Assembly: GCF_018977255.1 (NCBI RefSeq)
Contig: NW_024704742.1
Location: 131,256,001-131,320,000, forward strand
DNA: 64,000 nt
Direction of reading: 5' to 3'
DNA from: Callorhinchus milii
Lineage: Eukaryota
Made by a program: the position numbers and the translations under genes. The notes beneath the pieces are model-generated. The model had not been told where the DNA came from. It made no database searches and was given only the letters and a program-made list of their open reading frames with translations. Below, in pieces: positions 1 through 64,000 of this stretch. Position 1 is the stretch's first letter. Each line of letters starts with the position of its first letter.

Positions 1-529
1 TTTGTCAGTGATTAGTATTGTGGGATCGGAGATATAATTGTAACTATGAGTGTTCGGACACCGAAAACCACTTTTAATCTGAGTTTGCCAAATGGTTAGT
101 TGCGAATCCTGTGAAAAAGTCAGCAAAGCCTTAAAAAAATAGCCTGGCACCAAAATGCCATTGGCAAAGCTTTCATTTTTTCTGACATTTGCAACTACTT
201 AATAATAATAATAATAATGATCCTTGCATTTGAATAGCGCCTTATCAAGTCAATAAGACCTCTCAAAGAGCTTCACAGAATATACTGTAAAGTGAATTGA
301 CTATATGTTTTGTTAACAGAGCAACAAATCCAGTTTGGAAATATCGCAAATTAGACCCTGCAGTGTCAATCTTGTGTTTGCTCCTTCCTAACAGCCTGAT
401 TTGGTGTTTTGGGTATGAGCAGAATTTCAGTTGGATACAACCAACAAACTGGATTCATTTAAGACGCATCTCGATGCTATAATGCAGGAAGAATATTGCA
501 ATAGCATAGGTTTACAAGGATCATACTTG

Positions 530-975
530 TGATGAGTGGGGATGGCTATCAAGAAAGATTGGATGGACAGACTGGAGCTGTTCACTCCCTGGACAAGGGA
601 TGACTGAAAGGGGACCTGATGGAGGCGTTTAAGGTTCTGAAAGAATTTGATAAGTTAGATGTTAATAGGCTGTTTCCAGTGTTTATAAATCCAAGACGGC
701 ATAAATATAAGATAGCCAGCAGTATAGGGTGGCCAAAAAGACTGTGGTATCAACTCTATTATCTAAAAAACCCATCATTTCTTTAAGATGTATTAGACAT
801 TGTAATGGTATCACAATTGTTGGGTCACCCTGTAGATCCGGTAGGTAGTTGAGAATGTGGAGCTCACTGCTGGAAGCTGCGGTTGAAGCAAAAAGCAATG
901 AAGCAAGGCCTGTTGGAGTATGAAGACTGGACGTACTGGTTGGGCCGAATGGCTTGTTCCTATACTATAATGCTC
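530..975 (+). mobile_element. Degraded CR1-clade LINE 3' fragment (ORF2 C-terminus and 3' end)
   Basis: Encodes remnant LKGDLMEAFKVLKEFDKLDVNRLFP, similar to the CR1 ORF2 RLRGDLIEVFKILKG motif; ends in TTGGGCCGAATGGCTTGTTCC, a CR1-type 3' end. Confidence 0.75.
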
Positions 976-3259
976 TACGTAATCATATGTAACAGGAAGG
1001 CGGAAGGGTGGGTACTCTGGAAACATGGGATTAAATGGGCCAAAGCCTTGTGATCCTGTGAACTCCCTTGGAAGAAATTACAGCTTAGAGAATTGAAATT
1101 CCACCTAGTCTCAGCCTGTAAAACAGTATTATCTCTAAGTATACGATTACATAGAATTTTGGAAAACTCTTAAATTCAGTTTTCATTTGGGAGCCAACAT
1201 CTTTTTTAAAACCATAACCTCCAAATAAAGGCTGAATTTAAAAACCCTAAGCAGTGTTGTGCCATCTTAAGCTTTAAGCCAAAATGGTCTCACAGGCTAA
1301 AGCTGTGAAGCCCTTTTAGGCATCCTCCCAACCTGAAAGTCGCTATATGAAATGGAAAGATTATTATTTATTACAACTGCTGTGCGCATTTGGCTGCCGC
1401 GTTTCTCCCACAAAATACACAGTCAATCCACTCTACAGTATATTCTGTCAAGTGCTTTAAGATGTCTCAACGGTGTTGGTAAGGCGCTGTATCAAATGCA
1501 AGGATTATAATTAGCATTATTACTATTTATTCCATGGAATCAGCTTGCGCTCAGTAAGCCAGAGAAAAAAGGGATGTGTGTGACTTGCTGATGGGTATGT
1601 GGTGGTGGGGGGGAGGGCGAAAGGGAGAATGGAGAGAGGGTGAGGAGGGAATGATCTCTCTGTCAACTCACCGATGTACAAGTCTCAGACATGAGTTAGA
1701 ATAAAGGAACAAGCCATTTCACCATGGACTGGTCTTCAAAATAAGGCTCTTATCTGGTCCCAAAAAACATGCTAAAAGCCTATTTAGTGTACACTATATT
1801 ATGTCAAATTTGCATAATCATTGCGCACCATAATTTTAATAATGATTTCTAATGGGTTTTAGCAGCTTTGTGTAACTCGGTTTCCTGATATGATAAGACC
1901 ATTGACTTGCTGACTGGCGTCAGAAGCTTTTTAGTGGAACAGTTCTGCAGGCAATGTTTTTTTCCGGCTCTTCAAGACACGTCTAGGAGCTTTGCACGTG
2001 TGCCAGGAGATAAAAATGGGCGATTGGTTCACATTTCCCTTTGATGTGACACGTGGCCGCTGCACTGTGTCGTTTGCTGCTGACAGGCTCTCATTGTATA
2101 ACTGTACTTTGACGTGTGGAATGCTGCGCTGATGTTTAACGGGCCTTCCTGCTGGCCGTTTGCCTACACAATTACACAGTCACTACACACACCCTGCAAT
2201 TAAATCCCGTGAAGCGCTTTGAGATGTCCTTCTGACGTGAAAGGGTCACATCAAATGCACAGATTATTATTAATTATTATCCTTCCATTTGATATGCAAC
2301 AACAAATTACATTTGTATAGCGTGTTTCAGGTTGGAAAGATGTCCCAAGGCGCTGGACAGCCAGGGATATGGACCTGCCTTGTACAGTGAGTGCCTTATC
2401 ATGCACTCGAAGTGAATTGATTGTGTATATGTAGGCGAACGAGGCAGAACAATTGCGCACAGCTATGTCTCACACACAGCCTTTCAGTGAGTGACTGATT
2501 TTATTTTGCGGGGTGTGGTGGGTGGGGGACAGGATTATTGTTGGCCAGGACATAAAACGTAATTAACATGAAAGCTGTGGCCTGAGCCTATGCATGGTTT
2601 GCTCTGAGCAATGCGGACTGTTTATATGAAGCTGACGCACTCCCCCCGCCCGTCTTCCCCCCACGCCCAAACCTCACACACACAGCGAGCGCTATCTTCC
2701 TCCTCGTCTAGGGAGCAGCATCAAAGGAAATCTGAAATCCAAGATCTAGGCTGAATTTCTGGAGTTCAAAGGGACTGGCTCAAATCCAAACCTTTGTTTG
2801 ACTTGCTATGGATTTACCCAGGATTTCATTATAAATCTACCTCACCACCACCACTGTCATCGCCCAACAAAAAAAAAGTAAAATTTTTGATAGAAAAATT
2901 GCGCTTTTCAAAGGCTGTGGATAAAAATGTGACTGATCACTCTCCAGGCTTTCGGTACGTGTTCCTGTGATCTTCTTAGACTTTTGAAACTATTTTATTT
3001 CCTGGGGAATTACATTGCTATTTCTTAGAGTTTCTTAGAGATTTCTGCACTGAGCTTTACATCTTAAGAGGAGTAAACCTCACCCTTCATATAAACTCAC
3101 ATACCCACAACCTGGTCATGCCCTTAACCTCGTTATCACCCTCGGCCTTGACATTTCCAACCTCAGCATAGTGGACAAGGCCATCTCGGACCACTTTGTC
3201 ATCTCCTTCTCCTTTCACATCCCTCACTTCTCCACCAAGCCCTCAACCATCCTCTACCA

Positions 3260-3438
3260 TTCTCTTTGACCGTGCCTTCAGCTCCCCTCTCGACTCTCTA
3301 CCCCCTCCTCGCTCCCTCCCTTCCCTCCCCTCACCCTGACCATTTCCCCCCTGCTCGGGTCCTGACCCAACTGTACAGCGCCTTGGGGCGTCCTCCCGAC
3401 GTGAAAGGCGCTCTATAAATGGAATCTTGTTGTTGTTG
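3260..3438 (+). mobile_element. L2 3'-end fragment nested inside the larger L2
   Basis: Ends in the CAGCGCCTTGGGGCGTCCTCCCGACGTGAAAGGCGCT...(TTG)n tail; TACCA duplicated at 3255-3259 and 3439-3443; removing it restores TILYHPWKRL. Confidence 0.9.
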
Positions 3439-4228
3439 TACCACCCTTGGAAAAGGCTACCCCCTGAGACCCTCACAAATGCCCTCACATCATCAAACAT
3501 CCTATCCCTCTGGCCTTCCACCTGCTGAGATCCTGAAGCAGCCATCCAGCTGCTCCATGATCGCCTCTCCTCCACCTTCAACTCCCTCGTCCCCCTAAAA
3601 TCCATGACCATCTCCAAACCCACCCGATCCCCCTGGTACAACAACCATCTCCGACGCCAAAAAAACCAAACCTGGCTGCTCGAGGGCAGAAAACTAGCCT
3701 GACAATCCACCGCCAACTATGCCTCGAGCATCTCCACAGCTACTGTTGTTCTTTGACACGCACAAAAACGGCCTTTTACTCCAACATCATCTTGGAGGCT
3801 AAACACAACCCTAAAATCCTTTTTTCCACCACCCACTACCTCCTCCGTGCCTCCCTTCAGGCCTCCTCAATCTTCATATCAAATGCAAGGAGATCATGGA
3901 CTTCTTCTCTTCTAAAATACTTAACATCCGCCAGGCAGCCTCATACGCTTGCCTCTTGTCACCCACCACCACTCCCTCTCGTCCCCCTCACCCTCCCCAT
4001 CATCTGTTCCCACCACCACCCACATCCTACATTCCTTCCTCCCCATCTCTCCCTCCTCCCTCTCACCGACCATCATCTCCATGAAACCCACCACCTGCTG
4101 TCATCACCCCCCTCCTCAAAAAACCTTCCCTAGATCCCTCAAACCCCAGCCACTACCGCCCTATTTCTAACCTGACCTTCCTCACAAAAGTCCTGGAACG
4201 CGTTATTGCCAATCAATTTCACGCACAC

Positions 4229-4288
4229 AACAACAACAACAAGATTCCATTTATAAAGCGCCTTTCACGTCAGGAGGACGTCCCAAGG
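4229..4288 (-). mobile_element. 60-bp L2 tail-only insertion inside the L2 RT region
   Basis: (CAA)n plus the reverse complement of the L2 terminal hairpin; removing it restores ANQFHAHLSSH. Confidence 0.85.
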
Positions 4289-5654
4289 CACCTCTCCTCC
4301 CACTTCACTCTTCGAACCCCTCCAGTTCGGTTTCTGCCCACAGTACAGAGACTGCACTTGTGAAAGTCACAAACGACATCCTCTCTATCTATGACCAGAG
4401 TTTCCTCTGCCTCCTTGTCCTCCTGGACCTCTCTGCCGCGTTCGACACAGTCGATCACACCATCCACCTCCACCGGCTTTCCTCCGTCATCCACCTCAGT
4501 GGGACCGCATTCGCCTGGTTCGAGTCCTACCTCACAAACCACCAGAAGTACATCTGCACAAACGGCTTCTCCTCCCTCTCTCACCCGGTTACCTGCGGGG
4601 TACCCCAAGGATCCATCCTTGGCCCCCCCTCCTCTTTCTGATCTACATGCTCCCTCTTGGGGATGTCATCCGCAGACATGGGGTAAAGTTCCACATGTAT
4701 GCGGACGACACACAACTCTATTTTTCCACCTCTCTTTGCGACCCCCAGTCCCCGGATGTTCTGTCAGCCTGCCTGTCAGACTTAGGGGCTGGATGAGCGC
4801 AAACTTTCTTCAGCTGAACGTTGACAAGATGGAAGCCATACTCTTTGACTCTCGTCAACGTCTATCCGACCTCCCATGAAAACTCTCCGAACCTGTACAC
4901 AACCTAGACGTCAGGTTCGACTCCCAGTTATCCTTCCTCCCCCACAACCGGTCCCTCACTAGCACCGCCTTCTTCCATCTCCGACGCATCGACCGTCTCT
5001 GCCAATACCTCTCTCCGAAAGCCGCTGAAACCCTGGTCCATGCTTTTGTCACCTCTCGGCTGGACTATTCTAATGCCCTCCTCGCCGGCCTCCACTCCAC
5101 TACCATCCACAAAATCCAGATTATTCAAAACTCTGCAGCCCGCCTTCTCACCCACACCAAACTCAGCTCCCTGATCACCCCAGTCCTTGCCAGACTGCAC
5201 TGGCTGTCTGTCCCAGAGAGGATCAACTTCAAGATCCTCATCCTTGTCTTCAAATCCCTCCACTCCTCTGCACCCCCCTACCTCTCTGACCTCCTCTCTC
5301 CTCAAAACAGTGCCCGTTGGCTTCGTTCCTCCGTGTCTGGCCTCCTCCTCGTCCCCTGAGTCCTCCGCTCCACCCTCGGCGGCCGTGCCTTCAGCCACTA
5401 TGCCCTGAGGCTCTGGAACTCGCTTCCTCACTCCCTTCGCCTCACTCCCTCCCTTCCTATTTTCAGGTCTCTGCTGAAGATTTTTCTTTACGACCACGCC
5501 TTTGGTCACCTTCCTCCCCCTCCCCCTGGCTCGGCCCCGGGACCCGTTACTGTGAAGCACTCTGAGACGCCGTCCAGCGTAGATGGCGCTATATAAATCC
5601 AAGTTGTTGCTGTTGTAAACTGCAGGGGTATGGGGAAAAGGCTGGTAAGTGGGA

Positions 5655-5879
5655 CTGATGTTTATTTTTATCTGGGTGATTGTTGGCTGGGACACCAGAA
5701 GAAACGAATAGGGCCATGGTCCTCAGTTTAATGTCTCATCCGCAGAACGGTGCCTCTGCCAATGCAGCACCCCCCAGCACTGCACTGGAGTGTGAGCTGA
5801 GACTGTGAGCATAAAGTTCCAACTTGGACTTGAATCCACAGCCTTCTGACACAGAGGAGAGAATGAGCCAGGCTGACAC
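5655..5879 (-). mobile_element. Deu-domain tRNA-SINE (family 1), partial
   Basis: Reverse complement begins TGTCAGCCTGGCTC...TCAGAAGGCTGTGGATTCAAG; internal deletion. Confidence 0.75.
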
Positions 5880-5956
5880 AAGTCAGGTAGGCAATCAGGT
5901 CCAAAATCTATTCTTTAAGCAAATCTCAGACCCTCAAACATTAAATATATAATATC

Positions 5957-6325
5957 AATAATGCTTGCTTTTGTTATAGTCTTATCACTCCATTGAGACG
6001 TCTTAAAGAGCTTCAGAGAATGTACTTTAAAGTGAATTGACTGTATATTTTATGGGCCAAACGTGGCAGCCAATTGCGTACAGCGGTGTCCCACAAACAG
6101 CAGTGGTTTGAATATGATTAATATTTTATTTATATATATTTTTGAAGGGGTTATTACCCCGGAAAGCATTCCGTTAGTCGAACAACCAGGTTCCTCCTTA
6201 TTGCTAGGGAAACAGAGGAGTGTAGAGTAAGGAAACTTACCTAAGATTTCGTCCTGCCCGGGAATTTAATCTGGATCCTGTCGCCTGTGAGGCGAGCACT
6301 CTAACCACTATGCTACAGGACTCCA
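5957..6325 (-). mobile_element. tRNA-Ala-like SINE (family 2), long form
   Basis: Head TGGAGTCCTGTAGCATAGTGGTTAGAGTGCTCGC; central CTCTGTTTCCCTAGCAATAAG...AACCTGGTTGTT segment; shared 3' tail. Confidence 0.85.
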
Positions 6326-7070
6326 AGTTGTTGTACTTCAGCAGAGAAATGCAGCAGAAGTCTTCAAAGGGGGTAATAATGGACTTTTTCATTAATGTTC
6401 CACGTTTTATCCCTGTTCTCCTTGATCATATTCAGCATGAATAATTTTATCCAGTGCAGTTGCCAAAGATTTCATTCAAAATATATAATGTATATCATCT
6501 ACAAAAAGAACCCGGCACTTAAAGGAGTATTCAAACGATCCATTGACATCTACATCTATCCAAATACTCCTCAGGGTACCTTTTCGTATGTCTTTATATG
6601 GATCAAATCTCTCATTATTACTTAATGACTGTGGAAGCTCAAATTAATGTGAGGCACCTCTAATGTCGAAAGGTCATTTATTTATCAAATGTCCTGAGCA
6701 TTCACAAATTCAATTAAAATGTTTTATGAAAGTAATGTTGCTAGATACTCCACCATCACAGCACTGAGACTTCAGACTTCCATCCAGTCTGAGACCATCA
6801 AGACCGACTCAGGTCTTAAAAGATTTGAGATCACACAGAGAGTTCTTTAACTCGCTCTTTGTTTTGGAAGCTGTTTGTTTTTTGTCCACAGCTCTTAAGT
6901 AGATAGCGACATCACTAAACGGAGAGGGAATTTGTAGGAGGTTTCTATGTTTCTGGGACACAGGTTATACAGTCAATTCACTTTACAGCATATTCTGTGA
7001 AACTCTTTGGGACGTCTTGAAGACGTGATAAGGCGATATATCAAATGCAAGGATTATTATTATAATTGGT

Positions 7071-7465
7071 GTGTCAGCCTGGCTCAGTCGGCTGTAATTT
7101 CATTGTATCTGAGTCAGAAGATTGTGGGTTCAAGCCCCCACGTCAGGACTTGAACTCACATAGTCTGGGCTGACACTCCAATGCAATGCTGGGGTGAGTG
7201 GGGAAGGGGTTGTTCTCTGCGTTGATGCAGGTGCTGTCCTTCGGGTGAAATATTAATCTCAGGGGCCATCTAGCTGTTCAGGTGGGCGTTCGTTAAAGAC
7301 TTCAGAACATGACTCCAAAAGAGAAGGGTGTTTCTCTTGGTGTCCTGACCAACAATCCCCCAGATAAAGTTGTTCATTTGCTTCATGGCTGTTTGTGGGA
7401 CATTGCTGTGTACAATTTGGCTGTTGCGTTCGCCAATAAAATACACAGCCCCTCCACTTTACAGT
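7071..7465 (+). mobile_element. Deu-domain tRNA-SINE (family 1)
   Basis: TGTCAGCCTGGCTCAG head, B-box GGTTCAAGCC, Deu-like CTGTTCAGGTGG...TTAAAGA...GGCTGTTTGTGGGACATTGCTGTG. Confidence 0.85.
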
Positions 7466-7654
7466 AAAAAACTGCATTCTGTTTTTTGAGCAGTGACGTG
7501 GGATCTTTGACATCCACCTAAACAGGCAGAAGCCTTGGTTTTAATTTCTCATCTGAAGGACGGCATCTCTGACAATGCAGCACCATCCCTCCCTCCCCAT
7601 TGCACTGGAATATCAGCCTGGATTGTGAGATGTGGGCTTGAATTTGAGGGCATA

Positions 7655-7935
7655 GTTTTAGAACAAGAACTTGGAGGTCCAGAAAGGAGATTAGGAAAAA
7701 CTTTTTCACATGGCGAGTGGCAGGAATATGGAATTCTCTGCCCACAGTCAGTTGTTGGGGCCGTAACCATGTGCACAGACAAAAAAGACTGGACACATGG
7801 TTGAGGGAAAATAAAGTTGAGGGATGTGGGGAAAAAGACAAGATTGTGGTATTAGCGATTGCTATATCTAGGACAGGTACTCTTGTGGAGTCGAAACACC
7901 AGCCAGACTGGATGGCCTGTTTCTGAGCTGTACTC
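7655..7935 (+). mobile_element. CR1 3' fragment
   Basis: TTTTCACA...GGAATTCTCTGCCCACAG (FFS..WNSLP-like) followed by GGATGGCCTGTTTCTG end. Confidence 0.7.
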
Positions 7936-8698
7936 TCTATGAGAACTCTGGGAAGCTACCCTGCGTGAGGGACGCTATATAAATTCAAGTTGCTGTTGCT
8001 ATGAAAAAAAATCCTCTGACTCGGAGGCATGAGCAGTATCGACTGAGCCAGGCTAACATCAATTATTTTTAGTAAATAATAAATGGGTTATTTCAATCAC
8101 ATTACAGTCAAGGAATTTTCATAAGATTAGTTTCAACGCATGGCAATGCTCTGTTCTACCGCATCCCAGCTGACAATGCAGGAGTTCGGGGATTAAAACC
8201 GATGCCCGTTCTGCGGATCGCGAAGCCTATTTTGCTCGCCGTTTGTTTGGGGAAATGGCTAACTGCAAAGAAAGAGCAGGCGAGTGAACATCTTCATGCA
8301 GGAGCTAATCCGATGACACGCTGAACTGCAGGGGGATGAGTGCGGCTGGTAATTCACACCATTCACACACAGGAGATTGGAAAAGGGGACAAACATCAAA
8401 TTCATTCCACCTTTTGGTCTGCTCGGACGTGTCGGCTGAATGAGATGCGCCTTAATCTATTTGTGCAACTCTCCAGACGAAAGGCTAATGTAAAAGTCAA
8501 TTCCCACAATTCTTTGCCGACTCCCGAGAAACACAATTCAGCTTGTCCGTACAAGGCTTCTAGATTTCATAAGGTCAGTTTTACTTTTTAGAGTGTCTTG
8601 CGCACGGCAGTGTTCGAAGCCTCTCACAATCCGGATCCTGATCCGTGTTACCCTCCTCTGTGAATAAGCGAAATTATATAAAAATCCTCGCATTTGAC

Positions 8699-9030
8699 AT
8701 AATAATAATAATAATAATAATAATAATCGTTGCATCCGATAGACGTCTCAAAGCAAGAAGTGAATTGACTGTACATTTTGTGGGCAAAACGCGGCAGCCA
8801 ATTGCACACAGCAGTGTTCCACAAACAGTCGTGGATTGAGTGACCAAATTATTATTATTTTATTTGTTTCTTTTGTTTAAGGGATTATCACTCCCAGAAA
8901 GCAATCCACCAATCGACTAACAACCGGGTTCCTACTTACTGCTAAGTAAACAGAGTTGTGTGGAGTAAGATTTTGCCCCACCTGGGAATCACACCCGGGT
9001 CCTCTCGCTTGCTAGGGGAGCGCTCTAACC
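8699..9030 (-). mobile_element. Family-2 tRNA-SINE, long form
   Basis: (TAA)n tail, CACAGCAGTGTTCCACAAACAG, CGACTAACAACCGGGTTCCTACTTACTGCT, tRNA head. Confidence 0.85.
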
Positions 9031-9081
9031 AAGCGTCTTTTACATCGGGAAAAGACGACACAAAGCTCTTTGCAGGATAAA

Positions 9082-9515
9082 TTATAATAACATTCCTTGC
9101 ATTTGAAATAGCATTTTACCACACATTGTCAAGACCTCTCGAAGCGCTTCACAGGATTGTACTATGATGTGTAGTGACTGTATATTTGTAGGGAAACGCG
9201 GCAGCCAGTTTTGCACACAGCAATGCCTCACAAGCAGTCATGAAATGAATTACAAACTTTATATTGGGAGATTTTTGGCAGGGACGCCATGAGAAATTCC
9301 TTTCTCTTTTTGAATTAGCGCCATGGTGTCTTTGACGTTCACCTGAACAGGCAGACAGGACCTCGGTTTGAACATCTCATCTGAAGGACGGCATCTCCGA
9401 CAATGCAGCCCTGCACTGCACCTCATTGAGCTGTCAGCCGAAACAGTGTGTGCTCAAAGTTCCACTACACTTCTGACTCAGTGGCGAGAGTGCTACCAAC
9501 TGAACCAGACTCACA
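9082..9515 (-). mobile_element. Deu-domain tRNA-SINE (family 1), near full length
   Basis: Tail CCTTGCATTTG...AAGCGCTTCACAGG, Deu core CACCTGAACAGGCAGAC, head GAGAGTGCTACCAACTGA. Confidence 0.85.
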
Positions 9516-9888
9516 CCATAAATGCCCAACGGTTGAGATGTTGCATAGAGGTTATACACAAGGGATAGGTGAAGAAACAGCTAGATTGTGTGGTGAATTG
9601 CACAACACAATTGCAGGGCAAATCCTTGTCTCTTTACTTAGCGTTCACACCTAGAGGAGCAGGAGCAATGGCATTCTGTGTGGGACAATTTCAAGCTGGA
9701 TTTAAATGTATATAAATGTAAATTGTATTGTATTATATTTGTTCACAACACAGCAGGACAACTTGCCACATGATTTAGCAGCAAGTTGTAGTTTCAAAGT
9801 TCACTGGATTTGTTTTTCGAAACTAGGGGAATGTCTCCGCATTCAAAACATATGTGGACGGCTTCTTGTCAAGGCGATGAAGTAGACA

Positions 9889-10195
9889 ATAACACAATTT
9901 ATCCAGCATCTGTCACATCAAGAGGCTGTCTGAAAGCACTTCACCTTACTGGCTGGACATCCAAGCTAGGTTGGGGGGAGCAGAAGAGGGTGGGGAGGAG
10001 AAATTTGGCCGAAAGCGTGGACCAAAGAGTCTTGAGGTTGGGTTTGAACGTGGGAGGGAAGGAAGGAGTCGGAGGGATCAGGATGGAGTTCCAGAGAGTG
10101 AGGTGGGTGGGGTGGGTGGGGAGTGGGGACAGAATGGCTGAAAGCTCTCATCTGCCGATGGGAGGGGATGGATAGGACGGGGGATGCGAAGCAAG
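9889..10195 (-). mobile_element. Old L2 3' fragment
   Basis: GGATGGAGTTCCAGAG...GGCTGAAAGCTC (antisense of RAFS...LWNSIP). Confidence 0.65.
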
Positions 10196-11145
10196 GCGAT
10201 ATTGGCTGGTTGGAAGGCCACCGCATTCTCTGTTTCTGTCATCTTGCACCTTCTGTGAGGAGCATCTGAAACCCACATGGCTTTGGCTTTCTTTCTAAAG
10301 GATAATTTCCAAAGTTGTTACGTGGGCAAAACGTAACAATGCCGGGGAGAGTAAAGCTGTTCCAAAAAGCCCAGCACTCGAGTTTTAATTCATGTCTCAT
10401 AGTCTGATCCACATCTTCCCAAGCTATTTACTCTCCCACAATTGTAAACTGTCGGAGTAAAAAAAAAACGTGGATAAGTGTCTGACAGCCAGACTTAGAG
10501 AATATTTACCTAAAACCCATGAATATTATTAAACCGGCTTTGGTGCTTGCAAATCCTCAAGAAGGGGATTAAAGGGGGGTGACTCTGCCTGCCTGTCTGT
10601 CACACAAATATCACGGTGATAACAACTCGTATTGTCATATAAAGCCTCTGCTTATAGGAGATAGAAATCCTTAAACCTCCTTTAAAAGAACACAGGAATA
10701 CGCTGAGGCAACCCAAATACCCACAGCGTAGCACGAAGCAATTCTCGTGGTCTTGTTTGCGCTCTGAGCATGTGCACGGGAAAGGCAGGGGGGTGAGGAG
10801 GGGGGATGAGTAGGGAGGGGCTATCTGCTTTTGGCACCTGGCCGTGTGAAGTCAATGCAAAGTTCTCATCCAACTTAACAGCACTGAAGGAGCCCATTAC
10901 TCTGTGTTCAGTGTACAGCCTAAGTTGACACTCCCTTCTCTTTCCAAATAGTGTCATGGCAACTTGGATGAACAAGCAGGCGGGACCTCAGATTAACATC
11001 TTATTCCGAAGGATGGCACCTCTGACAATGCAGCGCTCCCCCACCTCCCTCTCTGAGGCAACACCGATGCTTAACACATCCTGAGTACAGTGAGTGTTTC
11101 CGTGTCACTACAAAAATGTGTCTCAGAGTCTGGTTTCATCTCGTC

Positions 11146-11292
11146 TAGTGGTGACCAGACAACCTTTTTTGGTTGGCCAACAAAATAATCATAGATATAA
11201 TAAAACAGCCACAGATTTATGCCATAAATCAAGAAATATTCGATCAAGAAACATTTATTTTGGTGGCCAACCAAAAGAATTGGCCACCACTG
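11146..11292. mobile_element. MITE-like palindromic element with hAT-like CAGTGG terminus
   Basis: Inverted arms 11167-11188 / 11255-11276 (21/22), outer arms AGTGGTGACCA / TGGCCACCACT, central GATTTATG-C-CATAAATC palindrome. Confidence 0.7.
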
Positions 11293-11706
11293 ACCTAGGT
11301 GAATAGACACCCAGGCCTAGACTAAAGAGCTTCCACATTTCCATTAATTGCGTTGCTCAGAACAAGGCGACCTCTCACAGGAATACTCAATGCGCTGCCA
11401 CACGGCTAGCAATTTAAGTTGCACTATTGTCCCAGGCCAATTGTTCTAAGACTGGTTAATTTTCCCTCATGATAAAGAAATCAACGATACAAAAGGCATG
11501 GCAGATACAAACCCAGGCCCGAACATCTCATTATATTTCGTGCCCACAGACTCGGCAAAGGGCGACAAAGAATACACATGCTGGGAACATTCGATATGGC
11601 TCAGACCATACAGTCCCGATATGTTTCATATCACTCCCTGAACATTACAAACACATATTAGACGAGTGGGGTGGGGGGTCTAATAACTTAGAAAGTCCTA
11701 AAGTAC

Positions 11707-11945
11707 CACAAGATCACAAGATTGGTTCAGATGAAGAAGGCCATTCAGCCCATTTGATTTAATTCACTCACCCATCCTCCCATTACACTGCTGAGCTATT
11801 TCTTAAATGAATGCAGGATCCTGGCCTCAAGTACCCTGCCTGGTAACCCTGGTTCCTGTTGTTAATTTACCCTGTGTGTAAAGAAATACTTCCTGGTGCT
11901 TATTGTTTAACCCTGAGGCTGTGCCCTTTTGTCCTGCACCCTTGA
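11707..11945 (-). mobile_element. Old CR1 3' fragment
   Basis: (CACAAGAT)2 tail, GAAGGCCATTCAGCCCAT, TGTGTAAAGAAATACTTCCT. Confidence 0.65.
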
Positions 11946-14900
11946 AGTATCAGAAACCTTAAGTGTACCGTGACTCCAGAATATCCACAGTATAAGCCAA
12001 AATCACACCCATGCTAAAGTGGGGCACATTTTAATGGGGCATCTGGATGCAGACACCTGCTACTGAAGTTGGGTACAAGGTTTAAGCAGAGTTACTGTGG
12101 AGTGGCATGAGACCCTGGTGGGAATCCTTCTCCAAACGCCCCCTCCCCCCTCTCAACCGACTGTAATTTTTCACTGACACACAACTGGTAAATTGGATGT
12201 CCTTAACACTAGTGGGTAATGTTTCATTTGTAGACCAATTGATGATAAAGAGGATATTGAACAGATTTTATTTTTGATACTTACGAAATGCTGGTGAATA
12301 TGAGAGATACTGGTGTCTGTCCCGGCCCGATAGCGAATGCCAGCAACCTGTGTGCTATTTGATTAAATAAAAGATTTCCCAATATAAGCGTGTGATGGGA
12401 AGATTGCCCGTTTAAGCGATCGGTGTGTGACAGCTCCCAGAATGTCTCCAGCTTTCTAGCTTGTGAAAGTACTGCAATCCCAGAAGTTTAACTGAAAGCT
12501 GCTTGGCTCAGTTGGTGACATTCTCATCTCTGGGTCAGAAGGTTGTGCGTTCAAGCCCCCGTGTTGGACTCTGAACTCAAGCAGTGGGAAACTTCCCAGA
12601 CCAGTGCTCTCGATGGCAAGCCATGTAGTTTTAGTTGGTTAAACTCCAGCAGTTACTCTACTCATGCATGCCCCAAGCCAATCTGTGCCTAAACTCTGCG
12701 GAATTAGGTGAGCAGAGCACGTTCCTCCAGGAAGAGAATGTGGATTTCATTCCAAACACAAATGGGATGCCTGGAACTCTCAGTTTGGTTTGGATACTTT
12801 TGAGCACGGTGATGGATTTCAGTATGTGAAAGACACCCGTCTGACACAACTGGAGGATGCACCAATTCTCAGGGAGCGCGAGGGCTGAATTAACTTCAGC
12901 TTATGGTATCCTTAACCTGCGTCTCCTCTACTGCTGTGTACATTAACTCTGGTCGCTACAAACAGGAGGCTCACTCACTCTCTCAAGCAAGCCCTCGTGC
13001 TAACAAATTCACAAGTTGAAGAGATAAAAACATAAAAATAACAATGAGCAAATTTGACCTCAATTTCTTTTAACTGCCTTAGTTTGTTTCTATGAGATCA
13101 CAAGATCACAGAATTGGTTTGGATGAAGAAGGCCCTTCAGCTCATCTCATCTCAATCCTCCAAAATACTCATCCTCCCGTCCTCCCATCACAGAAGGGAT
13201 CCAGCTGGGTGCGAGTCCCAAGCTAATGGACTAGGATTCATTGTTTCACTAACAAGAGCAACAACTTGCACTGAAAAATCACCAATCACACAATAATATC
13301 TCAAACGGCTTTACATAATAATAAGCCTTGCATTTGATAAAGTCCCTATTGTGTTGTCGAAATGTCTCAAAGTGCTTCACAGGATTTGACTGTAAAGTGT
13401 GTAACCGGGTATTTGTGGTCGAATTTGGCAGCCAATTTGCCGCACAAGCAGCCATGAAGCAAATGGCCAATATTTTATTTGGGGAAGTTTGGTGGTAAGG
13501 ATCTCTTCTCTTTTCGCGTAGTGCCACGGGATCTTTAATGTCCACCTAACTAGGCAGACGGAAACTCAGTTTAACCTTTGAGCCGCAGGATGGCACATCT
13601 AACAATGTGGAAATCTGAGCAAATTGGGGGGAAGATCGGTTTTTGGAAGAGTATTTGAAAAGAGGGTGCTGTCTGGAGGGAGTTTGGGAGATGGTTGATT
13701 GTTGCTGGTAGAGCAGAGGGAGCGAGAGACTTACAGCAAACATGGAATTGCAGAGGGAAGGGAGCGTGTTGGGGGAGGTGGGGGTGGGCGAAGGAGAATG
13801 AGGCTGGAAGAGATTGCAGATCTAAATCCACTTTTGATCGCAAGATTACATTAGGCTGCACACTTAATTCTCTCATTCCAAGATTTAAGTGTCAGCTTTC
13901 AAAGTGCACACATGCACAAAAAAAGTACACAAACACCCAAAGTACGCAAAGTACACACGCAAACAAAGCACACACCCACACACACTGCCTGATTTTATGA
14001 ATAGAGAGCATGCTGCACAATGACTTTTTGTTGTCATGAGTGATGGGGACACAAGTGGCACTGAGTCAGCGTGGGCCTAGTGAGCAAAGATTGAAATCAC
14101 ATTGCACAGCCTGAAGCTATTTTCTCTCTGGAGTAAAACACCCGGTTATTCCACTACTTCATAGCAGTCCCATTTCTGAGGGCTTTGTAAACCCAGAACA
14201 ATACTTTCAGATGCACCGAGGTAGAAGACCAAGAGAGCAAGGTTCAGACCTTTCAGTTCCAAACCGGATTGACATATGTTTGCCTTCTAAACATGGGAAT
14301 TTCCCTGTGTCTGGAATGGAGTGCACACTATCTCCACAGAGGAACACACCCTGTGTACCTAATTCCAGAGAGGGTTAAGTGTAGGTTTGCAGGACCTCAG
14401 AGAGTGAGTTGGGGGGTTCCGCTGGAGTTTAACCAGTTAAAACCATATAGTTTGCCATTGAGAGCACTGCCTGTTAAGCTTCCTGCTACTTGTCCAGCAA
14501 AGACCACCCTACCCGTTAGGACTTTGGCTTACAGGGTTAACAGGAGCTGAGGGGGGAAGAATCTCTGATTCCAGTGACTCGTCTGGGCCTCCAATTCCTG
14601 CATATGAGGTTCAGGTTTTTAAAGGACAATTTCCGACAGACACAGGGAAGTATTTATTTGCCCAGAAGGTAATTAACAACTGGATGGATGGTTACTTGAG
14701 CTGGGGGGTAGGAGTCAAGGGGTAGGGTCAAAGAGGTACCTTGATCAAGGTGAGAAGGAGCGAGTCAGATAGAGTTCCAGAGAGTGTGGGCAGAATGGCT
14801 GAAAGCCCACACACCAATGGTAGGGAAGATAGGGTGGGGGAAATGAAGAAGGACGGTGCTCGCTGAGTGAAAGTGGTCTAAATAGACTAAGACCAGGAGG

Positions 14901-16082
14901 AATTTCTGGCCTCTGGTGAGACCAGCATGAAACAAATATCAATTTTCTTGAAAACCATTGAATTTCTGAAAAGTGGAACCTAGCGATGTCCTTTCCAGTG
15001 ATAAAAAGGACAAATAATTATACAGCTTATTGAGGTCAAGCTAATTCCCTGAAACTGGATGTTTGTGCCTTGTTTGCTCACAAATTGAATATTGGTCACA
15101 GTTTGCTTTGGATCAATTCAACTAAGTTTGGTTTGCATTGAACTGGATACCAGTCCTTGACCTCAGGCAATCAAACCTCCTTGACAGACGCTTTGTCTGT
15201 TAAAACAGAAGCCACGGGCTAGCAGTTGCCTGTGTTTCTTAACTTGTTCCTTGGGTCAATTAACCTAAGGAGCTCTGCAAAAGTTGTCCCCTTGTTTTAG
15301 ACCGTACCTGCTAACATTTCTCCTTCCCTTTCTACGGATATTGGCTATATGTGTATTGGGATCGAATTCCATAACCGCTAGTTGCCTCGAGTCCATTGTG
15401 TTTATATATCAGTCTTGGCTTGAGCCTTGGACATGCCCAATACTATAAGCCTCCAGCAAGAGATTGAAGGTGATAAGGAGTCTTATACGAAACTTAACTG
15501 GGAAAAATAAGGCCAAATGTACACTTACAGGCTGAGATTAGCTAAATAATCTTAAACATTTTTTTAAAAGACCTGTGGAAAAATAGGTTCAAAATTAAGA
15601 TGGAAAATTAGGAGTTACAATGGAATTAAGGCTATCTATGATCATGAGAAATTCTGTACCTCAGAAGTAGGGATGTGGGTCAATCTAGCCTGGATATCTT
15701 ACAGCTCATTATAATGATGCCCCGATAATACTAAAAACACTACGTGAACCTTAATCCTTGCACTTGATATAGCAGCATGTTTCACATGATGAAGATGTCT
15801 CAAAAAGCTTCACAGGATCCACTGTAAAATGTAGTGATTGTGCATTTTGCAGATCCACACAGCACCCGTGATGTGAATGACAGTCAGGGCAGTAGGGGAA
15901 GCTACCTTTCATTTTCAAACAGGGCTACTGGATCTATAATGTCCTTCCAAATAGGGAAATTGTACCTTTGTTTAATATCACATCTGTAAGACGGCACGCA
16001 ATGCACTGGAATGTCAGCCTAGACTGTGAGTTCAAAGTCCCGACATCCACCAAATGAGCCGTGGACCATAGAAACCATATTG

Positions 16083-16400
16083 TGGAGTCCTGTAGCTCAG
16101 TGGTTAGAGCACTCGTTTGCAAGCGAGAGACCTGAGTTCAATTCCAGGCAGAGGGCGAAACCTTGGGCAAGTTTCCTTACTCCACACAGAGCCTAATAAT
16201 AATCCCTCCAAAAAAAAAACAATAATAAATTGGACATTTTCAATCTACGACTGTTTGTGGGACATTGCTGTGCGTAATTGGCTGCCGCGTTCGCCCACAA
16301 ATATACAATCAATTCACTTTACAGTGTGTTCTGTGAAGCGCTTTGGGACGTCCTCCCGACGTGAAAAGCGCTATATCAAATGCAAGGATTATTATTATTA
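16083..16400 (+). mobile_element. Family-2 tRNA-Ala-like SINE, short (internally deleted) form
   Basis: A-box TAGCTCAGTGG 16093-16103, B-box GTTCAATTC 16136-16144, CTCG-TTTGCAA-GCGAG anticodon arm, L2-type hairpin tail, (ATT)n. Confidence 0.9.
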
Positions 16401-16927
16401 TATATTTATAGCACAGAAGAAGCCCATATGTACACAATGTCTGCAGGGCTGAGGATTTAAGATCTCTCGTATACGGATAGATGATTCATTATTGATCAAT
16501 GCAAATGCACTGCACAATAACAGGTTCTGAGTTAAACCAGTATCCTAGCGATTAAAACCATTGCATTGGAACTTTACCAAGACTATTTTGTAAAATCCTG
16601 AAACAACTCGACACCCTTGGCCAAAAAAGTAATTTAAGGAAAACAAGGCTTATCTTATTCCCAGTTCATTTTTGTGTCAAAAGACTGGTCCATTTTGTTA
16701 AGCTGTGAGACATATTACTGTGAATGTGTAGAGAGTCAGTGACTGAAGCCTACTCAACTCCTCTGTGGTACAGATGCCTGTGTGAAACACCCTCCCATTG
16801 TCCTGAAACTAGAAGTTATAGAACTGATGGGGGTTATTCGCACTATGACCAAATCTCCCGACTGATAACGTTCTATTAAAGACACATGGTAGAATATAAA
16901 CAAAGTCAGGCAGAGGCAGATCAGTCA

Positions 16928-17213
16928 ATCTCTTCAAACAGGTGTTCCCCCGGGGATTTGATTCCCATCACAGGGTGCGTCCCCTTTAAACAGATGTTTA
17001 TTGGCATTGGGTGTGATCCCTTCAAACAGACATTCTATGTTACATGGTGTGATCCCTTTAATCGGGCTTTCCCATCATAAACTAACTTTAAACTTTCCCT
17101 TTAAACTAACTTTTTTTGTGACAGACAGCGAGTGATCCCTTTAAGCAGACTGTCACAGTGGGTGATCCCTTTAAACAGGGTTCCCCACCATAGGGTAAGT
17201 TCCTTTTAAACGG
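16928..17213 (+). repeat. Degenerate minisatellite, ~30-36-bp period, conserved GGGTGTGATCCCTTTAAACAG core
   Basis: Core copies at 16973, 17009, 17045, 17128, 17158, 17193; partial copies at 16928 and 17095. Confidence 0.8.
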
Positions 17214-17687
17214 AATAACTGAATTAGTGGGACACCCATCAGCTGGTGTGCACAGTATGTTGGGTCTGAAGAGCGAGAATGTCTCTGGGTTGTAATAGAC
17301 CTATTTGAATCCTGATGAGTGCGTAACTAGTTTGCCGAGAAATGTTATGCTTGGATCAGGATTATGCCTGGATCAGAATTTCTATAAACTGCAGATAACT
17401 GCAAATCTTTTTAGCACAGCTCATTTAATCATTCAACCATCGACCCAATCTAAACAAGAAAGAAAAAAACAGCGCAAAGCACTTAACCAGAACGAACACT
17501 TTACATGTCTGTGATTAGACTAGTCCCACGTGCCACTCGCCCCTCAGGTGAAAGTTGGAGGCATCGTGTTAGACACGCTGAGTGTTCAAGCCGCTTACCG
17601 ACTATTGCTCTCCTCTTTGGGAATGGCAAATTGGGCGTGAGCGCTGTATAGGGATAAGTGTTTACCATTAAAATCGTGCAGTGTATT

Positions 17688-18031
17688 CGTTAGAGCACTC
17701 GCATCGCAAGCGAGAGGACCCGGGCTTGATTCTCGGGCAGTGAGATACCTTTGGCAAGCTTCCTTGCTCCACGTGCCTCTGTTTACCTGGCCATAAATAG
17801 GAACCCGGTTGTTAGTCGATTGGCAGATCTCTTTCCGGGGGTAATAATCCCGTAAAAAAAATGGTCACTCAATCCACGATTATTTGTGGGACACTGCTAT
17901 GCGTAATTGTCTGCCACGTTCCGCCCTCAAAATGTACAGTCAATTCACTTTACAGTATATTCTGTGAAGCGCTTTGAGATGTCTCGACGACTTGATAAGG
18001 CTCTATTTCAAATGCAAGGATTATTATTATT
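17688..18031 (+). mobile_element. Family-2 tRNA-SINE, long form
   Basis: GTTAGAGCACTCGC..GCAAGCGAG head, GCCTCTGTTTACCTGGCCATAAATAGGAACCCGGTTGTTAGTCGATTGG, tail plus (ATT)n. Confidence 0.9.
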
Positions 18032-18506
18032 ATATTAAGATGAATTCACGCTTGGGAAAAGATCCAGGATACACCTCTTTGAGGCGTCCCAGGGCTATGG
18101 CAGACACTGAATTAGGTAAAGCATGTTCCTCCATGGAGAGCATGAGGAATCCATTCTAGATATAGGGCAATTTCTATGCATAGGTGGCATATATGTCTGT
18201 CGGTCAGCTGGCTATCGAAAAAGAATGCTGGCAGAATGTTGGAGGAAGTGTGACAGAGATGAGAACTACACAGTTTGAGGGATCGCAAAAGAATGAGATT
18301 GAGATGGAGGTGGTATTGAAGAGCTCTGATTCCATTAACAGTGAAGAAGTCCCAGGGTAGTGACACAGACATAATGGGCTGAATAGGTGTCTTCTGTGCA
18401 AAAAATACTTATATTCCTCTGGAACTTAGAACTGGCTTCTTGTTTGTGGTATTCAGTTTGCTAATAGCCCCCAGTGTGAGGAGGACCCTACTTAAATAAA
18501 GATGTG

Positions 18507-18850
18507 TGTCAGCCGGGCTCAGTTGGTAGGGCTCTCGCCTCTGAGTCAGGTGGTTTTGGATTTGAGCCCCCTATCAACAGTTTCAACTTAATACGTGTCT
18601 GCCTGTTCAGGTAGATGTTAAAGATCCCACTGAACTATTCAAAAAGAAAAAGGAGTGTCTTGATCAATAAATCCGCCCGCAAAAAAAAAAAATTGGTCAT
18701 TCATTTCATGGCTGTTTGTGAGGCATTACCATGTGAGATTTGGTTGTTACATTCCCCTTCAAATGCACAGCCACTACACATTATTGCAAAGCGCTTTGAG
18801 GCATCCTCCTGATGTGAAAGCCGTTTCATCAAATGCAAGGATTATTATTG
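18507..18850 (+). mobile_element. Deu-domain tRNA-SINE (family 1)
   Basis: TGTCAGCCGGGCTCAGTTGGTAG head, GCCTGTTCAGGTAGATGTTAAAGATCCCA, tail. Confidence 0.85.
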
Positions 18851-19057
18851 TTAATATCTCATGCACAGTCAGGGAGGAATAACAGAAAGCACCTATAAAG
18901 TAAGGAATACTTTTTTTTAAGTGTTGAAATATGTAATGATGAATGGGGCAGGGGAGAACTATGTGGGGTAGGTAATGAGGGTGGGGGCAGCTGGGAAATG
19001 AAATTGATGTTTCCCCTTGTGACATTAATTGCTACTGCATCAGTGCTAGACTGCTGC

Positions 19058-19354
19058 GAAACCTTAGGGAAGTTTCCTTACTCCACACGCCTCTGTTTAC
19101 CTTGCAGTAAGTAGGAACCTGGTTGTTAGTCGATTGGTGGATCGCTTTCTGGGGGTATTAGCCCCTCCATATAAAGAAAATTTGGTCACTCAATCTGAGA
19201 TTGTTTGTGTGCAAATTGGCTGCCGCATTTTGCCCACAAAATTCACACCATGCTTTAACTAATACAGTTTTTATAATATATATTCTGGTGAAGTGCTTTG
19301 AGACGTCGCAACAATGTGATAAGGTGCTATATCAATTGCAAGGATTATTATTAT
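19058..19354 (+). mobile_element. Family-2 tRNA-SINE, long form, 5'-truncated
   Basis: AAGTTTCCTTACTCCACACGCCTCTGTTTACCTTGCAGTAAGTAGGAACCTGGTTGTTAGTCG. Confidence 0.85.
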
Positions 19355-20412
19355 AACTATTTTAATTTTTCACCGATTCTCCAGCCAGTCTCTCTGGTTT
19401 TAAGTAGAAACAGGTACTTGTTTATTTGTCGATCACTTTCCTTTGCAAAATATTACAGAACTCATCTGGAAAAAAAGTCTAAAACTACCTGAAGGAGACA
19501 TGGTTCAAACCAATTAACAGACAGCAGCAGACACAGGTAAAATTAAGCGAAGGGTTTAACTTCAAGCAGTCTGTGCTGTATTCATCGATTTACAGCAGTG
19601 GATAATGGGACGGTATCATGAATTTGCTCAGACACACACACACAAACAAACACATACACCCAAACGCACACACAAATCCCTTTACTTTCTTCTGTGTATG
19701 TTTTTGGACTTGAAATATGTCTTTGGAAAAGGTTAAGGAGAGGGGTGGGGTGGTGGTGGTGCGGAATGGGAATAAGATATTAAACACAACAGCTCACTAC
19801 AAAGGCTGGAGCTGGGAGCTGGAGCTGAATGATGCCCGGCGGCTCATTCTGGGGGTCAGGAAAGTGCAACAAAAGGAATCGTCTGCCTCGAATGTAATGG
19901 ATGAGCTTAGCAGCAGTCACAGAACCAGATACGGTTGTGAAAGCCCCACTCATGGATTCGGTGTTGCTGATGTGCCTGCCTGGTGTTCTGAGTGCATGTT
20001 TTGTGTCGACTGGAGACGAGCGAGTTCCCGTGAGCGCAGCGCAAAACAGGGGCCTGGGGTAGCAGGACTATGCTGGAGGGACGGGCTACGGCTGAGAGAG
20101 GCGGTTTCAGGGCCACTGTTTTTCACAGTGCAAATGTGCTCCGAGATGATAAAACTACGTAAAGGGTGCTGTGTCAATGCAAGTTGTTGTTGTTGGAAAT
20201 ACAGCAGGTAACAACTATGTTGAATGGGGGGAAATGGGGGAAGGGAAATCACAAGATCTCCTCTACCTCCCCTTTTCCTCTCCCCCCACCCCTCCCCCCC
20301 ACCCACCCCTCCTCTCTCCTCTCCTGGGTTTTGATAGTTTTGCCCCTGCACTCAGGAGCCCCAGAGCCAATCCACTACATCTCTGGGTTTTGGTTTAAGG
20401 CAGACACTAAAG

Positions 20413-20728
20413 ATAATAATAATAATCCTTGCATTCGATATAGCGCTTTCTCACATCTTCTAGACGTCTCAAAGCGCTTCACAGAATATACTGTAAAGTG
20501 AATTGACTGTATATTTGTGGGTGAAACGCGGCAGCCAATTGCGCACAGCAGTGTCCCACAAACAGTGGTGGATTGAAATGACCAATTTCATTATTGTTTT
20601 TTTTTTAAGGATTATTATCAGGCATGGGGAGTAAGGAAACTTGCTCAAGGTTTTGCCCTGCTGGGAACTGAACCCAGGTCTCTCGCTTGCGAGGTGAGCG
20701 CACTAACCACTGAGCTACAGGAACTCCA
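20413..20728 (-). mobile_element. Family-2 tRNA-SINE, short form
   Basis: Reverse complement closely matches 16083-16400. Confidence 0.9.
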
Positions 20729-22305
20729 CCCTGGGACGCCATTCGAACAAAGAGACAGGAGTTTCTCCTGGTGACCTGGCCTAGCACACAGTCCCACGGA
20801 TTAATTGACTGTTCACTCTATGGGCTGTTTGTGGGTCATCGCTGTGTGCAAGTCAGATGCTGTGTTCATTTACAAACACACTCTCGTTACACTGGACACA
20901 TATTCCCTGTCAAGCACTTTGAGATGGCTTTGATCCTGTATCGAATGCAAGAATCATCATTATTATTGCACTCCTCACGGCGAGATGTGTAGTGGTTGCT
21001 AGCTGCAACCCAAATCCAAGCGTTGACCATTGTACAGCCCTCATTCCCCCCTCCCAACTCCACCACACATCAATGAACACAGCTATATATGATATACTAT
21101 TTAATATATATTATTTACGTCATTCTTATCATATACTAAGAATGATGTCCGCATGTAAATATTTACTCAAACCGCTTTCTTCTCCCCTCTCACCGACTGC
21201 TTCAAAGTTTGGTTTTTTTTCAAGAAAGATAAGTAGAAGTTTGAATAGCTGAAAATATCCTGTTCGTAAATAGTAACCTTTTCAAAGATTCACAGCTCAG
21301 GCACCAAAGCAGAGACACATCTGTCTCGCGGTGAGAGGTTACTGCATTGTTTAATACTAAGAGGGAGGGAGATGTGTGCATGTGTGTGTATGGGGGTGGA
21401 GGGGGGGGTGGGGAGCAGTGGTGAGCAGACCTCAGTGCCGTTAAAAAGCGAGATCACATTTGAATCTCTGATTATCTGTGTTTCACTGGGTTGGGAGGAG
21501 GAGCGAGTGGTAGTGGATGGGGAGAGGGGCCGCTGATTCATGGAGGGGGTTGGGGGAAGGAAGAAAAACCCCTCCGAGTTAACAGTGTGCTGTATAACTG
21601 CTGCTCAAGTTCCCACAGAAATATGGTAATATTACAGCGGCGATACTGAGACTTTAATTTGAAGGACTGCAGAATTATTCAAATCTGCTGCCAAGCTCAC
21701 TGTAAGCTTCCAGCTCTGGCGAGTCCTAATCTGCTTTGTCTGCTTGTTTGTCTCTTAATTATCCTCTGGCAAATAATGGAACAACACACAAAACTCGCCC
21801 ATATGGGGCTGCTCTGATAAAAATAAAAGGAGCGCTGTACGGAGATAATGGGGGATATAATGCCAGTGCCTTCATTAGAGATGTGTGCTCCGCTCTCTCC
21901 ACCAAGGCTCTGCTCTGCTCTCTCGCTCTCTCGCTCGCAGGCGTGGAATTGTGGGATCAAATTAATGTCCTTTCAGCAACGAGGCCGAGAAGGATTTAAA
22001 GATTAATCTTGAAAGGCAGCCCCCCACCCCCCCACCATTTCCTGTCTCCTCAATCCCGTTCCCTCCCTCTCCACTCCACACCACTAGCGGGGGCTGAGGT
22101 TTTGAATCCCACGCCCCTAACCTCTGGAACTCCCTCCCTCCAGCCCTCTGCCTCGCCCACTCTCTATCTGTCTTCAAGTTGTGCCTTTAAAGCTACCTCT
22201 TTGACCGCGCCTACAGTCACCTCCCCACTTTCTTCCTCTCCCCCTTGCTCCACCAATGAAGCGCTCCGAGATGTGAAGGGTGTTCTATAAATACATGGTG
22301 TCGCT

Positions 22306-22790
22306 ACAACAACAACAACAACAAATTGCGTTCATATAGTGTCTTTCACGTCGGGAGGACGTCTCAGATGCTGGACAGTCAAAGGTTTGGATCCGAACTG
22401 TGGGCCGGAGTCAAGAGGGGTGGAGGACAGGGAGGGCGATGATGGGAAGATGAACGCGGTCGAAGAGTAGGGTCTTGAGATAGACCTTGAAAGAGGCAAG
22501 GGAAGGGGGTGAGACAGAAGAGCTCCAGGATGGAGTTCCAGAGGGTGAAAGGCTAAAGGCCTCACCTCCAATGGTGGAGCTGGCAGAGCGGTGACAAGGA
22601 GCAGGCCAGAACCTGCCGAGCAGAGGGAGTGAACAGGTAGGTAGTATTTTACAAGGTCACAAAGGTAGGGAGGAGCAAGACCATGGATGGCTTTAAAGGT
22701 GAGGACAAGGGTTTGAAACTTGACCTTCTGGGGGATGGCGAGCCAGTGAAGCTAGGCGAGAATGGGGAAGATCGCTTAGCGGAGCTTAAC
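22306..22790 (-). mobile_element. L2 3' fragment, tail-to-tail with a + strand L2 fragment at ~22050-22295
   Basis: (CAA)n plus L2 hairpin; antisense [24 protein letters not shown]. Confidence 0.85.
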
Positions 22791-23704
22791 AACTCAATTC
22801 AGTGAATCATCAAGCGTCGGAATAAGTAATAATAATAACGTCTTTGAGACGTCTCAAAGTGCTTCACAGAATATACCGTAAAGTGAATTGCCTGTATATT
22901 TTTGTGGGCGAAACACAGCAGCCAATAGCGCACAGCAGTGTCCCACGAACAGTCATGGATTGAGTGACCAAATTATAATTATTGTTCGCCAACAGCAGCA
23001 AAGCCACTCGCTGTTCACGTCCTCCTCCCTCCCCCAAGCCTGCTCTCTCCCGGCCGCTCCCTCCTTCTCCTCCCAAAATATTTATTAGCCCGAATACCCT
23101 CTCCTTATCTGGGTTCTGCTGGCTGTTATTAAGTGGCTGACTGTCTGAGTTGTGGCAGACAGACCGAGAGGAGATACTGGGTTTCGCACAAAGGTGAGGC
23201 TGTCATTCCAGTAAATCTGCCTGCCTGCTGTCTCCAAATGTCAGGAGGAAAATGTCACACATGATTTGCATGCATTAGGCAGGTAACGGATGACAAGAAT
23301 TTCAAAACCACCTAAATGATTAATGATTTTCGAGTCATTCTTTTAAATGGTTTCAATGGTGTATAGTAATTCCGGAGACACTAAGCCAGATATCTGTATC
23401 TGTTATGACAAGCAGTGTAAATGCCAGGCGCTGTAATCTGAATAATAAATGAATCTCGGATTCGTTAAGTTATTCTGACAACATTGTAAGATAAAGGACC
23501 CTCCCTAGCCACACACTGCCTTCACACCTATCCCCCACACCCTCCTCTCTCCCTCCTGACATCATTATATTCCGTGTTCAAAACTCTTAACAGCATATAT
23601 TTTGAGATCGAATGCTGCCTCCTGTAAAATATTAGTCCTTTGGCAAGCTAACAGATACAAGTGAAACCAAAATTCACCCAGTCATAAAGAAGCCTGGCTC
23701 CTGT

Positions 23705-23965
23705 TGTCAGCCTGGCTCAGTCGATAGTACTCTCGCCTCTGAGTTAGAAGGTTGTGGGTTCAAACCCCACCTTGGGACTTTGAGCTCACAGTCCAGGCTG
23801 ACTCTCCAGTGTAGCACTGGGGCCAGAGCTGCTTTGTCAGAGGTGCCGCCCTTTGAATGAAACATTAAACTAAGACCCAGTCTGCCCGTTCAGATGGATG
23901 TTAAACATCGCATGGCACTATTTAAAAAAAGAAGGGAGTTTCTCCCATGTACTGGCCAGCAATCC
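23705..23965 (+). mobile_element. Deu-domain tRNA-SINE (family 1), 3'-truncated
   Basis: Intact head and Deu core GATGTTAAACATCGCATGGCACTATT. Confidence 0.85.
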
Positions 23966-23989
23966 CTCCTCCCGCCGCCCCCCCATCCC

Positions 23990-24420
23990 CCACACGCACA
24001 CACACACGGCGGATGTACACACACACTGCGTATATATATGTCCTCCTAACATGAAAGGCGCTATACAAATGTAATTTTTTGTTGTATACACATATACACA
24101 TATACATACACACTGAGCATACACACACACAAACTTTGTGCACAGCGTACAGACACACACTGACACACTGCATATATAGATATACACAGTATGTACACAA
24201 AAACACACATAGCGTACACACACACACATGCACATGGACAGATGGGTTCACAAACAAACATGAGGTGCACTCATCTAAGCTGCAGGCAGACACACAAGCA
24301 TACATAAATAGACGTACAAGTGCACACATAGGCACACACGGATGCATAAATACACGAACACTAGCGCACATATGCATGCTTGCGCACACAGACGGACACA
24401 CAGAGCAGACTCACTCATGT
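23990..24420. repeat. Degenerate (CA)/(TA)-rich low-complexity tract
   Basis: Long alternating purine-pyrimidine run; contains a small L2 tail at ~24040-24085. Confidence 0.85.
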
Positions 24421-24784
24421 ACAATGATGGAAGAATAAGTTGCTGCAGTACAGAGATCACAAATGGATTTCATTCAGATTCATGAAATTTCATTCAGATT
24501 CATGAAATTGACCCGTAATTGACACGAATGCAAATCATGGGGCAAAAAATAACCCGATTTGGTTTGACTGCACTCTCTGTATCATGCCATCTGCCCTGGA
24601 ATATTTTGGAGAGCAATATTCATTTTGCCAGACTTGTAGAATTCGAGAGGTAAGAGAAAAGACGTGGCAATGTGCTTGCTTAAAAAAAATTAAGGTTTAT
24701 GCAACAGTTTGATGGGTACCAACGATAAGTTAATGTTCTGGCTGTGAATCTTCAACAGAGATAGAAAAATTGGTAGAGAAAAGT

Positions 24785-25030
24785 ACAACAACTTAAATTT
24801 ATATTGCACCCTTCACGCAGGGGAGCATCTTGGAGCACTTAACAGTAGCGGAGTTTGATGCTGAGCCGGGGGGGAAGGGGAGGTGACCATAAGCACAGTT
24901 GAAGAGGATCTGAAGACGGGTAAGGAGGGGCAAGGTGAGGGATTGAGTTAGGGAGTTCCAGAGTTTCAGTGTGTAGTGGCTGAAAGTACAGGTGGCGATG
25001 GTGGAGCGGAGGGGACGAGGGATGTGCAAA
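24785..25030 (-). mobile_element. L2 3' fragment
   Basis: GGGAGTTCCAGAG...GGCTGAAAG..GGCGATGGTGGAGCGG. Confidence 0.7.
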
Positions 25031-26069
25031 ATGATAGGTCGAACAGATGCATCATGCAGGTGAGCACCTCAGAGTGTTGCACAGTGGCCGATTTGTCAGG
25101 GGCAGGGCATAACGAAAGTTCCCTTTGATTGGAACAATGGGAAATATCACCGACCCCAGGAAACAAATAGTAATAATAACCCATACATTTGATACAGCAC
25201 GTCTTCAAGACGTCTCAAAGCGCTTCACAGAATATATTTAACATATAATCGGCTGTATATTTGGTGGGCGAAATGACTGATTCATGACTGGGGTCTAAAT
25301 GTCTGCTCAATGCAGAGGAATAAAATGACAACAGGGGGGAGAAACCTTATCAATAACAACCATGTAGGGAAAAAAACTGTAAGAAAAACAAAAAAATCTA
25401 TTTGTAGCCCTCACCTGCACTACTGCTACCAGTTGGAAGAAATGTCCTCTCATCTTACCAGTTCAGCCCAGGAGAGCAATATTGTTATTCTTCTTGCTAA
25501 GACGTGGTAACAAGCCTCTCAGTTATGACCCAGAAGTTATGGTGTGAAAGGCACTATGTCAAATGTAAGGATTATTATAGCTACAAAGCACTTCACGGAG
25601 AATTGTTGCCAAAGTGTAGTGACTGTGTATGTCTAGACATTTGTAGGCTCATAATAATAATCTTGCATTTGATACAGCGCCTTATCAAGTCTTTGAGATG
25701 TCTCAAAGCTCTTCACAGAATATATTGTCGAGTGAATTGAATGTGTGTTTGTGGGTGGAAGTTCTCAAACTGTTCTCTGATCATAGTGTGTGCATGTGTC
25801 TGTGTGTGTGTAGTTGGCTGGCTACCAACTGCAGTCAGGCTGATTCCACAGCTCGGTCCCAGAGCACATCGCGCCAGCTAAAGCCTTTCAACGCTGAGAG
25901 CTCACCGCACTGTGCAAAACATTTGTCTTCTCTTATTATACACCCATTAATGGGTTGAACTGCTGTAATGCGCGCGGCAAACTGATTGATTCTGTTGTGT
26001 AACACAGTAATGGTTTCACATCTCGTTGGTTTCAGTTTGTTTTTTGTTTAAGCATTCTTTCCCCCCACC

Positions 26070-26200
26070 CCCTCACACACACGCGCACACACACAGAAAC
26101 ACTATGACGGTGGGTGACAAGCACACTCACATGCACGCATGCGTGCACACACATATATACACACACACACACAGACACACACGTGTGTGCACACACACAT
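26070..26200. repeat. (CA)n-rich microsatellite
   Basis: Directly visible in sequence. Confidence 0.85.
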
Positions 26201-27164
26201 GAAATTACTGATGAGAGCAAGAGAGACAGAGCCAGAGAGAAATCAAAATATTCCAGAGAAGCCAGGAAAAGGAAGCCGATTTCTGAGAAAGCATTAAGCA
26301 CGGCGCTTGTCTTACACACATTCCACTGAGAAAAGCTTCATTATTATTAACATAGCGACATTATTTTCTCATCGTCCTCCGCGGGACGATTTTAAGCCAT
26401 CAACATCACAGAACACAAAGCCTCCCATGTTACAGACCCCATTCAAACTTGGGAGTTGATGACATTTCTTTCACATTATTGAGTGGAACATGCCATCCAC
26501 TAATCCCCTCCTCATTGTGTGAAAGCTCTCTGGTAAACCACACGATTTCTCTTTCCCGTTTCCTTCCAGAGTGTTTCACTGCTTGCCATGACCTAGCCTC
26601 ACTCCCTTTCCCAGAGTCTGTGTTTTAAAGGTGCTTATCCTTGCCCATGTAAGCATATCAAGCATAAAGAAATTTCACTTAGCCTTCGATAAAGATTCAC
26701 TCAGCTGTGATGCAGTTGTGGCAGCAGCTGGAATTATTATATTTTTTCAGGATTCTGTACCTTGGAAAGCATAACATGTTTCGTTCAAAATGTTGCTTAA
26801 GTCTTTAGAATACTGTGAGTGTCAAGGTGCTGTTATTTTATGTTATTTAATACATTAAAGGCGACCTCCGATGGTGGGGCGGAGGGTGGGAGAGACGAAC
26901 AGGAGGCCGGTGCCAGTCAAGCGGAGGAGCTGGGTGGTGGATTGGGGAGTGAGGAGGTCGGAGTGGTAGCGAGATGCCAGGGATTGAAGGGATTTGAACA
27001 TGATCAAGATTGGACTCTTCCCACTTCCTAAACTACTCCACCAATGTCACGGTTTACTGCCCATTGGGATAGGGAGATAGTGTGATACAGGGGCTGAAAA
27101 ATGATGTGCTAATTATCACAGGCGAAGTCGAGTTAAACCAGCATTTCCCGAACTGGTAAGAAAC

Positions 27165-27878
27165 TCAGAGATTGTGGGTTCAAGTCCCACATCAAGACTT
27201 TGAGCTCACAGGGGCTAGGCTGACACTCCAGCGCAGTGCTGGAGGATTGCTGTGTTGTCGGAGGTGCCATCCATTGGGTGAAAGGTGAAACTGAGGTCCC
27301 ATCTGCCTGTTCAGGTGGATGTTAAAATATCCCATGGCTCTATTCGAAAAGAGAAGGGAGTTTCTCCCATGTCCTGGTCAACAATACCTCCCTCCCTCCA
27401 AAATTGGTCTTTCACTCCATGGCTGTTTGTCAGACATTACTCTGTTTTGTTTTTCACACCCCACCCTACCTCTGTAACCCCCTCAAACTCTACCAACCTG
27501 ACTGCTCACTCTACTCTGTGGCCCCCATCCTACCCACCCACCATGGGGGTCCTGCTTTTAGCCTATCTTCCCCCACTCTCTGGAACTCCTTCATGGACTC
27601 CCTTTGCCTCACCTCTTCCCTCATCTCCTTCAAAATCTGCATCAAGACTTTTCTTTTTGACCTCATATTTTCAGTCATCTTCCCCCCTACCTCCCTCGGG
27701 CCCCAACCTCTTCAGCTCCCACCCCAGCTCGGATGCAAACCCTCAGCACGTTGGGACATCCTCCCCACGTGAAAAGCGCTCGAAAATGTAAATTTATTGT
27801 TGTTGTATCCTGCGGAGCACTTTGGGATGTCTTGATGATGTGATAAGGCACTATATTGAAATGCAAGGACTATTATAA
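27165..27878 (+). mobile_element. Family-1 SINE interrupted by an L2 3' fragment (~27460-27805)
   Basis: SINE head and Deu core 27165-27440, then L2 (PTLWNS, hairpin, TTGTTG), then the SINE tail resumes at ~27807. Confidence 0.8.
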
Positions 27879-28664
27879 TGCACAACCTTCTGGTTCTGAG
27901 AATACAGCACTGACACCTGAGCCCCCTGATATCACGTTAATTACAGTTTTCCATATAAATAAATTGAAAACAATATATGTGTGTGTTTTTTTAAAAAAAA
28001 TACACTTAACAAGAGTATCCACTTAGCAGGTAAACGTAACAGTCAGTATCTCAATTGACTTCCTGCGATGTGGCATCAGCTGACTTGATCTCACTTGGAT
28101 TTCCAATTTTCCTTTTATTTCAACTGTATCCTTCACTGCTTCATTTGTATTTGTATTGACAGAAGCACTTAGAGAGGCAGGCATCTGCTTTGACATAACA
28201 CGGCATTGCGATGCGAAATCACCGGGCGACATTTAATTAAAGGCCATGGTGCCCGTCATTGCTATAGAAACGGCACTCCGTGTACTCCATTTCAGCAGCT
28301 TCACTCCTCATCATTAATGTACTGAATACTGTTTATTAATACTTTATGATGAGGCCAATGCATATTAATTAAGATATACTTTTTGACATTTAATAGACAA
28401 TGCTGTGCAATTATGTTCAGCAGTATTAAGGCAACATAAAGAGCACTTAGGGGATGGCAAATGTAACAGTAAATCAGATGAGCCGAGATACCACAGCGTG
28501 AAAGCAATATTGTTTTAAGTAACTTAATCAATTTTTTATTAAGGGTTTGATATACTGGAAGGTACAGAATAATCGGGTAAAAATTCCTCAATATTCTGCA
28601 ACTTATTCGTGGGGAGCAATTCCACCTGGGTCCAGATTTACTGGACTAATATAGCATTTAATCA

Positions 28665-29030
28665 TAACAATGATCCTTACATTTGATATAGTATCTTATC
28701 ACATCATGGAGATGTCTCAAAGTGCTTCACAGAATATACTGTAAAGTGAACTGACTGCATATTTTGTGGGCATGAAACACAGCAGCCAATTGCGCACAGC
28801 AATGTCCCACAAACAGTTGTGGATTGAGTGACCAAATTATTAGTATTTCAAAAAAATTGGAAAGGATTATTACCCCCAGAAAGCGATCTGCTAATCAACT
28901 AATAATTGGGTTTCAACTGCTAGGTGAACAGCAGTGTGTGGAGTAAGGAAACTTGCCTAAGATTTCATTGTGCGCGGGAATCGAACTCAGGGCCCCTTGC
29001 TTGCAAGACAAGAGCTCTAACTAATACACC
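28665..29030 (-). mobile_element. Family-2 tRNA-SINE, long form
   Basis: Tail, central segment and tRNA head all recognisable. Confidence 0.85.
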
Positions 29031-29111
29031 ATATGCCTCCAAACTCCATTTCAAGTGCTTTGAGATGCCCTCCTGCCAAGAAAGGAGCTGGAGAGATGCA
29101 AATTAAATTAG

Positions 29112-29495
29112 ATTTCAGAGTGTCCAGAATTTGGCAAATCCTTAAGCACAGCCTTAAATATGAATAATAATAATAATTGTTATTGTATTTCATATATTGC
29201 CTTATCACAATTTCGAGACGTCTCAAAGGACCTCACAGGATATACTATAAAGAGGATTGAATATGTATTTTGTGGGTGAAATGTGGCAGTCAATTGCATA
29301 CGGCAGCGTCCCATTGGAGTGAGTGACCAATTTTATTTGGGGGATTGTTGGCCTGGATACCGGGAGAGAGAAACCCTCTTCTCTTTTCGAAGAGTGTGAC
29401 TGACAAAACAGATGAGACCTCTGGCAGAGAAAACCAACTGACTACAAAATTGAGACTGAATTCAACAATTTGCCAAATGCTGGATGCTCTGAAAT
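29112..29495. mobile_element. Inverted-repeat element (28-bp arms) with a SINE inserted between the arms
   Basis: 29112-29139 versus 29468-29495 are 25/28 reverse-complementary; minus-strand SINE at ~29160-29420. Confidence 0.6.
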
Positions 29496-30126
29496 GTTAT
29501 ATTGTTGGAGTACATCTTGAACCAGATGAAATCTCTCCCCTCACAATTGGTAATTAACCACTCGAGCCCATTAAGAAACACCATGATTTTCACCCCGATA
29601 TTCGATACGTTAAAACAACAAGTTGAAGTAAAAATTGTTAGATATCCAGGAATAACATATGGATTATTATGTCATCCTCATCAATCTAATTATTAATAAA
29701 TAAAAATACTAATAACAATAATATTAATGATGATTAAATAATAACTGTGGGACAAATTATTTATTGATCAAAACACTTTTGAGTCACTATATATTGGTTT
29801 GGAATTTCGTTCCTCACACGTCTGTTTCTCGGTTCTAACAGGCTCGGGCAGGTCAAGAAACACTAATGGTTAATGGGATGCCTTCTTAGCATTTAGCCAC
29901 AGGTGCTTGTCTCCGAGCCTTGACCGATGGCAAGATTATATCTATTGGACTGGAATACTTTTGTAATGAGATCGCATTTGCCATAACTGAGGGTCCTTAT
30001 ATCAGGGGCTGGCTGATGAAGCGAAACTGACTCAGATGGAGACTGCAGCAAGTTTGAATTATGTTAAACAGCTAGGATTCACCACTTGTTCAGTACTGAT
30101 TTATGAGTGATTGTAAGATTGTTGAT

Positions 30127-30158
<32 letters not shown>
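30127..30158. repeat. (GA)n microsatellite
   Basis: Directly visible in sequence. Confidence 0.95.
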
Positions 30159-30159
<1 letters not shown>

Positions 30160-30594
30160 TTCTCTGCCTCTTGAGGTGGTGGATATGACCTGAGAGTGAT
30201 TGCAAACCTTGCAGAAAGCAGTGTTGCCCCAAGACAATTTCCTGCACTTGAACTGGAAGATGTGCTTTTAAATCCTAAGCACATTCCAAAGGGCTGCCTG
30301 CCTTGTGATTCAGGTAGATGTAAAAGGACCACCCCTGCTGTTACTGTTTAATAACAATCATATTAACAATAATATTAATAATAATAATAAATAATAATAT
30401 GAATAGATCAACTTTTGCATCTGGAACCTGTCTCAAAGTGCTTCACAGGATTTTCTGTGTATTTTATCGGATGAAAACAGCCGCCAGTTTGCGCATGGCA
30501 ATGTCCCACAAACAGCCATAAAGAGAATGACCAGGACACTGGGACAAATTCCCTTCTCTTTTCAGATAGTGCCATGGGATCTTTGGGATTTTAC

Positions 30595-30928
30595 AATACA
30601 ATACAGTACAAAATTACATTTACGCAGTGCCTTTCATGTCGGGAGGATGTCCCAAGGCTCTGGACAGTCAGGGATTTGGATCCGAGCTGGGGGTCGGGAT
30701 CGGGAAGGGTGGAGGGCAGGGAGGGTAGGAAGGTGGCTGAAGTCTCAGTCAAAGAGGAAGGTTTTGAAATGGGCCTTGAAGGAGGCAAGGGAGGGGGTAA
30801 AGGGAACGTGTGATGGAGTTCCATAGGGTAGGGGCAGAAAGGCTGAAGGCTCGGCCACCAATGGTGGAGCGGGTTGGGCAGGGAACCTCGAGCAGGCCAC
30901 AACCTGCTGAGCGGAGGGAGCAGACAGG
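30595..30928 (-). mobile_element. L2 3' fragment
   Basis: L2 hairpin and 3' UTR GATCCGAGCTGGGGGTCGGGATCGGG. Confidence 0.85.
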
Positions 30929-30969
30929 TTGATATGGGGTCAGCAGGTCACAGAACTCATGTTGTCTAT

Positions 30970-31322
30970 TCTGACACTCCAGTGCAGTGCTGGGGGTCGC
31001 TGCATTGTTGGGAGTGCCATACTTCAGGTGAGACCTTAAACCGAGGTCCTGATTGTCTATTCAGGTGGATGTTAAAGATCCCATGGCAGTATTCAAAACG
31101 TGAAGGGAGTTTTTCCTGGTGTACTGGCTGACAATCCCCCAGATAAAATTGCTCATTCACTTCATGGATGTTTGTAGGATATTGCTGTGTGCAAACTGTC
31201 TGCTGCATTTGCCTACAAATACACACTGACTGCACGCTCCAGAAAATCCTGCAAAACACTTTGAAACGTGAATCTACTGATGTGAAAGGTGCTATATCAA
31301 ATGCAAGAATTAATATTATTAT
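30970..31322 (+). mobile_element. Deu-domain tRNA-SINE (family 1), 5'-truncated
   Basis: TTAAACCGAGGTCC..TTCAGGTGGATGTTAAAGATCCCATGGCA. Confidence 0.85.
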
Positions 31323-32249
31323 TGTTAATAATAAAGTCAGATTTCTGTGCTGGCAATAGGAAAGTGCAAGTTTGCTTCATTGCTCCCCTGAAGACTTGGC
31401 CGAGTGTACAACAATGACAGAAGGTTATGAGAAATCCACTCTAGCAACGATAAGGTCATAGTCCATGGCGTTATGTGAATTTTCATCAGCGTTCATCACA
31501 AAAGGGCACAGTGCTCACTTAACTAGGTGGCAATTAAATTTTGACGGTACCTTTTGTTTAAAGCACTTATTAATAATGGATCTTTATGGCATTGATTAAA
31601 ATATGTATCCATAGAGCAGTAACCTCAGGATCAGCTGTACCTACGCTTCTTGCAATGTTTTGGGGGAAGAGTTCTTTGTCTGGGCAAAGGTTCCTGTTTG
31701 CATCTCAATCCTATTCATCTGTTGTTCTTACAACACCCTATTTATTTGTACCGATATCTAAGGGGGTGTCAGTCAGTAGATCGCAACGTTTGCTTGGAAA
31801 TAGTCTTTCTGGACTACACCGACAAAGGTCAAATCGCTCATTTTTTTTTTTCTATCAGCAAAGCAGAGTCCCGAAGCTTGCTAAGCTCACAGTGTATAAG
31901 AACTGAATTAGACATGTGTCTCAGTAGTACTTGTGTGTTGAGCGCTAGACCTGTTGCGTGGACACAGGGCATAATGCTTTGAAAGTTGATACAAGTATTA
32001 TGATATCTCAGAGATGTTTAGCTACTAAACAGTCACTACACTTTACAGTAAAAGCCAGTGAGGAGCTTGGAGACAACGTGAAAGGCGGAAGACATTATCA
32101 AATGTAAAGATTATTATTAGTAGTAGTAATAATGGACAATGTGATAATATTCCTTGCTCACCCTCATTCCTTCATGATGTAAACCTTAACCCAGCAAAAT
32201 CAAGCACGAATGGCTAGGATAGTGCTAGCTGGAAAGTTTTACCATATTA

Positions 32250-32565
32250 ATAATCCTAATATTTCATATAGGAGGATGTCAGGAGGATGTCTCAAAGTGC
32301 TTCACAGGATATACTGCAAAGTGTAGTGACTGTGCATAGGAAGGCGAAGACAGCAGCCCAGTTGCCCACAGGAAAGGCCAACAAACAGTGAATGACCAAC
32401 TTTACTTGAGGGATTATCAGACAGGACACTGGGAGAAACTCCCTTCTCTAATTAAATAGTGCAAGTAGTGCCATGGGATCTTTTAATGGCCACTTTAACA
32501 GGCAAATGGTACCTCAGTTTTATGTCTCCTTCGGAAGATGGTACCTCCAACAATGCAAACCTCCC
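32250..32565 (-). mobile_element. Family-1 SINE
   Basis: Antisense Deu core AGTGCCATGGGATCTTT; 11-bp tandem duplication in the tail. Confidence 0.8.
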
Positions 32566-34278
32566 TGTCCTGTAATACTGCATTGCACGTTTACTAATTT
32601 TCTATTTCTATTAGTTTTACTTTTTTTTAAATAAACCAGGAAGTGCCTTGCTTCTCGAATCACACCACGGCTCAATTTCCTCCAAAGGAAAACAGCAAAT
32701 CTTTAAGGTAACACCGTCAAGCGGGACACTGATCAGAGCACATCTCTTATAATTGGATTTTGTCTTTGTGTGCCAATCATGGATTTATCAAGCATCCAGC
32801 ATAAAGTCCATGTCTCCTGACAAGATTATTGAGCAATATCTTTGTACCTACATATGCTGACATTTACAAGACGTCCTCATGCTTAATCCTTGCTCGTTCA
32901 TCTGCACCCTATCACAGTAAAGGGGAATGTCAATCAAGCTAGAAGTATATGGGCAGCACGTCTTGTTAATGACTATGCTCACATTTGTGCCTTGATATTT
33001 ATTTGCACCCAGAGATCTCTGGTCTATCCTCCCTGTCACTCGAGCGCAATATGCATAATTTATTAACTAGCTAAACTACGTTATGAATAAGGGATGAGGC
33101 TTGTCTTGGAATTGTGGGGGTGAGGGGGGAAGAGAAATTTTGTTTTGCCACAAGTCCACAGTCACAAAGATAGCCTCAGTTGAGTGATTGCAGCTCCACA
33201 CTCAGAAGGTGACAACATCTCCATTTGAAAGGTTGACGCATGGAAGAATATTTAGGTCTGTTGACTGTAAACTGAACAACGAAAGCGCATGCCAGTATGA
33301 TTCAGTCGTTAGCACTTGTGCCTCTGAGTCAGAATGTTGGGGTTCAAGACCCGCTGGGGGGGTGGTGGACTTTGAACTCACGGTCCTGGCTGATCCCCCA
33401 GTGCAGTGCTGGGGAAACGTCATAATAATAATAATCATAATAATAATAATCCTTACATTTGGCCTTATCACGTCGCTGAGACGAATCAGAGCGCTTTACA
33501 GAATATAGTGTAAAGTGTATTGACTGTATTTTGCGGGCAAAATACAGCAGCCAATAATTCATATAGGTCTTAAGGTGGGTTTTGAAGTGGGAAGGGAGAG
33601 GGCACGGCAGCGTGTCTCGGGTGGGAAGAGGGGCACGGTGAATTCTGTGAGAAACCTGAGATGTCCTCCTGACGTCACTGGAAGACACTGTATCGAATGG
33701 AAGGATTATTATTATTATTATTATTATAATTTGTATTTTGCTCCTTCTAATGTGTGCAACCTCACTGATCCTGATGGTAGAACAACGAAAAACAGAATAC
33801 ATCAGGTAATATTTTTAACTTGGGTCAACAGCGCAGAGTTTAAGCGAGCAATGATATATTTCTGGCACAGCTGAATAAAAGGCCCCACTGCTACCACCAT
33901 TATAGTCTTAATAATACACCAGAGGCAGGAGAGAAGCACTTAAGATTTATCTTATCACAAAGGTGCAGAAGGCCAGTTGTGCAAAGAGCATAATTTTAGA
34001 TCGGGCAGATTGCGTGGCACAACGGTTCAGCACACTTCCTTGTTCATCTTTTTTGCCTTAAAAGATGATTCCCTGGGGGACTGGGAGCCTGTAAGAACCT
34101 GAAGAGGATGGGAGTGCTTGGTGTGCGGAGCGAGAAAGGATACAGGCTATGAGAGATGAGGAACATCAGTTTTGCATGAGTTGGAAGCTTGGACCAAGTG
34201 CAGTTAAGGAGGTTGGTTAAGAAAGGGCTGACAGTTCTCTCCCAAATGTGACTAGGGCTTGAGTAAGGATTCCAGCAG

Positions 34279-35135
34279 TGTCAGCTTGACTCAGTGGTAG
34301 CACTCTCGCCTCTGAGTCAGAGGGTTGTGGGTTCAAATCCCATGTTGGGACATGGAATCACAACAACAACAGCAACAACACAATTACATTTGTAAAACAT
34401 CTTTCACATCAGGAAGACGTCCCAAGGTGCTGAACAGACAGAGTTATGGACCCGAGCTGGGGGTAGGGGTGGAGGGCGGGGGGAGAAGCAGGGAGATCGA
34501 AAGCATGGTCAAAGAGGAGGGTCTTGAGATGGGTTTTGAAAGTGGCAAGGGAGGGGGCGAGATGGAGGGACTGAGGGATGGAGTTCCACAGGGTGGGGGC
34601 AGAGTGGCGGAAGGCCCGCCCACCAATAGTGGGGTGAGCGAGGCGGGGGACGTGAAGCAAGCCGGAGCCCACTGAGCGGAGGGAGTGAGCAGGATGATAG
34701 GGGGTTAGAAGGTCGGAGAGATAGGGGGAGAGCAAGACCATGGAGGGCTTTGAAGGTGAGGATCAGGATCTTGAAATGTATCTTCTGTGTGATGGGAAGC
34801 CAGTGGAGTTGGGCAAGGATGGGTCGTGGAGCCTAGTGCGGGAGAGGACACGGGCTGTAGAGTTCTGGCTGATCTGCAGCCTGTGGAGGGAGGAGTTGGG
34901 GAGGCCGACAAGCAATGAATTAGCATAGTCAAGCCTCGATGTAATGAAAGCATGTATGAGGGTTTCAGTGGCCTGTGGTGTGAGACAGTAGTGGAGACAT
35001 TAAACCAAGGATCCATCTGCCTGTTCAGATGGACATTAAAGATTCCATGGCACTGTTCAAAAAGGGAAGAAAATTTCTCTCTCCAGGTGTCCTGGTCAAC
35101 AATCCCCAAATACAACTGATCACTCACTCCATGGC
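34279..35135 (+). mobile_element. Family-1 SINE split by a minus-strand L2 3' fragment (34361-34993)
   Basis: SINE head 34279-34360; L2 antisense [31 protein letters not shown]; Deu core resumes at ~34994. Confidence 0.9.
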
Positions 35136-35154
35136 TCACTCATAGCCAGGTCAG

Positions 35155-35894
35155 TGGAGTTCTGTAGCTCAGTGGTTAGAGCACTCACCTCGCAAACAAG
35201 AGAGCTGGGTTTGATTCCCGGCAGGGCAAAACCTTGGCAAGTTTCCTTACTCCACAGTCCTGATAATGATTCCTCAATAAGGAAAGAAACACAATAATAA
35301 ATTGGTCACTTCAATCCACAACTTTTTGTGGGACACTGCTGGATGAAATGGAGGGATGGAAGAGGTAAGAACAGAAGCAAGGAAGTGATGTAGGTATGGA
35401 CCAGAGAGGAAAAGCCTGGGTACAGAGGGAACAACCAGACCCTGGAGAAAAAATAAACACATATACCTGAGCCAGACTCAAATCCAGAGCTCGATAATAA
35501 TAATCATAATCCTTGCATTTAACATAGCGCTTTATCATGTCTTCGAGACATCTCAAAGCACTTTACAGAATACACTGTAAAGTGAATTGGCTGTGTATTT
35601 TGTGGGTGAAAAGTGGCAGCCGATTACATACAGCAGTGTCCCACAAACGGTCGTGGATTAATTAACCAAATTATTATTTTTTAAAAAGGAATTATTATCC
35701 CAGGAAAAGCCATCTGCCAAATAACTAACAACTGGGTTCCTACTTACTGCAAGGTAAACAGAGGTGTGGAATAAGGAAACTTACTCCAGTTGCCCAACAT
35801 TTGGAAACTTACCCACATTTCGCCCTGCCGAGATTCAAACCCAGGTCCTCTCACTTGCAAGACAAGTGCTCTAACCACTGAGCTGCAAGACTTC
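35155..35894. mobile_element. Two convergent family-2 SINEs (short form, +, 35155-35341; long form, -, 35494-35894)
   Basis: tRNA heads at both outer ends. Confidence 0.85.
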
Positions 35895-38138
35895 AATGAT
35901 GAAAGGGGAGCAAGTAACATATATATTTTTTAACATATATATTCCAGGCTTTGTAGCTTCAACAGCTATTTTGTTGAATCCGATATTATAATTCCCCTTT
36001 GATGTTTCAGGAATGCATCAGGAGTTAAAGACAGAAAACTGATCAATGTCACCAGAAGGGTATAATCCCCTTTCGCAATGAGCCCATGTGATTCATGAAA
36101 GGGTGTATAAATCACATCAACTGGCAGGGAACCCACACTGCATTAGCCGTGATGAGGTTACTTTGCCATCTTGGAGACAGTTTTATTCAAATCAAAATAC
36201 TGTAAAAGGATTAAAGCAGGTTTTTTTGCAATGCTTGGGGAGGTGGAGTGGGGGTGGGGAGGAGGAATGTAAATCACTCTGCAATGGGAGGACTCAGTGA
36301 GTGTTGACATTATTCTCTGATCTTGTTTCCTCTGTCCCAGTGATGTCTCCATAACACAAATGATGACCCCTTTTTTTTCATTTGAGATCGAACACACACC
36401 AAATAAAAAAAGACACCCTGCTTTTTGCATCGCACCTACTAACGTCTGAAACATCTCGAAATCCCTTCATAGGTAATTTGCTGTCAAGAATAGTGGCTTT
36501 TTTTTTCGCGGGCTAAAAAAAATAGCACAAATGCAATGGGAGTTTAGAAAGCAAAGCTCCAGAACTCTGCCTGAGCACTTTAAAGGGGCTAGTGGTGTCC
36601 ATTCAAAGGGAATATAGTCTCCATGTTAAGCAGTTGGTAGAGCCTTTTTGGGGGGAGAAAAGATAAGAGATAGAGGTTCATTTAGTTCACTTACAAAATA
36701 TACGGTCACCCTGTGTGGCACTTTGAAACTGCCTCCTCATTTGAACAGCTGTATCAAATGTAAGGATTATTATTATAATTATTATTATTACTCCTGCAAA
36801 GTGTAACTATTTTAGGAAGCTGAAATATATTAAGAAAAGGAACTTCCATTCAAATGTAAAGTGGTAGTGTTATTGGGCTGGCTGACCAATCATTGAAAAA
36901 TGAACAGTTATTAATAATAATATCTCAATAATAACAATCTCGATTTACATGATTTTTACATCTCTGGTAAAAAGTAGCTTGCGTTCTAGTGACTATTGAT
37001 ATAGTTCGCAAACAAACAAAACAACAGTTAACATTTGTACAGAGCATTTAGTGCTGAGGGGATGTCTCAAAGAGCTTCACATGGCCAACCCACTGGAGGC
37101 CCAAGACAGGATGGGGAAAGTGGTGGGGGAAAGTGGATCCAAAGCACTCAAGTTCCTGAAACCGACAGCTCCTTTAAAACAACAACAACTACTTGCATTT
37201 ATGTAGAGTCCTGTACGTGGGATTGTACAGGGTATCCCACCCCGCAAACAGCACCCTGCAAATGTTTCTGGTTTGAAAAGACTCTGGGTTAATCGGAACT
37301 TGATGCAAAGTGCTTCTTGCGGGTGGGCATTCGCAAAAAAAGCAACAAAAAAGAAGGTGGAAGGGATTTTTAAGGTGTGATCGTTCCTGACATTGAATTA
37401 AATTCATTCTACACGGGTCAGCAAACGAGATCTGCCCTTTCCTTTCACACGTTAAAAGAGTAGCTGATGTTTGAACAGGATGCATTGTTAAACTCCCTCT
37501 CCGCACGCCTTTTCTCTGGGCCAATGATGCGGAGAAAATGAAATGTTTAACTTGATTGAGGATTACCTTGTGTTTCAGGACGGACATTTTTTTTACTCTT
37601 TCACGGCATTTGAGAGGTGTCTGCCAATTGGATTATTTTAATGTGTGATATATATAAAAAACGTTAGCGGCTAATGAATTGAGGCTATTTTTAAATGAGC
37701 AGAGGAATGGTTACATGCACGTTAGGTGAGGAAATTATTTGACAAAATCTATTTGAAAATATTGCTGTAATTGAATTTTGCTAAGGCTTCAATTTATTTT
37801 ATTTTTATAATTGGATTGCATGCTAGAAGGAGGGAGGGAAATGTATGTTGTTTTATTAATGTATCTAGATAACCGCAAGACTATCTGCCTTTTTTTTCCG
37901 TGACAGGGCTAATAGTGGGTGGGGGGAAATGGAATTTAATCAAATTCATGACAGATTTAAATAGTTCTCCATTAAACTGCGGAATTATTTTTTGGAAAAA
38001 GCTTTTAATCTAGACAATTGTTCCATCCCATCTGATTAATTCACCCACAAAACATACAGCCAATTAACTTTGCAGTATATTCTTTGAAGCGCTTTGAGAC
38101 GTCTCGAAGATGTGATAAGGCTCTATATCAAATACAAG

Positions 38139-38173
<35 letters not shown>

Positions 38174-38857
38174 CCTTCAGTCACCAACAGGAGCACAAGG
38201 GTATGTGTGTGAACTCACTCCAACATCAAGGAAACAGAGAGAAAGAGAAAAAAAGATTTTCAATTAGACTGGGAATTAATTAAAAAACTTCAGATGTCTC
38301 AGACCAGGGTTTTAGGATTTTTTGCTTGATACAAAGCTGTCACTCATATCCACCCTCTCTCTCTCGCTCTCTCTCTCTTTCCTCTCCCACTGACCACCAC
38401 AACAGCATTTAAATGCTAATCCAGCCGTGGTGCTTGGTTGCTGATGGACGCAGCTCTTTCTGCTCTGACTTCCTTTCCTGTCCTTCCACCGAGGCTGGAC
38501 CTGAAAAACGTCAGAGGTCTTAAGTGCGGCAGCACTGCTTCTTGTCAGGAGATCTGCAATTTGATGGGTTTCACATGTACCTTTCAAAATACAAGCGTAA
38601 CTTGGAACTGTTACCGTAGCTGACACTATTACACTGACATGTCTCCTCCTGGCATGTCTACCCAAGGCAATAATGATGTGTTTGTGTGTAGTTGTGTGTG
38701 TCTTCGCTCTCTACCTCCAACCACCCCCAACTCCTCATCCATAGACAACAGTGCAAAATCTTTCTACTTTGCACTTTGCACATCAGTTCAAGTTATAATA
38801 ATAATTATCCTTGCATTTGATATAGCGCCTTATCACATCGTTGAGATGTCTCAAAGT

Positions 38858-39085
38858 ATCATAGAATCATAGAATTATACAGCACAGAAGGGGACCAGTC
38901 GTCCCATCGTGTCTGTGCTGGCTCTTTGAAAATAGCTATCCAATTCAATCCCACTCCCCCGCTCTCTCCTCATAGCCCTGTGGACTTGTCCTCCCCAAAT
39001 AATTATCTACTTCTCTCTTAAAAGTTGTTATCGAATCGGCTTCCACCATCCTTTCAGGCAATGCGTTACAGATCCGAACAACTAT
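38858..39085 (-). mobile_element. CR1 3' end
   Basis: (ATCATAGA)2 tail, ACAGCACAGAAGG..CCCATCGTGTCTGTGCTGGCTCTTTG. Confidence 0.8.
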
Positions 39086-39089
39086 CTGA

Positions 39090-41089
39090 TCTGGAAAGAG
39101 AGCTCAAGGATGTCGCAGAGAAACGTTATGACATGATTCATATCACTACCAGCATGGTTGCCAAACAGCTGCGTGAATGTAAAGTAAATAAATCTCAGCG
39201 GCCGGATAAATTGCATCTGAGGATCCTTAAGGAACTAAGGGCGGAAGTCACAGTCGCAGTGGGAATCAGTGGAGGTATATTACAATGGATACACAATTGG
39301 TTGACCAGAATAACCCAGGCGGGGTGGTACAGGACTGTCATCAGACTGGGAAAATGTTACCAGTGGAGTTCCACAAGGGTCCGTTTTGAGACCTTTTTTT
39401 AAAAATATTTTTATAAATGACCTGGAACTATGGGACAAGGAGCCAGTGCAATCTGGCAAAGACTGGGGTAATCGGGGAGTGGAGTTTGGTGCGGGTGAGA
39501 ATGCGGGCAGCAGAGTTTTGAATAATCTGGATTTTATGGATGGTAGTGAAGGGGAGACTGGCGAGGAGGGCATTTGAATAGTCCAGCTGAGAGGTGACAA
39601 AGGCATGGACCAGGGTTTCAGCGGCTTTCAGAGAGAGGTATTGGCAGAGACGGATGATGGGTCGGAGGTGGAAGAAAGCGGTGCTGGTGAGGGACTGGAT
39701 GTGGGGGAGGAAGGATAGTTGGAGGTCGAACCTGATGCCTGACACCCAAACCAGATGTTGGGTTGTATCAAAAGATCAGTAGCAAGCTGAAATAGTGGGG
39801 TAATCCTGCCACTGTATTAATCATTGGTGAGACCATATTTAGAATACTGTGTACAGTTTTGGTCGCCACAGTACAAAAAGGATATTGGAGAAATCGAGAA
39901 GTTACAGAGGAAGGCAACCAAAATGACTGAGGAGCGACTAAGTAAATTGGGTATGTTCATGCTGGAAAATAGCAGATTGAGAGGCGACATGATTGGTGTC
40001 TTTAAGATTCTAAAGATTGCCAGACTCCGCCACTGCCCCACCCCTCAGGCTGCCGAAACCTTCACCCATGCACTCGTCACCTCAAGGCTTGATTATGGGA
40101 ACTCCCTCCTCATCGGCCTTCCCAACTCTTCCCTTCACGAGCTGCAGATCATCCAAAACTCTGCAGCTCGTGTACTCTCATGCACCAGGCTCCGTGACCC
40201 CATCACTCCCACCCTCACCCGACTCCACTGGCTCCCCATCCTTCAGAGGATCGAGTTCAAGAACCTCATCTTTAAGGCCATCCATGGCCTTGCCCCCTCC
40301 TACCTCTCTGACCTGCTGACTCCATACCAACCTGCCCGCTCCCTCTGTTCATCGGGCTCCGGCCTGCTCCATGTCTCCCGCTCGACCCGCCCTACCATCG
40401 GTGGTCAGGCTTTCAGCCTCTCTGCCCCCACACTCTAGAACTCCATCCCACGGTCCCTTTGCCTCGCTTCCTCCCTTGCCTCCTTCAAGGCCGGTCTCAA
40501 GACCCCTCTCTTCAACCTTCGTGCCTTTGGTCTCCCTCCCACCTCTCTGCCTTCCCTCACCCCTACACCACACCTCCCCCATGCTCGGGCCCCGGCATCT
40601 GACTGTTCAGCGCTTTGGGATATCCTCCTGACATGAAAAGCGCTCTATAAATGTAATTTTGTTGTTGTTGTTGTTGTTGTAAAGGGGCAAGACAATATAG
40701 ATCATGACAGGCTGTTTCAACTTGTCCAGATTAGTAAAACCAGAGGACACTACCTGCGATTGAAGGGGTAAATTCAGAACAAATCTATGCAAACACTATT
40801 TCAGTGAGCGAATAGTGAACCTGTGGAACAGGCTCCATAGGGAGACAGTTGAAGCAGGAAGTGTTGATTCTTTCAAACACAGATTAGATAGTTTTCTTTT
40901 AGGAAATAACATTATGGGATATAGTACGTAGGTAGTTTGGGACATATGTGAATGCGACCTCCAGGAAGGTGGAAAGCGAACTTGACTTGGGACGTCCTCC
41001 CGATGTGAAAGGCGCTATACAAATGTAATCTTGTTGTTGTTGTAGATGGACCTTGGACTTTTCTGATCTAGCATTTCTTATATTCTTAT
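39090..41089 (+). mobile_element. CR1 LINE remnant with deletions and three nested L2 pieces
   Basis: [71 protein letters not shown]; (TTCTTAT)2 tail. Confidence 0.9.
40016..40679 (+). mobile_element. L2 3' fragment inserted in CR1
   Basis: [34 protein letters not shown] duplicated at 40011-40015 and 40680-40684. Confidence 0.92.
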
Positions 41090-41738
41090 GTACATGCACT
41101 AGTTGGGCAATTGCCATAGCATTCCTTGTATTTTCGAAGTAAAGTAAAAANTGGGTGAAATATATAGATGCTAAGGCTAAATTAGAGAGAGCAAAAATTA
41201 AAAATAATCCTAGCATTTGATATAGTGCCTTTCACGTCATGATGATGTCTCAAAGAACTTCACAGGAGATACTGTAAAGTGTAGTGACTGTGTTCTTGTA
41301 GGTGAACGTGGCAACGTAGGGCAGAGAGGGAGAGAGAACGAGAAAGAAAAGAGAAGTGGAGAACAACTGAGGTAGAATGAAGTAAATAAAAAGATGTCTC
41401 ATCTCCTCAGTAAATGTAGGGCTTGTTGGCACTCACTTATTATGGGAAAATATCAAACTTTTTGTTGTATGCATATTGCTCGCTCCTTCTCGGTGAATTT
41501 ACTGACCTTATCGTCGGCTTTATAATGGGAAAACAGCGATGTAAGAGCACGCCACAAAGGTCAGTCAATTTACCGACAAGAAGATGATAACCCTCAACGT
41601 GTTTACAATTTCTACCTTTAATTAGATTTTTGAAGCTTTTTTTTTAACAGCGCGAGGATCAATGTTTACAATTATAATCGTGGGCCTGATATTTATTGCT
41701 GTGGTGTTGCAGTGCATTTCTGCAATGCGGTGCAAGGG

Positions 41739-42035
41739 ATAATAATAATAACAATCCTTGGATTTGATATAGCGTCTTATCACGTCTTCCAGACGTCTCA
41801 AAGCGCTTCACAGAATATACTGTAACGTGAATTGATTATATGTTGAGTGGGCAAAATGCGTCAGGCAATTGCAGTGTCCCACACATAGTCGTGGATTAAG
41901 TGACCACACATTTTTTTAAAAGGATTATTACCCCCGGAAAGTGACACACCAATTGATGAACAACTAGGTTGCTGCTTACTGCTCGGTAAATAGAAGCATG
42001 TAGAATAAGGAAACTTTCCTAATGTTTCGCCCTGA
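41739..42035 (-). mobile_element. Family-2 tRNA-SINE, long form, head truncated
   Basis: Tail and central segment match other copies. Confidence 0.8.
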
Positions 42036-44809
42036 AACTAAGCTGAAGACGGGTAAAAGACTTGCGAAGCTGAGACTTTGAACTCGCAGTCTAGGCTGAC
42101 ACAATCCAGAGAGCTGTGGGGTAGAGTTGCATTGTCAGAAGCGCCATTCTTCAGACAAGTTGTTAAATCGAGGTCATGACGGCTTGTTCCGGGGGACTTT
42201 AAAATACGACTTGAAAAGCAACAACAACAACTTACATAGTGCCTTTCACATCGGGACAACATCCCAAGGCACTGGACAGTCAGGGATTTGGACCAAAGGA
42301 CCAAAGGAAAGCGAGTTTCTCACCCTTTGGTGTCTGGCTAACAATCCCCCAAATAAAATTGGTCACTCACTTCATGGCTGTTATGGTTCATTGCTGTGTG
42401 TAAATTGGTTGCTGTGCTCATCTATGAAACACACAGTCATTACACTTCATAGTAAATTCTGTGAAGCAATTTGAGATGTCCCAAACACAAAATAAGGTGC
42501 TGTATCAAATGCAATTTTTAAAAAAATACTGAACGAGATCATCCTCCAAGCTTAGAATACTACTTATTTTCCTGCAAATAATATTCAACCATGCAACACA
42601 CAGGAAGAGACTTCAGTGGCAACCTGACATCCGGTGGCCATTTTCTTTTTACACCACCAAATGTAACACAGGTTCTGAGTTTAAGGACTCAAACCACCAC
42701 GTTGTATATGGGTGTTGGCCTGCATTCACTTTGCAGATATCACCATACAGTCACTGATTTAGATGGCTTTGAAGCTGGCACTGGATGCAACAAAAAGGTT
42801 GGAAAACATCCCACCACTGACCTTGATAAATATATAAACTCACCAGTAACTAAATAACTTAATAAATAGCTGTGTCAGTTTAGACAGCCTGCCTGTGTAG
42901 CGCTGTATTGTCACACACTAACTGTTACATCTCTTACTAGCTGGAACGGTTGGATAGATGTGAGCTCATGTCTAAAGGTTCCCCATTTGCTAAAGTACTG
43001 AAGTATGTGGGAATTTCTCATGTTTCCTCACATACACTGGCCCTTTGATGCTTTCGCAAACCATATCACCACTAAAAGTGAACATTAAAATAGTTAAGAT
43101 ATCAGCTTGACCCAACTGGTAGCACTGTTGCCTCTGGGTCAGAAGGTTGAGGGTTCAAACCCCCCCCCACCCCAGTGCACAGCATTTTTGGAGGTGCATT
43201 TTTAAAGGAACCATGGCACTATTCAAAAGGAAAATGGAGTTTCTGCCAGTGTCCTGGCCAACGATCCCTCGGATTAAAAAGAAACTTCATGGCTGTTTTT
43301 CGGACATTGCTGTGCACAAATTGGCTGCTGTGTTCACCTACAAAATACACAGTCACTGCACATTACAGTTAATCCCGTGGAGGGCTCGGAGACATCCTCC
43401 TGATGCAAGGACGATAATTATTATCCATTATTACCCTGGCACTTTGAAGATTTCACAAGCTATATCACGGATGAAAGTGAATATTACAGCCTTAACTATT
43501 AAATATCACATTGCTCGGCAGAGGGAGTGGTTGACAAGGACAGATGTTCTGTCTGTGTACTGTAAAACACCAAAGAGAAATCTTCTTAACCTTCAAAGAA
43601 AGGTTCTGGTAAATGCAGCACAAATGGTCAACAATTAATTTTCCATTTTAGTCAGCAAAAAAAAAATATGTTCAATGATTGCTTAATGATGTCCATCACT
43701 GCCCTACGTGCGTACTGAGCGGAAGGCAGGTCCCAAGGCCTGCTGATATCCATTGCCTAGATTTAAGGTTGTTTGTGGGTCCAAGCCCCACGTCAGGACT
43801 TTAAACTCACACAGTCTAGGCTGACACTTCAATGCAGTCCTGGGGGAGCAATGTACTGATGGAGGTGCTGTCCTTTGGATGAGACATTAAACCTGAGGTC
43901 CCGTCTGCCTGTTCAGATGAACGTCAAAGATTCTGTGGCACTATTTGTTTCTCTCTGTGTCCTGACCAACAATCCCCCAGATAAAAATAAATGTCAGTTC
44001 CACTTACCTGCCTTTTCTCTGTACCCCTGCAGTTTGAATAGATATTTATTAAGTAAGGATATTAAGGGATATGGGGCAAGGCCAGGTAACTGGACTTGAG
44101 GTGCAGATCAACCATGAGCTTAGAAGGTCAGGCTCGAGGGGCTGAATAGCCTATTCCTGTTTTTATGTTTACTCCTCTTTAGATATACAGCTTAGTGCAG
44201 AAGCCCCCTGAGAAATAGCAATGTGATTCCCCAGGAAATAAAATAGAGTTTCAAATGTCTAAGAAGATCACAGGAACACATACCCAAAGCCTGGAGCGTG
44301 ACCAGTCACACTTTTATCAATAGCTTTTGAAAAGTGCAATTTTTCTTTCATAAACACAGTGTAATTGTACCTTTTTAAAATTGGGTCCTAATGGTGGTGG
44401 TGAGGAGGGCTTTTGATGAAATCCTACGTAAATCCATAACACGTTTAACAAAGGTTTGGAATTGCAATAGAGCATTTCATAACAAATTCGATGTGATAAT
44501 TATCATGTTTGGGCTTAACCTTTAAGACCGAATCTGAATGTTGTTCATATCTGCAGACAAGGTAATCCACAGCACATTATTATCCAAGTTAATTAACACA
44601 TCGCAAGTTGCTATTTTAACCCTTACTGTTTTAAATTCCTCCTGATGCTGATGGGAACGGCAATGAACATTTCGCAGTGAGAGGGTTAAGGTGAGCCGAC
44701 CAGTCTAGCAATGCCTCACCATTCATCATACAAAATGCCAACATCCCCAGTGAACTGCTACTGAGTTCTAGCTTTCATTTTCTCCATTGTTTTACACCCC
44801 TCCTCTCCT

Positions 44810-45000
44810 GACGGCAAGAACTCACGCTGGCGCAGTTTGCCTCCAGGGTCCAATGTCAAGTGGCTTCCGTCCTGTGGGAGGCCAGAAAGTGAGCGCTGGC
44901 AGGGTATTAATCCGCGTTGGCATCACAGCCGTGCACAACTCACACGCACTTCCCAGCAGGAGCCACTTGATAGCCATCGGAAGCTGATGTATCCTGTTTT
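44810..45000 (-). mobile_element. Ancient SINE remnant resembling AmnSINE2-type sequence
   Basis: Antisense GCTATCAAGTGGCTCCTGCTGGGAAGTGCGTGTG..GGCTGTGATGCC..CCTGCCAGCGCTCAC..GCCACTTG matches my recollection of this family; the family name is not verified. Confidence 0.5.
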
Positions 45001-45115
45001 GCTAATCCAGTTGGTGCCAGGTATGAGATGTCAGCCTGGCTCACTCTCTTCTCTGAGTCAGATGACTGTGGGTTTGAGCCCCAAATTGAGGATTTCAAAC
45101 TCACATTGTCCAGGC

Positions 45116-45119
<4 letters not shown>

Positions 45120-45150
<31 letters not shown>

Positions 45151-45609
45151 ATAACATAGCGCCTTATCACATTGTCGAGACTTCTCAAAGCGCTTCACAG
45201 AATATATTGTAAAGTGGATTGACTGTGGATTTTATAGGCGAATGTTTATATTTAATAGTTAATATATTTGACAGTTAAGGAATATTCCAGCCCGTTAGCA
45301 CATAGCAACGTCCCACAAACAGCTATGAAGTGAATGATCAATTTTATCTTCGGGACTGTTGGCCAGAACATCAGGAGGAATTCTCTTCTCTTTTTGAATA
45401 GTGCCATGGGATCTTCAACATATTAAACAGGCAGATTGGACCTCGGGTTACCATCTCATCCGAGAGACGGCACCTCCGATTATGCAGCACACCTCCAGCA
45501 ATGCACTGGAGTGTCAGCCTGGACTGTGAGCTCAGTCTCGACCTGGGGCTTGAAACCACAACCTTTCCACTGAGAGGCGAGAGTATTACTAATTGAGCCA
45601 GGCTGACAC
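45120..45609 (-). mobile_element. Full-length family-1 Deu-domain tRNA-SINE
   Basis: (TAA)n tail through Deu core to head TGAGCCAGGCTGACAC; inserted beside a + strand SINE head at 45029-45118. Confidence 0.9.
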
Positions 45610-47471
45610 CAAATATGACCTATGAGCGCTGAAAGACTGAGACCTCCCTGCAGACTTGTAATAATAAATTTATACATAATTAAACATAATTTTCCAGTAA
45701 GCCTTTTCCCTGGACTGACGGCATCTTCACAGACTCTCCTGACCTTTAAGATGAAATATGCAAGAGTCATGACTTCACAAGATATTTATTTCCATGCAGC
45801 TTCTTCTCAGTTGACGAGGAAAAAAGGATGACTAGGCTTTGCCGTGAAATGAAGTGCGCAAAATATTGAGAGCACTCCCTATCACACCTCTCCCCCCACC
45901 CACCATACCTATTACACCCCCTCTCCCATGGAGATTGTCATCACTAAAATAATAACATTTGAATTGTTTGAGGGACTAATTTGGGGGTCTAATTGTTTGG
46001 GGATCTATTTCTTAATAGCATTCCTTCATAAGGAATTCCCGAATAAGGAATCCCTTTACATTTCCTGTTAACCCACAGGAACTCCGCTGCGAAGAAATAT
46101 TGCACTGAGATGAAATTCCCACAAGTTAACATACGTACTTCCGGTTACAGAACAAATCTCTCTTTTTGCATAACTCGCATTCATTATTAAGGAATCCAGC
46201 TAAGACATACTGCAAGCTAGAGCTCAGCTTGACAGGAGATGTCTTCCGATGCTATATCAAATGCAAGCGTTATCTTAATTCTAACCCCCAGCTCGGGTGC
46301 AAACTCTGAACAGTCCAGCGCCTTGGGACATCCTACCAACGTGAAAGGTGTTATATAAATATAATTTGTTGCTGTTGTTGATAACATTTCGAACGCTTTA
46401 CAATTATGGGGTTGAGCAAGAGAGAAGGGGAATAGAGAGGGAATGGTGGAGGGAAGGGGGGAATGGGGAAGAGGGAGGCACCAAAATGCCCCAGAAGATA
46501 TGTGATTTGTAAAGATAGAGAGGGGGTGAGACAGGAAAGGCAGAGGGCATGAATTTAAAAGGTTAGGAGTAGTAGCTGGAAGACTGCTGTAGCTGAAGCA
46601 TAAGAGGACAACTGGCACTTGTAGAACAGTGCTCCAGTGGAATAAAAAGACGACAAATGCCTTCACTAGAGGAGGGAATGAAAGACGTCTGTGATGGGAA
46701 TTGACAAGCGAGGGGGAGAAAGATATCTATCAATAAATTTAATAACTTTGACAAATCATAAAAAAATCCTGACAACCAGCACATATGTAAAGCCAGACAA
46801 TTAATGAATAAAGTCTGCCAGAGACAATATCTGCTGATAAGTTCGGTGACTCATTTGTTTGACTTCTGGACACTTTGTAGATTTGAGCCTCAATTTGAGC
46901 CGCTATATATCGACCATTTTTCAGAACGAGTTGGCAGAAGGCTAGCCTTGTCCAGTTGGGGCTTGTAATGTTCCCTGCCAGCTCACTGCAGGATTGAGTG
47001 ACAATTTTTTTAAGGTTTTAAATATTTTAAGGTTTTAGATTTGCCGTGTGACAAATGATAATTATAAACACGTAAAGGATAGATTGCTGGTGCTAACGTT
47101 CATCAAGTGTTAGACCCCAGTGATGTAGATGCTGAAATGTGGACTAATGCAGCAGATATGTTTAGTTTATTGGTCACTGGGTGTCTTACTGTCCCGCACT
47201 AAGTGGCTATTCTTCATGTGTGAGATTAGACAGAGGGATCAATCGTACACCGATTGCTAAAAGTAGATGAAAGTTGTGCCAAAATGCTGTGATTTATTAT
47301 TCAAACCTGTGCAGACGATTGCAGTGTTTGATCCCCACGGCGGTCAGATTTGTCATGTGGGCAACAAATATTAGATGTCAGCCTGGCTCAGTGGATAGCA
47401 CTCTCGTCTCTAGGTCAGAAGTTTGTGGGCTCAAGTCCCGGGCTTGGGGTTCATTGACCAGGCTGACACTC

Positions 47472-48560
47472 CACAACAAAAAAAATTACATTTGTATAAC
47501 GCCTTTCACGTTGGGAGGATGTCCCAAGGTGCTGGACAATCAGTGTTTCAGAACCTAGCTGGGGGTCGGGATCGGGGAGGGTGGAGGGCAGGGGAGAAGG
47601 AAGGTGACCGAAAGCACAGTCAAAGATGAGGGTCTTGAAGGAGGCAAGGGAGGGGGCGAGGCAGAGGGACTGCGGGATGGAGTTCCAGAGCATGGGGGCA
47701 GAGTGGCAGAAGGCCTGGCCGTCAATTGTGTGGCGGGCGAGGTGGGGGATGTGAAGCAGGCCAGAGCCCACTGAGCAGAGGGCGCGGGCAGGTTGATAGG
47801 GTGTTAGGAGGTTGCAGAGGTAGGGGGGAGCAAGGCCATGGAGGGCTTTGAAAGTGAGTACCAGAATCTTGAACTGTATCCTCTGTGTGATGGGAAGACA
47901 GTGAAGTCGGGCGAGGATGGGGGTGATAGGGTTGCAGAGCCTGGTGCGGGAGAGGACACGGGCTGCAGAGTTCTGGATTATCTGCAGCCTATGGAGGGAG
48001 GAGTTGGGGCGGCTAACAACAACAACTTGGATTTATATAACACCCTCCACACCGGACGGCGTCTCAGAGCGCTTTACAGTAACGGATCTCGGGGCCGAGC
48101 CAGGGGGAGGGGGAGGAAGGTGACCAAAGGCGCGGTCGAAAAGAGAGGTCTTCAGTAGAGACCTGAAAATGGGAAGGGAGGGAGCGAGACGAAGGGAGTG
48201 AGGAAGGCAGTTCCAGAGCCTCGGGGCATAGTGACTGAAGGCACGGCCGCCGATGGTGGAGCGGAGGACTTGGGGGAGGAGCAAGAGGCCAGACCCAGAG
48301 GAACAAAGGCAACGGGTACTGTTTTGAGGAGAGAGGTAGGGGGTGCAGAGGAGTGCAGGGACTTGAACACAAGGGTGAGGATACAAGCAGGGAGTTTGCG
48401 TAGTTGAGCCTGGATGTTATGAATGTGGTATGAGAGTCTCGGTGGCCTGCGGTGAGAGACAGTGGTGAAGTCGGGTGATGTTGCGGAGGTGGGGGAAGGC
48501 AGAGTGGGTCATGGCATGGATATGGGGTAGAAAGGACAGTTGAGGGTCAAACAAGGTTCC
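47472..48560 (-). mobile_element. L2 fragment containing a nested L2 of a second subfamily (48020-48382), inserted in a SINE head (47378-47471)
   Basis: Two different terminal hairpins; ACAA repeated at 48016-48019 and 48383-48386; host L2 is collinear with 34860-34990 after removal. Confidence 0.88.
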
Positions 48561-51500
48561 GGACTGACTCGGTTAGGTGGGTTCCTACTTACTGCTAGGA
48601 AAACAGAGGTGTATGGATTAAGGAAGCTTGTCTAACGTTTCTCCCTGCTTGGGAATCGAACCCGGGACCCCTCGCATACGAGGTGAGTGCTCTAACCAAT
48701 ACCCGGCAAGACTCTTTTATGTTTTGTAATGCCCACCCTGAACTGAAAGGCGCTGTACCGAATGCAAGACTTATTTTATCATTTCTTTATTATTGAGAAA
48801 AATGTAAGTGTTTCCGCATAAAGTTGAGTTATACCTAATAGGTTCGGGCACACAAAGACATTATACATTAATCTGACGCAGACGTATTTTTTTTAATTGT
48901 CGACATCATTTGGATTGGTGTTTCCATTCTTACAGAGATCATTTCAGTCTCCTGCATAGCACAAGGTAGCAGGCTGGGGGTGCTATAGAATCACAGAATG
49001 GTACAAAGTTTACAGCACAGGAGGAGGCCATTTGCCCCCATTGTGTCCGTGCTGTCGCTGATCACCCACTGCAGCTCTCTGCTCTGATGCCATGACCCTG
49101 TTCTTTCCACATCCCCTTTAATATTATTTTCTCCCCCCTCACATACTTAGCCAATTGCCTTTTAAATGCTTATATGAACTTGGCTTTGGCAGCTCTTTAT
49201 GCATAGTAAGGCATTCTGCGTTCTAATAATAAGTCTCTGCGTAAAAATAAATCTTTTGACTGCTGCCTTATTTCTTCTGCATCATACTTTATAATGATAA
49301 TATATAATAATCCCTGCATTTGATATAGTGCCTTAACACATTGTTGAGACGTCTCAAAGCGCTTCATAGAATATATTGTAAAGGGGATTGACTGTGTATT
49401 TTGTGGGTGAAGTGCGGCAGCCAATTCTGCACATCAGTGTCCCACAAACAGTACCATGGATTGACTGACCAAAATTTGTTTATATATGGGGTATTTTATA
49501 TTATATATAATAGAAAATTAGGTATATGTATATATAATATATATATTATATTATATATATATTATATATATCTTTGTTTATAAATATTTGAGTATGGATG
49601 GGGGACTGTTCCCCAGCGTTGCTGGGACGTTCATCTTACTGTTACGTTACTTTACTGCAACTTCTACAAGGAACTGGGATCATCATCTGCAAAGTCCCAC
49701 TGAGAGCCAAGGCTGTTTCTCCCAGTATCCTGGTCACGTCCCCTCCCCTCCCCAGTCCCCGAACCCCAATAAAATTAGTCATTCACTTAGCAGCTGTTGG
49801 TCGGAGATTGCTGTGACCAACTTGGCTGTTGCGTTTGCCTGCGAAATACAGTCACTATTCTCGCAGTATATCCTGTGAAGCACTTTGAGATGTTTCAGAG
49901 ACATAAGGAGCTATATCAACTGCAAGAAAAGCTTTGTATTAATAATGTTGGCTTGGCCACCTGAGTTTTATGCTATGTTATACAAATTGATTCCAATGGG
50001 GGCAAAATGCTCTCTAGTCCTGCAGGCTATGGTTTTTTTGCTGCTCTAAGTTTGCAATGGGATATTCCCATTCCAAAGGTACACTATCAAATTGGTCACT
50101 TTGAGATGTTTCAGAGACATAAGGCACAATTGGTACAGTGAATTTTTGGGCAACAGTATTGAAAATTATCCTGAAATTATCACAAAAGCAGTCAAACAGA
50201 GATGCTATTGTGTAGGCCGTGCTAAGATCTTCGGATCAAAGTGGTCCTGCTAAAACCTCTGTAATCTTAAAATTAGATCAGGAAACATCTCTTCACCCAG
50301 AAAGCGCCATGAAAGTGTAGAACCCACTGTGTTCAGAAGAGATTCGATTGCGATATTTAAAAGGGGAGTCCGACAGATACTGCACTTGTGAAGTAAGGAT
50401 GTTTAGAGATTAAAGGGAAAAAATTGAAACATAGGATTAAAAGATCTGCCGTGATCTAATAATAGCGAAGCCAGTTTCTCCTGGTGTCCTGGCCAACAAT
50501 CCCCCAAATAGCATTTGTCCATTTGCTTCACAGCTGTTTGCGGGGCATTGTCACGTACAAAACTGGCCTGCAAATTTGCGTGCAAAATATTCCAATCACT
50601 GCACTTTCCAGTATATCCTGTGAAGCACTTTAAGATGTCCTCCTGATGTGGAAGGTGCTGTATAAAATGTAAGGATTATTATTGTTATTAATACACTGGC
50701 AGAAGAGATTTGAATGGCTGTATCTGTTCCTGGGTCTTTTGCATTTAAAGGGGAAGTCCAAGCAATGCCCCTTTTTACTTAATTCCCTCCATTTTACCCC
50801 CCCCTTTTCTCCCATCCTGAAGATAATGATATGATGTAGGGAGTAGGATTGCATGAGTGTGTGCTGACAGTCCCAGGCATATCGCTAACTACCCCTTCTT
50901 TGTGTGAGAGCCAAGGCAGGGAGCCACTGAACGCTGCATCGAACAAAATTTGTCATTGCCGGTAATCTCATTGGACGTTCAAACATGTCCCCAGAAATTC
51001 TGTCTGACAATTAATTGTGCAGCTCGACAGCGCTGTTCAAGGGGCTGCCGTGGTCACCCAACCTTCAGAACAATGGGCTTCCTGGGTCAGGAGCAGGTGA
51101 CCTGCTGGCCCCGAGGGGAAGCTGAGGAATTGACAAGGAAACAAATTGACTGAATGGATGAACACCTCCATCATCCTGTCCTCCTACAAGCTACTCCCAG
51201 CCTTTGCTGTGCTCGAGCCAACCTCAGCCTTTCTCCTCAGAGGCACCAGGCCTTTCGACCAGAGCTGTTGGGAGCCATTGTTCGTGGGCGCCTGGAAGTC
51301 ACTGATAACACTATCCCGGGCACCGATGGCAAGACCGAACAATCTACTTTGAATCACAATTGCAAGCGTTGCGTGCAAACACACAATGGAACTAACAGAA
51401 GGGAACGTGCTGCTCCATGTCTGGTTCAGGCGCACCACTTGTTTCTGCTACGTCTCGTTCTCCCTCAGCAGCATGCAAGCTTTGTACGTCCGTCCACAAC

Positions 51501-51802
51501 CCCCTGAAGAGCATCATTACGTTCAGGTACCAGATCAGACGTAACGCTATGGTAAAGGGCTGTTTATTGTCGGGGCTGGTTTTCCTCATGGCCAAAGGAC
51601 CAAAAGGTCCCGAAGTCCGAATATTCTAATCCACTTTCTCAAGTCAAGAGACTTGACTCATCAGCCTCATTAAAAGACGAATCACAGAAATTTATAGCAC
51701 AGAAGGAGGCCATTCAGCTAATCAAGTCTACACCAGCTCTCAGAGTAGCTATACTTTCAGTACCACTGCTCTGTCCTATCTCCAATTATAGCCTCAATTA
51801 CA

Positions 51803-52266
51803 ACAACAACAACAACAAGATTACATTTGTATAGCGCCTTTCACGTCAGGAGGACGTCCCAAGGCGCTGGACAGAGTACAGCATTTCAGACCCGAGCTGG
51901 GGTCAGGGGGGGAGAAGGGAGGGGAGGGAAAAGGGGGGTGGCCAATGGCATGGTTGAAGAGGAGGGTCTTGAGGTGGGACTTGAAGGAGGCTAAGGAGGG
52001 GGCGAGGCGGAGTGATTGGGGGATGGAATTCCAGAGGTTGGGGGCAGAGTGGCTGAAGGCTCTCCTGCCAATGGTGGGGCGGATGGGTCGGGGGACGTGG
52101 AGCAGACCAGAGCCGGCTGAGCGGAGGGAGCGGGTGGGTTGGTAGGGGGTTAGGAGGTCACAGAGGTAGGGTGGGGCGAGGCTGTGGAGGGCTTTATAGG
52201 TGAGGACCAGGATCTTGAACTGGATCCTCTGAAGGATAGGGAGCCAATGGAGTTGGGTGAGAATGG
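51803..52266 (-). mobile_element. Young L2 3' fragment
   Basis: Open antisense frame [37 protein letters not shown]...; intact hairpin 51833-51868; AATTACA TSD at 51796-51802 and 52267-52273. Confidence 0.92.
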
Positions 52267-53344
52267 AATTACAGCATGGAAACTGCTCATTCGACCCAAT
52301 TAAATTACAACAACAACTTGCAATCATATAGCGTCCTTCATGCAGCATATAGCGATTCTAGTCACACTAATGGTGTGAACTCCGATCAAGGGAGAAGGGA
52401 TAGATGGAGGCTTGATCAAAGAGGTGGCCTTCGGATAGGATCTGAAGATAGATAAAGAGCGGGAGAGGTGGAGTCAGTGATTCAGGGGTGTAGTGGCTGA
52501 ATGAACGGAAGTCCCACACCCAGAATGCCTCCGCACTGCACTTCAATTTAATAGTATATTTGAAACCTAGCATTTGATACAATGCCGTAACACGTGGTTG
52601 AAGCATCTTAAAGCATTGAAAATGGGGACCTGATAAGGGAGCTGAGTTAACGGCAGAAAGGTCAGTCGTGAAAGGCTGTCAGAGCCAGTTATTAGCCCAG
52701 AGAACACATCATTTCAGCTCTGCATAGTAGAGACTGCATGGCACATCTACTCCTACCTTCTAAATATAGCAGCAAGATTAAAAACAGACCCATATAGATA
52801 TAATAATAATAATAATAACCCTTGCATTTGATATAGCGCTTTTCATGTCTTCTCGACATCTCAAAGTGCTTCTCAGAATAGACTGTAAAGTGAATTGACT
52901 GTATATTTGTGGGCGAAATATAATATTGATATGGGGAGAAATTCTAACTGGGTCTACATTTACTCTATTTACATAACATTTCAGCAAGTCCAGCAAATAC
53001 TGAGGTGATGTTGAAGCCATTTTTTCTTTAAATTTCTTTGAAGAACTAAGGGAAAAATGACTTCAAAAGAAGGGAGTTTCTCCATCTGTCCTAACTAACA
53101 ATCCATGCCCTGGATAAAATTGGCCATTTACATTCGTGGCTGTTTGTAAGACATTGCCGTGTGCAAATTGACTACCTGGTTATCCTTCAAATACACTTTA
53201 ACAGTAATTCTTGCGAAGCTCTTTGAGATGCGCTCCAGACATGAAAGGTGCTGTAACAGATGTGATGCATTGTCATGGCTATTGTTTCAAAGTTGAGACT
53301 GAATTCAATGATTTGCCGCAAAAAAACTTACATAGTTAGTTACA

Positions 53345-53647
53345 TAATAATAATAATCCTTGCATTTGATATAGCGCTTTTCACGTCTTCTCGACGTCTC
53401 AAAGCGCTTCACAGAATATACTGTAAAGTGAATTGACTGTATATTTGTGGGCGAAACGTAGCAGCCAATTGCGCACAGCAGTGTCCCACAAACAGTCATG
53501 GATTGAAAATGGCCAATTTTTTTTGGAGGGATTATTATTAGGCGTGTGGAGTAAGGAAATTTGCCCAAGATTTTGTCCCGCCTGGAATTGAACCCAGGTG
53601 TCTCGCTTGCAAGGTGAGTGCTCTGAATACTGAGCTACAGGACTCCA
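53345..53647 (-). mobile_element. Family-2 tRNA-SINE, short form
   Basis: Near-identical to 16083-16400 and 20413-20728; anticodon loop CT-TGC-AA. Confidence 0.92.
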
Positions 53648-54287
53648 CAAATTATATAGACCGTGAATTACAGCACGGAAACTGCTCACTCGACCCAATT
53701 ACAACAACAACAACAACTTGCATTCGCATATAGCAATATAAAAAAAGTGAAAAAAACAACAAGTCTAGATCCAGGTAGAATTTCTCCACTGTGTCTGGTA
53801 GCTTTCCCCCTCGGGGGACATTCACAATTCACTTGCTTGGAATTTTCTGACTTTGACGAGGGGCCAGGTAATGAATGATCCTTCCATCACCCTCATTACA
53901 TTGGTCATACTTAATCCCCAAAGATTCCTGCTATCGTCTCATTGCTCTGCTGTCAGTTCCTTCCCTACCTGCAGTAAGTTTAGAACATTGTGGCTGGAGA
54001 GGAGCTGTTTTTTTTGTGTGGGGGGGATGGGAGGAAGCGAATGCGTCGAAAGCCAGATATTGGAAGCTCAGTCATGAGCAGAGTTGGTGAGAATGTATGG
54101 CCGCTTGCTAAGGATTCGAAACACCAATTTATCAAATTCATGTGTTATTTGTCAGAAGTAAAGATACTGAAGGTTTGCCACCAAAATACAATCATTTCAC
54201 TTTACAATATATTCTATGAAGTGCTTTGAGTCGTTTCAATGATATGAAAAGGCATTGTATCAAATGCAAGGATTATTATTATCACAT

Positions 54288-54556
54288 TATAATAATAATA
54301 ATCCTTGCATTTGATATAGCGCTTTTCACGTCGAGAGGACGTCCCAAAGCTCTTCACAGAACACACTGTAAATTGAATTGACTATATATTTGTGGGCGAA
54401 CACGGCAGCCAATTGCGCACAGCAATGTCCCACAAACAGTCGTAGATTGAAAATGACCAATTTATTATTGTTTTTGGTTTTGGAGAGATTATTATTAGGC
54501 GTGTGGAGTAAGGAACCTTGCCCAAGGTTTCGCCCTGCCTGGAATTGAACTCAGGT
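54288..54556 (-). mobile_element. Family-2 tRNA-SINE, short form, 5'-truncated
   Basis: Matches 53345-53600. Confidence 0.9.
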
Positions 54557-56009
54557 ACACTGGTACACAGGGCAGTTCTGTATTTCCTTTCATTGGAGTC
54601 TCAGCCCTATATTCACAGTCTAGGTTGACGCTCTAAATGCAGTGTTGGTGGTAGAGCTTTATTGTCAGATGAGACGTTGAACCGAGGTCCCGTGTGCTTG
54701 TTCAGGTGCATAGTAAAGATCCCATGACACCACATGAAAAGAGAAGTGAGTTTCTCCCGGTATCCTGGCCAACAATCCCCAGATAAAATTGATAATCGCT
54801 TTGTGACTGTGGAACGATGCTATGCCGAAATTGGCTGCTACATTTGCCTACAAAACCCCCCGACAGTCATTCCATGCTTTGAGACATCTTCCCAACGTGA
54901 ATGGTCTTATGTAAAATGTAAGGTTATTATATTAATATTAAATCATTAATTGCGTCGTTCAATTCTCCTAATATTGGGGGCAAATTGCAGTATGACTCAA
55001 ATCTGTCTCACTTGCATTGCAGTGTATCATTAATATACACTCGTAAACGTATATGTAGTCTTTATAGCTTGTTGGCAGTCGAGCTCCAATGCCAAGTCCC
55101 TAGCAGTAGAATCAGAGCCGTAGTACTACAGAAGGTGCCAAAGCAGAAATATGTTAACGTTGATGAAAGTAAATATTATTCAGCGAGAGGAACGGTTCAC
55201 ATCTTGAATGCAATTTCCCAAGCAGCTGTGTCAATAAAGAGGTTGTCAATAACCCAGCAAGTGAGCTCCAAATGTTTCCTCTCCACTCCTTGCCCATGAT
55301 CTCACACTTCGGAAATAGTAGCAGATCTGGGACACAATCCACGGAGGATACCAGCTCGGGGATTGGTGCTTTGCAGGTAATAAGCATACTCAAGGCGAAT
55401 GGTTGCACAGTTCACTCATCGCATAGGTCGTGCAGTGTTTTACTGGTGTTGCCAGTGATGCCTGGTGGCAAGGAATGGGAGTGGCATTGCATTCAATGGA
55501 GGGACACTGCTGTGTGCAACGGGCTGCTGTGTTTTGCTCATAATATACACAGTCAATCCACTTTGTGATAAATCCTGTTAAGCTTTGAGACATTTCAATG
55601 ACGTGATAAGGCGCTATGTCAAATGCATTATTATTATTAAATTACACTGTAAATGGGGTCAGAACTTTTTGAATTCTACATCCCCCTAAATTACATGCAT
55701 GTTAGTTGAAAATAATAATAATAATTATAATACTCCTTGCATTTGCTTTAGCAACTTTCTCGTAAGAGGGATGTATATAAACGCTTCATAGATTTTACTG
55801 TAAAGTGCAAGGAGGTGAACATGGCAACCAATTTGCACACAGCAATGTCCCGCAAACACCCATGAAGTGAATGATCCATTTAATCTGGGGTATAGTTAGC
55901 CAGGACAACGGGAAAAACTCCCTTCTATTTTCGAATAGTATCATGGGATCTTCAATCTTCAATATCCAATATCTATCTTGTCGATTTCCATTCCCATTAT
56001 TTTAAGCAC

Positions 56010-56420
56010 CAGAATGAGATCTGTGTTCTATGCGTACAGTCTGGGTCAAATCACCTGCTAACGTCTGCCTCTCCGTGTTAAAGACCTGGATCATGTTCCA
56101 CCAGCCCCCTTCTTCAATCTTTTCTTTGTTGAAAGCTCTAGGCTGATAACTTAGTGTCTTAAGTCCTGCTTCTTTTTGATCCTCCCTGGACCATCTCCAA
56201 CACATTACCGTCCTTTTGAAGGTAAAGTGCTCAAAATTGCACAGAATATTTTAAATGTGGCCTGTGCAGCGATTATACAAGGTTAGAATAACTTATTTTG
56301 ACATACAGTCAAATGCCCTGGAGATCTAACCCAGCATTTGATTAACTTTGTTGGAAAAAAAAGCTTCATATTGACTGGAAACTTTAAGTGAATGATCAAT
56401 ATTCACACCCAAGCACCATC
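56010..56420 (-). mobile_element. Old CR1 ORF2 fragment
   Basis: Antisense RPHLKYSVQF-like motif (AAATTGCACAGAATATTTTAAATGTGGCCT). Confidence 0.65.
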
Positions 56421-57103
56421 AGGACATTTCATACCATGGAGATCTAAGCGTCTCAGTGATTTCATTGCCAGCTTAAAGTGGGTTTGCGACAAAGGTCGGG
56501 AATTCAATATTAAATAATCATAGACTGAAGACATAGTAGAGTAGACAGATTGATTCTTATAGAAATTATCCTACCTCAGTTTTTTTTTTACATGGCAGGA
56601 AACGAAATAGCTCAGTACGTGCAGATGACTTTAGCCTTAAGATGAATTCAGTCTGCCTGGAGTCGATCTGCCGAGGCCTAAGCTATTAGGAGACTCTTTT
56701 ATTGGCAGGTACACAGACCAACATGCTTTTCCGCATCGTGGAGGTAAGCCCATCTTTAGAAGAAATGGGAAACAGGAAATGCAAAGTCATTGCACATAGT
56801 CCTGTATGCTGGAGCAAAGGGGCACGGATCCAAACTCATGAGCGAAAACAAATATAGGTTACATTCAACTATTCTGCACAGAGAATGGGTGGATGTATAT
56901 TAAGGGAACAGCAGAGAGGATTAGGTGAGGGTTGGAACCCCATGTGGAGTATAAACACCGGCACAAACTAATTGGGCTGAATGGCCTGTTTCTGTGAAGT
57001 ATAATTTCTGTGTAAATCTATGGACAATACATTCATTACCCAGAGATGTGATGGAGAAAGATTGCATCAGGAGATTCAAAAAGAATAGATATTGAATGAA
57101 GAA

Positions 57104-57660
57104 GAACAAAAATTGCATTGATATGGTACCTTTCACATTGGGAGGACATCCCAAGCTGCTGGATAGACAAGGGATTGCACCCGAGCTGGGGGGACAGAAT
57201 CAAGAGGGGTGGAGTGCAAGGCGGGGTTGAGTCGGAAGATCAAATGATTCAAAGTCGAAGGTCTTGAGGCGGGTCTTGAAGAAGGGAAGGGAGGGGGTGA
57301 GTAGAAGGGATTCTTGTATGGAGTAACAGAGGGTGGAGCTTGTGGAATTCTCTATCCCAGAAGGCTGTGGATGCTCAGTCCTTGAACATATTCAAGACTG
57401 AGGTTGATAGATTTCTAAAGGATAGAGGGATTAAGGAATATGGGGACAGGGCGGGTAAATGGAATTAGGTTAGAAGTTCAGCCATGATCTTATTAAATGG
57501 TGGGGCAGGCTCAAGGGGCCGAATGGCCTACTCCTGCTCCTACGTCTTATAGTCTTATAGTGGGGGCAGAAAGGCTGAAGGCCTGATCGCCGATGGTGGG
57601 GAAGGAAGCACGGGAGACATGGAGCAGGCCAGTATCTCTTGAGAGGAGGGAGCGGGCACA
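57104..57660 (-). mobile_element. L2 3' fragment interrupted by a + strand CR1 3' end (57341-57559)
   Basis: L2 antisense GGAG..CAGAGGGTGG | GTGGGGGCAGA; insert matches 59225-59445. Confidence 0.85.
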
Positions 57661-58064
57661 TTAGTAAGATGTGAGGAATATGAGAGTTTTTATACTTTGG
57701 GATCTGGCATTAAATTGGAAATCTTTCTCGGAAATTCGAAAGGAACCCTCTCAATCTAGGGAACTGGCCCAGAGCGGTGTTGGTGTAGAATACTTTGAGA
57801 AATGGATAGATAATTCAGAAGAAAGGGTTTGTAGGGATTGGGACGTCCTCCTGACGTGAAAAGCGCTATATCAAATGCAAGGATTATTATTATTATTATT
57901 ATTATATGGAGAAAAGGTGAAATATAGGTTTAAAAAATCTGCCGCATTGTAATAAAGTGATGAAACAAACAAATTGCCTCCCTTTTCTGTGATCTCACCA
58001 AGAATACCCTGGATAAAATTGGTCTTCCACTTCATGGCTGTTTGTGGGACAATATTGTCATAAT

Positions 58065-59447
58065 AAAGTCATAATATGATTAGGCAGAGTCAATATGGTT
58101 TTATGAAAGAGAAATTGTGTTTAACAAATCTTTTAGAGTCTTTTGAAGATGTAACTAGCAGGTTAGATAGAGGGGAACCAGTGGATATAGTGTACTTTAG
58201 ATTTTCAGAAGGTATTTGACAAAGTGCCACATAAAAGGTTGTTACATAAGATTTGGGCACATGGAATTAAGGATAGTATATTAGCATGGATCGAAGAGTG
58301 GTTAACAGGCAGAAAACAGAGAGTAGGGATATACGGGTCCTTCTCAGATTGGCAGGTTGTGACTGGTGGAGTGCCGCAAGGATCAGTGCTTGTTTACAGT
58401 CTACATCAATGACTTAGATGAGGAAATAGAGCTTAATGCATCTAAATTCGTGGATGATACACAACTAGGTGGGAAAGTAAGCTATGAGGAGCACACAAGG
58501 AGGATGCAAAGGGTTACAGACAGATTAACAATAACAACAACAAGATACCATTTATAGAGCGCCTTTCACGTCAGGAGGAGTGAGTGGGCAAGAAGGTGGC
58601 AGATGGAATATAATGTGGGGAAGTGTGAAGTTATTCACCTAGATAGAAAAAATAGAAAAGCAGATTATTTTCCAGAGGGGGAGAGACCAGATAGTGTTAG
58701 TATTTTGTTAGTATTAGTATTATAGTGTTAGTATTCAGAGGGATTTAGGTGTCCTTGTACACCAATCACAGAAAGTTAGTATGCAGGTACAGCAAGCAAT
58801 TAGGAAGATAAATAGCATGTTAGCGTTTATTGCAAAGGAGTTAGAGTACAAGAGTAGAATACTACTACAAGAGTAGTATCACTGCAATTATATAGTCCCT
58901 TGGTGAGACCGCACCTGAGCTATTGTGTGCAGTTTTGGCCTCCTGATCTCAGAAAGGATATACTTGCCTTAGAGGGGGTGCAATTTAGGTTCACTAGGTT
59001 GGTTCCCAGGTTGAGGGTGTTGACCTACGAGGAGAAGTTGAGTAGACTAGGCCTATATTCACTAGAATATGGAAGAATTAAAGGTGATCTTATAGAAACC
59101 TTGATAGGGTTGATAGTGTGAGACTGTTTCCCTTTGTTAGAGAATCTAAAACATAGTCTCAGGATTAAAGGTCAGCCCTTTAGAACTGAGTTGACAAAAC
59201 ATTTCTTCACTCAGAGGGTAGTGAATTTATGGAATTCTCTACCCCAGAAGGCTGTGGATGCTCAGTCATTGAATATATTCAAGCCTGAGATCAATAGATT
59301 TTTAAAAACTAAAGGGATTAAAGTATATGGGGATAGGGCAAGTAAATTGAATTAGGTTAGAAGATCAGTTATGATCTTATCGAATGGCGGGGCAGGTTCG
59401 AGGGGCCAAATGGCCCACTCCTGCTCCTATTTCTTATGTTCTTATGT
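58065..59447 (+). mobile_element. 5'-truncated CR1 LINE (RT and C-terminus), inserted in a family-1 SINE
   Basis: [74 protein letters not shown]; (TTCTTATG)2 tail; SINE halves on both sides. Confidence 0.95.
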
Positions 59448-59795
59448 ACTGCGTGCAAATTGGTTTTCGCGTTCTCCCACAAAACATACAGTTAAAACAC
59501 TTTACAGGACAAATCCTGTAATGGGCTTTGAGACATCTTGTTGACATGATAAGGTGCTATTTCAAACACAATACTTTATTTTTACAGGCAAGGAGTAGTA
59601 CGTTGCTAAAGGGAATTGATACACAACTATCATTGGGCTGTTATTCTGAAGTTGGGATCAGTACACAATTAGTAATGTGAAGAGCTTCTCTCTGTATCTG
59701 ATGCATTGTGCAGCTTATCTATGAGGGCTTGGTGCCTGTGTTGGGTCTAAAATATGAAAACACTGGTGTCTAATTTTGCGGTATTACTTTACAGG

Positions 59796-59999
59796 ATTCC
59801 TCAATAAGGAATCTGATCGCTCAAACGAGGGATTCCTTACAGTTACGAGAATTAACTCACAATGAAACACAGGAACTTAGCTCTGACCCGAGCTACATCC
59901 AGTCATCAGGAAATCCAACAAAGTTCCTTATTGAGGAATACAATTCCTCCTATTGTAAGCACCAATTGAGGTTCATATTAAACCCCAATTGGTGTTTAC
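59796..59999. repeat. Unclassified inverted-repeat element plus adjacent hairpin
   Basis: Perfect 16-bp inverted repeat 59796-59811 / 59924-59939; hairpin 59955-59999. Confidence 0.6.
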
Positions 60000-60074
60000 T
60001 TAAATAGTCAGCTCATCTGCATAGCTGTTACCAGTATGAGTGGAGTGGACGCAGCCTTCAAGAATGATTTTTCT

Positions 60075-60272
60075 TTACCTGGTAGAGATAGAGGATCTGG
60101 ATGCTATGATTGAAGCAAAACACATCAATGGATTCAACAGGAAACTCGATGCATACACCAGGGAGAAAGGAATGGAGGGGTATAGGAAGGGTGGAGACTC
60201 ATGTGGAGTACAAACAATGGCACAGACTAGTTGGACTGAATGGCCTACTTCCTTGCTGTAGCACTCTATGTA
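60075..60272 (+). mobile_element. CR1 3' fragment
   Basis: IEAKHINGFNRKLDAY, then TTGGACTGAATGGCCTACTTCC. Confidence 0.7.
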
Positions 60273-60624
60273 AACTACTAATAATAAATGATTACAATGA
60301 GAAAAATAAGGAGCTGTAGAAAAATAGGAAATATATCGATCTACAAATTGAATGTGGACGTATGTGGCAACGTAAAACAAATATTCTTATTATATGATTA
60401 TAGTTCCTATAACAGTGCAACTGGGACTGTTCATAAATAGCTTGACAAACTACCTGGTGAACAAAATATCAACCTTCTGAAAAAAATAAGCTATTTTTGG
60501 AGGTTCACATATACCAAGAAAGTAACATCCATTCATATGTAACATGGCAGTGTTATTGGTTTGGCTGACGCATCACTGAAAAGCATTCAGAAATTACCTC
60601 TCCAGAGTGATTTAAACTGTAGTA

Positions 60625-61068
60625 GCATAATAATAATCCTTGGATTTCATATAGGGCCTTACCATGTCGTTGAGATATCTCAAAATATTTCAATGAATTT
60701 ACTGTAAAGTGTCGTGACTGTGTATTTTGTAGGTGAAAGTGACCAATTTTTCTCATAGCATTGTTTCATAAACAGCCATCAAGTAAAAGATCAATTTTAT
60801 CTGGTGGATTATTGGCCAGGAAACCGGGAGAGAGAAACTCCCTCCTCTACTTGATTCATGCCATGGGATCTTTAATGTCCACCTGAACAGGCGGGTAGGG
60901 ACTTCAGTTTACCACCTCGGCCAAAAGATGGCACCTCTGATAATACTGTGCTCCCCTAGAACTGCATTGGAGCGCCCGCCTAGACTGTGAGCTCAAGGTC
61001 ATGACATGGTGGCTTGAACTCACAACCTTCTGACCCAAAAGTGAGAGTACTACCAACTGAGCCAGGCT
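60625..61068 (-). mobile_element. Full-length family-1 Deu-domain SINE
   Basis: Tail, GCCATGGGATCTTTAATGTCCACCTGAACAGGC, head ACCAACTGAGCCAGGCTG. Confidence 0.88.
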
Positions 61069-61315
61069 GCTGGGAGCAGTTGAGCAGCCGGTACAAGATA
61101 GATATTAATTTCCACTTCCAATGTCCCTTTGCTTTTCTCCTGTTATATGTGATGAGTTTGGCCATGTGCTGGTTATATTTCTTGCTGTATTTACAAATGT
61201 CAATACAATAAATATCTCTATCAACACAACTGAGCTTCACAGGCTTCTTAATTCGAGATTGTTGTTGGGACGTCCTTGGGACATCCTCCGACGTGAAAGG
61301 CACTATACAAATGTA

Positions 61316-61548
61316 CAAAAGGCAAAGCACTGCAGATGCTGGAAATCTGGTGTAAACACAGACGTTACTGGGAACACGCAGCAGGTCAGGGAACATCCAT
61401 GGAAAGAGGAAAATGAGCTAACGTTTCAGGTCAATGATCTTTCATCAGAACTGGCGAAAGCTCATTGACCTGAAACGTCAACTAATTTTCCTCTCTCCAT
61501 GGATGCTGCCTGACCTGCTGCGTGTTCCCAGTGACTTATGTGTTTATG
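61316..61548. mobile_element. Palindromic Penelope-like (pLTR-derived) insertion with 13-bp TSD
   Basis: Inverted arms 61353-61448 / 61451-61546; CTATACAAATGTA at 61303-61315 and 61549-61561; lies within an L2 tail. Confidence 0.85.
61416..61452 (-). ncRNA. Minimal type-I hammerhead ribozyme motif
   Basis: AGUU-CUGAUGA-A-AGAUC(AUU)GACCU-GAAAC-GUU-AGCU: core boxes, stem II with one mismatch, 4-bp stem I, reduced palindromic stem III. Confidence 0.65.
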
Positions 61549-64000
61549 CTATACAAATGTAATTTGTTGTTGTGTAAGATGTGTTGTTCCGCCAGTCAAT
61601 GAGCTGATGTAATGAGTCAGACACCATCACTACTCCTTAGCCTATTGATCTCAAGCTGCTGAGAGGACTCCTGACAAGGCTCAATCCAGTCTGTACCCAT
61701 CAACTGATCTGGGCCCACATCTTAAATCCTGGAGTAAGGAAACTTGCCTGACGTTTCATCCCACTCACCCAGAAACGCTCGCTTGCGAGGCGAGTTTGAG
61801 ATTACTGGTATATTTGAGATTAGCAACTGCCTTGTTGAGCTACCACTGAAGGCCAGCAAGAATGCTTTCCATATGAAATCCAAAAAATAAAAATAAAAAG
61901 CAGGAGATAAAAAAAAATTCCCTTTGCGAAGAAGCTACAGTAAACTAGCTGACCATCAGGCAACAATGAATCGAGAGTATAAGTTTAATTCACAAAGCAC
62001 CTATTTTGTTAAATTTGGGCTTACACTGGGTTTTAGTTCAACTTTCTGACAAACATAAACATTCATACTATTGACACATCAAAGATAATGCTGATACTTA
62101 TTTATTATTATTATTATTATACTATCACTCGCGGGTGATGGACGATGTTTACCGTGTTCCAGAACATTCAGATCTTTTTAGTCAATGCCGTTATAAAGGT
62201 AACGAGAGGCCTGACATATTCCCTGAAACACTGGCGTCAAAAATTGAAACCCGCTGGGCAGAGCAGACCCTCTGTCTCTGCCTGGTCCTGTAGCAAAACA
62301 CAGTTGTCAGTGACTGAATGTCTGTGTAAGTCAATGTGACAAAGACAAAGACAACATATGTGTCTATGTGTAGGTGTTGCTGCACTCACGCTATTTTCCA
62401 CCTCAAATTCAACGCTGAAACTGTTCTCCATAAGGCGCTTGTTTCAAACCCTGGGAATGTTACAGAAACTCTGGCACACATGGAAAACAATGCAAGATGC
62501 AAAGTGATGATTATCATTTCTTCCCACTCTCCGCGCCCCACCACCACCCCCTTGGTTTTCATGTTTTCTCTGTTACTGAGGAAGCCAAACACATTGCTCA
62601 TTATACAACAAGGAGTACTAATAGTACTAGATGAGCACATCATTTATAAAGTAATGCAAAGACTATTTCTGCAATTGCACCAAATTCCTAGTCACTACTA
62701 CTGAAGGTAAGGCTCGCTGCAAGGAAGTGATGGTTAGTGTACTCAAGCCAGGGGAGCACAGTGCAGGCACAGAATAAAGCTCCCTCCTTCTAAAAATAAA
62801 TATGTTTATTTCCCTTTTTAACTGTCCTGTGCGTGTCTGAATGAGATTAGCAGCTTATATAGAGTGATACGGCAAAGAAATATGCCATTCGGCCTAACTA
62901 GGCCGTGCCAAGCCCAACTAGTCCATGCAATGCAGTAAGTCCAATTTACTGTTGAATTAAGGATGGTTTTGTCTTGTGAATCCATACTCTCTAAGAAATA
63001 ACTGGAGCTAATGCAAGCTTCTTGAAGTCTGGTTGCAAAACTCTAACGTGTAGCGACTGTCTGTAATTTGCAGCAAACGTGGCAGCCAATTTGTGAACAG
63101 CAACGTCCCACAAACAACCATGAATCAATTTTAATCAATTTTATCTGGGTGGGATCATTCGTCAGGGCAACCAGGAGAAACTCCCTTTCTCTGTGAGAAG
63201 GAGGAATGGGTGGGGGAGAGTGAAAGGAAGTGAAAAAGAGAAAAAAAGAGTTTGAAGACGAGGAGGTGGGGGGGAGGGATAGAAGATGAAAGATTCAAAG
63301 GAGTGAAACTGCGACGGGGAGGTACATATTTTATTATAAGTTATAGCTTTCAAGTTAGATTTATTACTTTATTAATCAAAGTCAATTTCTATGAAGTAAT
63401 CCACTGATGTAAGAAAAAGACGCTGAATCAGTCTTTTTTACCCCCATCAATATGATCCAGGGTTTGTACTGTACACCAGGCCTTTCATTCTGGATTTAAT
63501 CCAAATCTAAAACGAATTCTCACTAAGAGTCCTAGTTGAAATCATTTGCATTGGCTTTTTGGTTCCTTTCTTGGGCATTAACATTGATGTAACGTGAGAG
63601 AGAGAGAGAGCTACCGGGGCAACTGTAGCAAAGACAGGCATCTCGAGAATTTGACACCAGAACACAGCAAAAATTGGAGAAATTGTATTGGGTGACTAAC
63701 ACACGTTTGCTAGAGTCCAATGCATATCCTTCAACTCTGGCTCAGTAAATGATGTACAACATATGTAGTTTTACATATACTGTAGAGCCAGCACGGAAGC
63801 AGAACATTCTAGTCCTTGCCGGTGTTTATACTCCACATAGGTCTGACGTCTTTGTGCAGGTTATATAATTCCTCCTAAAATTGAGGGAGTATAACCATCC
63901 CATAGGCAGAAGAAGCAGTGTGGAAAACTTTGGCAGATAGATACAAAGTAGTGGGCTAATAGTAATAATCATCATCATCATTATCATCTTTGCCTTTGAT

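Follow-up and report, generated by a model that had tools for sequence, protein, structure and literature searches.

The palindromic insert at positions 61316 to 61548 of a 64,000-nucleotide stretch of Callorhinchus milii DNA (NCBI RefSeq assembly GCF_018977255.1, contig NW_024704742.1, positions 131,256,001 to 131,320,000; hereafter, the window) almost certainly comprises two head-to-head, 5'-truncated pLTR copies of a Neptune-type Penelope-like element (PLE), that is, a PLE inversion stump. Its history is best explained, with good though not full confidence, by one insertion that involved two separate reverse transcriptions, the product having been dead since. As part of this explanation, we propose that the hammerhead was uncut in the templates used and had no role in this copy.

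Architecture and Insertion Site of the Palindromic Insert

The insert is flanked on the forward strand by an exact 13-bp direct repeat, CTATACAAATGTA, at 61303-61315 (left) and 61549-61561 (right), which substantiates the perfect target-site duplication (TSD) reported in the earlier note. Arm 1 (61316-61454, minus strand) is a 5'-truncated pLTR copy with a PLE 'tail'; it covers family positions 1-139, numbered from the end of the tail, and its inner end lies 2 nt past the inferred +1. Arm 2 (61451-61548, plus strand) is a 5'-truncated pLTR copy without the tail and covers family positions of about 36-133. The two meet at a centre junction (61451-61454, no strand assigned) where CTG(G) is common to both. 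The mutually complementary portions (61353-61448 and 61451-61546) are 96 nt each, 88% complementary, and separated by a 2-nt gap, exactly where they had been placed. The description of the whole insert as a palindrome of about 233 bp, however, applies to the arms and not to the tail (61316-61351, minus strand), which is 36-37 nt long, present on arm 1 alone, unpaired, and outside the palindrome. The orientation of the two hammerhead motifs had been given as tail-to-tail, whereas they diverge from the centre and are head-to-head. Folding energies of -150 and -143.6 kcal/mol were predicted for the two strands, each with a z of about -19 relative to 200 shuffles, and a transcript would be expected to form the long hairpin that had been anticipated.

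The insertion split a host 3' tail fragment (61274-61575, plus strand), as indicated by alignment across the junction, which we take to be of L2 type on the basis of neighbouring ORF remnants. When the insert and one repeat were deleted in silico, the best in-window L2-type tail match was 93% over 56 nt, and 94 of 119 L2-type matches from fetched loci spanned the restored junction; excision thus recreates an L2-type tail, as claimed. The window contains about 20 more tails of L2 type and several remnants of L2/CR1 ORFs, and the insert is its single copy of such an inverted pair.

A second inverted repeat (61471-61499 and 61730-61758) was considered and rejected as a chance likeness to another repeat. 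The minus strand of 61716-61800 holds a high-copy SINE-like fragment whose GAAACGT...TTTCCTT gives rise to this likeness, and similar sequence follows a tRNA-like head in a fetched locus (L119). ARAGORN called tRNA-Ala on the minus strand at 20653-20724 and 53574-53643, possibly SINE heads.

Hammerhead Motifs at the Locus

A minimal type-I hammerhead motif was identified on the minus strand (61416-61452), with an intact core, a 4-bp stem I that includes one U.G pair, one stem-II mismatch, and a predicted cut between 61420 and 61419. The second motif (61451-61483, plus strand) carries an A6-to-G change, which falls inside the CTG(G) arm overlap, together with a stem-II mismatch; it lacks the 5' strand of stem I and is predicted to be inactive. 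Both reads agree with the earlier note, coordinates included, although the stem-II mismatch, which affects the same pair in both motifs, is absent from it. The identification of these motifs as minimal type-I hammerheads is also borne out by the family pattern, in which the core boxes, stems I and II, and the palindromic 15.2-16.2 positions are all present; arm by arm, it holds for the minus-strand motif (core kept, one stem-II mismatch) and fails for the plus-strand motif.

Infernal searches with Rfam models, a check proposed for the ribozyme call, returned no hammerhead match at the locus, where generic hairpins below threshold were the sole hits, or in one family copy with intact stems. This is as expected for minimal motifs without stem III. 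The family majority motif is predicted to favour an alternative fold (-9.1 vs. -6.0 kcal/mol). Cleavage as a dimer had been put forward for such motifs; since the two motifs lie on opposite strands, they cannot dimerize in one transcript. Moreover, each transcript has one sense motif, the antisense partner of which is made first, and the sense motif would therefore be buried in the hairpin. No cleavage by this copy is predicted, and its hammerheads, inherited and damaged, would be trapped within the hairpin of -150 kcal/mol.

Parent Element and Its Lineages

In longer copies, the hammerhead unit is contiguous with a pyrimidine-rich 3' UTR and, beyond it, an ORF with reverse transcriptase (RT) and GIY-YIG endonuclease (EN) domains; this contiguity supports the Penelope-like origin that had been suggested. 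Motifs of the parent ORF include DKG, YIDD, and a CX4CxxC linker that precedes the C-terminal GIY-YIG endonuclease. Pfam models matched decayed fragments (RVT_1, E = 1.6e-5; GIY-YIG, E = 9.5e-4), both below the curated cut-offs, and gave no match to the first two short EN fragments that were searched. Twenty longer relatives were found as proteins, and all six named ones are from rays, skates, and sharks. A CX2-5CxxC linker is reported to mark Neptune and Nematis and is described as missing from Penelope and Poseidon (PMC8557442). The parent has such a linker ahead of the EN as well as a CCHH motif in the EN, both characteristic of Neptune. The Neptune assignment, as read from sequence, depends on this linker and EN motif, with Nematis having the linker too; Poseidon was dropped as a clade label once the CX4CxxC linker was found. 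In the EN search, query position 36 was a common 5' boundary, which reflects only where the query copy is truncated.

In seven copies, the tail is continuous with the ORF start, which places the end of the tail inside the RNA that bears the ORF; the ORF appears to begin about 45 nt after the tail. In four loci (L305, L300, L307, and L036), the likely start codon is directly preceded by a pyrimidine tract and an AG, which together look like a 3' splice site; a leader intron that used this site could remove part of the hammerhead unit, and no donor for it was identified. In another locus (L061), open frames at 2739-3692 and 9107-9454, which resemble exons of a RanBP2-like gene, flank a sense-oriented PLE fragment.

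A general hammerhead pattern returned 1918 matches, compared to 46 for a reversed control. Among 26 distinct motifs whose rows were pre-selected on the core, the first stem-II pair was A-U in 12 and G-C in nine, essentially one change between two lineages, and the variable stem-I pair was U-A in 15 and U.G in 11. The sister lineage with G-C in place of A-U is abundant. Its copies (e.g., L266, L269, L274, and L287) have the stem II GGGUC/GACCC and TTAAAAG upstream at the same spacing, and many likewise begin at the edge of the hammerhead; L272 and L278 seem to represent additional lineages. At non-CpG sites, copies differ from the family majority by 5.6% on average, and the family is old.

Variation of Arms and Junctions Among Genomic Copies

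Searching the C. milii genome with the insert yielded 3265 first-look candidates, of which 40 were scored; the 28 best loci that are distinct have both outer ends in common and differ in their centres. For arm statistics, 170 loci were found by the tail-side sequence alone, 157 of which were distinct and 156 of which were kept (one was misaligned). This sample takes in tail-bearing copies, with tailless-only insertions lying outside it, and two of the searches favour the subfamily of the copy studied here. An inverted second arm was detected in at least 80 of the 156 copies, a lower bound given that very short second arms are missed. With about half of the sampled copies inverted, the insert is not the 'one-off PLE inversion' that had been entertained. 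In 56 of the 80 inversions, the second arm begins somewhere within family positions 30-40. A TSD was identified in 46 of the 80 inversions and 17 of the 76 other copies, compared to one of 80 in a shifted-boundary control; TSDs are 9-20 bp long (11-15 bp in 52 of 63) and 73% AT.

Among 70 close pairs, 69 junction types are distinct. The tailless arm is longer in 31, the tail arm is longer in 14, and the two are about equal in 24, and arm ends are uncorrelated (Fisher p = 1.0; rho = -0.09). Collectively, the distinct junctions and uncorrelated arm ends indicate that the hairpin is remade at each insertion rather than copied as a unit. Copies share their outer ends but almost never their centre junction, and the alternative of a non-autonomous palindromic family, retrozyme- or MITE-like, is not supported. 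The arms of one copy agree at a subfamily mark (position 42) in 96% of 75 comparisons (49% expected), and their mean identity across the family is 87%, with 86.6% in the present copy.

At position 100 (61415 and 61484 in the window), G is replaced by T in 22 of the 106 arms that have A at position 98 and in none of the 65 that have G there, against a G-to-T background of about 2%. The variant occurs in several subfamilies and is discordant between arms (TT in two, GT or TG in 13, GG in 23) and unrelated to arm divergence; an RT error hotspot, mixed source RNAs, or a DNA hotspot are possible explanations. At the centres of four copies (L040, L054, L198, and L008), the filler is made up of small segments of the hammerhead region that were copied again, which suggests several rounds of priming or templated end joining. 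Near-identical flanks identify several groups of loci (L101/L104, L289/L290, L294-L296, and L302/L303/L306) as segmental or tandem duplications and not as new insertions.

A Recurrent 5' Boundary at Hammerhead Stem I

Arm ends are concentrated at the hammerhead edge: 97 of 236 lie before position 131, 116 lie at 131-139, and 23 lie beyond. The stop rate at 131-139 is therefore 0.83 (116 of the 139 arms that reach position 131), compared to 0.02-0.14 per 9-nt bin elsewhere, including 0.08 and no pile-up in the bin of the cleavage site. The same stop was observed in 39 of 76 single-arm copies. Stopped ends are spread over positions 132-138 rather than fixed at one base, and positions 134-137 form the 5' strand of stem I. 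In 36 copies that read through the boundary, TTATAAT (15), TTATAAA (four), or TTAAAAG (three) is found at -29 (22 of 36), and the TATA starts at -28 relative to the A of CCAGTTC. The initiator (Inr) consensus is YYANWYY, which CCAGTTC fits. Where native sequence ends at this A, the non-native base before AGTTCTGA is G in 14 of 23 cases (p = 3e-4 versus 25%); for ends one base in (11 of 37) or one base out (none of 15) G is not in excess, but it is found in five of 10 that lie two bases out. Four of the 14 are accounted for by overlap with the other arm, snap-back of the cDNA on stem I could account for several more, and a copy of the RNA cap is a possible source of the excess. Of seven copies that bear the ORF start, one begins at 137, five are shorter, and one is longer.

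The TATA-like box at -28, the Inr-like motif, and the possible cap-derived G lead us to favour, on sequence grounds and with modest confidence, a stop that reflects run-off at the transcription start of the RNA. Less likely, though deserving real weight, is that the same PLE stump ends at a boundary other than the start: a processed RNA end, a block to RT at a 3' splice site (CAG|UUCUG), or an edge protected by an RNP or the hammerhead and trimmed by a 5' exonuclease. The boundary is preceded by a branch-point-like sequence, a pyrimidine tract, and CAG, so that it is also readable as a 3' splice site, and in Drosophila virilis helix I is reported to be where an intron located 46 nt after the start ends (PMC4209133, PMC2377424). 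The spread of ends over several bases also fits a boundary of this kind. However, none of the 116 stopped arms continues into upstream exon or element sequence, no good splice donor was found within 550 nt, the TSD lies within 3 nt of the end in five of nine TSD-bearing single-arm copies that end at 131-139, and the G excess falls at the predicted +1, all of which argue against it. In the literature covered, which lies outside most subscription papers and repeat databases, we found no account of an end pile-up at stem I. What the analysis adds is the quantified recurrent boundary at hammerhead stem I; the layout itself is already published.

Proposed Mechanism and Alternative Origins

In the mechanism that we propose, the GIY-YIG endonuclease would nick both target strands about 13 bp apart, and each 3' end would prime cDNA synthesis on the element RNA from either of two internal sites, one at the tail end and the other 36-37 nt further 5', with the tail on arm 1 as the likely span between them. 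Where start sites in the 5' leader are used, each cDNA would run off the 5' end of the RNA; this end is likely a TATA/Inr start whose first base, the A of CCAGTTC, is also where stem I begins. Blunt or microhomology-mediated end joining, in many cases with templated filler, would then connect the ends of both cDNAs; in this copy, synthesis would have continued up to, or close to, the RNA 5' end, and the cDNAs would have been joined via the CTG overlap. In vitro, an anole Poseidon element is reported to nick and extend both strands from two internal RT starts with the tail between them, the tail being equated with the gap between start sites, and hammerhead cleavage is described as not required (PMC11167929). 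This precedent is of the Poseidon clade and not of Neptune, which counts against the proposal, and later central deletions in palindromes could be the source of asymmetric, unique junctions. Even so, two independent RT events remain, in our judgement, the likely origin of the arms. A broader generalization is offered tentatively, as somewhat short of probable: most insertions of this PLE would be run-off products, primed on both nicked strands from leader sites and copied to a capped 5' end at the first base of stem I, with the hammerhead as the uncut first structure of the mRNA.

An origin from a single cDNA that reaches the RNA end, folds back, is copied to the tail boundary, and is resolved by the endonuclease, with later central deletions giving unique junctions, seems unlikely. 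Self-priming with EN resolution has been proposed earlier (PMC3846280, PMC8557442), stem-I complementarity occurs at some junctions (L214 and L255), some copies are perfect palindromes, and the arms share subfamily marks; furthermore, tail arms end short more often in inversions (41 of 80) than in single-arm copies (27 of 76), which counts against two RT events. Yet 31 of 70 tailless arms hold inner sequence absent from the tail arm, up to about 300 nt, and arm ends are independent of each other; discordance at position 100, a variant for which several origins are possible, is soft evidence in the same direction. We regard as highly improbable the view that the insert is a non-autonomous, ribozyme-bearing palindrome that is transcribed and copied whole. 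The many first-look candidates, the shared outer ends of the top 28, and the recurrence of a few junction strings (L001, L009, and L012) could be taken to favour it, and the centre junction string of this copy is also found in L009 and L012. However, the recurring strings are in different subfamilies (L009 belongs to another than this copy), the short arms are without a promoter or upstream TATA-like element, and the predicted hairpin would bury the motif. The arrangement is inverted and not tandem, TSD length is variable and not fixed, and arm identity at the family mean gives no sign of maintenance. Still a little less probable is co-option of the insert as a functional hairpin, such as a small-RNA source, or as a ribozyme. 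The hairpin is predicted to be very stable, and generic miRNA-precursor models match it with scores below cut-offs; against this, its divergence is the family average, both motifs are damaged, and, as a weak argument, no exact match was present among the long RNA-run contigs listed. Contigs from two sequencing runs match this copy in its left flank and in arm 1, and none spans the whole stretch. The insert is likely dead now.

Comparison With Known Systems

An inverted 5'-truncated pLTR with a one-sided tail of 30-40 bp and a TSD is described as standard for EN+ PLEs (PMC3846280, PMC8557442), and an inverted short pLTR, a one-sided tail within that range, and a TSD of variable length were all found here. 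As reported for Pen2a of Adineta vaga (PMC3846280; PMC8557442), the pLTRs are head-to-head, the tail is on one arm, and the TSD surrounds the unit; the hammerhead in the pLTR and the TATA and Inr-like motifs likewise have counterparts noted for EN+ PLE insertions in these accounts. Unlike Pen2a-type insertions, those examined here have no ORF between the arms, which are about 100-140 nt long, and a sharp recurrent 5' boundary at stem I is quantified. The Poseidon element PAc of Anolis carolinensis, as described in PMC11167929, resembles the present family in its two internal start sites that flank the tail, both-strand extension, AT-rich targets, and uncut hammerhead templates. It differs in that the parent here has the Neptune-type CX4CxxC linker, and the ORF start, reported to lie inside the hammerhead in PAc, appears to be about 45 nt past the tail here.

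The motifs match the minimal PLE hammerheads described in PMC4209133 in CUGANGA, an extra unpaired base, stem II, GAAAC-GU-H, the palindromic ACGU, and a 4-bp stem I. Opposite-strand pairs of minimal hammerheads 100-700 bp apart are known from the same source; in contrast to these, the motifs here abut and are both damaged, and the first stem-II pair in this lineage is A-U and not G-C. Non-LTR retrozymes (bioRxiv 10.64898/2026.07.22.740005) are similarly described as pLTR-derived, hammerhead-bearing, and non-coding, but as head-to-tail tandems with a motif per unit, whereas the insert is an inverted opposite-strand pair; head-to-tail units with a complete hammerhead in each were not found in it. 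Nor do the family copies have the common internal junction and fixed-length TSD of a MITE-like element.

Implications

Hairpins of this kind are liable to be annotated wrongly, whether as miRNA precursors, as MITEs, or as double ribozymes. The copy studied here is a fossil. The statistics gathered across the family are relevant to the route by which PLEs produce head-to-head pLTRs and one-sided tails, as well as to the role of the PLE hammerhead, and they speak against antisense self-priming as the main route. They also yield testable predictions: the RNA should start at CCA+1GTTC with the ribozyme uncut, and short cDNAs of about 100 and 137 nt should be made from both strands. If the run-off reading is true, thousands of genomic stumps would record both the transcription start of this PLE and its two-primer integration in vivo.
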